A stretch of DNA of 64,000 nucleotides from Basidiobolus meristosporus CBS 931.73 (taxonomy: Eukaryota > Fungi > Basidiobolomycota), in the NCBI GenBank assembly GCA_002104905.1, contig MCFE01000034.1, forward strand, positions 124,001 through 188,000. Reading direction: 5' to 3'. Positions 1 to 64,000 of this stretch are shown here, in pieces; position 1 is the first letter of the stretch, and each line of letters starts with the position of its first letter. Under the pieces are notes generated by a model. That model worked only from the letters and a program-made list of their open reading frames with translations. It was not told where the DNA came from and made no database searches. The position numbers and the translations under genes were made by a program.

Positions 1-842
1 CTCCGCCAATGATCAATGAATTCCACTTCACATACCTTTCCGCCGAAATGATGTCTCTGGTGTGTACGGGAACATGTGATTCGGCGAACCTTCCTTTGAC
101 GATCGAGTTGGCCAATACCTACAAAGCATGGGTAATAAATTTAGTGGATTGCTATACAAACCAGCCTCTCCTATCAAAACTACTTACCGGATCAGTTGGG
201 GTCACACAAGCACCGATGAGCAATGCCTCGAGCTAGGTTCACACAAAACGTTAACAATGCATCGCGGCAGGATCCAAATATCCCATACTTACGAAGCTGA
301 GTGGTAATAGCAAGTACAGTGCTCCAGCGCTAACCAGCCACATTACAAACATGACGGGTAACAAAAGAACAGTAAGAGATTTCCACTCTCTGAACAGGTA
401 TGCCCTAAAAGAAAAATGGTAGCTTGGTTATTCCCGTTCGATCTCTGCAAAAGATATACGTTACTACTCACTTGGGCAAATTTACACCTGCCGCCATAAC
501 CTTTGATAGGTGAAAGATGTCAGTGGGCACCCAATATTTGCATAGGAATGTTCCAAGACTTACCTGGATGGCGATAACAACCCGGGCAAACTCCATGGTT
601 AGCTTTGAGCTGTCTCCCCAGAGTCCTGGGTCGACCAAGTTGAGTGCCTCCGGCCCGATAGCGATACCAAACAGGGTAGCAACCACTGCACAATATTAGA
701 CTGGTGAAGCCGCTGTATATGAACACAAGGACTTACAAGCTTCGGAGAGAAAGAGCCACTCCTTAATCACAAGGGACATTAGGCCGAAAACCACGATAAA
801 TCCGCCAAGGACGGCTGGCACAACGGTTACAGGATCTAGCAT
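1..842 (-). CDS. NHA1: Na+/H+ antiporter, fungal CPA1 (Nha1/Sod2/Cnh1) family; 5' part only, multi-intron, runs off the left edge
   Basis: Spliced translation from the ATG at 842: MLDPVTVVPAVLGGFIVVFGLMSLVIKEWLFLSEA / VVATLFGIAIGPEALNLVDPGLWGDSSKLTMEFARVVIAIQ / VMAAGVNLPK / AYLFREWKSLTVLLLPVM / LEALLIGACVTPTDPV. These match Nha1-family motifs (TPTDPV). Canonical GT..AG introns. Confidence 0.88.
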
Positions 843-2240
843 TCAAAATAGTGTGTGCAAGGAAGGGTGAAGAATTTTCGTCACGAAACGAGGAAAATAT
901 GAAGTCAATGAAGCTAGGCAAAGTGGGAAAATCATATGGATGCTGGGTATTTATAGGAGTGGCTACAATGGAGATGCAATCGACGGAAACATGTCTATAT
1001 ACTGATCCGATGGAATAAGGAAATCCACAGGCTCAGTATATCCGCACTGGCTGTATTAATTCGGTGATAGGCAAGTAGAGGCGGTACAAATCTCAAGATC
1101 GTGGTTTGCATGATGTTCCCATGGTCACTCTTCGGCAAACAGCAAATTACTCAAAAGATTATGTAATAACAATACTCACTGTTTCAGCAATAATGACAAC
1201 AGCGAAGTAATATTGATGTTCCTCGACATTTGCGTCACTGAGGTTTCACTTGCCCATGCTCATGCTTTCCCAGAATGAACCAAGGCCGATGGCCCAGTTG
1301 CCCCAGTCACCGCTCGCAACCATGCTAGAATGGACTAGTCAGAAATCAAGGAATAAAAGATTGCATCATGGCCGAATCCGATTGATCGGGTCAATTACCA
1401 ACGACGATCCATTCTATAATCGATCGATGCTGTAATGCGGAGATCTCAGTAGGTACCGAGTGACAATAGAAATAGCTTCTCCCATTTAAACATTGTTAGA
1501 CTCGGATTCAGCTTATTTCGCTCGGGTTTGCGGTCACTTTTAATGCCCGCCAATTGCTTTTATTAGGGAATTCAACAAAGGTTGATTAGATACATGAGAT
1601 ATGTATAATTGAAATTCCATTCAAGAATGGAGTTTCCGAAATCCATTGGTTGGTTGAAGGCGGTCACACGATTTAAGAATCAATCTCGCTAGACTCTTTT
1701 AGTCAAAGATCCTAGAATGGCTCAAACCTCCGACCTCCCAATTTGGTCTCTTAAGTTCGAAGAAATCCTGTTCGTTGTTGGGTCAGGAAAACCCGCTTTA
1801 GGGAAATCTTTTGCTGCGACCCTTTTTTGGCGGTTCTCGGCAACCAGATTTTCTCAAGATTTGTTTGGACCGGATGGTACCATGGTGGTTGGAATTGCGT
1901 GAATGCTAAGTTTGTTAAATTTAGCTAATCTTAATCTCCATCATTTTGGACCTCATCAGATAGCGCTAAATTTACCTACCCATCGACCCCGGGGCAGGAT
2001 TAGACACTAGAACAACGGGTTATGAATTATTCACGCAAATAATCAAAAAGGTTTGGCTCAAAGTATGTTTCAGCAACATCGAAACATGATGTGGTGTTGC
2101 CCACATTGGTGATTAGGATAGACAAGTTGTAACCAACAAAGAATACTGGGCATCATTGGTTAACCTTAAGCAGGTGAATGTTTGATTCAAGAATTCGTAT
2201 AAATACGCTTGACTGCATTTCGAGCCATAATTCTGCGTAG

Positions 2241-4568
2241 ATGGACACGAATATTAAAGAGGCGGCACTCCTCCGTTTAGCAGACCTGCTGAAACATCCA
2301 GATGACCTAAACACAAAGGTACCTGCGCTTCGAAAGAAATTTGCACTCGAAAAAGCTACCATCGATGCCCAGCTTAAAAGCGACGTGCAAACCCAGTTCG
2401 ACTCGGTCAAGGTCGGCCTGGAAAAGTTACTCTCGGGGCAAAATCAAATGGACCTGGTCAAGGTCGATCTAAAATCCATAGACCAAATATGCCTGGACTC
2501 CCAAAACGAAATCAAAAATTACCCAAGAATCCAGAAGGTAAATTGGGGTTTTCTACTAAGCATCATCTGGCACCATTAGCTGGACCGCCAATTACTTAGC
2601 TTGCTTACTTCATTCAAGATCTCCCAAACGCACCAGAACTTCATCGCCACCAAAGAATTTGTGGAGCGGTTTACGGAATTCACAACCCATCTGGACCAAG
2701 CACAACAGCTACTCGAGGAGGATATGAAAAACACGAGGGAGCCAGGGAAAAACTTGCTGAAGATTCACTACGAGCTATATCGCCTAGAGCAATTCAGAGA
2801 CATCACCATGAACCAGGCCAAAAAAGCCTCCATGGATGTGCTTGCTACACTAAGGAAGTTCTTTTTGAAATTGGAAGACGTTGCTTCGCAATTTTCGGCG
2901 TACCTTTGGCAATTGGCCCGAGAGATATACTTCCTGGCGAGCTCTAACCAGGGGGTTGTTTTGGTTTACATAGCGAAGATTGTCGAGTCTGAGGAAAAGG
3001 CCGACCAGCTGGCCTTGACAGCCGAAAAGGCAAGGACGGCAAATGCAAACCTGCGTTCCACCAGCAGCAAGTGGAAACTGGCTGAGGGTAGTTCCAGAGT
3101 TATCAAGGGGTATCGACGCCGGTTGTTTGAAATCTTCGACGAAGTGATAGCAGCCCGATTCACTGAGCATCTACAGCAGTATCAGAATGACCTAAGCGGA
3201 ACGCTGTCCGGACTGCAGTTTATTTTTGATGATTTGACGATGATCTACGAGTTCCTTGAGCCTCGTTTCCCTAAACATTACAACCTGTTCTCATACTTTG
3301 TCAAGAGCTATCATCGACATATTCATGAGCTGCTAACGAGAATGATCCAAGATAATGTTGATGCTGGTTCGGTGTTGAAATTGTTACGCTGGGTGCGTGA
3401 TTACTATATCGATATGAACCAGCAACTCGGGGTTGCTGAGGACCTGCTAGAGCCAAGACTGCTTGAAGGGCACGAGAGTGCGCTCGTGGAAGAATACCTT
3501 GGCTTGACCAGGGACAAATTATCCGAATGGATCCGGAATCTAATGAAGACCGAGACGGGCGAGTTTGTCAGCAGGGCTAAGCCCCCTGAGGGTGGTGCTA
3601 ACGAGAAGTACGGAATGTCTGCGGCAGTGATCATGTTCCAGATGATTAACCAGCAGATCGATATTGTCATTGACTCGAACCACCGAGATCTGCTGTGTAG
3701 CGTTATCACTGAATGCACCAACGCCATTAAAGACGCACAATTCCAGTGGATTGATGTGGTTCGCTCCGAGCTCAAGAAACAGCTTGACCAGCCAAACGAT
3801 GTTCCCGAAGGATTGGTTGATTATTTGATAGCGCTGTGCAATGACCAGATTCGAAGCATCGAATACACCGAAGCAATTATCCAAAGACTGGAGCTGCTGG
3901 TGGCCGGAAAGCACAAAGAGCAAATCGACATGAACCTGAGTTCAGTGATGGAGGGGTTCATCACAGTGTCGCAGTCCGCATCCAAGGCGCTGCTTGATAT
4001 TGTTTTCCATGACCTGAAGCCAATCTTCGCGCAGACCTTCTGCTCGAGCTGGTACAAGGAGGACCTGATGCTTCCAGTGATTGCCACCTTGAGGGATTAC
4101 TGCCACGATTTCAAGACCCACATGCAGCAATATCCGTTTACAAAAATTATGGACCACCTACTGGACCGGTTCATCCTTTCCTACTTGGATGCATTGAGAA
4201 ACAAAAATGCCAAGCTCGTCTTGCCTGACGCCATCAACAAGATGGAAGGGGACATCAAGGTCACCTACGAATTCTTCCTTTCATACATACCACAGGACCA
4301 GGTGGAGAAGCAGATGGACGTGCTACTTAAGGTGCAGACGATTGTTGGAAGCTCATCAAGCATGGTTTATCTCGATTTCTACAGTGTTCGTAAACACTAC
4401 CCAGACATCCCTATCGGTTTGGTGGAAACCATCCTGAACAAGAGGGAGGATGTTGATCGTTCACAAACCAAAGAGCTGATGGATACCATCCGGGTTAAAG
4501 CAAAGGAGCAGGCGATGACCAACGAAGGTGGAGCCAGTAGTCTGTTCAGCAAGCTCACCTTGTATTAA
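2241..4568 (+). CDS. SEC6: Exocyst complex subunit Sec6/EXOC3; one intron at about 2538-2618
   Basis: ORFs 2241-2579 and 2601-4568 join through GTAAAT..CAAG. N-terminus: RLADLLKHPDDL..KVPALRKKFALEKATIDAQLK. Long helical Sec6 domain. Confidence 0.9.
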
Positions 4569-4869
4569 ATTCGCTACGCCTTTTCTTCGCTTCTGCATTT
4601 CAACAGTAAGACTGTTTAAAATAAATATCCGCATCTCCCTCCTATATGTTGAGACTTGAATGATTTCGAACTTTGATTAGACGTGGTAATGCTGATTGGT
4701 TCAATATGCTCCAACTTAATCATGATGGAGTTACACATTCTTCGACCAATTTAGAAATCACAACATAGTCTTTCGAGGATATATGTGGAATGCTGCAGAG
4801 CAGCGTCCTGAGCACTATCGAAAGCATCTCTCCGCTTGAGCAGTTTTATTGAAGCAGGTCATTGAAATC

Positions 4870-5975
4870 ATGGGAGAAAGTAGAGCAGCACTTTTGGCTT
4901 GGGTTAATGATCTGTTGCAACTGAATTATACCAAAATAGAGCAACTAGGCACCGGTATATACCAACCTCACAACTTTGAAGGCAATGAACAGTTAGAACT
5001 TATTTACTTTTCTACAACAGGTGCCGCTTATTGCCAAATACTGGATTCTATATATGGTATGTCATCCTTGTAGCCTAAAAGATTCAGGAAACAAACTTAC
5101 CCGAGACTCAGGAGATGTCCCCCTCCCTAAAGTGAAGTTCGAGGCAAAGCAGGAGTATGAGTATTTGAACAACTTCAAAATATTGCAAGCCGCATTTATA
5201 AAGCATAAAATCGACAAGGTACGTCTCCATTCGCTGATGATAAAGCATCTTGCCTCCCTTCGTCTGAAACTCTCCGTCCCGCCAGAGTATTGCGATGGAG
5301 AAACTCTGCAAATGCAGGTTCCAGGATAATTTGGACTTTCTTCAGTGGTTCAAACGCTTCTATGATGATTGTGAGCCAGCCGGTTACGATCCAGTCAGAC
5401 GAAGACAGAGTACTCTTTCCAACGGAACACTTTCGCCTAGCATACGCTCCAGAGGATCCATAACACCTTCATACCAAACAAAAACCCCAGGTAGGTAGCC
5501 CTGATGGTAGGCTTGGTCGGATATGCAACCTAACAACCATTTACAGATAGATCGAACTCCAGAACTGGGAGAAACGGCGCTCTCAAGTCTGGCTCTTCCA
5601 CTCGCTTCACCCCCTCTTCGGAACACTTGGCAATGGTCGAGGATCTACGACATCAGGTGGCTGAGATGCAGTCGCAGATGGAGACCTTGGAGCGTGAGCG
5701 GGACTTCTATTACAATAAACTGCGCATGGTTGAAGAGCTAGCCGGGCAGGACATCAACCCCGAAGAATCAGCTGCTTCCATTGTCCGAACCCTTCACTCT
5801 GTGCTTTATGGAACCGAGGTAGCTGGGCTGTACGGCAGAGGTTTGCACCAGGTGGCTAATTCTTCCTATTTTCGTTTAGGACGGGTTTGTTGGTCCAGAC
5901 GATGTGGACCAAAAGTTTGCAGAAATGCATCTCCAAGAATACGACGACGACGATATGGAGGACGAGACCTTTTAA
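4870..5975 (+). CDS. BIM1: Microtubule plus-end tracking protein EB1/Bim1/Mal3; multi-intron
   Basis: CH domain: [69 protein letters not shown]. EBH domain: LERERDFYYNKLR. Acidic tail ends EDETF-stop. Confidence 0.93.
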
Positions 5976-6140
5976 GATCCTCCTGACCAGCCATCCACCA
6001 AAAACCATCCCCCACCATACCACACTTAATGATGTTAGTTTCGTGCCGCATTTATTGCACATTCATGAATTCGTATTGTGGATGCCCATCCTCTCCTAGA
6101 AATTTGGGGAAAGTTCATTTACTATATCATATTCTCCAAT

Positions 6141-6617
6141 TTATCTGAAGTCTGAAATATATCTGGATTGACGCCTCTTAAAAACTCGCTTATTTCTGGT
6201 TGATCGTGCTTTATGGACAGGTAGGCAGCGTTCTGGCCCTGTGTTTACAATACAATAGGCCCCCTTAGAAATCAGTAACTTGGCGACCTCCAAATGCCCT
6301 TGAACAACCGCTCTATGCAGCGGAGTGGAGCCGAGTTCTGGCGTTTGGGCATTGACTTCCGCTCCTTGGGAAACAAGTAGCTTGCAAATGGCGAGATTAC
6401 CTTGATGCGCTGCGTAATGCAATGGGGCGTAGCCATATTTATCCAGCTTGTTGACCTCGTGACCTTTCTTTAGGAAGTGCCCGGCCTTTTCGCTCTCTCC
6501 TAAAGTACAGGCATAGCGTAAAGTGCGTTCAAAGTCGAGCTCTCCGAGGGCTTGCGTATATGGGGTGACCGCCGTATGAGCACAGCAGCTGTCGGTACGG
6601 AGACCATCGTGAGTCAT
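6141..6617 (-). CDS. Small ankyrin-repeat protein, ANKRD39-like
   Basis: Ankyrin repeats GYAPLHYAAHQGNL and GSTPLHRAVVQGHL. The N-terminal CCAH..QALGELDFER resembles ANKRD39 (CCSH..QTLEEMDFER). Confidence 0.8.
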   Translation of the reverse strand: MTHDGLRTDSCCAHTAVTPYTQALGELDFERTLRYACTLGESEKAGHFLKKGHEVNKLDKYGYAPLHYAAHQGNLAICKLLVSQGAEVNAQTPELGSTPLHRAVVQGHLEVAKLLISKGAYCIVNTGPERCLPVHKARSTRNKRVFKRRQSRYISDFR

Positions 6618-6833
6618 AGAAAGCGAGGGTGACTAGTTTTATTGAACAAATGTTGGATGAATGTTTGGATCAGTGTTTATTATCAAACCTATCCTCAGAT
6701 GTGAATATGTGCAATTTCAATTTGAAAAGAGTAATACAAGTGAAAACCAGGAAATATACAGAAAGATCGATGCTTATTCTACAGTACACAGGATGAATTC
6801 TCAGCTTTGATGGTCGGGATAGAGCCGTCTGCT

Positions 6834-8114
6834 CTATAGGCCTGGTCCGCTGGATCCGACTCTTACCAAAAACTTATCAATGCTGGTGTTGCTCCAATCA
6901 AAGGAGGATAAATCCAGAGATGCCCTGGATTCTTTTGGATGATGTCCGCTTTGGGTATCTAGGTCGGTTGGATGGTTGGACGGTAATGTTGCTTGACTCG
7001 GGGGCTGTGGTGGCTTTCCTTGAGGAACCGGAGGTTGTGGTGGTAAAACACGCGTTCGGTCAGATTGATCTTCCAAAACCACTGGATACAAGGAGCTGCC
7101 CCAAGAGTGGTCACTTACACTCTCATGGCTTATATACTCACTGGGCTCGTTCAAGGGCGAAACAATGCGCCCACTATACTTGGATTTAATAATCGCGGAT
7201 TTGAGCGCGTTTAGCCATGTCTTTAGCTCATCTAGATGCTCTGCCTGTATGAACCATGAAGTACCCGGGTTGGTGATTTCGATCACCCATTTCTTCCCCG
7301 GGAATTTATCGGAGACGCATGCGATTGTGCTCGAGTTAATCTCTAGGTACTCGTCTGCTGTGGTATTGGCTTGCAATGACTTGAAGCGATACAAGATATT
7401 CGAGGATAGGATGAAAAGCCGGCGCTTCCAGGTCTTCCGGGCCAAGAAGGATGGATTGGTGATGTAAAGCTTCGACAACCACCCGGCCAAAGTAGCAGAA
7501 ATGAAGGCTTCGTTGACGGTGATGCAGGCATTCGGACTGCTGTGTGTAGACAGCTTGTCGGCCGAGATCATGGAACTAACAAAAGAATCGTGCTTATACT
7601 CAATCATACTACTAGATCTATCGATAAAACCTTCGTGCTTGAAGGAATTTGACATCGAGTATATACTAGGTATTGAATCACGACCGGACTTTATAGCGAC
7701 TTGAGAAACCCCGTGAAAATCTGCATCGCGTGGGGTGACTGGTTCGTCTGAGCGGTGTGCTTTCTCCAAGCAATTCTCGAGATCTTTTAGTAAACTGTAT
7801 ACACCTGGTGATAACGGACGAGAATTCTCTACATCGTCCTCGAAATTGCTGGATACCGGCGACGCGTTCGCTTCGTGGATCTTGCTATTCCTCCTTTGTG
7901 AAACAAGCTTACCCAAAGAATTTCGTAAAAGCTCTAACTCCAAGCCTACGTGCAAAGGAGGGGGCACATGGCCTCTGCGGGTATTGTGAAATAAGGAGGC
8001 AAATTCCTCGTGTTCCTCGGATTTCCCTAAGCTTGGCAAACCAGCTGATATGCACGTATCATCCCTCGAGTAGAGAGGAACTAGTTTTGACGAACTACTA
8101 TGAGATAGAGTCAT
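6834..8114 (-). CDS. PH-domain protein with Pro-rich C-terminal region, intronless
   Basis: 426-aa ORF containing LAGWLSKL..RKTWKRRLFIL..WFIQAE..ELKTWLNALKSAI (PH fold) and PPQPPVPQGKPPQPP. Confidence 0.8.
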   Translation of the reverse strand: MTLSHSSSSKLVPLYSRDDTCISAGLPSLGKSEEHEEFASLFHNTRRGHVPPPLHVGLELELLRNSLGKLVSQRRNSKIHEANASPVSSNFEDDVENSRPLSPGVYSLLKDLENCLEKAHRSDEPVTPRDADFHGVSQVAIKSGRDSIPSIYSMSNSFKHEGFIDRSSSMIEYKHDSFVSSMISADKLSTHSSPNACITVNEAFISATLAGWLSKLYITNPSFLARKTWKRRLFILSSNILYRFKSLQANTTADEYLEINSSTIACVSDKFPGKKWVIEITNPGTSWFIQAEHLDELKTWLNALKSAIIKSKYSGRIVSPLNEPSEYISHESVSDHSWGSSLYPVVLEDQSDRTRVLPPQPPVPQGKPPQPPSQATLPSNHPTDLDTQSGHHPKESRASLDLSSFDWSNTSIDKFLVRVGSSGPGL

Positions 8115-8890
8115 AGAATATTACTAACGCGAAAGAGACTGTTATAAAGGATATATCGATGGGAACAAGAAATACTTGTAAATGGGATATGAAGATAATG
8201 CCAAGTGAGCTGCTTCTGAGCGATAATTATATGAAAATATCAACAATGGATTGTGAACAGAGAAGATTCAAGCAAGTAAACAGACACTTTATAAAGGATC
8301 ACTACAGATATCGGGGGATTTTCCAGATTCTGGTTCAGTCCAATACAATCAGTTTCCAACTCTATGGCTGATTGCCAATCAACAGTCAAATGGGAAGTGC
8401 AGACTTTCTATTGATTCTATTGTGGCGGTGCTTGGTGTATAACTTCATTAGTGGGCCGTCAGTATACACAACTTGGTGCTAAGATCACAGCTGATAGCCA
8501 AAATCACGTGATGTATCGAAATCAATATAATTTTGATTCATTTTCGACAATTTCGTATTTGGCCTTATCGTCGATAATTTTTAGATTGACATCGATTTTC
8601 ACGGACTATAACGTGCTACAACCGAGCATTTTGTGAATCCACTCAACCAACCAACACGACCTCAATAGGATATAATCGGTTTGGGTAAATTGCTCTTCCG
8701 AAATAGTATCCGTATACCATTCAAACCACTGGCTGTGGCAGCTCAAGCTGCCGAATTCACCAATCGGTTTGGTTATAGGAATCTAGATCATTAGACAGCT
8801 GCATGAGGCGGTTGTATCCGGATTTCGATTCGGTCAGATTAAACCTCATAATTGTGCAATCTGCACTTAACCTATCGTTTACAACTGTCT

Positions 8891-8908
8891 GATATATATA
8901 TATATGTA
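8891..8908. repeat. Short (AT)n microsatellite
   Basis: gatatatatatatgtata in the intergenic region. Confidence 0.5.
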
Positions 8909-9136
8909 TATTGCCTGAATTGTTGGATTTTGATTTCTACTCTGTCCTGCAGTGATTAGGCAATTGGTTTACATGAAATATAATACCGTTCCTAACTTTA
9001 TTAGTACTGGGATATTGGAGTGTAACATGGCCCAAGTGATGTGGGGTACAATGTCACTAGTATTGGAAGGTAGTGAGGTATGATTTTATAGTTGTGTAGT
9101 GATGCAATTCTAGTACTACTCATGAGTAGTGGCGAC

Positions 9137-10639
9137 CTAGTTCTTTCTGAGCGCGATGCTACGTAGAGCATTTCTTATTTCAATTGCTCTCTTATAGGCC
9201 TTGTGACCAGCTCCGTTACCGCTATAGTCCTTTGTGTCATAATTGCTCCCACCACCATTGCCACCATAGCTTTCTTTGTGATCACCTCCATAGTCCTTGG
9301 TATCATAGTTATTGCCACCGCTATTTCCACCGTAATTCTTTTCGTGATCGCCTCCATAGTCCTTGGTATCATAGCTATCACCGCTTCCGCCACCATTTCC
9401 CCCGTAACTCTCTTCATGATCACCTTCATAGTCCTTGGTATCATAGCTATCGCCATTTCCACCGTAATTCTTTTCGTGATCGCCTCCATAGTCCTTGGTA
9501 TCATAGCTATCACCGCTCCCGCCACCATTTCCGCTGTAACTCTCTTCATGGTCACCTCCATAGTCCTTGGTATCATAGCTATTGCCACCGCCATTACCGC
9601 CATGGCTTTCTTCACGATCGCCTCCATAGTCCTTGGTATCATAGCTATCACCGCTTCCGCCACCATTTCCCCCGTAACTCTCCTCACGATCGCCTCCATA
9701 GTCCTTGATATCATAGCTATCACCGCTCCCGCCACCATTTCCCCCGTAACTCTCTTCATGGTCACCTACATAGTCCTTGGTATCATAGCTATTGCCATCG
9801 CCATTACCGCCATGGCTTTCTTCACGATCGCCTCCATAGTCCTTGGTATCATAGCTATCACCGCTTCCGCCACCATTTCCCCCGTAACTCTCTTCATGGT
9901 CACCTACATAGTCCTTGGTATCATAGCTATTGCCATCGCCATTACCGCCATGGCTTTCTTCACGATCGCCTCCATAGTCCTTGGTATCATAGCTATCACC
10001 GCTCCCGCCACCATTTCCCCCGTAACTCTCTTCATGGTCACCTACATAGTCCTTGGTATCATAGCTATCACCGCTCCCGCCACCATTTCCCCCGTAACTC
10101 TCCTCATGATCACCTTCATAGTCTTTGGTATCATAGCTATCACCGCTTCCGCCACCATTTCCCCCGTAACTCTCTTCACGATCGCCTCCATAGTCCTTGG
10201 TATCATAGCTATCGCCATTTCCACCACCATTTCCACCATAGTCTTCCTCATGATCACCCTCGTACTCATTGGTGTCATAGCTATCACCACTTCCGCCACC
10301 ATTTCCACCATAGCTTTCCTCATGGCTACCTTCATAGTCTTTTGTATCGTAACTGTCACCGCCGCCGCCACCACCTCCGCTCCCGCCATAGCTATCTTCG
10401 TGATCACCTTCGTACTCTGTTGTATCATAGCTGTCACCTGATCCTCCGCCATTACCTCCATAGTCGCCAGTATCGTAAGATCCACCACTGCCATTTCCTT
10501 CATATTCTGTGTCACCTCCATGGCCTCCTCCGCCAGAGTAATCCTTCACATCATAGCTGCCGGCACCAGAGTAGTCACCGGTGGGTAGTGCAGAGACAGA
10601 GGCAACATATAGAAGTGCTGTGATGAGGGTTGCTTTCAT
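9137..10639 (-). CDS. Secreted Gly/Asp/Tyr-rich repeat protein, copy 1 (500 aa, 20 [SN]YDxx[DE]Y units)
   Basis: Signal-like MKATLITALLYVASVSA-LP. About 24-aa repeat GGNGGGSGDSYDTKDYGGDHEESY. Ends GHKAYKR-AIEIRNALRSIALRKN. TATA at about 10728-10734, AATAAA at 8997-9002. Confidence 0.9.
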   Translation of the reverse strand: MKATLITALLYVASVSALPTGDYSGAGSYDVKDYSGGGGHGGDTEYEGNGSGGSYDTGDYGGNGGGSGDSYDTTEYEGDHEDSYGGSGGGGGGGDSYDTKDYEGSHEESYGGNGGGSGDSYDTNEYEGDHEEDYGGNGGGNGDSYDTKDYGGDREESYGGNGGGSGDSYDTKDYEGDHEESYGGNGGGSGDSYDTKDYVGDHEESYGGNGGGSGDSYDTKDYGGDREESHGGNGDGNSYDTKDYVGDHEESYGGNGGGSGDSYDTKDYGGDREESHGGNGDGNSYDTKDYVGDHEESYGGNGGGSGDSYDIKDYGGDREESYGGNGGGSGDSYDTKDYGGDREESHGGNGGGNSYDTKDYGGDHEESYSGNGGGSGDSYDTKDYGGDHEKNYGGNGDSYDTKDYEGDHEESYGGNGGGSGDSYDTKDYGGDHEKNYGGNSGGNNYDTKDYGGDHKESYGGNGGGSNYDTKDYSGNGAGHKAYKRAIEIRNALRSIALRKN

Positions 10640-10840
10640 TTTGATGCAATTGCTTTGTTCTAAGGGAGTGAATGCGGTAGAATGATATGAGATGAGTATA
10701 GTTGATACGGGTGAAGGGGGAGCGGGCTTTTATATCGTTAAATTGGCTAAGATCGATTGTCAGGGCCATTTCCCAGCTGAAATTGTTGTAAGGTGCACAG
10801 TAATGGTGGCATGCAGGTGGATCGTTGATTTGCAGCAGCA
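10190..10840. repeat. About 650-nt near-identical duplication of about 11976-12626 (5' coding region plus promoter of copies 1 and 2)
   Basis: Offset 1786 nt. The first ~149 codons are identical and only about three substitutions were seen in the upstream part. Confidence 0.85.
10811..10819 (+). promoter_or_regulatory. Conserved ATGCAGGTG (E-box-like) element upstream of copy 1
   Basis: 172 nt upstream of the ATG; same position in seven paralogues. Confidence 0.5.
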
Positions 10841-11177
10841 CGCTCCGTCAGTTGCATCTGGTAAATGAACCCTGTCGTGATACAGCGATATTTTATTGAC
10901 TTCAAAAAATTTACAGGCGCACGTAGAATACATTGAGCATCATCAAAGTATACATAGGCGAGTAGCAGCGTGAGCATATATAGATGGGCAGTTAAATGAG
11001 TATATTTAGTTAGAGATCAGATAGTGAAAACTCAATTTATTGAAATGCATTTTGCAGGTATAGATGGAGATCTATAGGGGCATTTAGTATTCATGAGGCT
11101 AAGCCGGTAATGTCATGTATGTATTAGTTAATAAAATAATGAGGTAGATTCAACCATCTTTCATGATGCTAGTTATC

Positions 11178-12425
11178 TTAGACCTTTCCAACTACAATCT
11201 TTCGAAGGGCATTCCTGACCTCAATTGCTCTCTTATAACTTTTGTGACCTGATGCGTAATCCTTGGTATCGTAGCTGTTCCCACCACCATTTCCACCATA
11301 GTTTTCCTCGTGATCACCCTCATAGTCTTTGGTATCATAGCTGTTACCGCCTCCATTGCCACCATAGTTCTTTCCGTGATTCTTGCAGTGCTTCGACTTG
11401 TGCTTACCGCCGTAGCTATCTTCATGATTACCACCATGGCCGCCTCCATTCCCTCCGTAACTATCTTCATGATCGCCTCCGTAGTCCTTGGTATCATAGC
11501 TATTACCACTTCCACCGCCGTTGCCTTGATAAGTATCCTCGTGGTCACCCTCATAGTCTTTTGTATCGTAGCTGTCACCACCACCATTCCCACCATAGTT
11601 CTCATCATGATCGCCTTCATAATCGCCACTACTATAGCTGTCTTCCTGTTCTCCCTCGTAGCCTTTAGTACCATAGCTATTGTCGCCTCCTCCGCCACTA
11701 CCACCATAGTTATCGTCGTGGTCACCCTCATAGTCTTTGGTGTCGTATCTATCACTACCACCGCCACTACCGCCATAATCTTCGGTAGCATAACTGTTGT
11801 CACCCCCACCGTTACCACCATAGTTCTCTTCATGATCACCCTCGTACTCATTGGTGTCATAGCTATCACTGCCGCCATTACCGCCATAACTCTCCTCATG
11901 ATCGCCTCCATAGTCCTTGGTATCATAGCTATCGCCACCACCATTTCCCCCGTAACTCTCTTCATGATCACCTTCATAGTCCTTGGTATCATAGCTATCG
12001 CCATTTCCACCACCATTTCCACCATAGTCTTCCTCATGATCACCCTCGTACTCATTGGTGTCATAGCTATCACCACTTCCGCCACCATTTCCACCATAGC
12101 TTTCCTCATGGCTACCTTCATAGTCTTTTGTATCGTAACTGTCACCGCCGCCGCCACCACCTCCGCTCCCGCCATAGCTATCTTCGTGATCACCTTCGTA
12201 CTCTGTTGTATCATAGCTGTCACCTGATCCTCCGCCATTACCTCCATAGTCGCCAGTATCGTAAGATCCACCACTGCCATTTCCTTCATATTCTGTGTCA
12301 CCTCCATGGCCTCCTCCGCCAGAGTAATCCTTCACATCATAGCTGCCGGCACCAGAGTAGTCACCGGTGGGTAGTGCAGAGACAGAGGCAACATATAGAA
12401 GTGCTGTGATGAGGGTTGCTTTCAT
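11178..12425 (-). CDS. Secreted Gly/Asp/Tyr-rich repeat protein, copy 2 (415 aa)
   Basis: Same signal peptide and N-terminus as copy 1. Unique GKHKSKHCKNHGKN insert. Ends GHKSYKR-AIEVRNALRKIVVGKV. AATAAA at 11036-11041. Confidence 0.9.
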   Translation of the reverse strand: MKATLITALLYVASVSALPTGDYSGAGSYDVKDYSGGGGHGGDTEYEGNGSGGSYDTGDYGGNGGGSGDSYDTTEYEGDHEDSYGGSGGGGGGGDSYDTKDYEGSHEESYGGNGGGSGDSYDTNEYEGDHEEDYGGNGGGNGDSYDTKDYEGDHEESYGGNGGGDSYDTKDYGGDHEESYGGNGGSDSYDTNEYEGDHEENYGGNGGGDNSYATEDYGGSGGGSDRYDTKDYEGDHDDNYGGSGGGGDNSYGTKGYEGEQEDSYSSGDYEGDHDENYGGNGGGDSYDTKDYEGDHEDTYQGNGGGSGNSYDTKDYGGDHEDSYGGNGGGHGGNHEDSYGGKHKSKHCKNHGKNYGGNGGGNSYDTKDYEGDHEENYGGNGGGNSYDTKDYASGHKSYKRAIEVRNALRKIVVGKV

Positions 12426-12596
12426 TTTGATGCAATTGCTTTGTTCTAAGGGAGTGAATGCGGTAGAATGATATGAGATGAGTATAGTTGATATGGGTGA
12501 AGGGGGAGCGGGCTTTTATATCGTTAAATTGGCTAAGATCGATTGTCAGGGCCATTTCCCAGCTGAAATTGTTGTAAGGTGCACAGTAATGGTGGC

Positions 12597-12605
12597 ATGC
12601 AGGTG
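12597..12605 (+). promoter_or_regulatory. Conserved ATGCAGGTG element upstream of copy 2
   Basis: 172 nt upstream of the ATG. Confidence 0.5.
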
Positions 12606-13523
12606 GATCATTGATTTGCAGTAGCACGCTCTTATCCAGGGATTTAAGTCTAAGCTTGTATTCTTCTTTATGCAAGGGTATAATACTCATGATCTACCCG
12701 GAGGGAATTCTATTATTTCCATAATTCAATTATATCTACCTGCTAAATGGATCGTAGCTTTACCTACTTTTCAGTATTGCTGTGATCACAATGTGGACGA
12801 ACGTCAGGAGGACATGACAACGATATGCAAATTACTTGACTTTAAAGGATTCATATGTAAAGATTGCTTAATCCAGGTGTATTTGGGCTAACTTTAGGAG
12901 ATGCTTGGAATTTGCTGTATTGCGATAAATTGATAAAGATATTTGGATGTATTTTTCCACCCCCACAGTTGCATCTTTCTTATCGTAACTACTGATGCCC
13001 ATGAAGTGTACCCACATTGCTACATCACATCCTGATCCACAGCTAGTTACGTATAAACTGTAAATGCTACAATTCTCTTCCTATTCTTTGACGGAGAGTT
13101 ATTTTTCAAAAATACCGAAAATAGCCGCGACTGGAATGTCCATCAACGTTGTCAACTTGTGTTGGGAATCTTATGGTCAGTTCAGTGATCGTTTTCTTCA
13201 TATCTCTCATCATTACCTCCATTTTACGCTATGGAGTAGAATGCTAAGCATCTGGCTAACTATACACACATCAATAAATTAGGTTCAATGTCATTATAAA
13301 TACTACGAGTACGACGGAGGCCATTTTATTGACTTGTATTTTGGGTGCAATCTTAATTTCGGTAGAGTGGAAAAGGGATGCGTCTGAGTTGGAAGTGCTT
13401 TGCCCACGGAGTTTTGAAAGGTGCTAACGCGGGAAAAAAAGAATAGTACGGGTTTGGGATAGACGGGCTGGAATAACACTAGCCAACCGAGGTATACTCA
13501 ACAGACAAGGCCAATTTACCATT

Positions 13524-14345
13524 TCAAACCTTCCTTACAGCAATGCTCCTTAGAGCCTCCCTGAATTGAACTGATCTTTTGTAGCTCTTGTGGCCAGCTC
13601 CATTACCACCGTAGTCTTGTGTGTCGTAGCCATTGCCGCTGCCACTTCCACTGCCACCATTTCCACCGTAGCTGTTATCGTGATCAGCTCCATAATCCTT
13701 GGAATCATAACTGTCACCACCGTTGCCATCATTGCCACCATTGCCACCATTGCCATTATCATATTCGCCCCCATGATCACCACCTTTTCCGCCATATCTC
13801 TTGTCATGATCACCTCCATAGACCTTGGTGTCGTAGCTGGTACCACTACCACCACCATTCCCTTCATAGCTCTCGTCATAGTCTCTTTCATGACCACCAC
13901 CATTTCCACCATAGCTTTCGTCATGATCACCCCCATAGTCTTTGGTATCGTAGCTGTTGCCACTACCACCACCACCACCATTTCCGCCATAGCTATCACT
14001 GTGATCACTTTCATACTCAGTTGTATCATAACTGTTACCGCCTCCACTTCCCCCACCCCCATTACCACCGTAACTTTCCTCATGGTCACCTTCATAGTCT
14101 CCGCTGTTGTAGCTGTCGCCTGATCCTCCACCGCTACCTCCATGATTGCCACTATCATAAGATCCTTCATCATTGTCATTACTATGCCCATTACCTTCGT
14201 AGTCTTTGCTACCACCATATCCTCCGCCACCAGAGTAATCTTTCACATCATAACTTCCAGCGCCACCATTGCCAGAATAGTCACCAGAGGGTAATGCCGA
14301 GACAGAGGCGATGTAGAGAAGGGCTACGATGAGGGCTACTTTCAT
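13524..14345 (-). CDS. Secreted Gly/Asp/Tyr-rich repeat protein, copy 3 (273 aa)
   Basis: MKVALIVALLYIASVSA-LP. Ends GHKSYKR-SVQFREALRSIAVRKV. TATAAATA at 14430-14437, AATAAA at 13325-13330. Confidence 0.9.
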   Translation of the reverse strand: MKVALIVALLYIASVSALPSGDYSGNGGAGSYDVKDYSGGGGYGGSKDYEGNGHSNDNDEGSYDSGNHGGSGGGSGDSYNSGDYEGDHEESYGGNGGGGSGGGNSYDTTEYESDHSDSYGGNGGGGGSGNSYDTKDYGGDHDESYGGNGGGHERDYDESYEGNGGGSGTSYDTKVYGGDHDKRYGGKGGDHGGEYDNGNGGNGGNDGNGGDSYDSKDYGADHDNSYGGNGGSGSGSGNGYDTQDYGGNGAGHKSYKRSVQFREALRSIAVRKV

Positions 14346-14514
14346 TTTGTGGTTGTTGCTTTTGTCCTTGAGTTGCGCCTCGAATAGAACGATGCCAGAG
14401 GAATGTGTTTGATGAGAATAGAGATTGCATATTTATACCACCACCACACCATGAATAATCAATGTGGTCAATTCCTTGCTCAATAGCACATGTAGGGTGT
14501 ATACTGACGGGGAT

Positions 14515-14523
14515 ATGCAGGTG
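14515..14523 (+). promoter_or_regulatory. Conserved ATGCAGGTG element upstream of copy 3
   Basis: 170 nt upstream of the ATG. Confidence 0.5.
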
Positions 14524-15102
14524 GATCATTGCATTACAATCACTTTTGGTTCGCTACTTGTGTAGGGAAAGATCGTGATGATAACTATACTTGAGTAAGG
14601 AGATCCGTACATTCGGGTATATCCAGCCCTTGTGAAATCGTCTTGTATAGCACCAAGGGATTGGTATAACAGATTGCTACATCATTTGGAGTAGTGTGTG
14701 ATTAGTAAGAATGTTTCGCTATGAATCAAGTGAATCAACTGGTATTCTCTTGCTCCTCATACATCAGAGATGCCATACGGATAATTAGTCATCGAAAATA
14801 GCATTACAATGCGCATCATGAAGGAGTCGTATGGGTATATTTATATTTACTAGATCATGCTCAGATCGTTGGTGATGATGGTTAAGCGTATGATGAGGGT
14901 GACTTTATTGGGATATACTTTGGGCACGATGGATTGGCTGGTGAAATGTATTAAGAATGCGTCTAAGCTGCAAATGCTTTTCTAACATCAGTTCGTAGGG
15001 TGACAGCCTGTGAAGTAATGAACAGTATGGCTATGAGTCAAATACACAACACGAAGACAGCATGAGCCGGAGCGTAGTCACGGGGTGGGGCCAGCAGTCA
15101 TT

Positions 15103-15993
15103 TCAGGCCTTCCTTATAGCAATGCTCCTTAGAGCCTCCCTGAATTGAACTGATCTTTTGTAGCTCTTGTGGCCAGCTCCATTACCACCGTAGTCTTGTG
15201 TGTCGTAGCCATTGCCGCTGCCACTTCCACTGCCACCATTTCCACCGTAGCTGTTATCGTGATCAGCTCCATAATCCTTGGAATCATAACTGTCACCACC
15301 GTTGCCATCATTGCCACCATTACCATTATCATATTCTCCCCCATGATCACCACCCTTTGCGCCATAGCTCTTGTCATGATCACCGCCATAGTCCTTGGAG
15401 TCATATCTGTCGCCACCACCATTACCACCATGGCTGGCATCGTAATCACCCTCATGGCCACCTCCATTTCCGCCGTAGCTCTCCTCATAGTCGCCACCTT
15501 GGCCTCCTCCATCTCCACCATAGCTTTCGTCATGATCACCCCCATAGTCTTTGGTATCGTAGCTGTTGCCACTACCACCACCACCACCACCACCACCACC
15601 ACCATTTCCGCCATAGCTATTACTGAGATCACCTTTGTATTCAGTTGTATCGTAACTGTCACCGCCACTACTGCCACCACCACCACCACCACCACTTGCC
15701 CCACCTCCACTACCACCGTAACTTTCCTCATGGTCACCTTCATAGTCTCCGCTGTTGTAGCTGTCGCCTGATCCTCCACCGCTACCTCCATGATTGCCAC
15801 TATCATAAGATCCTTCGTCATTGTCATTACCATGCCCATTCCCTTCGTAGTCTTTGCTACCACCATATCCTCCGCCACCAGAGTAATCTTTCACATCATA
15901 ACTCCCAGTGCCACCATTGCCAGAATAGTCACCAGAGGGTAATGCTGAGACAGAGGCGATGTAGAGAAGGGCTGCGATGAGGGCTACTTTCAT
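15103..15993 (-). CDS. Secreted Gly/Asp/Tyr-rich repeat protein, copy 4 (296 aa; poly-Gly tracts from (GGT)n)
   Basis: MKVALIAALLYIASVSA-LP. (ACC)n run on + at about 15571-15603. Ends GHKSYKR-SVQFREALRSIAIRKA. TATA at 16080-16087, AATAAA at 14904-14909. Confidence 0.9.
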   Translation of the reverse strand: MKVALIAALLYIASVSALPSGDYSGNGGTGSYDVKDYSGGGGYGGSKDYEGNGHGNDNDEGSYDSGNHGGSGGGSGDSYNSGDYEGDHEESYGGSGGGASGGGGGGGSSGGDSYDTTEYKGDLSNSYGGNGGGGGGGGGGSGNSYDTKDYGGDHDESYGGDGGGQGGDYEESYGGNGGGHEGDYDASHGGNGGGDRYDSKDYGGDHDKSYGAKGGDHGGEYDNGNGGNDGNGGDSYDSKDYGADHDNSYGGNGGSGSGSGNGYDTQDYGGNGAGHKSYKRSVQFREALRSIAIRKA

Positions 15994-16960
15994 TTTGTGG
16001 TTGTTGCTTTTGTCCTTGAGTTGTGCCTCGAATAGAACAATACGGGAGGAATATGCTTGAATGGGGTAGAATGCCGCGCTATTTATACGTCCTCAAACGG
16101 GTCAAGACCACTTGATACATCTACATTTTGCCTAACGTAGGTATAGGGCTCATGTTGATGTTGTGATGCAGGTGTACCATAGGATTGCATCTGCTTAAAC
16201 CCCATCATTTTCATCCGGTTAATCGTCCTTCGGATGGCCGGATTCTGCACTAGATTCCTGTTGCTAGGTCGCATTGTGCCCGATCTATGTTGCTGTAGTC
16301 GATCGTGGTAAGGTACAGGCTTCTGTATTGGATCAAGCCTCGGAGGTGAAAAAGGCTCTACCAAGATCAGACTACTTTCCCACATTCTTGGTGATTATGT
16401 AGGGCCGATATGCGATGCTATGGTGTCGATTTGGGAGACCTACAGGCTTAGAGCCACCACACTGCAGTACAGAAACACACTGAAATGATTTGGGGTGCGA
16501 TGAGAGTAGCTTTATTGGGATGCATTTTGGGTGCAATTGATCGCCTGGTAAAATGGAATAGCAATGAATCTAAGCTGAGAATGCTCTTCTAACATCAATT
16601 CGTAGGGTGATAGCATGTGAAGTAGTGAATAGTATGCTATGAGTCAAATACGCAACACGAAGACAGCATGAGCCGGAGCGTAGTCGCGGGGTGGAGCCAG
16701 CAGTCATTTCAGGCCTTCCTTATAGCAATGCTCCTTAGAGCCTCCCTGAATTGAACTGATCTTTTGTAGCTCTTGTGGCCAGCTCCATTACCACCATAGT
16801 CTTGTGTGTCGTAGCCGCTACCGCTGCCACTTCCACTGCCACCATTTCCACCGTAGCTTTCATCGTGGTCAGCTCCATAAACCTTGGAATCATAACTGTC
16901 ACCACCGTTGCCATCATTGCCACCATTGCCATTATCATATTCGCCTCCATGATCACCACC
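15715..16960. repeat. About 1.25-kb near-identical duplication of about 17210-18455 (period 1495 nt)
   Basis: Starts 15993 and 17488, and stops 16709 and 18204, are each 1495 nt apart. The intergenic blocks differ at only about two positions that I could spot. Confidence 0.88.
16166..16174 (+). promoter_or_regulatory. Conserved ATGCAGGTG element upstream of copy 4
   Basis: 173 nt upstream of the ATG. Confidence 0.5.
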
Positions 16961-17488
16961 ATTTCCGCCATAGTCCTTGGAGTCATATCTGTCGCCACCA
17001 CCATTGCCACCATGACTGCCATTGTAATCACCCTCATGGCCACTACCATTTCCTTCATAGCTCTCCTCGTAGTCTTCTTCACGTCCTCCACTTCCGTCAT
17101 AGCTCTTCTTGTGGTCGCCACCATTTCCGCCATAGCTATCACCGTGACCACTTTCATACTCAGTTGTATCATAACTATCACTGCCACCAGTTCCTCCACC
17201 CCCATTACCACCGTAACTTTCCTCATGGTCACCTTCATAGTCTCCGCTGTTGTAGCTGTCGCCTGATCCTCCACCGCTACCTCCATGATTGCCACTATCA
17301 TAAGATCCTTCGTCATTGTCATTACCATGCCCATTCCCTTCGTAGTCTTTGCTACCACCATGTCCTCCGCCACCAGAGTAATCTTTCACATCATAACTTC
17401 CAGCGCCACCATTGCCAGAATAGTCACCAGAGGGTAATGCTGAGACAGAGGCGATGTAGAGAAGGGCTGCGATGAGGGCTACTTTCAT
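16709..17488 (-). CDS. Secreted Gly/Asp/Tyr-rich repeat protein, copy 5 (259 aa)
   Basis: Same architecture. Ends GHKSYKR-SVQFREALRSIAIRKA. AATAAA at 16511-16516. Confidence 0.9.
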   Translation of the reverse strand: MKVALIAALLYIASVSALPSGDYSGNGGAGSYDVKDYSGGGGHGGSKDYEGNGHGNDNDEGSYDSGNHGGSGGGSGDSYNSGDYEGDHEESYGGNGGGGTGGSDSYDTTEYESGHGDSYGGNGGDHKKSYDGSGGREEDYEESYEGNGSGHEGDYNGSHGGNGGGDRYDSKDYGGNGGDHGGEYDNGNGGNDGNGGDSYDSKVYGADHDESYGGNGGSGSGSGSGYDTQDYGGNGAGHKSYKRSVQFREALRSIAIRKA

Positions 17489-17660
17489 TTTGTGGTTGTT
17501 GCTTTTGTCCTTGAGTTGTGCCTCGAATAGAACAATACGGGAGGAATATGCTTGAATGGGGTAGAATGCCGCGCTATTTATACGTCCTCAAACGGGTCAA
17601 GACCACTTGATACATCTACATTTTGCCTAACGTAGGTATAGGGCTCATGTTGATGTTGTG

Positions 17661-17669
17661 ATGCAGGTG
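17661..17669 (+). promoter_or_regulatory. Conserved ATGCAGGTG element upstream of copy 5
   Basis: 173 nt upstream of the ATG. Confidence 0.5.
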
Positions 17670-18203
17670 TACCATAGGATTGCATCTGCTTAAACCCCAT
17701 CATTTTCATCCGGCTAATCGTCCTTCGGATGGTCGGATTCTGCACTAGATTCCTGTTGCTAGGTCGCATTGTGCCCGATCTATGTTGCTGTAGTCGATCG
17801 TGGTAAGGTACAGGCTTCTGTATTGGATCAAGCCTCGGAGGTGAAAAAGGCTCTACCAAGATCAGACTACTTTCCCACATTCTTGGTGATTATGTAGGGC
17901 CGATATGCGATGCTATGGTGTCGATTTGGGAGACCTACAGGCTTAGAGCCACCACACTGCAGTACAGAAACACACTGAAATGATTTGGGGTGCGATGAGA
18001 GTAGCTTTATTGGGATGCATTTTGGGTGCAATTGATCGCCTGGTAAAATGGAATAGCAATGAATCTAAGCTGAGAATGCTCTTCTAACATCAATTCGTAG
18101 GGTGATAGCATGTGAAGTAGTGAATAGTATGCTATGAGTCAAATACGCAACACGAAGACAGCATGAGCCGGAGCGTAGTCGCGGGGTGGAGCCAGCAGTC
18201 ATT

Positions 18204-18989
18204 TCAGGCCTTCCTTATAGCAATGCTCCTTAGAGCCTCCCTGAATTGAACTGATCTTTTGTAGCTCTTGTGGCCAGCTCCATTACCACCATAGTCTTGT
18301 GTGTCGTAGCCGCTACCGCTGCCACTTCCACTGCCACCATTTCCACCGTAGCTTTCATCGTGGTCAGCTCCATAAACCTTGGAATCATAACTGTCACCAC
18401 CATTGCCACCATTGCCACCATTGCCATTATCATATTCGCCTCCATGATCACCGCCATTACCACCATGACTGTAATCGTAATCACCCTCATGGCCACCTCC
18501 ATTTCCACCATAGCTCTCCTCATAGTCGCCACCTTGGCCTCCTCCGCTTCCACCATAGCTTTCATCATGATCACCCCCATAGTCTTTGGTATCGAAGCTG
18601 TTGCCACTACCACCACCACCACCACTTCCGCCATAGCCATCACTGTGATCACTTTCATACTCAGTTGTATCATAACTGTCACTACCACCAGTTCCTCCAC
18701 CCCCATTACCACCGTAACTTTCCTCATGGTCACCTTTATAGTCTCCGCTGTTGTAGCTGTCGCCTGATCCTCCACCGCTACCTCCATGATTGCCACTATC
18801 ATAAGATCCTTCGTCATTGTCATTACCATGCCCATTACCTTCGTAGTCTTTGCTACCACCATATCCTCCGCCACCAGAGTAATCTTTCACATCATAACTT
18901 CCAGCGCCACCATTGCCAGAATAGTCACCAGAGGGTAATGCCGAGACAGAGGCGATGTAGAGAAGGGCTGCGATGAGGGCTACTTTCAT
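18204..18989 (-). CDS. Secreted Gly/Asp/Tyr-rich repeat protein, copy 6 (261 aa)
   Basis: Same architecture. Ends GHKSYKR-SVQFREALRSIAIRKA. AATAAA at 18006-18011. Confidence 0.9.
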   Translation of the reverse strand: MKVALIAALLYIASVSALPSGDYSGNGGAGSYDVKDYSGGGGYGGSKDYEGNGHGNDNDEGSYDSGNHGGSGGGSGDSYNSGDYKGDHEESYGGNGGGGTGGSDSYDTTEYESDHSDGYGGSGGGGGSGNSFDTKDYGGDHDESYGGSGGGQGGDYEESYGGNGGGHEGDYDYSHGGNGGDHGGEYDNGNGGNGGNGGDSYDSKVYGADHDESYGGNGGSGSGSGSGYDTQDYGGNGAGHKSYKRSVQFREALRSIAIRKA

Positions 18990-19158
18990 TTTGTGGTTGT
19001 TGCTTTTGTCCTTGAGTTGCGCCTCGAATAGAACGATGCCTGAGGAATGTGTTTGATGAGAATAGAGATTGCATATTTATACCACCACCACACCATGAAT
19101 AATCAATGTGGTCAATTCCTTGCTCAATAGCACATGTAGGGTGTATACTGACGGGGAT

Positions 19159-19207
19159 ACGCAGGTGGACTATTGCATTACGATAACATATACTCCACCA
19201 CCTGCAT
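19159..19207. promoter_or_regulatory. ACGCAGGTG element (19159-19167) plus an inverted perfect copy CACCTGCAT (19199-19207) upstream of copy 6
   Basis: First element is 170 nt upstream of the ATG; second is the exact reverse complement of ATGCAGGTG. Confidence 0.45.
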
Positions 19208-19726
19208 GTGGGATTTAGGCGGGCAACTAGAATCGGGGCAGATATATTTAAATCAAGTATAAATGAGCAATAATTATAGGTTGGCATGATGAGATTTCCT
19301 TTACAGATCACTACATTTTCGGGAGGAGTGGATCAGAATAATAAGCAAACGATTTATATGTTTTTGGTGCTTCTCGCTCACTATTCCTTTATGGCTGCAC
19401 GTTGATAACAAGTCCTTGCCATAGAACTGCATTATAGGTAGTAAAGAAGGTATCTGGGTATATCCACATACACAAGATTATGCTCAGATCGTCAGTACTA
19501 ATAGCTTAGTGTACGATGAAGGTGACTTTATTGGGATGTATTTTAGGCGCGACGCATTGTCTGGTAAAATGGATTAGGAATACGATCAAGCTCCAAGTGC
19601 TCTTCTAGTATTACTTTGATGGATGGTAATATGGGTAATAGATAATAGAATGGAGTTGTGCCAATCGAGCTAGATCCACACTCCACGCACTCAGACTCAC
19701 TGAAGAGACATGGTCAATAGGCTATT

Positions 19727-20602
19727 TCAGACCTTTCTTGTAGCAATGCTCCTTAGAGCCTCCCTGAATTGAACTGATCTTTTGTAGCTCTTGTGGCCAG
19801 CTCCATTACCACCATAGTCTTGTGTGTCGTAGCCGCTGCCGCTGCCACTTCCACTGCTACCATTTCCACCGTAGCTTTCATCGTGGTCAGCTCCATAAAC
19901 CTTGGAATCATAACTGTCACCACCATTGCCACCATTGCCACCATTGCCATTATCATATTCGCCTCCATGATCACCACCATTTCCACCATAGCCCTTGTCA
20001 TGATCATCTCCATAGTCCTTGGAGTCATAGCTGTCGCCACCACCATTGCCACCATGACTGCCATTGTAATCACCCTCATGGCCACCACCATTTCCGCCAT
20101 AGCCATCATCATGTTCACCTCCATAGTCCATGGTGTCGTAGCCGCTACCACTACCACCACCATTTCCTTCATAGCTCTCCTCGTAGTCTTCTTCACGTCC
20201 TCCACTTCCGTCATAGCTCTTCTTGTGGTCGCCACCATTTCCGCCATAGCTATCACCGTGATCACTTTCATACTCGGTTGTATCATAACTATCACTGCCA
20301 CCAGTTCCTCCACCCCCATTACCACCGTAACTTTCCTCATGGTCACCTTCATAGTCTCCGCTGTTGTAGCTGTCGCCTGATCCTCCACCGTTACCTCCAT
20401 GGTTACCAGTATCATAAGACCCTTCATCATTGTCATTACCATGTCCATTCCCTTCGTAGTCTTTGCTACCACCATGTCCTCCGCCACCAGAGTAATCTTT
20501 CACATCATAACTTCCAGCGCCACCATTGCCAGAATAGTCACCAGAGGGTAATGCTGAGACAGAGGCGATGTAGAGAAGGGCTGCGATGAGGGCTACTTTC
20601 AT
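19727..20602 (-). CDS. Secreted Gly/Asp/Tyr-rich repeat protein, copy 7 (291 aa)
   Basis: Same architecture. Shares the DHKKSYDGSGGREEDYEESYEGNG block with copy 5. Ends GHKSYKR-SVQFREALRSIATRKV. AATAAA at 19527-19532. Confidence 0.9.
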   Translation of the reverse strand: MKVALIAALLYIASVSALPSGDYSGNGGAGSYDVKDYSGGGGHGGSKDYEGNGHGNDNDEGSYDTGNHGGNGGGSGDSYNSGDYEGDHEESYGGNGGGGTGGSDSYDTTEYESDHGDSYGGNGGDHKKSYDGSGGREEDYEESYEGNGGGSGSGYDTMDYGGEHDDGYGGNGGGHEGDYNGSHGGNGGGDSYDSKDYGDDHDKGYGGNGGDHGGEYDNGNGGNGGNGGDSYDSKVYGADHDESYGGNGSSGSGSGSGYDTQDYGGNGAGHKSYKRSVQFREALRSIATRKV

Positions 20603-20774
20603 TTTGTGGTTGTTGCTTTTGTCCTTGAGTTGTGCCTCGAATAGAACAATACGGGAGGAATATGCTTGAATGGGGTAGAATGCCGCGCTATTTATACGTC
20701 CTCAAACGGGTCAAGACCACTTGATACATCTACATTTTGCCTAACGTAGGTATAGGGCTCATGTTGATGTTGTG

Positions 20775-20783
20775 ATGCAGGTG
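20775..20783 (+). promoter_or_regulatory. Conserved ATGCAGGTG element upstream of copy 7
   Basis: 173 nt upstream of the ATG. Confidence 0.5.
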
Positions 20784-21352
20784 TACCATAGGATTGCATC
20801 TGCTTAAACCCCATCATTTTCATCCGGCTAATCGTCCTTCGGATGGTCGGATTCTGCACTAGATTCCTGTTGCTAGGTCGCATTGTGCCCGATCTATGTT
20901 GCTGTGGGTGGATCACATTAGTACATTAGCTTACATCTCTTTACCTGCATATAGTGGATGGTTTTATATGTGGGTGAATGATATTTTCATGCTCTGCCCC
21001 ATACGAGCATGCTATCTTGGATATATATTTTGCGCACCTAAATGATGATCCAGAAAAATGCTGGTTGCTATATGGTTTGATCTACAACTTTGATTACCTT
21101 AGGAATTCCTCATATGAGAATATTCCTAAGTTTACACCAGTGATCTGGGACATGAAGTAAAATGAAGATTGCTTTATTGGTTTGCATATTGAGCTCAGGC
21201 TTGGGCCTAAATATACATCGTGTTCTTGAAAGCAGGTTGGTATTGTTATTCTAGTGTTGGGTGATGTAATGAATTGATGGGGCTTTGAATATATCGCGCC
21301 TCAGAGCTCCTCATACTGTGACTAGAGCAAGATGATGGAACTGGAATGTATC

Positions 21353-22381
21353 TCAGTTCCCTCGGAGTGTTACGCCTCGCAAGATATTTCTAACTTGAAC
21401 TGATCTCTTGTAACTCTTGTGACCAGATCCATTGCCACTGTAATCTTTTGTATCGTAACCGCTTCCGCCCCCACCATTTCTGCCGTAATTTCCCTCATGC
21501 TCACCCTCATGGCCGCTACCATTATAGGCCTTAATGTCGTAGCTATTACCGCTACCACCACCGCCATTGCCGCCATAGCTCTCTTCATAATCACCTCCGT
21601 GACCACCACCACCGTTACCGCCATAGCTTTCCTCATTGTCGCCTCCGTGACCACCACCATTACCGCCATAGCTTTCCTCATAGTCGCCATCATGACCACC
21701 GCCATTTCCGCCGTAGCTATCATCGTGATCACCTCCATAATCTCCAGTATCGTAGCTGTCGCCTCCACCGCCTCCACCATTACCGCCATAGCTCTCTTCA
21801 TGATCGCCTCCATGGCCACCGCCGTTACCTCCGTATTCCTCGGTGTCATAGCTACTTCTACTGCCGCCACCTCCGTTACCACCATAGCTCTCTTCGTAGT
21901 CTCCTCCATGGCCACCACCATTACCGCCGTAGCTCTCTTCATGGTCACCTCCATAATCATTGGTGCCATAGCTATCACCACCTCCGTTACCACCATAGCT
22001 GTCGTCGTAATCTCCACCATCGCCACCGCCATTTCCACCGTAGCTCTCTTCATGGCCTCCTTCATAATCACCTTCGCCACCACCACCATTACCACCGTAG
22101 CCCTCTTCATGATCGCCTCCATAGTCCTTAGTATCATAGCTATTACCATTACCGCCACCACCATTTCCACCATAATTGTTTCCATTGGAATCATAGCCGC
22201 CGCCTCCACCGCCCCCATTTCCTCCATGATTACCAGTATCGTAGGAGCCACCGTGGCCATTTCCTCCGCCAGAATAGTCTTTGACGTCGTAACCTCCAGC
22301 CCCATTTCCGGAATGATCACCAGTGGGTAGGGCAGAGATGGAAGCGATGTAAAGCAGAGTTGTCATAAGTGTCACCTTCAT
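21353..22381 (-). CDS. Secreted Gly/Asp/Tyr-rich repeat protein, copy 8 (342 aa, most divergent)
   Basis: MKVTLMTTLLYIASISA-LP. GG[DE][HY]EESYGGNGGG repeats. Ends GHKSYKR-SVQVRNILRGVTLRGN. TATAAAAG at about 22446-22453, AATAAA at 21173-21178. Confidence 0.88.
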   Translation of the reverse strand: MKVTLMTTLLYIASISALPTGDHSGNGAGGYDVKDYSGGGNGHGGSYDTGNHGGNGGGGGGGYDSNGNNYGGNGGGGNGNSYDTKDYGGDHEEGYGGNGGGGEGDYEGGHEESYGGNGGGDGGDYDDSYGGNGGGDSYGTNDYGGDHEESYGGNGGGHGGDYEESYGGNGGGGSRSSYDTEEYGGNGGGHGGDHEESYGGNGGGGGGDSYDTGDYGGDHDDSYGGNGGGHDGDYEESYGGNGGGHGGDNEESYGGNGGGGHGGDYEESYGGNGGGGSGNSYDIKAYNGSGHEGEHEGNYGRNGGGGSGYDTKDYSGNGSGHKSYKRSVQVRNILRGVTLRGN

Positions 22382-23336
22382 CGTGTCGTATTATTCGCTT
22401 GGATTAGACAATGTTTGAATGTCTTGTTCAGGCACGTACGTGAGGCTTTTATACAAGACTATCTCCATCATTAGCAAGAGATCCGGTGGTTGAGCATAGG
22501 GGCCATTCAGTTTGGGCATGCATGGTTTGTGGGAGCGCACCTTTCCTTGGATCTTCACCATGTCTGGACACCATTATCTTGGCATATGCATCATGACCCT
22601 ACTGGCTTGTATGGAATGTAACTTTGATTGGATTTCCTATTCGTAATCGATTGTTTTCGTAAAGGGTGCCCCTTTCATCTTCGTCGATGTGGATGAAATG
22701 AGCCATCTGCAAAATCCCTCGTGTACGGGTCGCAGCATAAAATATATCCCCCTACATCCTGGGGATACAACGAACCACCTTGATATCCAAGCGAGGACAC
22801 TTCCCTTTTGTGGATGTGGTGCTAGATATGGTCAGTGGGAGCCCGTTCAAGTATACCTCGGGCCTCCCGTAATCGCTCATTCGCCTCGACACTACGTGAG
22901 GATCGGCCGACCTGCTGTAGGTCATGTTGCATATCCAGAATAGACGAACACAATAGAGGTATCCTTTTAGCCAGATCAATCACACACATTGCAGAATGCA
23001 AGAACCGGCATTCATTGAATAAATATATGTGAGTGGGATTCATCAAGGGAGTAGGGATTTACCAACCAATAAGCCCAACATGGTATGGAGTTGAAATGCC
23101 TCTTTATATGAAAACTATCAAAATGTATGAGTAATCAATGGAAACCGCCATCGTGAGAATGGGATAAGTAATTGCGGTATGGTTGGATGGTTAACATTGA
23201 ATGGAGATTTTAGGAAGTTGGACTTTCTTTAGTATAGTGTGCAATCAGAACCAAGTTGCTATATGTTCAAGTGTGTTAAGAGACAACGAAAGAAAATGTT
23301 GGACTTCGTCAAATATCTCGTGGAGGATGAAATGCT

Positions 23337-25260
23337 CTACATGAAGCTCATGCCAACGCCTAGCTGGATTCCCTTCTTGAATTGATCAGTGGCGGTGACT
23401 GAGATTGGTAGACACAAGTTGAGTTCTAGGCGAACAAAGGAGTGTCTGTACACAAGACCAGCGCCAACAGCGACACTAGGTGTCTTAACAAGTCGGTTGA
23501 TTGTTTCAGGAACAGGCTTGGCTAAAAATGGTCGACAGGTGAATATTTGGAACTGAATTTGTTACGAAGTAACGTTGACAACACTTACTGATATCGACAG
23601 AGGGAAGTAGGGTACCTCCATTGACGAAAATATGGCCCTTAAGAGCTTCACTTTTGACTTTAGGAAGTGGTGTGTACAGACTTACTCCACCAGACCAGTA
23701 GGCGTCACCACCAAGAGCGTCCTCTGTTAGTGTTGACAATTAACGTGTTAGTAAGGTCAGCTTGGCACCAAGTACAACGTAGCCATCACTTACTTCCATC
23801 TCTAGGGCCAATACCAGCGTATCTAAAACCACGAACAGAAGTAGGCCCACCAAGGAAAAAGCGATCATTGATGTGTGATTTCTCCCCAAACAAGGGCACC
23901 AAGAGCCCACTACGTAAAGAAGAGCTAAGAATCTGACCTCGATGTTAGCATTCAGTCTGTAAAAAAGAACGAGCAAACTTAACTTACAAATCCTCTACCA
24001 AGGCTATAATTGGCTTGAGCCTCGACTTCGTTCTTGACGAAACTAACATCACCACCAGGACCAGCAAATTCCTACATTAAACGGTCAATTAAACACACTA
24101 CGACCTATGCTTATCATCAAAGAATGTACCTGTGCAAGTCTCAGGTAATAGCCATTACTTGGCAAGACAGTGTCATCGCGCCTATCGTGCATGAACACGT
24201 GGGCGATGGAAGATTTTACGGAATGGCCAGCTTCGTTTCTCACACTTGAAGGGACTGCTTAAGTGACCCTGGTAATGTATGTACAGATCGGGCCAACATA
24301 CCTGAGAGAAGCAAGGTCGTCGAGTTTGTGAATCTGTCTCCACACAGTATCGTAGACGAGCTCGTGATAGCCGAAGCGGGAAATACCCTGAGCACGAAAT
24401 TAGTGTGGAAACCAATGGATGGTTGAACAAACCCACTACTTACTCTGAAACGCAATAGTCCGCCACGTGTTAGCTCCTCATGAGAACTATACAGCTTGTT
24501 GTTACGGGATTGTTGATACGCAGTAACATCGACAACTGCATCAGGGTTAGCATTCAAGGGCTTCGATAGAGAGACCTATTCCAGCAAGCGTTAAGGTTGG
24601 GGTGTATTTCGCGCATGTGCACTACTGAATTATTTACCTGGAAAGCAGAACTGGTTCGAGTACCGAAGGAAGCGTTAGCCTCGAATGTTTCTCCAGCGCC
24701 GAATGCGTTCCGGAAGTTGACTGAAGAATTCTTTGGTGGGAAGTTAATGAACATGTGCTATGCTAATCGGAATATTCCCCGTTCGTACCATATTTCCTTC
24801 ACCATCCCCAATCTCAGTTCCGGTCTTGGCCCAGAATCGGCTTCTCTCCTCGACATTAACTAAGATATCGATAGAATCGCGAGGAGCAAAGGGATCCTTG
24901 GCCGCGTCAAAGGTAATATCTACGTCTTTGAAGATCCCCAATCTCTGAAGGCGGCTTCCAGCGACACGTGTATTGCTGATAATCTCGCCCAAGGTTCGGG
25001 ATTTCATGGTCTGTCCAAATACAGTTTCAAATACGCTGGATCTAGTATAGTTTGAGCCATTCACTTCCAAACGGTGAACTTTGTATTCGCTATCTTTGGA
25101 CTCTGATACCTGGTTGAAGAATACTTAGTATATGCCTTTGACTGGCTTGACGTGGTGTAACGAATACCATATCAAAAAGAACACGGGCTGCTCTTTCGTA
25201 CTCTTCTTGAATCCTTTGATTCTCAGCATTTAGCTTTTGTTGCTCTTCTTGGGCCTTCAT
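23337..25260 (-). CDS. SAM50: Mitochondrial outer-membrane SAM complex subunit Sam50/Tob55 (Omp85 family); multi-intron
   Basis: Spliced segments: VHRLEVNGSNYTRSSVFE..RLQRLGIFKDVDI (POTRA), NFRNAFGAGETFEANASFGTRT, GISRFGYHELVYDTVWRQI, INDRFFLGGPTSVRGF, DALGGDAYW, and C-terminal GIQLGVGMSFM-stop. The start ATG is inferred. Confidence 0.9.
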
Positions 25261-27232
25261 TTCCTTGGCCTTTTGGAATAACTATATGAAGACGCAAGTA
25301 AAGTGACGGGTGAACAACTGGGACAGATATAGAGCAACTGAATGGCAAATAGAATTGTAGAAGAAATGAAGAGTCTAGATATGTAAAAATACCCGACCCT
25401 CCTTGAATGCGGAAAGTACAAATAATAGGATAATGTAAGGCTCAAATACCTCGTCATCCTCCATGGTAAACTCCCTGTTCTAAGTGGTGTGTTTCTTGGA
25501 AGTAACCAACTGTGATAGCTTGAATGCTCCAAGCATAACTTACAATAATGGATGCCAATCTTCGGGGTGATTCGAGATGTACCAATGAGTGAGCTTCCTC
25601 CCCCGCTTACCAAAGTTTTCTGGGGACATCCCTCTTTTTTGGTTATTCTTAAACCATCAGTGCTACTGTTATCCATGATGTGTAAAGATATTTTTTTTCG
25701 ATCGCCACCCCACTTTTTTTTGGCCTCACTCAAGTGGGTGGTGTTGAGTGTAGGCCAGTTTAAAGCAAACTGCCAAGTGCATTTTTAAACAAGGTGCTCA
25801 ATATAATCCAAATTTCCTGAAAATCCCATAAAACCAACGGAATGGAATGATTATTTATGTATATTCAACAGTAAAATTCGTTCAAGTTCTAAATAGTGAG
25901 TTTCATAGAATTGAAAGCGGAACACGGGCGACCAGTACAAGAACATTTAACCTCGGGTAAGCTTGCCGTAGATATGAAGGGCAAAAACGGAGGCAATGAA
26001 GACCAGAGAGAGAACAAGAACGACCACGGGATCACTAGATGTAACTGTTAGGACATACACCATAGATAAAGGATTGAAAATGACCTACACTCGAAGCCCA
26101 GGCGCGTCTTCGGAGTACAAGCGCGAAACGTTGGCCGCAGCGGTGTTACGGGAGGCACCAGCCTTTGAGGGATTGGAACGGCTTCTGTTTAATCATTGCG
26201 GGAAACATCAATACACATGTATACACTCAACAAACAAGCTTTACCGTGTTCAAAAGTTTACCTGAGATTACGACCACCAGACTGTCGTAAAGAGTGTATA
26301 GAAACCGTGGAGGGAGCTTTAGTATATCTGGATAACGGGCAAGAGATGATCAAGGCACTTTACCATTATGATGAGCTAAAGAGAATTTAACAAAGAAGGA
26401 TATAGAACTACTTCGAGTCTAACGGAACGTGAAATACTAGTCTATAGCTGACACTGGATCGAAAACTACGAGCAAGGCTCTTGACTCTAGTATCCCTGGA
26501 AAGTATTTACACGAGGGTTGCTAAATAATCACTAGATGTGGCCTGTGTTGATTGGGAGACTGATCTCGGTTGGAAAATGAGAGAAAACACACGTAATTTG
26601 ATTAAGTAAAACCCAAACTTACGGAAATTCTGGCGCCTGACACATATCATTTGCTGTCATCGATGATTGAAATCCAGATGTTTCCAACTAGCAAAAGGTT
26701 AATAAGTAGCCACCATATTAATGAGCGCGGTTGTGACAAGGGGAAGAAACACCAACATTTCTGGTTGGCAATGTTACACTAATGTAATCCAACCCTTCAT
26801 ATGTCACCATTGTTGTTGGCATCGTTGAAATGAGCTTTGCCTCTATATTTCCTATGCCTGGGTCCTAGATCCCACTAATGCTAGGCACGCTATGTAATGT
26901 TGAACTTGCATTCAAGTCAGCCCTTTCATGTCCACAATCAGATACCCGTGATGCTCTGTTCTGCTATTTTTGAGTTGCTTTATTATACTTTTTCTGCAGT
27001 TAATATTTTTATTCGTAACATTGCAGTCCGATTTCTGAAGGGTTTTTGGTGAATTTTTGTCACAAATATCCCGCTCTGACATTAAATATATTTGCTTTGA
27101 TTTCTAAACTTGGACTTGTCCACACTGTATACACTTCATCTCACGAGCAGTCTTCCCACTGATAGTTTTGCTTTCGTATCTCATTATTTGTACAGTTTTA
27201 AATCCACTTGAAGATATTGAAATATTGACATA

Positions 27233-29520
27233 ATGGCTAACCTTGGCCCCAGACCTAGAACTGAGCAAAAGCGCCCTGCTTGGCTTTTGGCAGTTGAAAA
27301 CCGTAAACTTGCTTCCCAAGACTCTGATGAGGATCCAGGTACTTGCCCTTTTCCTTGGTTACCTCCGATGCCTTGGGGCTTCTTTTTGAACGCGCGTCCT
27401 GATGCTTACCTTTACAGCACAAACCTCTCTTAAATTTCTTTCCTACTTAAACAGCAGCGAGAGCGAGGATGACGGTCCTATATTGCCGAGACATAAGTCA
27501 GTATACTTTGTGTTTAGAGAACTATATCCTCTACATTCCCTACAATCTTTACCCTTATTACATGGCGTTGTACTCATTACTCAACGTTTAAAGCACCCTG
27601 AATTACCGACAAGCGCCCCCAGTCAAGAAAACTACCCCTTCAAAGTTACCTGTTCCGTCAAAGCGCTCTACTGAGAGCCCCACAAACAAGGCTAAACTGG
27701 ACCAACCGCTGGAATCCACCAAAACAAAGGAATCTACCGTAGCCTTACAAGCACCTAATGCATCAAGTCGTGGAGGGGAAAAGGGTTTACCGATTCAACG
27801 AAATTCATTTTCAACTGATTCTAGCGTGGATGAGGTCAACACCAGCGGTTTTTCTGGCACACTAGAGGAGCAAACCTCAACCCCTCGCGAGCGAGGGGCA
27901 AGAGTTACCACACTCGCTTCCAGTGTCAAGAAGCCAACTCAGTCGGTGAGTAGTGTGCCGCGTTCCACCACTATGCCAAGAAAACCTATGGAGTCAACCC
28001 CCACCCCTTCACGTACCAGTAAACGACGTACACAGTCACAAATAACAATCGACGTATCGGCTAAACCGGAGACTAGAAGTACCGGCTCTAATCCCGCTAC
28101 TACTGTCCCGAAAACGCCAACTTACAATAAAATGGGGCCTCCAGCTACTAGCACAAGTGCAAGAAACCGTACAGTAAGTTTGACGTCTGCTCCACCCAAG
28201 ACGGCGGTGAACGCTCGTAAACCACCTACGCCAACATCAATGTCCAAGGAGCGCACCTCGCCAACTGCTGTAAGGACGTCGACCACACCCAAGAGAACCT
28301 CAGGTTTACCCACCGGAGCAAGTAGTGTAAGCATACAGTTATTGAAGGAAGAGCTGTCCAAGTATAAAGGCGAGGTTGAGGTGTATAAAAGCCAACTACT
28401 TGATGCGAAAACCCATGAACAAGAAATACTTCAAGCTTTGGAAACAGTTAGCCAGAAGGCCCTAGAGGATAGCGAAAGCTTCCGTCAACACTACGAGGAT
28501 TCGCAATTGGATCTTGAAGCAACTGTGAATTCATTGGAGAGGGATTTGAAGAAAGCACAAGAAGAGAGTTTAGAGAAGGATCAATTGATAGAGTCCCTTC
28601 AGGCGAAGAAAAAAGAGTTTTCAAAGAAAATTTCTGAGCTCCAAGATGAAAACGAACAACTGGACCAGGAACGGGCTACTATTCGTAAAAGCCTTACTGA
28701 TTCGAAGCTTAAAGAGGAACGTACGCTGGAGGATAATTGTTTGCTACAGAGCAAACTAGCCACTATGACTAAGCGATACGAGTGCTCAGAGACCGAGAGC
28801 ACGCATTTAAGAGCACAACTGATGAAGTACCAAACGGAAGAGCAGAGTGAGCTGAGTTATTTGCAAAGAAGATTGAGGGATCTGGAGTTGGAGAATGAAA
28901 GATTACAGGAACGAATTCAATTCTTGACGAGCAATAGAAACGAAGTAGGCCCTCCCTCACACACAGGAAGCTCCAATAATTTTGACCAACAAAGCTATCA
29001 CGGAAACAGGTCCAGAACCCTATCTTTTTACAACAACGACTCTTACTGTTCCAGCACTGTACGCTCTTCTTCACCACCTGCTAATACTCCAACCTCCAAC
29101 AAATACCACCACGCACATTACGGCAATTACTCTGAGCCAGCCACCTACTATCCCGAGTCGGAGCGAAGCTTTGTCGATGATCGCTCTAGTAATTGGGGAG
29201 ATCGCAGCTCGATGCATGGCGACGGCCCAGCCCCCATATACCAGCAAGATTCTCGACGACACACATTGAACACACCTAGTAAGAACAATAGCCTCTTAGA
29301 TCTTTCTTGCTTGTACGCTGAGGATGAAAGCGACTTGGATTTAGACGAGCGTTTGAAATCTTTAACCGATGCTCGAGATCAGATCAATTTCGAATTGGCG
29401 CGCATACCTTCCTCCGGAAATGCTATCGTTAGACGAAGGAAGAACCAGCTAGAAGAGAAGTTGGATGAGGTCGAAGGGCTGCTCCGAGGTGTCAAGATGA
29501 AGATCAAAGCGAGAAAATGA
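27233..29520 (+). CDS. Large Ser/Thr/Pro-rich and coiled-coil protein with an enkurin/MPHOSPH9-like C-terminal helical motif; two 5' introns inferred
   Basis: 564-aa ORF at 27826-29520. Upstream exons MANLGPRPR..DEDP / AQTSLKFLSYLNSSESEDDGPILPRH splice in frame via GTACTT..TACAG and GTCAGT..TAAAG. C-terminus: LKSLTDARDQINFELARIPSSGNAIVRRRKNQLEEKLDEVE. Confidence 0.75.
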
Positions 29521-29744
29521 GCATCCTCATTGAATTCCCACTCTCTTTATTCCATAATTATTACTCATGTTTGAAATATATCTTCACTTAACTAATACAT
29601 AAACATGTCTCATCGAGACTAGACTAATCACGACAAATAATCACTTCCACAGACCAGTGCTCGAAATGGACATCACCAGAAGCGGGTTTATTTACAATAG
29701 CGGTCATATGTACGGGATTTTGGGATATCCGGTTTACACTTTGT

Positions 29745-30743
29745 TTACCGAGTGGAGGGAGCAGTCTTGGGTTTCATGTTGGACTGTATCCAGTCTATTT
29801 GGGAGGCAACCTTCGCGAACACCTAGAACCCAATTTAGCTCCGACCATGTGGCACAAGTATTGAAAATTCACTTACACCAGGGATTTTGGGGCGGCAATT
29901 AGCACCATAGCTGGTGACTCCGACAAGCACCCAGGTTCCATTCCTGTTGACAATCAAAGGGCCGCCACTATCCCCAAAGCATACATCTAGAAGTGAGGAT
30001 ACGTATTATTTGGGCTGGATTCGATACTGGTGAAGGAAAGGGTACTCACTTTTACCGCCTTGTGAAGTGCCAGTGCATATGGTGTATTTCGGATTGAAGG
30101 TGGGTAGACTACTACCGAAGTCCTTCAAGCATACGCTATCGGGCAAGATCTCCATATCAACTATCTGTAGCGTGCTCTGCGGGGAAAAATTGTAACCAAG
30201 CCCCCAACCTATGGCCTTAACCTTTTTACCAAAGGCGACTGCTCCGCCAGTGTCCAGAGCCAGAAACGAGCTTGATTTCGAGGGATTCGCCAATTTTAGG
30301 ATGGCAACTAGAGAATCCAAGATTAATTCAATCTGCCCATTCCTATTCCCCCACGTGGCTGTTCACTTACAATCGTTGATCAACAGTCGTTTGCTCCAGC
30401 CGGGGTGTACCGTAACACTTTGGACGTTGACCACCTCCCCATCCTCTTCAAAGCTTTCCTTCGTTAGGTTATGCCGGTGAAAATGAACTTTGAAGCTGGA
30501 CGGCTTGGCACGCTTCATGATGCAATGTGCCGCCGTTAATACCGTCTCCGGATCCAGCAAACTACAACCACATAAACCGTGCTCCTTGTTGCCATCCTTC
30601 ATGTATATGTAGCCCATCCACGGATAGCTGTACTTGGGCTTTACTTCGCTTCCTCCAAATATTAAGGTTTGCGGGAGGCGCCGGACACCCTCAGTCATTA
30701 TCGTAAGGAACAAGAAGAGAATTAGCTGGGTTATGCTGGTCAT
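29745..30743 (-). CDS. Secreted S1 (trypsin/chymotrypsin-fold) serine protease; three introns
   Basis: Signal peptide, mature N-terminus IFGG, and an intact catalytic triad: TAAHC, IND(F), GDSGGP. Also GVTSYG and PGVF..V..QIDWI. Confidence 0.9.
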
Positions 30744-31123
30744 CCTATGCGATACTGGTCATTCAGGTAGCCAAAGATTTGATCGAAGCAACTCGCTATT
30801 ATATACACAGCCACCAACGAGTCCGAGAGAATCAGCGATTATTTCCGATTTAAAAAACATCCATGAAACGAACGGATCTCGATTCCGTTTCAAACAGTCA
30901 TGCATGTGGCGTGGTTGGAACGAATATCTGTTTGCATTAACTGCATTTATTCATGAAGAACGAACTTCGTTTACAGTAAGAATGGAAGCACTAAAAAGTA
31001 GGCTTCTTGTCAAAAGGGTTTAACTCTAATAAACATTAAGGTGCAGATAACGCGCGGATGAGGGGATAAATAGAAATTACTACTCTGAGCGAAAGTACGT
31101 TGCGAATTCGTGGGTAATGAGGA

Positions 31124-34100
31124 TTACCAGTCCTTCACAAGACAAAGGTCGAATACAGATCCGTTGACTTCTTGCTCCTCGACGACAATGACCTCGGCAT
31201 CGGCAGCTTTCTCGGCAACTGGGAAGAGAGGTCTTCTCAAAACCTTCACTAACACCTCAACTTGCTCCTGCATAACCTTGGAGAGTTGATCTTCAGGGTC
31301 CTTCTTGAATTCATAGTACATATGAACTGGGTCAATGGGCTGCAAGTTGACCTTCTTACGAAGTCTTTGAACACGGTTGATAACTTCACGAGCAAGGCCT
31401 TCTTGTTGCAACTCGGGGTACAACTGGACATCCAACAAAACAAGGACATCCTTATCAGTGTTGGTTTCATAATGGCTGTCTTGGACATCAAAGTAACGAA
31501 TAACAGTGAGATCCTCATCGGTAAGAGTGATACCCTCAACCATGATGGTCAACTCTTGGACGAATTTCTTGACCTCGTCAGAGGTCAGGTTAGGTAGTGC
31601 CTTCTTTACCTTCATGGCATCCTTCTTCAACTTTTGGCCAAGAACCTTAAGGTCAGCCTCAGCTCTGTACTTGACTCCATATTGCTGTTCATCAGCGGTG
31701 ACGGTCAGAGTACGGATGTTAAGCTCCTCGGTAATGTATTGCTCAAGAGCCTTGACATCTTCATGGTATTGGGGATCATGATGAATGACAATAAGCTCCT
31801 TGAGGGGTGTCTTCAAGCTAATGTTCTTCTTTTCACGAATGATTCTGCCAAGCTCAATGACCGATTGCATTCTGGAGACAGCACGCTCAATTTCGGGATC
31901 GAAGTATTCTTCACGTACCTCAGGGAAGAGCAAGAAATGAATAGAACGCTCATCTTCTTGGCTGTTGGATGGAGGCAAGTATGTCTTGAGGGTTTGGTAC
32001 ATGTTCTCAGTCAAGAAGGGAGTGAAAGGAGACAATACACGGCAAAGAGTGAAAAGAACTTCGAAGAGAGTGTTCAAAGCCATGACAGCATCCTCTTGAC
32101 CATTCTCACCCTTGAGTCTCTTTCTGTTGAATCTGACATACCAATTGGTCAACTCTTCAATAAGTCTCAACAGACGAGGAACCACAGTGTACAATCTGTA
32201 AGCAGCCATCTCCTCACGGACAAAACGAATCAAAGATTGGCAGGAGGCCAAAATCCATCTGTCCATGACATTGGAGGACTTCTGTTGGGTTGGGTTATAC
32301 TTGAAGTCAATTCCGAAGTCATTCTTGATCAAAACCACTTGATTAACAAAGAATCTGTAGGCGTTGTACCAAGGAAGGAATACACGAGTGATAACATCCT
32401 TGACTCCCTCTTCCTTGAACTTGAGGGTTTCAGCACGAACAACTGGTGAGTTGATCAAGTAGAGTCTGAGAGCATCAGCACCGAAGCTGTTAATAACCTT
32501 GCCGGGCTCAGGGTAGTTCTTAAGGCGCTTGCTCATTTTCTTTCCATCTGAAGCCAAAACAAGGCCATTGACAATCAAGTTCTTGAAAGCAGGCTCGTCG
32601 AAAAGATGAGTGGAAAGGACCATCAATGTATAGAACCAGCCACGGGTTTGATCAAGACCTTCAGCAATGAAGTCAGCGGGGAAGTTAGCTTCGAACTTAT
32701 CCTTGTTCTCGAAAGGATAGTGCTGTTGGGCATAGGGCATACTACCACTTTCGAACCAGCAATCGAAAACTTCTTCGATTCTTCTCAAAACACCACGGCC
32801 AGTCTTGGAGGGGATGGTAATGCTATCGATTTTTTCACGATGGATATCAGTAATGTTAGATATGCCGGAGAGCTCCTCAAGTTCGGCAACTGAGCCAACA
32901 CATACAATCTCCTCAAAGTCTTCACTGACCCACAAAGGAATGGGTGTACCCCAATAGCGGTTTCTAGAGATGTTCCAATCTCTAGCGTTGGCAATCCAGT
33001 TGGCGAAACGCTTCTCTTGGACAAAATCAGGAACCCAGCGGGTCTTCTTGTTGTTGTTCAAAAGTTTCTCAATGACTGGCTTAACACGAACAAACCAGGA
33101 AGGTACGGCCTTGTAGATCAATGGGGTGTCGGATCTCCAGCAGAATGGGTAACTGTGCATAAGCTGAGATTGGCGGATCAATCTATTGGCGTTCTTGATA
33201 TGCTTTTGAATGGCTTTGTCAGCTTCCTTGACGTACTGACCAGCGAAATCAGTGACTTCGGCGGTGTAGTTACCCATCTCGTTAACGGGGCAAGGAACGT
33301 TACCATCTTCAGTGATAACACCATGAGCAAGGCATACGCGGAAATCGTCCTCACCGAATGCAGGGGCTTGGTGAACGATACCAGTACCACTGTCGTCGGT
33401 AACATAAGTGTCAGAGACAACCTTGAAACCCTTGCCCTTGAATTCCTCGGCATAGTAGTTGAATAGTGGTGTGTATTCAAGGCCGACCAAGTCTTTACCC
33501 TTGTACTTCTCAAGAACTTCATACTTGGCCTTCTTGGGGTTCTTGTAAAGAATTTCAAGACGCTTCTCAAGTAGAATATAAATTTGACCAGTCTCACCAT
33601 CCTTGATCTTGATGTAATCGAAGTCTGGGTGCACACAGAGGGCAAGATTGGAAGGAAGAGTCCAAGGAGTGGTAGTCCAAGCAATCAAATTTACTTCAGC
33701 ATCGCTGACCAAGGGGAAAGAAACAACAACGGCAGGATCGTTGACATCCTTGTAATTTTGGGAAGCCTCGAAGTTGGAAAGAGGAGTGTTACATCCAGTA
33801 GAGTATGGCATAACACGAACGCCACGATAGACTTGATCCTTCTCGAAGAGTTGCTTGAATACCCACCAAACACTCTCCATAAAGGAAAGGTTCAAGGTTT
33901 TGTAGTCATTATCAAAGTCAATCCAACGACCAGTTCTTTCGATAGTCTCACGCCATTCCGAAGCGTAACGCATAACAATACTACGGCATTCTTCGTTGTA
34001 CTTTTCAATTCCCATGGCCATCACATCATCTTTACCCTAAAAAAATATTAGTTTATATCCTCGAAGGATATCTGTGAAAGGTGTATCACCTTGATTCCGA

Positions 34101-34533
34101 GCTTTTTGTCAATCTCGTATTCAACAGGTAAACCGTGACAATCCCAACCGAAGCGACGTTCGACATAATGACCGGTTTGGTGAGCATAACGAGTCACAAT
34201 ATCCTATATGTAAAGCATTACTACACAGTTTTAGGGAACTACTTCATTATTTTTCTGTTACCTTGATGGTACCGGCAAGGATGTGTCCATAATGAGGAAG
34301 ACCGGTAGCGAATGGTGGACCATCATAGAAAGTATAGGGTTTTCTACCTTCGGAGAGCTTTACAGAGGTACGGAAAGCATCGATTTCCTTCCAAAAAGCA
34401 AGTATTTTTTCTTCCTCTTTGGGAAAGTTAAATTGAGCAGATCCTATTTTTGAGCAATATGAGTATTTCCCTTAGTTCGCGTAACTTCAAACGTGTCGAG
34501 ATGAACAGTAGTGACATTACCCTCGCCAGACAT
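31124..34533 (-). CDS. ILS1: Cytosolic isoleucyl-tRNA synthetase; short 5' introns
   Basis: [34 protein letters not shown] (HIGH), [35 protein letters not shown]; 966-aa main ORF. Confidence 0.96.
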
Positions 34534-34775
34534 TTTGCAAGGTGGGAGCGAAGTGAAGGCGGAACGTTGTAGTAGCCTTTATTACAATTTATTGTAACAC
34601 TTTTTTTTTCGATAGATGCTGTGATCGAATCAAAATTTTGGCCATTGTTATTCATCCCAGCATGTTAAATACTTTGCCATATCTGTACCTTGAAATTGAT
34701 CCCCTAAAATCCGTAGTTTTTCCCAGACATACGTAGCTACCTAACCAGACATTCGGAAATGCCAGTATTACCAAC

Positions 34776-34796
34776 AATGAGTCATGGTGACTCATT
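34776..34796. promoter_or_regulatory. Paired Gcn4/CpcA (AP-1) sites forming the inverted repeat AATGAGTCA-TGG-TGACTCATT in the ILS1/ULA1 divergent promoter
   Basis: TGAGTCA at 34778-34784 and TGACTCA at 34788-34794, about 245-260 nt upstream of the ILS1 ATG. Confidence 0.7.
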
Positions 34797-34914
34797 CCAT
34801 ACAATATATGCAACCAATGTTGGAGTAACTAGAGGGCATATCTTGAATATTTTTGTAAACTTAGCACAAATTTAACCCTTCTTTTGAATAAAACTTGTCA
34901 CTGCTACAAACTAA

Positions 34915-37235
34915 ATGGATAGCAAAAGTCAAAAATACGATAGACAGTTAAGGTGCGTGACTGACTTTTGTATGCATCCAGTACCTCGTCACTTTGGCCT
35001 AACGCTCTACAAGATTATGGCACGCCAACGGCCAGACTGCGCTTGAAAATGCCAATGTATGTTTAGTTAATGGAACAGCAACTGGCGCGGAGATTTTAAA
35101 GAATCTGATACTTCCAGGTTAGACAAGGTTGGGCCATGAGGCTAAATTTTACCCAAGCTGATAACTTTACTACATACCTGTCAGGAATTGGCTCTTTTAC
35201 AATTTTGGACAACAAAATAGTGGACAGCAAAGACGTAGGAAATAATTTCTACCTAGAAATGTCCAGTGTTGGTCGTTCTCGTGCACAATCGGTCGCACAC
35301 TTCCTTAAAGAACTCAACGAGGATGTGAAAGGATTCCACAAGCAAGAGGTAATAAAACCAAATACCCTATGCTAACCTAGCCTAGTGTTACTGCGTCTTT
35401 GTGGCTTAGTAAAAACATGAGCGTCACATAGTCTCTACTTTACGGTGGTTGATCAAACACAATAATGTTATCTATATTACTAGGATGTTTATGGGCTGAT
35501 TGAACAACGGCCAGAATTCTTCAAGCAGTTTTCAATAGTTATCGCCTTGGAAGTGCCAGAAAGCTACTTGATTAAGCTATCTGAATATTGCTGGAGGGAA
35601 AATATTGCCTTGATAGCAGTAAGAAGCTTTGGATACATGGGTTACTTACGGATTGCAGTACCAGAGCATACAGGTCACTATACCTTTATACTTGTGCACG
35701 GCTCCTATAGCTAACTCAGCCATTAATTTAGTTATTGAAACCCACTCCGAGAATACGATCGATTTACGCATTGATCGCCCTTTTCCAGAATTGGAGAAGT
35801 ACGCGAAATCCTTCGAACTTGAAAATCTGAGTAATATGGATCACGGAAATGTACCATACGTTGTCATCCTAATTCAGGCAATGCAGAAATGGAGGAGCCA
35901 GGTCCTGATCAATTAACGCTCACACTCAGCCAAGAATAAAGTAATACTGAACTATCTTTTAATCTCCACAACAGCACAATGGCCAGCTACCGAATGTTTA
36001 TGCCGAGAAAACTGAGTTTAGGAAACAGATACAGCAGATGTCCCGATCTGTCGACGAGGAGAACTTCGAAGAAGCTACGAATATGGTGCTTAGAGTATGC
36101 AACCAAACAGAGGTAGTTCTTTAGATTAGTACATTGAGTAGAAATTGAATCGCTAAATAGAGTTCAAACATTAGGTACCCTCTGGGATCCGAGATTTATT
36201 CGCCTCATCTGCCAGCATTGAGATAACAAACCAAGTAATATGATGCTTACTTATTTCCAACAAAATTTGTCTTCTAACCGATGTTGCTATGCCCCTTAGA
36301 CCCCGGATTTCTGGCTGATGCTACGTGCGCTAGAGGAATTTGTAAATCACGAAGGGAATGGGTTACTTCCCGTATCCGGGTCATTGCCAGATATGAAATC
36401 TGATACTGAGCGCTATATTGCCCTACAGAATATGTAAGCCAATACCAAACCATCACATTAGAATCAAGATGACTTATCGGTTACTGAGTAGATACCGACA
36501 GAAAGCTAAAGAGGATCTATTGGCTTTGAAGAACCATCTGAAGAAACTGCTAACCAGGGTAAACCGCCCAGCTGATTCGATTACAGAGGAGCAAATTGAA
36601 GTATTCTGTAAAAACACTGGGTTTTTGACAGTTTTGAAGTATCGCCCTATTGCCGAGGAATACCAGAACTCTCCAAAAATCAAGCAAATACGTAAATTAT
36701 CAATGCTTCCGAATACTATTTGTATGTATTACTAATATCTGGTATAGGCCAATGGCTAGAGGACGAAGCGGGAAATCTACCCTATTATGTTATTGTTCGT
36801 GCAGTGGATCGATTTTATGAAGCCCACAAGCGGTATCCAGGTATGGCACCTCAGATAGATTGCTTCGAAACCTTTCAATTTACCTAGCATCTCTTAAGGC
36901 CAAGAGGACGAATCCGTAAAAGAAGACATTAAATTGCTTAAAGAAGCCACTGCCAACCTGCTAAATGAATGGGGGCTATCCAAAGAAAGCATATCTGAAG
37001 ATCATATCCATGAAGTGTATGCTCTTGATTTGCGTTATACCAGCTTCTATTCGACTTTCTGACATGCAATTACAGGTGCCGAACGGGCCTTGCTGAACTG
37101 CCAAGTATCGCAGCATTTTTAGGTGGTATTGTTTCACAAGAAGTAATTAAGCTGGTGACCAAGCAGTACATTCCACTGAACAATACACTCGTATACAATG
37201 GCATTAATGCCACCACATCCACCTATGAATTATAA
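34915..37235 (+). CDS. ULA1: NEDD8-activating enzyme E1 regulatory subunit (Ula1/NAE1/APP-BP1); many introns
   Basis: [64 protein letters not shown]; [20 protein letters not shown]; [10 protein letters not shown]; [31 protein letters not shown]. Confidence 0.92.
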
Positions 37236-37801
37236 GCGTAGGATCTTAATCAAGATATATATATTGCCAAAAAAAGGACACGAAATAAACTCACCTGTAC
37301 TGAACTAATCTAGCCTATAGAGTTCAATGCATGAGATGTGCAAGTACAGGCCCATCACAACAGCAATTTTAAACAACAGAAACTCAGCGCCAATGCTCGA
37401 TATAGGCAATTCAGGGGAGCTTGTTAAGATGGGGAATTCCATTGGTCCGACTATTACACAGCGAAGAAATTCAAAACGATTCACCATGACTCTAAAGCAA
37501 AAAGGAAATGCTGAATTTACATCTTTCACCTAATATAGTGATACTACCTGCATATATGGTCTTCACCAATCTGAAGCTCGCATGAAGTCGACGTTTGAGC
37601 ATTCATACACCGAGCGAACTACCGAATTTGCGGTGTTTGTATGGCTATTGCTGCGATCACCCTGGCGATTACGTTTCTTCTTCTGGTTTCCTGAATGGTT
37701 CCACTGAGTTGATCGCATTCAGACCTTGGGCTGATTCCAAGTTTATGCTGGCCTCTAAACTAATGAATATACATATATATATGCACGTAAGCCACACATT
37801 T

Positions 37802-37810
37802 ATGACTCAT
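37802..37810. promoter_or_regulatory. Perfect Gcn4/CpcA site ATGACTCAT upstream of ARO1
   Basis: About 200 nt upstream of the ARO1 ATG at 38007. Confidence 0.65.
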
Positions 37811-37913
37811 ACCACATCTAATTCCATATCTGTATGATCCAACATGCCCAAGATAACAAATTCGTGGTCAACCTGATAAAGAAAAAATATCCTCAACCTG
37901 TAGAATATATTAA

Positions 37914-42813
<4,900 letters not shown>

Positions 42814-43369
42814 CGTATATAATCCCCACATCAGTCGTGACGAAATCCCGGCCAACCTTCATGAGCATTCACCACTGGAAAGGTGGCAAATTCACGTTTA
42901 ATTTCCGTCATCCAACCCACCTTCCTCCCTCTGATTTACATGTCTATTTCACCCCCGAACCCGATGATTACCGAAATAAAGGGGCTTACTTTCCCATGAT
43001 TTCAGAGATGGTTAATCAAATCTTGATCGGTGCCATAATGAAAAGCAAAACCTCAAGTTCATCAATAGGTTCGAAGCGTATGCGCGGAGAATTATTGCAA
43101 CAAATGTTGGGATTGTCCTGGGGTCCATAATGACTTGACTGAACAGTGAATACGAGCAATTCACTCGGCGAGTCGTCTCATTCTCTGGCCATCTCCTTCC
43201 AATTGGTTAGATCCCGTTGTCGGCGGCGGGTATTGGTTTCATCTATCAGCTCGACAGGACTCGAAGAATGCCACATACAGTATAAAGCGACCGAAGCCGG
43301 ACCTAATCATGACGCCGAATAAATTAATTCGTCTTTATCTAAGTGAGCCCAAGCACTAACTTATCCCAA

Positions 43370-44750
43370 GTAAGCCAGATGACCAGAAAGACGAACTTCA
43401 ACTCCGTGCTCACGAAGTTCCTGTACGAAACCTTCCCGGGGGACAAGTCGAAGCAAAAGGAACGGTAAGTCCCATCTCTCACCGAGTGCTTGGTTTGCTC
43501 AAAACTCATCCAAGTTGCAGTGTTTCAAACCAAGAGAGGTGTAGACAACCTATAGGCGAAATCCCCACCACCAAACCCAACGAATCAAGGTTCGCGAGAT
43601 CCCCTTGGTTTTCCACTTGCCCCTTGGATTAATCGCGTTCAATCTAGATTCAAATTGGATCCCGTATTTGAGAATCGAGATTACAATCATCAAGCTTACC
43701 TTGAGGAGCCGGCAGACTATTGGGCTTCGAGTGAGATAACACCGCGACATGAACAGCAGATGCTATCTAGATCTAGCACATTCCCGCAGCCTCCCACCGT
43801 CCGTGATTCCAATCATGGGAAAAAAAGGTGGAGCGTGGGTCGTGTTCCTGTTCTCGAATAAATGGCTGACCTCTTCGTTGTCTAGGTATTCCATTGACTC
43901 GAAGCTCGAAGACCCAGGCTTCCTCCAGGTCTCCTCCGCTAGCTCGCAATGTTTGGAGAATTACTTGAATCAGATTATTTATCTGGAGGTAGAGTGCTCT
44001 GTCTTTTGGGAGGTTCGGGAGATTTGGCGGGCTGATCTGTTTTACAGAAGGACAAGAGACAGCTGGTGTTGGAGCGCAAGACTTGGAAGAAGCGGTGTGT
44101 CCGTGCAGAAACGGAGCAGGTTACCCAGGCGTTGGAGTTCAAGGGTTGGACTGGATTCACTCATGCCATCCACCGTATATTTCATTCATGATTGCTTGTT
44201 TAGAAAATGTGGCCAAACTCAAGGTGCGCTATGATTCGGACCTGGCGAAACTTCGTTTGCTGCATCAGCAACGTTGTGAAAGCCTGATCAGTGAAGTCAA
44301 CCTGCTGACTCAGGTTTCTGAGACCTACAGAAACCAGCTGCTTGACCATGGAATCGAGCCGAGTAAGTTTGCAATTGGGCTCTTGCACCAAGATTCCAAA
44401 TTCTAATCCGATGTTCCTTAGGACTCGTGAGCTGCGAAGACACACTCGATGAGGATAGGAGGTATATTGAGGTAACTCAAGAGACAGCACACATTCGATA
44501 CGCGTCACCAACCCTACCCTGTCTTAGGAACGTTACAGGAAACTGAAAAGCGAACCAAGACAAGTACTAGACGATGAGCTGGACCACACTGTAGAGGTAA
44601 ACAAGTTTCAAGTACCATTCTGCGTGGTGAAGGTTATCTTACATTTCACCAGAAATTATTTCAAGCCCTAACTTATGAACTCGGTAACTACTCTACCAAT
44701 GCGAACCATGGACAGAAATTCGACTTGGCTGCAAGCATTTGATATATAGG
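43370..44750 (+). CDS. Uncharacterised multi-exon coiled-coil protein; 5' and 3' exons unresolved
   Basis: Exons joined by canonical splice sites give ENYLNQIIYLE-KDKRQLVLERKTWKKRCVRAETEQVTQALEFK-ENVAKLKVRYDSDLAKLRLLHQQRCESLISEVNLLTQVSETYRNQLLDHGIEP. Confidence 0.55.
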
Positions 44751-44893
44751 TGTGCACCAAAGCTAAGCGGCTCGAAGGGAGAATGCGATACTGCTTTACT
44801 GTATATAAAATCGAATATAGATGGCATACCATACATGGATAGAATAAAATACAAGTAATACATTACAAATCAATTGACCATTAAACCATACAC

Positions 44894-47350
44894 TTACGGC
44901 CGGTCAAATTTGCCTCGAATGGCTGACTGAGTGGGCCTTGATGGTGTGAGCGAGCTCAATGCGCCTACTGACATTAAATAGGGAGGGGTGCTTGCGGAAG
45001 TTTGTTCTGCCGTAGCGGGGAAAGTAGGACTCAAATTACTGGTGTCAAGCTCTGTCTTTGCTCGGAAGGTGTGCTGCTGGTTTCCATTTCCTAAGAACTC
45101 TCTGGGTGAACCCCATATGGAGGAGCTATCGAATATCCCTGTACTCAAGTCATAACGTTGGGGATTTTGCGTCAGGATGTGTGTCATTAAGCATTCGAAC
45201 TGATGTGTATCACTCTCGTCGGCATCCCGTTGGACACATGAGCTTGGGAGATTGGTCCTTTCAGAAGGCTGTCCTACCGAGCAATTAATATTTGATGGTT
45301 TACCAGGCCTCATACCCGAAACAATTGCTCCAGTAGACGCCGGGTCAGGGCTGATCACGTCAGTTATCGAAAGCTGCGCCATACCTAATCATAATTGATA
45401 AGTATCCAGACTAAATGAAATCCAGACCGAGGTTCATACTTATCCTGGAAAAGCATTCGTTCAGGATTGAGAAATGGATATCTATCACTCCCCAGAGTGC
45501 CTTCCACTTCTGCAGCGTGTTATGAAGGAATCGATAGAACTTCAAGGAACGCTGAGCTAGATTGCGGTCTTTGGATTTGCATCCCTGTAAGAAGAAGCGA
45601 GCGGCGAAAAAGATACAAACGCTATACATAGGATCGGCCTCAATGATTGAGGTGCTGTTGACTTCTTGTACAGCAAATGCAATCATTTTGGCCGACGTAA
45701 AGCACCTTATGACTGTTTCTGTAACGTTTGGAGCCTTTGGAGTAGCCTTTACTCCAAATACTGGCAGGTGAATCCAGATATCGATGGCGTGCCTCATCGA
45801 ATCCAAGAATGCAATCTGAGAAAAGTTGTATGGGTTTCCCTTGATTGTCTCTTCAGGTTTGTACCTGTATTGCGGGGGTAGGTTTGTTTCCCAGGCTTCC
45901 AGAGCAAACTTGATTTGTGGAAACACATAGTCTTTTTGAACCGGCGTCAGAGTTCCAAAGCGCATTATCCCTCTTAGAGTCCGTGCCATGATAGTTATCA
46001 AGGCCACGTGTATGGCTAGTAAGCCTGTATTTGGTGCGGTTACCATCGAAACCACCTGGCTTGGAAGATCTCGATCAAACCTGCATATCATAGTGTCAAC
46101 TGGCTGGCCCTGTTCCCACTTATCATCCACGCAAGGCAACATGCTACAGCAGTCATCCTCATTGATTAGCGGCGGCCTTACTATAGCGACACCAACATAC
46201 ACATCGAATATATAGCTAAACCACCAAACTCTTCTGGAGGTTTCCCTGTTAATCCACTGACTAGCGGTCAAATGCTTCGCTTCGTTTTGAACCTCATCAA
46301 GTCGGAAAAAGCCAAGCCCTTGTGCCATTCTAGGAAAGTGACATTAGTCGAAATAACCGTGTCAGCAGGAGTGGGTAAAGCTTACCGTATGGCCGTAGCT
46401 ACCATGGTGAAAGAAAAGTTAATACAGTGGCTTTGAAATTGATGAATGATACCACCTACCTGAGTAAGTACCGGCTCGGTTGATATTTCCGCGGGCCAAT
46501 TCATAGATACACATATGCAACATGGCTTGGCTGGATTCCAACGTTGGCTCATCGATTAGCAGAAGTAGTTCCTCTTCAACCGCCTTGGCGTAGGAAGTGT
46601 CAACCTCCTCACTTGTTATGCTAGCCCTATAGCGAGATGCCACGGCACAAATACTATTGATAAGCGTAGTCGACACTTGACCTTCTTGGTATTTCTCATC
46701 AAACTCCTTGGGATGAACGAAAGGATAATGATGGTGGATATTTTGAAAATAGTAATCTATGAGTTGGCGTGTTTGAGAGTTGGTAGGTGGGTGTTGAGGA
46801 AGCATATGGTGGGCACTACTTGTATTATCTGAACTCCCCCATCCATACTCAGGATTAGTGTGCCTCCTTTTTATGTAAGGGGAGTATTCTTTCAGAGTTG
46901 ACAACTCGCTAAATTGTTCAGACATATTGTCCACACTTCTCTCGGCTTGATTCTCTAGCAAGGTTAGTGTTCCTCTCTCTGTAGTGGTGCTTATGGTATC
47001 TGGATTTGGGTGAATTCTGTGACTGCCAATGCATTGAGTGTCACGCTGGATGGGCAAAATTGGGTTGGCATACTCAGTCCTGAAGAATTCCCACCGAAAT
47101 AGGAAGAAGCGCTATGGTTCGGTTGATCAAAGTTGACAATTTTTTCCAGGCCTCCGTTTGGAGTTTCATCGAACAGATTCAAGCGTTGTCGAGGGCCTCT
47201 TTTCTTATTTCCAGTTAGAAAAGTACATGCGACATTCAGCCTGCGGCATGTGGTGCAGGCAGGCTGATCCGTGTCACATCTCACCTTCATGCGACGACAG
47301 CAGTCGCAGGCTTGTGTGAGCCTTCTCCGTTTCCTTGTGAAGTTGTTCAT
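44894..47350 (-). CDS. Zn(II)2Cys6 transcription factor with a fungal-specific TF (middle homology) domain; multi-intron
   Basis: RKRRRLTQACDCCRRMKVRCDTDQPACTTCRRLNVACTF; LIDYYFQNIHHHYPFVH; RETSRRVWWFSYIFDVY. TATA-like CTATATAAG about 60 nt upstream of the ATG at 47350. Confidence 0.9.
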
Positions 47351-48150
47351 ACTAGCTATCCATGGGATATGTGTAGATCGAAGTTTGACTCCTCGGGTCT
47401 GAGTCGGATGCTTATATAGCTTTGAGCTCAAACCACTTTTAGCACATGTGCCTCGACAAACAACTCGGAGCTGCCGATTGGGCCCGACAGCCATTACTTT
47501 TCCGGGAAAATATGCCTTTTTAATGGATGAATTGATCTCCGCGTTAATGTCGGGTCGTGTGACATCCAATACCACGTATGTCGTAGATCTCATTGCCATT
47601 ATTGATTTTACAGGTAGTACCTTTGGCTCGACGCTATGGAAATCCAAGCACCATATTCAACAAGTACGCCTCTATCCTAAATTAGTGGGGCTCGCCTCTG
47701 AAGCAAGTGGTTTAGGAGTCTTTGCCACTATAACATTCCCTTCTGATCAACGACAACGATAGGGCTTGACCGTTTTCAAGTGGAATCATGACATTACAAA
47801 TAGCCGCCCTCCCAATCCGATCAATCTTCCGAGCTGATTGGAATCAACGGCTATTCAATTAATCAGCGAATTGTAATCACTGATCATGTGAGCCCGTAGA
47901 GTTTCGTGTTTCAAGTGGAATGAGGTATGGCTCGAATGAATGAATTGGCTTCGTTTTCTTTCATATCTTCTGTCAACTAAAGCGGTGAACGAAGTTGGAG
48001 TCGCTCAGCTTCACCATCCATACAACATTCAGTACAGAATATCATTATTTTGTAAGGTTACCTGTAATTCGCGACATCCACGAGTCCAGTCGTTCTTTCA
48101 AAACCAACCTAAAACGCTTGCTGTTATTCTGTAGAGAAAATACAACAGTG

Positions 48151-51100
48151 ATGATAGATCGCAAGCGAAGAAAAAGTGGAGATATAGATCTTGATGAAGT
48201 AAGCTCTTCGCCTCACAAACGACAAAATAACGATCCCAATGAAATGGAGAGCTCCAGTAAAGCTCGAGATGACGATCCGGCAACTCAAGCTGAGGTTCTA
48301 CTCTAACTTGTCCATCCACCCTTTTGGTGCACCTGTACTAAGTCTTTGATTTCACAGGAACATATACTGAATTTCCAAAAGGAGGCTATCTGGCGACAGA
48401 TGCAAACATACAAAAGAAGGGCTCAACGTGCGCAGGAAGCTATCACGAAGTTGAAGGAAAAGCAAGACTCCTATGGAGCTAGATTTTTATTGGTTGCTCA
48501 CACCTGGGAAAAAGTAACGCGGCTTCTACTACGTTTTTTGCTTTGGATTCACACCAGGTACTCATGAATCGTATCTTTCTAGTTGCTAGACGATCTGAAG
48601 CTAGTAGCCTCTCGGCTAGGCGGGACTGCAATAGAATTCGAGCCAGAAAAAAGTACGTATCTGAAGCAACCTTACATCATCTCTTTGGACAATGCTAACC
48701 TGCCGTATTCCAGACTTTTTGTCGTTTTTATTGAATGAGGACGATGAAGACAATGAACTACAAGACTTCGTGAAGGACAAGGCCGGGTTTAGCAAGGGGA
48801 TTTTAACCCAAATCGTGAACAAGTTACTAACCATCGAGGAAAAGCGGCAGCTGACAAGCACCGAACTACAAAAGCTGGCCGAAGGTTGGTGGAATCGTAG
48901 TGTTTACATTTACGGTCGGCCGACTAATACCCAATCCAACCGATTTATCAGCGAAATCGTCGGAAGACATAGTTTCTCACCTGAAAAGAGAAAACAAAGA
49001 ACTGAAGGAGCTTTACGATCAACAAAATGCGTCAATGAGTGAGCTTCAACAACGCTACAGAGACCTCTCCTCCAAAGTCAGTCTTCCAACCAAGCAGTTT
49101 TTGTGAACTTCAAGACCTAACTTTGGCTGAAATCTAGTCAGCAACAGTCGATCAAACCCTCCAACAAACTCAGCTCAAGGTGCATGAGATTAGCAACCAG
49201 CTGGACGAGGCTAAGGTTGAATTAGAAAGATTGGAAAGGAGCATTGACAGGTCCAATTGCTCCACCACCCGCGACCAAGTAAATTCCAAGCCTTCCAACA
49301 CCGAAGAGAACAACGGGGTTCAGGAGGTTTACATAAAAAAAGTATGATTCACACGATATCGTAGCGGCATCTTGAACATCATCTGACTATTGCAAATCCA
49401 AACACAGGAGGGTATTTCAGAAGCAGGACTGGAAGGGCAGTCGGCACATTTCGCTTCGTTAGCTGAAAGGCGCCTGAAAGAACTTGAAGAGATGAGAAAT
49501 GAACGAATCAAGCTGCGGGAGACCATCGATCAGCTTCATTTCCAAATCAGTGGGGTATCCGACGACTTGATATTAGAATCACCCACATTCAAGCACCTCC
49601 AAAGTCAATGTAATCGCTATCGAGGTGACGCAATTAGGCTGGGGGAAGCTGTGGAGAAGCTAAACCGAGAATTGGATGATCTCCGAGCAGTTCAGCGAGT
49701 GAACCAAGAGAAGATAGAGGTCAGTACACTTTGATGTTCCGAAACTATGTAAATAATGTATCAACCGATCTCGTAGCAAGAGGAATTAAACCGACGAAAC
49801 ATTTTGGAGACGCAGATCAGAAAGCTGCAAGAAGAGTTGGCATCGGCCAAAAAAACCCGAGATCACTTCAAGCGCGAACTAGACTTGCGAAACTCGAAAG
49901 ATAATGCAGAACTGATTCAGAACCAGCAAATCAAAATCATCGCTAATTCTCGGAAAGTAGGGAAGACACGTACGAGTTTCCACCAGCATGAATGAAACTG
50001 ACAGCCTAAATACAGGACCAGATCACCTCACTAATGTTGGAGGTCCGGAGGCTCAAGATGCGCATAGCTGCAAACGCAGGAGATAAGGAAGCATTGGAAT
50101 ATTTGAGCAAAGCTCCAGAAAACCAGGAAGATTCCGTGGAAGACTCTCTCAGAAAAGATCTCAAGTAGGTTCATAGGACTAGCTGGAGTTAGCAACCATT
50201 CATTGACCATCTTTGAAATTTGCACTTCAAGGAAAGCTGAAGCAAGAATTCAGGAGCTCACCACCCAAATCCAGGTCTACCGTCAGGCCTCTGAAGAGAA
50301 TGTTCACTTGCAGGATGTAAGTCTTCGCTTTCGTTACGCCAGCCGACCTTTATTAATAGTCTATCTTAGGTCATGTTATCCGAACAGAAAAGCAAGGAGC
50401 GTGTGGAAGAATTGCAGCGCACGGTTGCGGAACAACTCGAGAGAATCCGCCTACTAGAGTCTGGAAATAGTGGCATTGTATCTCTTACCGAGCAAGTGAA
50501 GAGCTCCGAAGAGAAGATCAAAGAGCTTGAGCTTAAGTGTGAATTCCACGAAAAGGTGAATTGGGGAATATGTAACATTCATGCAAGATTTTATCGCGAT
50601 TCTAACCATATAAATGCAGACTGAATCCCAGCTTATGAGCGAGATTGAGAATGTTGGCAAAGCCTGGGTTCAGCTCGAGGAACAAAATTCACGGAAGGTT
50701 TTGGATTTGGCGCAGAAGGAGGACAAGATCGTTGAACTTCTGGCCGAGGTAAGGGAAGCTTATCATACCTTTCTGTCTATCGGTTTCTGATCAATTCTTT
50801 CGTGCCCAACGTAGAAAAGTAAATCTGAGCAGAAGTGCGCCATCTTGGCCAAACAAAAAGACAACTATACCGCTTTGAGCATGTCGCTCAAACGACAGTC
50901 GGAGAAACAAATGGAGCAGATCCGTAGGCTGGAAGAAAAAGAAAGAATGTCTACACAACAATTCGTAAGTATTTTGTAGTTGCCCCCATGCTGTGGCTCG
51001 TATTAACATCCCATTAGGCCAATATGGAACGAGAACTAGCTTCGGCAAATTCCGGATTGAAAACTTGTAAAGAGAAACTTGTCGACACGATGTATGAACT

Positions 51101-51611
51101 TGATGAAGCCAAGGACAAAGTGGCCAAAACCGAGCACAAAATTACAGAGGTAAGCATTGATACCCATCGCCTATTCTTCTCCCAGCATCACTGACAACTC
51201 CAATGCTACTTAAAGATGCAACGCGTTCTTAAAGAACGAACACACACCTTTGAACATGAACTTCATTTTGGAAAACGCATCGAGGAAGAATGCAACGCAC
51301 TGAAGAAGAAGCTAGCGTCCGTGACCTCGAACCAAGCCGAAAACGAGTTGACCCAGATGTGTGATGAGTACAAGGTAAGTCCACAATTGCTCCCCTTAAG
51401 CCTGCTGGTTGCTCAATCGATGCATTTGCTGCTATAGGCGTTGTTGAAATGCAACTCATGTAATATTCGCTTCAAATCCCATGTTTTGATGCGATGCATG
51501 CACGTGTTTTGCCGGGAGTGTATTGACTCGCGCATTGAAACGAGACAACGCAAATGCCCTAATTGCGGGGAAGGCTTTGGTGCGAACGATGTCAAGCAAA
51601 TCTACCTATAA
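48151..51611 (+). CDS. BRE1: E3 ubiquitin ligase Bre1 (histone H2B monoubiquitination); many introns
   Basis: N-terminal FQKEAIWRQMQTYKR, long coiled coils, and a C-terminal RING: LKCNSCNIRFKSHVLMRCMHVFCRECIDSRIETRQRKCPNCGEGFGANDV. Confidence 0.92.
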
Positions 51612-52446
51612 TCCTAATAATCCATTTCTCGTTCCCAGCATCAAATAATATTCCCCTTGATCCACCCTATTTATTTCCTCATGGTTGTTTCCCTTTCGAA
51701 CTTATAGACGTGACTTTTGATAATGGCTCTTCTGTAGAATATGTATTTACCTGTATTTATTTATGGCTTTTTTTATACGGACGGCCAGTTTGGTCGAGCC
51801 TATACAGCTCCCCCTTTTATTCCCCCAACGTCAAATTGTTTTTGCAGTTTTCAGAAGAAAAGTCATTTGCCATTCTTATGCGCGCAATATGCATATCTAT
51901 GAGCAACATTAAGAATAAATCGTTCCACTCACCTCGCCACCCAGATTGCTTAAAATTGGGTCAATCTTTGACTCGGTTTCTCGGTAAAATCCCACCTAAG
52001 TCACAATGCTGTCCGATTAGAACTGTAGAAGTGAACTGCATAACTATCGGCCTCATCTCCATGTACTACCATGAGCCTGGGAAAATCTGAACGCTCGTGA
52101 CAATGCCGATGCCATCCTCCAACCTTTTTTTGGGTATTTGTTGTTTGGCCCTATTTTCAGCGAAAGCCTTATATTTCTCCAAGAAATCCTATGACCATTA
52201 GACAAATTCCCTGACATCAATATCTTCTCCATTTAGAGTAGAGCGGTGTTCCACAGAGTGCCTGATATGATAACTTTCCCACAGTACGTCCAATGAGAGA
52301 GATGATGGTAAGTTTTGGACAATTTAAGGGATCAAGAGTGTTTCAATTGCTACCCACGGCTGTTGGTTGTTACGTTTGAAGACCTTAATAACAGGAGTCG
52401 CCCACGAATCTTACTTTTAGCCCCCTCTTTCAGCTTGAATCCTTCA

Positions 52447-54661
52447 ATGCTTCCACACATCATCAAACAGCTTCGCTCCCCTGGGTTAAGCACCCAACTT
52501 AGTCAGCAGCTGAGGCAACGCTGCCTTCAGGCCACTGCCAGCTCCAGCTGGAAAGTGCGACAATATCATTCGTCACATGAGGAGCAAGCTTCTATCCTGC
52601 CAAACAACGTGGATACCTCTTCAGCTGAATTCAAAGTAGGAATGCCAGGCTTGCCTCGATCGGGCGTACAGTTTACTTATCTTCTCTGCAGGACAACGCT
52701 CTCCGCATGAAGAAGCTCACCGATGACCTTGAGGCCAACGTCGCCAAGATCAAGCTAGGTGGGTACGGTTGTTTAATACAAGGCTGCTTCTTGGCTGACA
52801 GTTCCATTGTCTAGGCGGAGGTGAGGAGGCTAGAAAGCGCCACCTGTCGAGAGGAAAGTTGCTCCCACGTGACAGGTTAGTTCATGAATTGCCGGGAATT
52901 CGGCCAGCTTCATCTAATACTGACTTTACTTTAGACTTGAGAGGCTGTTGGATAATGGGTAAGGCGATGGTTGCTGTATAGATGTATCAGCGTGTAGAAG
53001 ATCTAATTATTATGTGCAGGTCCCCGTTTTTGGAACTCTCGCAATTTGCAGGCCACAATTTGTATGACGACTACGTCCCGGAGGTGGTATTATCACCGGT
53101 GTTGGCCGGGTCAATGGGTGGGTTTAGCATATAGCCCTCAGAGCAGATGTACTTGTTTATTAACTGCTCCTTGATTAGCGTGGAATGCATGGTGGTTGTC
53201 AATGACCCTACCGTCAAGGTACTATAACATTCATCCAACTTGGTCGACCGCGTATTAACTTGACTCAGGGTGGAACCTACTACCCAATCACTGTCAGAAA
53301 ACATCTCAGAGCGCAGGAGGTTGCCCGTGAAAACAACCTGCCCTGTATCTACCTCGGTAAGTTCCATATGTCCACAACAACCTTCCGGAATGCACGTTGA
53401 CAGTCCGTTTCTGAACCGCTAGTTGATTCCGGAGGTGCCAACTTGCCTCGCCAGGCTGACGTTTTCCCCGATAAGGAGCATTTCGGTCGCATCTTCTACA
53501 ACCAGGTATTTGGATGGTCATAGCCATATGTTTGTTGAACACCGGTACTCAATCGTTGACATAGGCCACCATGTCCGGCGAAGGGATTCCTCAGATCGCC
53601 ATTGTGATGGGTTCGTGTACCGCCGGTGGTGCCTATGTTCCAGCCATGGCTGATGAAAGCGTGATCGTCAAAAAGCAGGCACCATTTTCCTCGGTGGCCC
53701 ACCATTGGTACGTGCCGCCACAGGTGAAGTGGTGTCTGCTGAAGACCTTGGCGGTGCAGATTTACACTGTAGAACCTCCGGTGTTACCGATCACTATGCT
53801 CACGATGACGAGCATGCTCTTATGATCGGAAGAAGAATCATCGGTAACTTGAACAAGCGCAAGCCCAGCCAACTGGAGGTCCGTACCCCAGTAGACCCCC
53901 TCTACGCTGCCTCTGAGCTTGGTGGTATCGTGGGAGACAACTTGAGAAAGCCCTTCGATATCAAGAACGTCATCTCCAGAATTGTCGATGGAAGTAGATT
54001 CAGCGAGTTCAAGGAGCTCTACGGATCCACCCTGGTTACTGGTTTTGCCCACATCCATGGTTATCCAGTGGGCATCGTCGCCAACAATGGAATTTTGTTC
54101 TCGGAATCTGCCTTAAAGGGTGCCCACTTCATCCAACTCTGTAGCCAGCGTGGCATTCCCCTCGTTTTCCTTCAGAACATTACCGGCTTTATGGTTGGCT
54201 CCTCTGCTGAAGCCGGTGGTATTGCCAAGAATGGTGCCAAGATGGTTACCGCAGTATCATGTGCTAAGGTGCCCAAGTTCACTGTCATCGTCGGTGGCAG
54301 CTTTGGTGCTGGTAACTATGGTATGTGCGGAAGAGCCTACTCCCCTCGCTTCATGTGGATGTGGCCCAACGCACGTATCTCTGTCATGGGTGGAGAGCAG
54401 GCCGCCGGGGTGTTGGCTCAGGTGACCAGAGATTCAAAGGCCAAGAAGGGGCAATCCTGGAGTGATGAGGCTGAGGCGGAGTTCAAGAAGCCAATCGTGG
54501 AACGCTACGAAGCCGAAGGACACCCATACTTCTCGTCAGCAAGACTATGGGATGATGGTGTCATCAAGCCTGAAGATACTCGCTCTGTGTTAGGCTTGGG
54601 TCTTTCCGCTGCATTGAACAAGCCCATCGAAAAGTCGCAATTTGGCATCTTCAGAATGTAA
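52447..54661 (+). CDS. MCCC2: Methylcrotonoyl-CoA carboxylase beta subunit, mitochondrial; two apparent single-base deletions at about 53079 and 53678
   Basis: Presequence-like N-terminus; [73 protein letters not shown]. Confidence 0.92.
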
Positions 54662-55047
54662 ACCAGTACCACCCCTCTACACCATACATAAAATCACTCC
54701 CCGCAACGATTCTACCATGCAGCCCTTCACAAATAAAGTCATAGCATTATCCAAACACTGGCGTTGTTTTGGTTAGGTTTAGCGGATCGCAGGGTAACAC
54801 CATCATGGGATTTTTAACGAACGAAGAAATTCAGTAGTTTGAGCATCGATTGGTAGACGTAGATGGGAGAGGTAGAGCAAATATTTTGATGTTACCAAAG
54901 ATTAATTTCAGTTGGTATAAATGAACTTTCTGTTTCCGACTTAATCAAGATCGTACATTTTTATATCAATATTCCTTCCATCACTGCGAAGCACTCCTTG
55001 TATCCCACCTAATACCACTTTTTATATACATTTATTGCGACTCTAAT

Positions 55048-55990
<943 letters not shown>

Positions 55991-56265
55991 TTCCACTTAA
56001 AGCATGTATGCACATTGCACAAGTAACATTCGCACATCTCTCCAATCCCACCACTTCTCTTACTTTCGCGGCAGCTTAATTTAACCTCGCTTTCTTCCTG
56101 AGTGGTGTCAGTTCGATTACAACAATGTTTGGCTTCCTTCTCCCCATGGAATGAGCAATCCTTTCTGGATGTTATTTGAAATAAAACTATGAGATGGAGC
56201 TCGGTTTATGCAAAGATTTTATTGAACTGACACCTCTGGAATATGATATTGCAAATGGCAACCTC

Positions 56266-58020
56266 TTATTTGTTCCCTAGTTTGAACCATTTGGGAAGTT
56301 TCGACTTTTTCGCTTCTTCTTGCTTCCCACGCGGCTCAGGATCATAATCGGAGGGCACATGGATCTCTCTTGGGACAGGTGAAGGATTACGAGCGGGTTC
56401 CGGATGGCTTGTGTCCATAGGACCTGAACTGGCTGTAGCTTCGGCCGCCGAAGGCAGATCCTCTATTTGCACGACCAGTTCCTCTTTGAGATACTCCTCA
56501 ACTGTCTCGTTGTTAGCCAAGGAAAAGAATACGACCGAAGCAGGGGTCAACCCAGCTTCATAGAGTGTGAGATCTGGGTCGGTAAGTCTTTTAATTGGCG
56601 GGGTAACGTACAAGTAGAAATCCCACTCAGGGTTTCTCAACGACTCCCGAACAAACGAAGTTAACTTGGAGATCGTCTCGAATGACGAGAAGTGGGCTTG
56701 CAGTTGTACACGATTGGGAAAGCGAATTCGTATCAAGGTACGTGGATATTTACGCCGTTTCTGCAACTCCTCGTTTTCCCGCATTTGGCGAGTTTTTAAA
56801 GGCGCGTTCTCGTCTTTGGAGCGTTGCACACGTTGGCTATCGAGGATAGCTTTCAATTCTGCCGATGTTAGCTCATAAAACGAGTCGGGTAACTCTATCT
56901 TTGCTGCCATGTTCTCCTCGGTGGATGGTCGGAAGATTCTGGGCTCACGAGCGATCTTTTGGGCTCGGGCTTCTGATCAGTTGTAGTATTATTCTGCTGC
57001 GTGGTTGGCACCGATGGTAATTGATATGTTTGTGGATTCGATGGTTGGCTAAAAGATGGACTTTCAAGGGTATTTAAAGGTTGTTGTCCGGATTGAGGTA
57101 ATGCTTGCACAACTTCTCTTTGTTGAGGTTGGGCTACTGCTTGAGGCGGAGTTGACATGGGCGCATCTTGTACAGTTTGGGGTGATGCTGGAGACTGTAA
57201 GGTAGGCTGATTTGTAACTTCCACTGACGGACTTTGGACTGGTATCTCAGTAGAGGTTGTAGGTTGATGAAAGTGATCTCTCGCTCTGCATCTTCCAAAG
57301 ACATTTCTGATGGTCTGAAAATCAATCGAATCAGCACATTACCGGAGGTGATACCGGTAGATTGCAAAGTTGTCTTCTTTAGCACAGAAATACTTCCAAA
57401 TTCCTGGTTCAGATATACGCAAACTGGCTGCAGGTATGCCACAGCCGCACTTTTTCCCACTTCAGTACTTCTTCTTGTCAAATTTCTAACGAGGGGAACA
57501 AAGTTGAGCGGGCATCCAGACGAATGAGTGGGCTACTGATACTAACTTGTTGGAGGATGCTTCAAATGCAATTAGCATATCCCAATATGAAGTAGAGGTA
57601 GGGAAACCTTGTATGATTCTCCCTTCATCCATCTGGAGTGCCACATTCACCTACAGCGGGAACTTTTGTGATTTAGAATGTAAGCAATCTGAGCCCACCG
57701 CATATATCAACTGACAAATACCTTTTGTCACTCTCGTCCGAACAAGCTCAAGTTTAGCGCCAGCAGGCAAATTAGCGAAACGCACTGAAAGTGAAAGATC
57801 AAGGTTGGATTTGCCGTATCTAGAAGACAGTGAGTAAAACCAAGCAACCCGAAATCACGAAGGAAGGCAAAGAAACCTACTTCAGGCCATATGAATCGAC
57901 GTCGGGATACTTCTGTTTCTCACACACCGCTAAAACGATGTTCTTCAGCGGCATCGCAGGAGTCGTTTTGACCAGCTGTTTCCGCCCTTGGCCGTATATT
58001 ACGGAGACATTCGACGCCAT
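56266..58020 (-). CDS. TUG/ASPSCR1/Ubx4-like UBX-domain protein; two apparent single-base deletions at about 57271 and 56958
   Basis: N-terminal ubiquitin-like segment MASNVSVIYGQGRKQLVKTTPAMPLKNIV; REPRIFRP..ELPDSFYELTSAELK; UBX domain YPRTLIRIRFPNRVQLQAHF..FYLYVTPP; ends KLPKWFKLGNK. Confidence 0.85.
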
Positions 58021-58544
58021 TTGAGTAGGAATGGAGCGTTACGTAGATTTGACCGGAATGGGTAAAGTGGAGCTAGAATACGGACTAGTTCAATGGCACC
58101 GATTATATTTACCACACAATCAGAATCGCAGTGTGAAACCACTCATGCTACGGCATCGCTGCGAACATTCCACGGTTGATGAATTGGAATAGAATCTAGC
58201 TGGATTAACTAACCATCTCAGATCGCATCCAGGGCCAAGGAATTAACCACTTTGTAGCATTTATTAAGGAGACATCACCATAATGATCAACCTTCTAAGA
58301 TGTAAATATAGCAAAGACCAGACCCAGCAACTCCCATCCACCAGATTGAAGTACAAATACAAAGCGTGCTGCATCACAACCCAAACAGCAATAGAAGTAT
58401 CGTGGAACTTGGTGATTGATTCCCAACGTGGATGCGGTTCATTAAATGGTCTATAATAAGGTCAAAATATTTTACATCGTGGACTATGGCTCAAAGAAAA
58501 CTTTCAACGGAAAATAAGAGCAATGACTAGCAGGGGATGTCCTT

Positions 58545-61500
58545 TCATTTCTTGGCTTGCTTCTGCTTTTCCCTCTCCTCCTCTCGTAGCTTCTTCTTGT
58601 CTGCTTTTTCGGCCAACTTGGCTGCCTTCGCCTCCGCCTTCTGCTTCTTCTTTTCCGCACGCTCGGCCATGGCTGCCTCGTACTCGAGACGCTTCTTCTT
58701 GTTGACCTTGGCATGAGCTGCAGATATATCTGCCGGCTTTTTGTCTCCAGAACCCCCGATCTTCGCCACAGGTGGGTAACGAGGTTTAAACGGATTCCGC
58801 AATTTAGCAGAAAGGAATTCATCCTAAACCAATTGGGTTAGTGAACAGTGTAATGGAGATTTAAGCTCGGGCCTCCTTTACCTCTACAAAGTCCCCACTG
58901 TTCTCGTCCAGTTTCTTCGCGTAATAAGTGCGAAGTAAGCCGATGACTCCCTCAGAGCTCTTGATCGGGGAGAACGCAGGTGGCGGTGGATACGGCACGT
59001 CGGCTGGAAGAAGGATTAGTTAGCATACAGGATATGCGTTGGCTCGGCTCAGCTCCAACTTACATATGGGTGCACTAGGATCATAACGAAAGTTAGTTTG
59101 ACACAGTCGGTGGGTTGACCAAGCAGACACACTTACCTCGTGGATTGGCTGGGGATATTTCTGTTTTGCTTCTGGCCGTACCATAACTTCGTAGGAACCT
59201 ACGCGCAAAAGGTCAAACTACGCATCACTCCAACTGATCTATCCATAACTTACAGAGAGTGTATTGATGTTGAACTCCTTGTCCAAACCAAGCTCCTTGA
59301 AACCAAAGAAGTCTTCTCCGATCTCCTCGCCAAAGCCACCGCTGTAACAAGAGCTCGGTCAGCAAACATTCCGGACGGGGCTGTGACCCGAAATACCTTG
59401 CAAAAACGTCCTCGTTGTCGAATATATGTTCGTCGAGAGTTGGATCGCCATCCGTGTTATTCTGGATAGGATTTTAGTGGGAATTCATGAAGATCCAACA
59501 ACAATCCTCGTTACCGTCAAGATGTCCTGATAGCTTGCTTCTAGACGACGGTGTAGATCGTTCAGACGACCGTTGTATCTGAATACTTCATCTCGTACAT
59601 ATCCCTCCAAAACATCAACACTCCGTATGCCGTTCTCGTACAATGAATGCAGTAGTATTTCCTGAAGCGCTGCACATTAGATGACCAGTAACAAACGCCT
59701 GCAATACGATCCAAACAATACCTCCGCACTCATCTCATGATCATATCGGTCCATGTATGAACGTAACGTCTTCCCGAGGTTAAGAAAAATTCGATCACGA
59801 CATCAGTAAGTAAGGCCAGGGCGATCGGTTGGGCAGCTATCATTATATTACAGGGTTAAGCTCACCAACTACAGACAACTCTGTCGACTGATACTTTGTG
59901 CTAACCTTCGAACCCAGCATGCGCCAGTAATTTCGTCGAAGCTCTCTCTAGCATCGTGTTCCCTATTTCTTGACTCATTAAAAGAGGTGGAAGACCAGCA
60001 ACCTTAGGCGGAGGTGAATCCTCTTTGTCAACCTCTTCGTCTTTTTGAGCCTCGGAGGCGCGAGGATCGATCTAATGAGTAGTCGACAATGTCATGCTTA
60101 GTAGTGCTCTCGAGGACAAAGTGCCAATGAAACCTCACTCACAGGCATGTTCATCTTCGCATTCATAATCTTGGTGTGGATGACTCGGATCTTTTTAAGC
60201 TCTTCGATATTCATATCTACCATGCCGGACACACCCTCTTTGGAGAACCGTCCCTCGGGATAGAGAGATAGATCTGGTGCATCTTTGACGTCGGTGGTCT
60301 CTTCTTCGAACAGTTTGTTTTGGTCGGTGACATCAGGCGTGGGCTGGCAAATATCCGGGAATCCCGATTGCAAATGGTACTCGGGAACAAAAACCTCCTT
60401 CACTTTCTTCTTTGGCTTTGCTTTATGAGTCTTGGCGATGAATTCAAACCGATTCTCTTCCTCTGACTCCTCGGCCGAGCCATCAGACAGAACCAAGGCG
60501 CAATCGTGACTTGAGAGCGATTGTTCGTAATGTTTCATCGCCTGAGGCGTACGTATTAGAGCGCGTTGCTCAGCAAATGAACGGGCTTGTTCCTTTTCTC
60601 GGTATTCTACAGTTTCGGCGCGCAGCTTACGAGTTAATGCTCGCCAACTACTGAGCTGAGGCTCTTCGAAAACTTTGACAACCTTCGGTTTCTCAGCAAT
60701 AGTCTCTGGAGAGATGTTCTCCTCATTTTGGCCGTTGTTTTCTGTAGGCCCCGAGACGGCTTCACATTCATTTGTAGCTGGTGGAAGATGGCTGGTATTG
60801 TCTGGTTGACTGTCGTTTTGATCATCTTTGACTGTCTGCTCTTCAGGTTTTGGCTGGTTCTCAGCATCTTTCTTTCGTAGCTCTTCGTTTTGCGCGTTTT
60901 CAGCATCCACCTCAGCTTTGTCCCGGATTACGATGTCTGGAACATTCGCCAGAAGCGTGCTGGTCTTCTTTTTCATCGCATAAGCATGCTTACGATAGAT
61001 ACTAGCAGGGTCAGTGTTGTAAGCCAGGCAATTGGAATAGATCAGGTATAGGTCAGTGGCGAATTCGGCCTTGCTTTTATATTGAAAGGTTTTAAGCTTC
61101 TTTCCCACGGTTCCTAGATCCATTGGGTGCTTGACAATGTCGAAATAATCGGGTGCCTCCCGCTTACTGACTTTGTTCAGAAATGGGAGGGAATGCTCGG
61201 TGTAGTTCCTCAGTTCGTTGACTATCTTCTCACACCACTCGTACAGCTCCTCCTGCCCTACTTTGTCATCACTAGCCCATTTCGACCGATGCGGTCGCAC
61301 ATCGGTTAGTAGACTCTTGATTTCGTGATCTGTGAGAGAAGTCATGCCTCTTTTGGAGCTTATGGCAGTCAAAAGATGCTATCAGGTGGTAGGCTGATTA
61401 ATTGATGTAACTGAAACATCCCAAAGGATAAGCGAATCTACCTTCATCCCGCTGTTTATGTTAAGTAGCGAATTTTTGACATCCTCCTTGTCTTGTTCTG

Positions 61501-62442
61501 CCGTTTGTGTAGGTTGGGCCTCGACCGGCTCTGTATTCTTGTTTTCCTGCTCTTCTTCGGCCTTTAGCTTTTCCTGTGATGCAAGCAATGAGCGACTAAC
61601 AAACGATAAACTTATGGGCATGCCACGTTAGTAACCTCAATGAGCTGCTGCTCCGCTATATCTGCTTTGTCGTATTCCACTGTATAATAAACCGAATTCA
61701 CTGGGTATTCATCGTCCTTCTTCCGCTCGTAGCTTGCTGAGGATAGCAATATGCATGCAAAAATTAGTGCGGTAGATAGAAGACAGACACTAGTTGAGAT
61801 AGTAGGACATACGCATTTCTAATTTGGCTCCGGGAGCGGTGTTATGCGCGGTAGCATCTTGGGTTCCAGAAATTGGTGCCTCCACCTCTTCTTCTTCCTC
61901 TTCCTCATCGTAGTCCTCTTCAATCACTCTTCGTTTCTTTGTGGGGACACTTTCACCGTGACACCCGTTAGTACTGACGATTTTTGAGATGGGTTCAGGT
62001 GTGATTTCGTTAAGTTCGATCAAGGGGAATGAACAGCAGTTGTGTTTTCGTGAAAGATTCTCTGAATATAACTGCTCGTACAACATGGCTCTCGTACGAA
62101 ATGCCGCGACACACTTAACGCTGTAAGGGGTTTTCTCTTGTTCGGCCGGTCCATCTGTATTTGAAGGGTCGTGTGGGGAAATTGTGGATGGTCGTCGGGT
62201 TCGGAGGATATCACGTCGAACTTTTGGGTCATAAAGGATTCTTGGAAGTGGTCGCCCGCAGGTTTTGGTTCGAACTCGACGGCAAAGAATTTCTTCCAGG
62301 TGCTCCGATCTTGAAGGGCCTCCTTGAAAAACACATACTCCACCTCGGTGAGGTAAAACTGGACCTCATTATTGCTGTCTATCTGTTTTGCAACTTCATA
62401 ACTTATCTCCAAAAAAGACCGAGGAAAACTGGCGAACACCAT
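58545..62442 (-). CDS. SPT7: SAGA complex subunit Spt7 (bromodomain plus histone fold); multi-intron, two apparent single-base deletions at about 62128 and 59787
   Basis: [51 protein letters not shown] (bromodomain); LLAHAGFE; [20 protein letters not shown]; [16 protein letters not shown]; [13 protein letters not shown]. Confidence 0.9.
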
Positions 62443-63608
62443 GGTTCTCCCCTTAGCTCATTCCAAGGTTGAGGAAGTATCAAACACCACTGAACTTGAG
62501 TTCGCGAGTCACTTCGCTACACACGTGATGGGAAATTAAAAAACTCACCATCACTAAATTCGCCCAGAATTTTTCGCTAGACAATGATCGAATTGCCCAA
62601 CATATCCATCCCATCTCCATCAGTCGTTTGGATGCACGCCTAATCAGCAAACTCTTCCAATTTATACGAGTAGTTGTGAATTGTGGTTAATCGTATATTT
62701 AGTCAGATGCCATGACGACTTCAGATCTTGAAATAAACTCGCATCACAGATTGAATACAGTGACAATTTTTGGTACCAGGTCTGACGCAATCAGACCATT
62801 TCTGTGTCCATATAATCCAATGACGTTTGCTGGGCCCAACTACATTGCGGTGGAACGGGTTATTGGGACCTTAATGAATTGTTTGTGGTTTACTTGAACT
62901 GATACATTGAACAATCCAAAGGGTTGGTTTCAAGGGATAAGATGTCAAATATGACACATTTAAGCTCCTTCTATGCCAGGTGCTCATATTATGCTATCAG
63001 ATTTGCTAGCATGATTTGGTCTAAGATGCTGAGGAGACTCCGCCCGAGGGAGAGCCTCCTTGTCAATGTATTGTATGATGAAGAATGAGGCAATCTAGGG
63101 GCATCATCCGATTCCATTGACCCATTCATAGCTTACTAATGCTTACAATGAGCCATGTCGTGAGCTTGGGTCAACCAACATTCATGCCTACACGCACTGG
63201 TGTAACTCCCCTGGATGTGGTGAAAACTATGTCCACGTCCATGTCCATTACGTGGTTGCCTTGGTGGTATCTCAAGCTCATTTGCTATTCTGATTAATGC
63301 GAAGAGATACGGCAGGAATCACGCGATTGTTCACATTGAATGATGTCTTACCTCTTTGGTTTTCGCAGCAGTTATTACTTAGGAACCAGATTCATCTGAC
63401 TCCCAGTAATATAAGTCCCATGACTTAGTTCATGGCCCAATCGGGGCATCACTCTATTATCGCATAGCCCCTCAAATACGCAGTATAAAACGCTGGTTAT
63501 TTCATCTCAGACTTTCAGATCACAGCTCATTTCTAGCCACACTCATCATCCTTTTCGTCCTCTTTACGCTCCACCGAAAATTTTCCTGCCCAAACCAATC
63601 TAACCAAA

Positions 63609-64000
63609 ATGCACTTGAATTTCAAAGTAATCTTCGTTACCCTCTGCGCTACTGCGTCCACCTTCGCCTTCTACATTGAACAGCCTGCTGCTCCAATCAT
63701 CAGCTCCCTGGATGCTGAGGTGATTCCAAACTCCTACATTGTTGTCCTCAAGAGCGGCTCCCGCAATTCTCTTCTCAGCCATCAGGCCTGGTTGACCTCC
63801 ATGCTTCAAATCTCTAATGCTGACTCCCAAGCTGAAGCCAATCAAATTAAACATATCTATGATGCTGATGGATTCCGAGGCTACTCTGGACGCTTCCACG
63901 AAGATGTCATTGAGCGCATTAGAGAAATGGACGATGTTGCCTATATCGAGGCCGACTCCATGGTCTATGCCTCGGAGCTACAAAAGAACGCACCTTGGGG
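63609..64000 (+). CDS. Secreted or vacuolar subtilisin (S8A, proteinase K/cerevisin type) with I9 propeptide; 5' part only
   Basis: Signal MHLNFKVIFVTLCATASTFA; VIPNSYIVVLK..IKHIYD..FRGYSGRFHEDVIERIR..DVAYIEADSMV..QKNAPWG. TATAAAA at about 63484-63490. Not in the ORF track because it has no stop codon within the window. Confidence 0.92.
   Translation, partial: MHLNFKVIFVTLCATASTFAFYIEQPAAPIISSLDAEVIPNSYIVVLKSGSRNSLLSHQAWLTSMLQISNADSQAEANQIKHIYDADGFRGYSGRFHEDVIERIREMDDVAYIEADSMVYASELQKNAPW

Follow-up and report, generated by a model that had tools for sequence, protein, structure and literature searches.

Two arrays of acidic Gly/Tyr-repeat protein genes in Basidiobolus meristosporus: candidates for an extracellular material

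The gene array and its flanking signals

The window, i.e., the whole 64,000-nt stretch of DNA that was analysed, comes from Basidiobolus meristosporus CBS 931.73, the genus that a preliminary description made from the letters alone had considered conditionally. It holds an array (array A) of eight intact, uninterrupted ORFs of 259-500 aa, all on the minus strand, just as had been described. A tblastn search of the window returned exactly eight N-termini and eight C-termini of this type, here called GY. In the following list, KR and tail refer to the codons of a conserved Lys-Arg pair and of the 16 residues after it.

GY1, 9137..10639, minus strand: 500 aa; about 15 units of 24 aa; signal peptide codons 10589-10639; KR 9188-9193; tail 9140-9187; public model identical
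GY2, 11178..12425, minus strand: 415 aa; KR 11229-11234; tail 11181-11228
GY3, 13524..14345, minus strand: 273 aa, short subtype; KR 13575-13580; tail 13527-13574; extra internal KR at residue 182; public model identical
GY4, 15103..15993, minus strand: 296 aa, short subtype; KR 15154-15159; tail 15106-15153
GY5, 16709..17488, minus strand: 259 aa, short subtype; KR 16760-16765; tail 16712-16759
GY6, 18204..18989, minus strand: 261 aa, short subtype; KR 18255-18260; tail 18207-18254
GY7, 19727..20602, minus strand: 291 aa, short subtype; KR 19778-19783; tail 19730-19777
GY8, 21353..22381, minus strand: 342 aa, the most Gly-rich (38%); 15-aa units of the HGGDYEESYGGNGGG type; KR 21404-21409; tail 21356-21403

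The genes are unnamed rather than unannotated, and the public models of GY1 to GY3 are identical to the ORFs. The public GY4 model (330 aa) starts at an upstream ATG and has a 58-nt intron containing the TATA box; it is probably wrong. The array is surrounded by fungal housekeeping genes, including Sec6, a PH-domain gene, IleRS and the AROM pentafunctional enzyme. These surroundings had been called intron-rich, which holds for most neighbours in the public gene models but not for the adjacent PH gene, which is intronless.

All eight proteins begin with MK..LLY.AS.SA/LP, the slash marking the end of a 17-aa signal peptide, and end with GHK[SA]YKR followed by exactly 16 aa, YKR being invariant. 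The common layout of signal peptide, LP, repeats, GHK[SA]YKR and 16-aa tail agrees with the preliminary description, and so does the composition of the body. Gly makes up 28-38%, Tyr 10-12%, Asp 9-15% and Ser 9-13%, and Phe, Trp, Cys, Pro and Gln are at about 0-1% each. Lys amounts to 2-5%, Arg is almost absent from the repeats, and the net charge ranges from -28 to -80. The repeat of GY1 consists of 15 copies of a 72-nt (24-aa) unit with three Tyr, six acidic residues, one Lys and one His (charge about -5); GY8 is built from 45-nt (15-aa) units. Tyr is preceded by Ser or Asp and followed by Gly, Asp or Glu. Every protein has a single [KR]R site, immediately preceding the tail, except GY3, which carries a second one. 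The invariant KR is likely a kexin site.

Each gene has its own TATA box and polyadenylation-type signal. The positions of these signals and of an E-box-like element, all on the minus strand, are as follows.

TATAAA, minus strand: GY1 10729..10734; GY2 12515-12520; GY3 14432-14437; GY4 16082-16087; GY5 17577-17582; GY6 19076-19081; GY7 20691-20696; GY8 22448-22453
E-box-like CACCTGCRT, minus strand: GY1 10811..10819; GY2 12597-12605; GY3 14515-14523; GY4 16166-16174; GY5 17661-17669; GY6 19159-19167; GY7 20775-20783; GY8 none
AATAAA, minus strand: GY1 8997..9002; GY2 11036-11041; GY3 13325-13330; GY4 14904-14909; GY5 16511-16516; GY6 18006-18011; GY7 19527-19532; GY8 21173-21178

All TATA boxes but that of GY8 (-72) are found at -92 to -95 relative to the ATG, and AATAAA follows the stop by 135-195 nt in all eight genes, exactly as had been claimed. 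CACCTGCRT has nine matches in the window against 0.99 expected; eight of the nine fall within array A, and in seven of the eight genes the element stands at -178 to -181 from the ATG. Its fixed place in most GY promoters suggests co-regulation. Tandem amplification with conserved promoters is typical of stage-specific structural gene clusters. As for codon use, TAT and AAT account for 63% and 81% in the GY genes vs 38% and 38% in the neighbours. The GY codons are not shifted towards those preferred by the neighbours, and therefore give no codon-level sign of very high expression.

A second array, copy number and selection

On another scaffold, a syntenic array B carries seven GY genes, and its flanks are about 90% identical to those of array A. 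The TATA spacing is the same, and CACCTGCRT is found in six of the seven genes. The two arrays would be homeologous, divergent haplotypes being the alternative. None of the 15 genes is disrupted, and each has retained its signal peptide, YKR and 16-aa tail. By rule, signal-peptide features (an MK n-region, a hydrophobic core of 12-13 residues, V/I-S-A at -3 to -1) are present in 15/15 genes. The family is thus larger than the eight genes first described; the likely kexin site had not been part of that description either.

Three homeolog pairs were compared: GY1/B1 (500 vs 402 aa; repeat-body dN/dS 0.07), GY2/B2 (415 vs 423 aa; 0.08) and GY8/B7 (342 vs 338 aa; 0.18 in the repeat body, tails identical). 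The range of 0.07-0.18 compares with 0.12 for the neighbouring PH gene. The best-conserved residue of the repeat body is Tyr (96%), then Gly (93%), then Asp and Glu (84-86%), and the Tyr-Tyr spacing is regular, with peaks at 5, 8 and 11 residues. Homeologs differ in how many repeats they carry but share the motif, a pattern that would fit a polymer with free length and a constrained unit. Within array A, the first ~165 aa (495 nt) of GY2 equal those of GY1 in protein sequence, and the 3' end has diverged. The tail with its KR, to judge from a pN/pS of 0.31 among paralogs with synonymous sites near saturation, is also under purifying selection.

The spacers on either side of GY5 are 715 nt long and nearly identical. 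In two sequencing runs, the k-mer depth of near-identical vs unique spacer was 336-364 vs 166 and 311-336 vs 159, i.e., about twofold, which supports the near-identical units as real copies. An artefact, with ORFs open by chance in low-complexity repeat DNA or genes multiplied during assembly, might be suspected since further frames of the repeats are open too and the two spacers are so alike, but it has a negligible probability and is ruled out by the k-mer depth, by 15/15 intact copies that differ in length and sequence, and by the finding of start, signal peptide, conserved end and a dN/dS well below 1 in one frame only. The 15 GY genes are clearly real and kept by selection.

Relatives and known systems

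The preliminary description recognised no known family, and database searches agreed. A Pfam scan of five members (E<=1) gave no family, and a PDB profile search with the family gave no match. A word-indexed protein search returned nothing for the full length, the N-terminal 70 or the C-terminal 60 residues, and exact look-up found none of the eight proteins in the protein collection. An exhaustive profile search of 1.84 billion representatives returned only an 85-aa fragment of a partial Basidiobolus ranarum protein (P0001), the sole relative found outside the B. meristosporus genome, and an Asp-rich protein (P0002) whose match was rejected as spurious. The window lacks a counterpart of the CAP-domain neighbour that accompanies the B. 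ranarum fragment, and cross-species synteny is therefore not demonstrable. The top ESM Atlas score, 0.78, fell short of the reliable range. The Atlas also pointed to arthropod GYR/YLP motif proteins (score 0.59-0.64), but these were rejected, as neither Pfam GYR (PF02756) nor YLP (PF02757) matched. Pattern scans covering JGI metagenomes and a set of 185,579 prokaryote genomes produced matches to the pattern, but none was confirmed, and there is therefore no sign of a bacterial origin.

These blank searches are uninformative about other fungi because the annotated proteins of arrays A and B were themselves not returned. Low-complexity proteins can be absent from large clustered protein collections even when annotated; therefore, blank searches for such proteins are weak evidence.

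Animals and plants are known to make protein glues and elastomers from low-complexity Gly/Tyr repeats. A literature search found no fungal counterpart, and the literature on Basidiobolus adhesives, secretome and glycine-/tyrosine-rich proteins yielded no description of the GY family. Insect pro-resilin, with the exon-1 unit GGRPSDSYGAPGGGN, works as a Tyr-cross-linked elastomer (PMC7794388). Its resemblance to the GY proteins, which are predicted to be secreted and disordered as resilin is, extends to a high Gly content, a conserved Tyr within D-S-Y-G, spacers of the GGGN type and a low isoelectric point. Nevertheless, there is no sequence homology. The GY unit has three Tyr and a charge of about -5 per 24 aa, whereas the resilin unit has one Tyr and is neutral (one Arg, one Asp). 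Pro amounts to 0.2-0.4% in GY proteins, as a single residue after the signal peptide, whereas the resilin unit has two Pro in 15 residues. GY proteins lack an elastic repeat with Pro (PSDSYGAPGGGN type, consensus from PMC7794388); also missing is, in the five members scanned with Pfam, the chitin-binding domain (Chitin_bind_4) of resilin and cuticular R&R proteins.

To count as a fungal Kex2-processed repeat protein (KEP), a protein must have at least three repeats with KEX2 sites between them; the Rep1 peptides of Ustilago maydis are structural on the hyphal surface (PMC6339444). KEPs such as Rep1 and the alpha-factor precursors resemble the GY proteins as fungal secreted repeat proteins with a signal peptide and conserved KR. 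In contrast, GY repeats have no dibasic sites between them, and the single KR precedes a non-repeated tail. In the parts of the KEP-survey supplements examined, no GY motif strings were found. Plant glycine-rich wall proteins and coccidian oocyst-wall Tyr-rich proteins, which peroxidases cross-link, are likewise secreted, Gly- and/or Tyr-rich low-complexity extracellular materials, and a tick cement GRP (PMC11794139) is a disordered, Gly-rich secreted low-complexity protein that builds extracellular material. These are either neutral or basic or depend on contacts between Arg and aromatic residues, whereas GY proteins are strongly acidic; no homology was detected.

Possible functions

Basidiobolus forms ballistic conidia and adhesive capilliconidia and has a gut-passage life cycle, B. 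meristosporus being a frog-gut fungus. In a fungus with such unusual spore mechanics, the GY family is a clean, strongly conserved 15-gene candidate. In the AlphaFold2 model (mean pLDDT 41.6), the signal peptide and, with low confidence, the C-terminus are the only helical parts; the proteins are therefore predicted to be intrinsically disordered. From sequence features, they probably form an extracellular material. Purifying selection and near-invariant, regularly spaced Tyr would fit a structural role in which Tyr matters.

The best explanation, with about an even chance of being right, is a tandem-amplified Basidiobolus family of secreted, disordered, polyanionic Gly/Tyr repeat polymers that would serve in an extracellular matrix, on the spore surface or in mucilage, their tyrosines acting as cross-links or stickers and their tail being cut off by kexin. 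Each gene would be transcribed from its own TATA promoter. The signal peptide would be cut after Ser-Ala (following the -3/-1 rule), and Golgi kexin would cut after Tyr-Lys-Arg, releasing the basic tail. The mature polymer, about 220-460 residues with a charge of about -0.1 to -0.2 per residue, may then be deposited outside the cell as hydrated material, where its tyrosines could cross-link or act as stickers and its Asp, Glu and His could bind cations or cationic partners. Several points count against this explanation, one being the codon use described above. Polyanions of such charge density repel each other, and condensation would need cations or cationic partners. Furthermore, the conserved tail is left without an explained purpose if it is merely discarded. 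Composition calls for caution as well: the diatom protein AC3362, a Tyr-rich glue candidate picked by composition, proved to be a wall protein, and functional guesses from composition alone can therefore fail (PMC4220933).

Cation binding could also be the main function. A non-covalent polyanionic hydrogel or binder of Ca, Zn or Cu via Asp, Glu and His, serving as anti-desiccation mucilage or a protective gut coat without oxidative Tyr cross-linking, would agree with the acidic residues, Lys and His of the 24-aa unit and with the predicted disorder. Moreover, Ser and Thr (together about 14%) could carry O-mannose, N-glycosylation sequons being almost absent (0-2 per protein). Such a gel is unlikely, though, as it explains neither the strict spacing of Tyr nor why Tyr is better conserved than Asp and Glu.

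The tail raises the question of a peptide precursor, in which kexin would free a +3 C-terminal 16-mer with antimicrobial or signalling activity from an acidic, neutralising pro-piece. The order of signal, acidic region, KR and cationic end in 15/15 genes and its charge asymmetry are those of frog-skin and insect antimicrobial peptide precursors, and the tail is under selection. Furthermore, among 1461 fungal strains surveyed, this B. meristosporus strain has the highest number of predicted Kex2-processed repeat proteins (PMC7329392). Tail amphipathicity was assessed by the Eisenberg moment at 100 degrees against shuffled tails. The moment (0.15-0.33) does not exceed the shuffled mean (about 0.32), 42-86% of the shuffles reaching it, and the AlphaFold2 helix at 238-257 has a pLDDT of only about 50. 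The amphipathic helix is therefore rejected, which weakens the antimicrobial reading. The acidic part is 10-20 times longer than in those precursors, repetitive and itself constrained like a housekeeping gene, which a mere spacer would not require. A pro-piece of 220-460 aa for one 16-mer is also very uneconomical, and its charge is far larger than the neutralisation of +3 would call for. A peptide precursor is thus improbable.

Returning to the extracellular polymer, a more specific version pairs it with putative secreted cationic proteins with Gly/Arg/Tyr tails, giving a complex coacervate or a resilin-like Tyr-cross-linked gel in the capilliconidial droplet or in an elastic wall layer for conidial discharge. 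This is speculative and quite improbable. If true, a protein-based glue or elastomer would have arisen independently in fungi. The GY family could also give a new polyanionic Tyr-rich biomaterial.

That the family is the glue of the capilliconidial droplet is very doubtful. The organism is a Basidiobolus and the proteins, by their sequence, would be secreted and of low complexity. Mussel-type DOPA adhesives, in contrast, are basic and Lys-rich with Tyr/DOPA beside Lys, whereas GY proteins are strongly polyanionic and contain hardly any Lys or Arg. This speaks against a mussel-type version of the preliminary proposal of a structural or adhesive family. Overall, that proposal is partly supported: the repeat genes are real, separately promoted and signal-peptide-bearing, and their selection and conserved Tyr fit a structural role.

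Organisation of the Gly/Tyr gene array

The eight acidic Gly/Tyr repeat genes GY1-GY8 (array A) are unbroken ORFs on the minus strand. Homologous genes B1-B7 (array B) are found on a second scaffold, MCFE01000223.1. The features concerned are:

9137-22381, minus strand: GY1-GY8 (500, 415, 273, 296, 259, 261, 291 and 342 aa; ORF listing of the window)
15994-16153 and 17489-17648: the 160 nt by which the public models of GY4 (330 aa) and GY5 (293 aa) start upstream of the ORFs used here
MCFE01000223.1: array B, seven genes (338, 259, 264, 259, 239, 423 and 402 aa)

GY1-GY8 contain 28-38% Gly, 10-12% Tyr, 9-15% Asp and 9-13% Ser, with Phe, Trp, Cys, Pro and Gln close to zero and a net charge of -28 to -80. 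Alignment of the eight proteins gives an invariant N-terminus (MK..LLY.AS.SA/LP, the slash marking the predicted signal cleavage) and an invariant C-terminus (GHK[SA]YKR, with exactly 16 residues beyond it). Using the two ends as tblastn queries, exactly eight copies of each were detected within the window. Tandem Repeats Finder identified a 72-nt unit (GGNGGGSGDSYDTKDYGGDHEESY) present in 15 copies in GY1, and 45-nt units in GY8. The TATAAA boxes are placed at -92 to -95 relative to the ATG (GY8: -72), and AATAAA is found 135-195 nt past each stop. The preliminary description of eight same-strand ORFs with shared ends, this composition and a TATA box and AATAAA for every copy was thus accurate in each detail checked. 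Its conditional guess that the organism is Basidiobolus was also right, as the window sits on scaffold MCFE01000034.1 of GCA_002104905.1.

The genes flanking array A are fungal housekeeping genes, including Sec6, a PH-domain gene, IleRS, the AROM pentafunctional enzyme and a Fungal_trans factor. The PH-domain protein is present in the public collection, in a 90%-identity cluster with ORX93811.1 (Basidiobolus meristosporus CBS 931.73). The codon use of all eight GY coding sequences is far from that of the housekeeping ORFs around them (TAT 63% vs 38%, AAT 81% vs 38%, AGY serine codons 77% vs 31%), which is probably the legacy of one amplified unit and not of translational selection.

The ORFs carry public gene calls, as hypothetical proteins only, and the models of GY1-GY3 are the same as the ORFs here. 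Those of GY4 and GY5 splice out a 58-nt GT..AG piece containing the TATAAA box. Their N-terminal extensions are probably prediction artefacts, since all the other copies begin with the conserved MK(V/A) codon just past a TATA box, as does a relative in Basidiobolus ranarum. The extensions would bury the signal peptide.

Seven of the eight window genes have an E-box-like motif, CACCTGCRT, at -178 to -181 relative to the ATG, a position kept even between promoter groups that share only about 45% identity elsewhere. Nine matches occur in the window, against 0.99 expected. Six of the seven array-B genes also carry the motif, and the GY8-type genes of both arrays are without it. The motif fits co-regulation, but it is suggestive only because the promoters are paralogous.

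A second array and the history of the copies

Scaffold MCFE01000223.1 shares the gene order of the window (Sec61-beta, Omp85, array, PH, EB1, Sec6, Na/H exchanger), with about 90% DNA identity in the array flanks. The assembly holds two versions of window 1-29263, housekeeping flanks included, with about 90% DNA identity between them and a dS of 0.25 for the PH gene pair. Either they are homeologs that arose by genome duplication or hybridisation, or they represent strongly diverged haplotypes. All 15 genes of the two arrays are intact, with signal peptide, YKR and 16-residue tail; B3 is a variant with Pro within the tail and GNK replacing GHK. In a tree built on the conserved ends, edge genes pair between arrays (A1/B1, A2/B2, A8/B7; A1-A8 being GY1-GY8), whereas middle genes cluster by array (A3-A7 separate from B4-B6). 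The middle genes were thus duplicated or homogenised inside each array after the split.

Within array A, the 715-nt GY4-GY5 (15994-16708) and GY5-GY6 (17489-18203) spacers are identical but for about two positions, whereas the adjoining genes vary in length. Moreover, GY1 and GY2 are identical in their 5' half and diverged at their 3' ends. This mosaic suggests that copies in the array underwent unequal crossing-over or gene conversion. The GY2-GY3 spacer (12426-13523), at the border of the long and short subtypes, measures 1098 nt compared with 538-757 nt elsewhere, and tblastn with the conserved ends detected no gene remnant in it.

Assembly duplication of the near-identical units is not supported. 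In Logan contigs from two runs of one sample, possibly the assembled one, word depth was 336-364 and 311-336 for the GY4-GY5 spacer and 166 and 159 for the unique GY3-GY4 spacer; depth is not strict copy number, but the two-fold ratio is the expectation if both copies exist.

Distribution of the family

One true relative came out of an exhaustive profile search: a partial hypothetical protein of 85 aa from B. ranarum (KAK9759633.1), with 56% identity to GY8 across the first 39 residues (E = 4e-12). It lies on a 2.4-kb contig, and its ORF continues to the contig end. On this contig (JASJQH010003432.1, region 739-1221) the gene adjoins a secreted CAP/PR-1 domain gene, a setting different from the B. 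meristosporus neighbourhood, and may be a further, non-syntenic family member. No match was obtained in Pfam, in a PDB profile search or in word-indexed protein searches. The best score in the Atlas search was 0.78, and scans of metagenomes and prokaryote genomes gave no confirmed match. A description of the family was not found in the searchable literature.

Exact look-up found none of the eight proteins in the clustered collections, and the annotated array proteins were also missing from the profile-search results, despite their presence in the gene-position index. Clustered collections seem to lack such low-complexity sequences, so blank searches are unreliable for these proteins and are no proof of absence from other fungi. 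With members in two Basidiobolus species, the family is apparently restricted to the genus and comprises at least 15 genes in two arrays.

Selection and predicted role

Repeat-body dN/dS in three homeolog pairs is 0.07, 0.08 and 0.18 (dS 0.31-0.84), compared with 0.12 (dS 0.25) for the neighbouring PH gene. The A8/B7 alignment has only four gap columns, making the dN/dS of this pair independent of the choice of repeat alignment. For the last 23 codons, pN/pS among paralogs is 0.31, with synonymous sites near saturation. By these coding-sequence measures, the genes are protein-coding and under purifying selection in this frame, and the family is a real one of secreted acidic Gly/Tyr repeat proteins.

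Comparison of the homeologs shows Tyr to be the best conserved residue (96%), followed by Gly (93%), Lys (91%), and Asp and Glu (84-86%). Tyr-Tyr distances show sharp peaks at 5, 8 and 11 residues; the residue before Tyr is Ser or Asp, and the one after it Gly, Asp or Glu. Homeologs retain the repeat unit while drifting in the number of its copies (500 vs 402 aa). A body constrained like a housekeeping protein, with its unit kept and Tyr near-invariant at fixed spacing, speaks for the repeat polymer itself being what the genes are kept to make.

An AlphaFold2 model with the family alignment (mean pLDDT 41.6) confines helices to the signal peptide and the last 20 residues (pLDDT about 50 in the latter); the repeat body is predicted to be disordered. 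Each protein has 0-2 N-glycosylation sequons, and each 24-aa unit holds six acidic residues against one Lys. Considering secretion, disorder and this charge, an extracellular hydrated material is the most likely role. Tyr would supply cross-links or sticky contacts, and Asp, Glu and His would bind cations or cationic partners. A coat of purely non-covalent polyanion or cation binder is less likely, as it does not account for Tyr being kept better than the acidic residues.

As for the tail, one dibasic site per protein precedes it (GY3 has one extra). An exposed KR is a standard kexin target in secreted fungal proteins that are disordered, so Golgi kexin would be expected to cut there and remove the 16 residues. 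The tail has a net charge of +3 and the pattern [SA][VI][QE]hR[ENK][AI]LRx[IV]xh[RKG][KG]x (h, hydrophobic residue). It may escort the polyanion, or act as a bioactive peptide in its own right. An amphipathic helix was ruled out, the helical hydrophobic moment of the tail (0.15-0.33) not exceeding that of shuffles of its own residues. The order of parts suits a peptide precursor, with the released tail as product and the acidic body as pro-piece; this is somewhat less probable again, the tail not being amphipathic and the body being large and constrained for a pro-piece.

The closest functional analogue is resilin, whose unit GGRPSDSYGAPGGGN (PMC7794388) has DSY and GGGN elements in common with the GY unit. 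Membership was rejected on every testable point: the GY proteins have no chitin-binding domain, have no Pro in their repeats, unlike the resilin unit, and differ in charge. Animals and plants have well-known arrays of genes for low-complexity Gly/Tyr structural proteins that are secreted. What is new here is a fungal, putatively structural variant of this kind, strongly acidic and Pro-free, whose basic tail is flanked by a predicted kexin site. That the family is the glue of the capilliconidia is conceivable but doubtful, and composition-based glue predictions have failed elsewhere (PMC4220933).

After predicted signal cleavage, all 15 proteins begin with Leu-Pro (residues 18-19), an X-Pro dipeptide of the type removed by Ste13-type dipeptidyl aminopeptidases.
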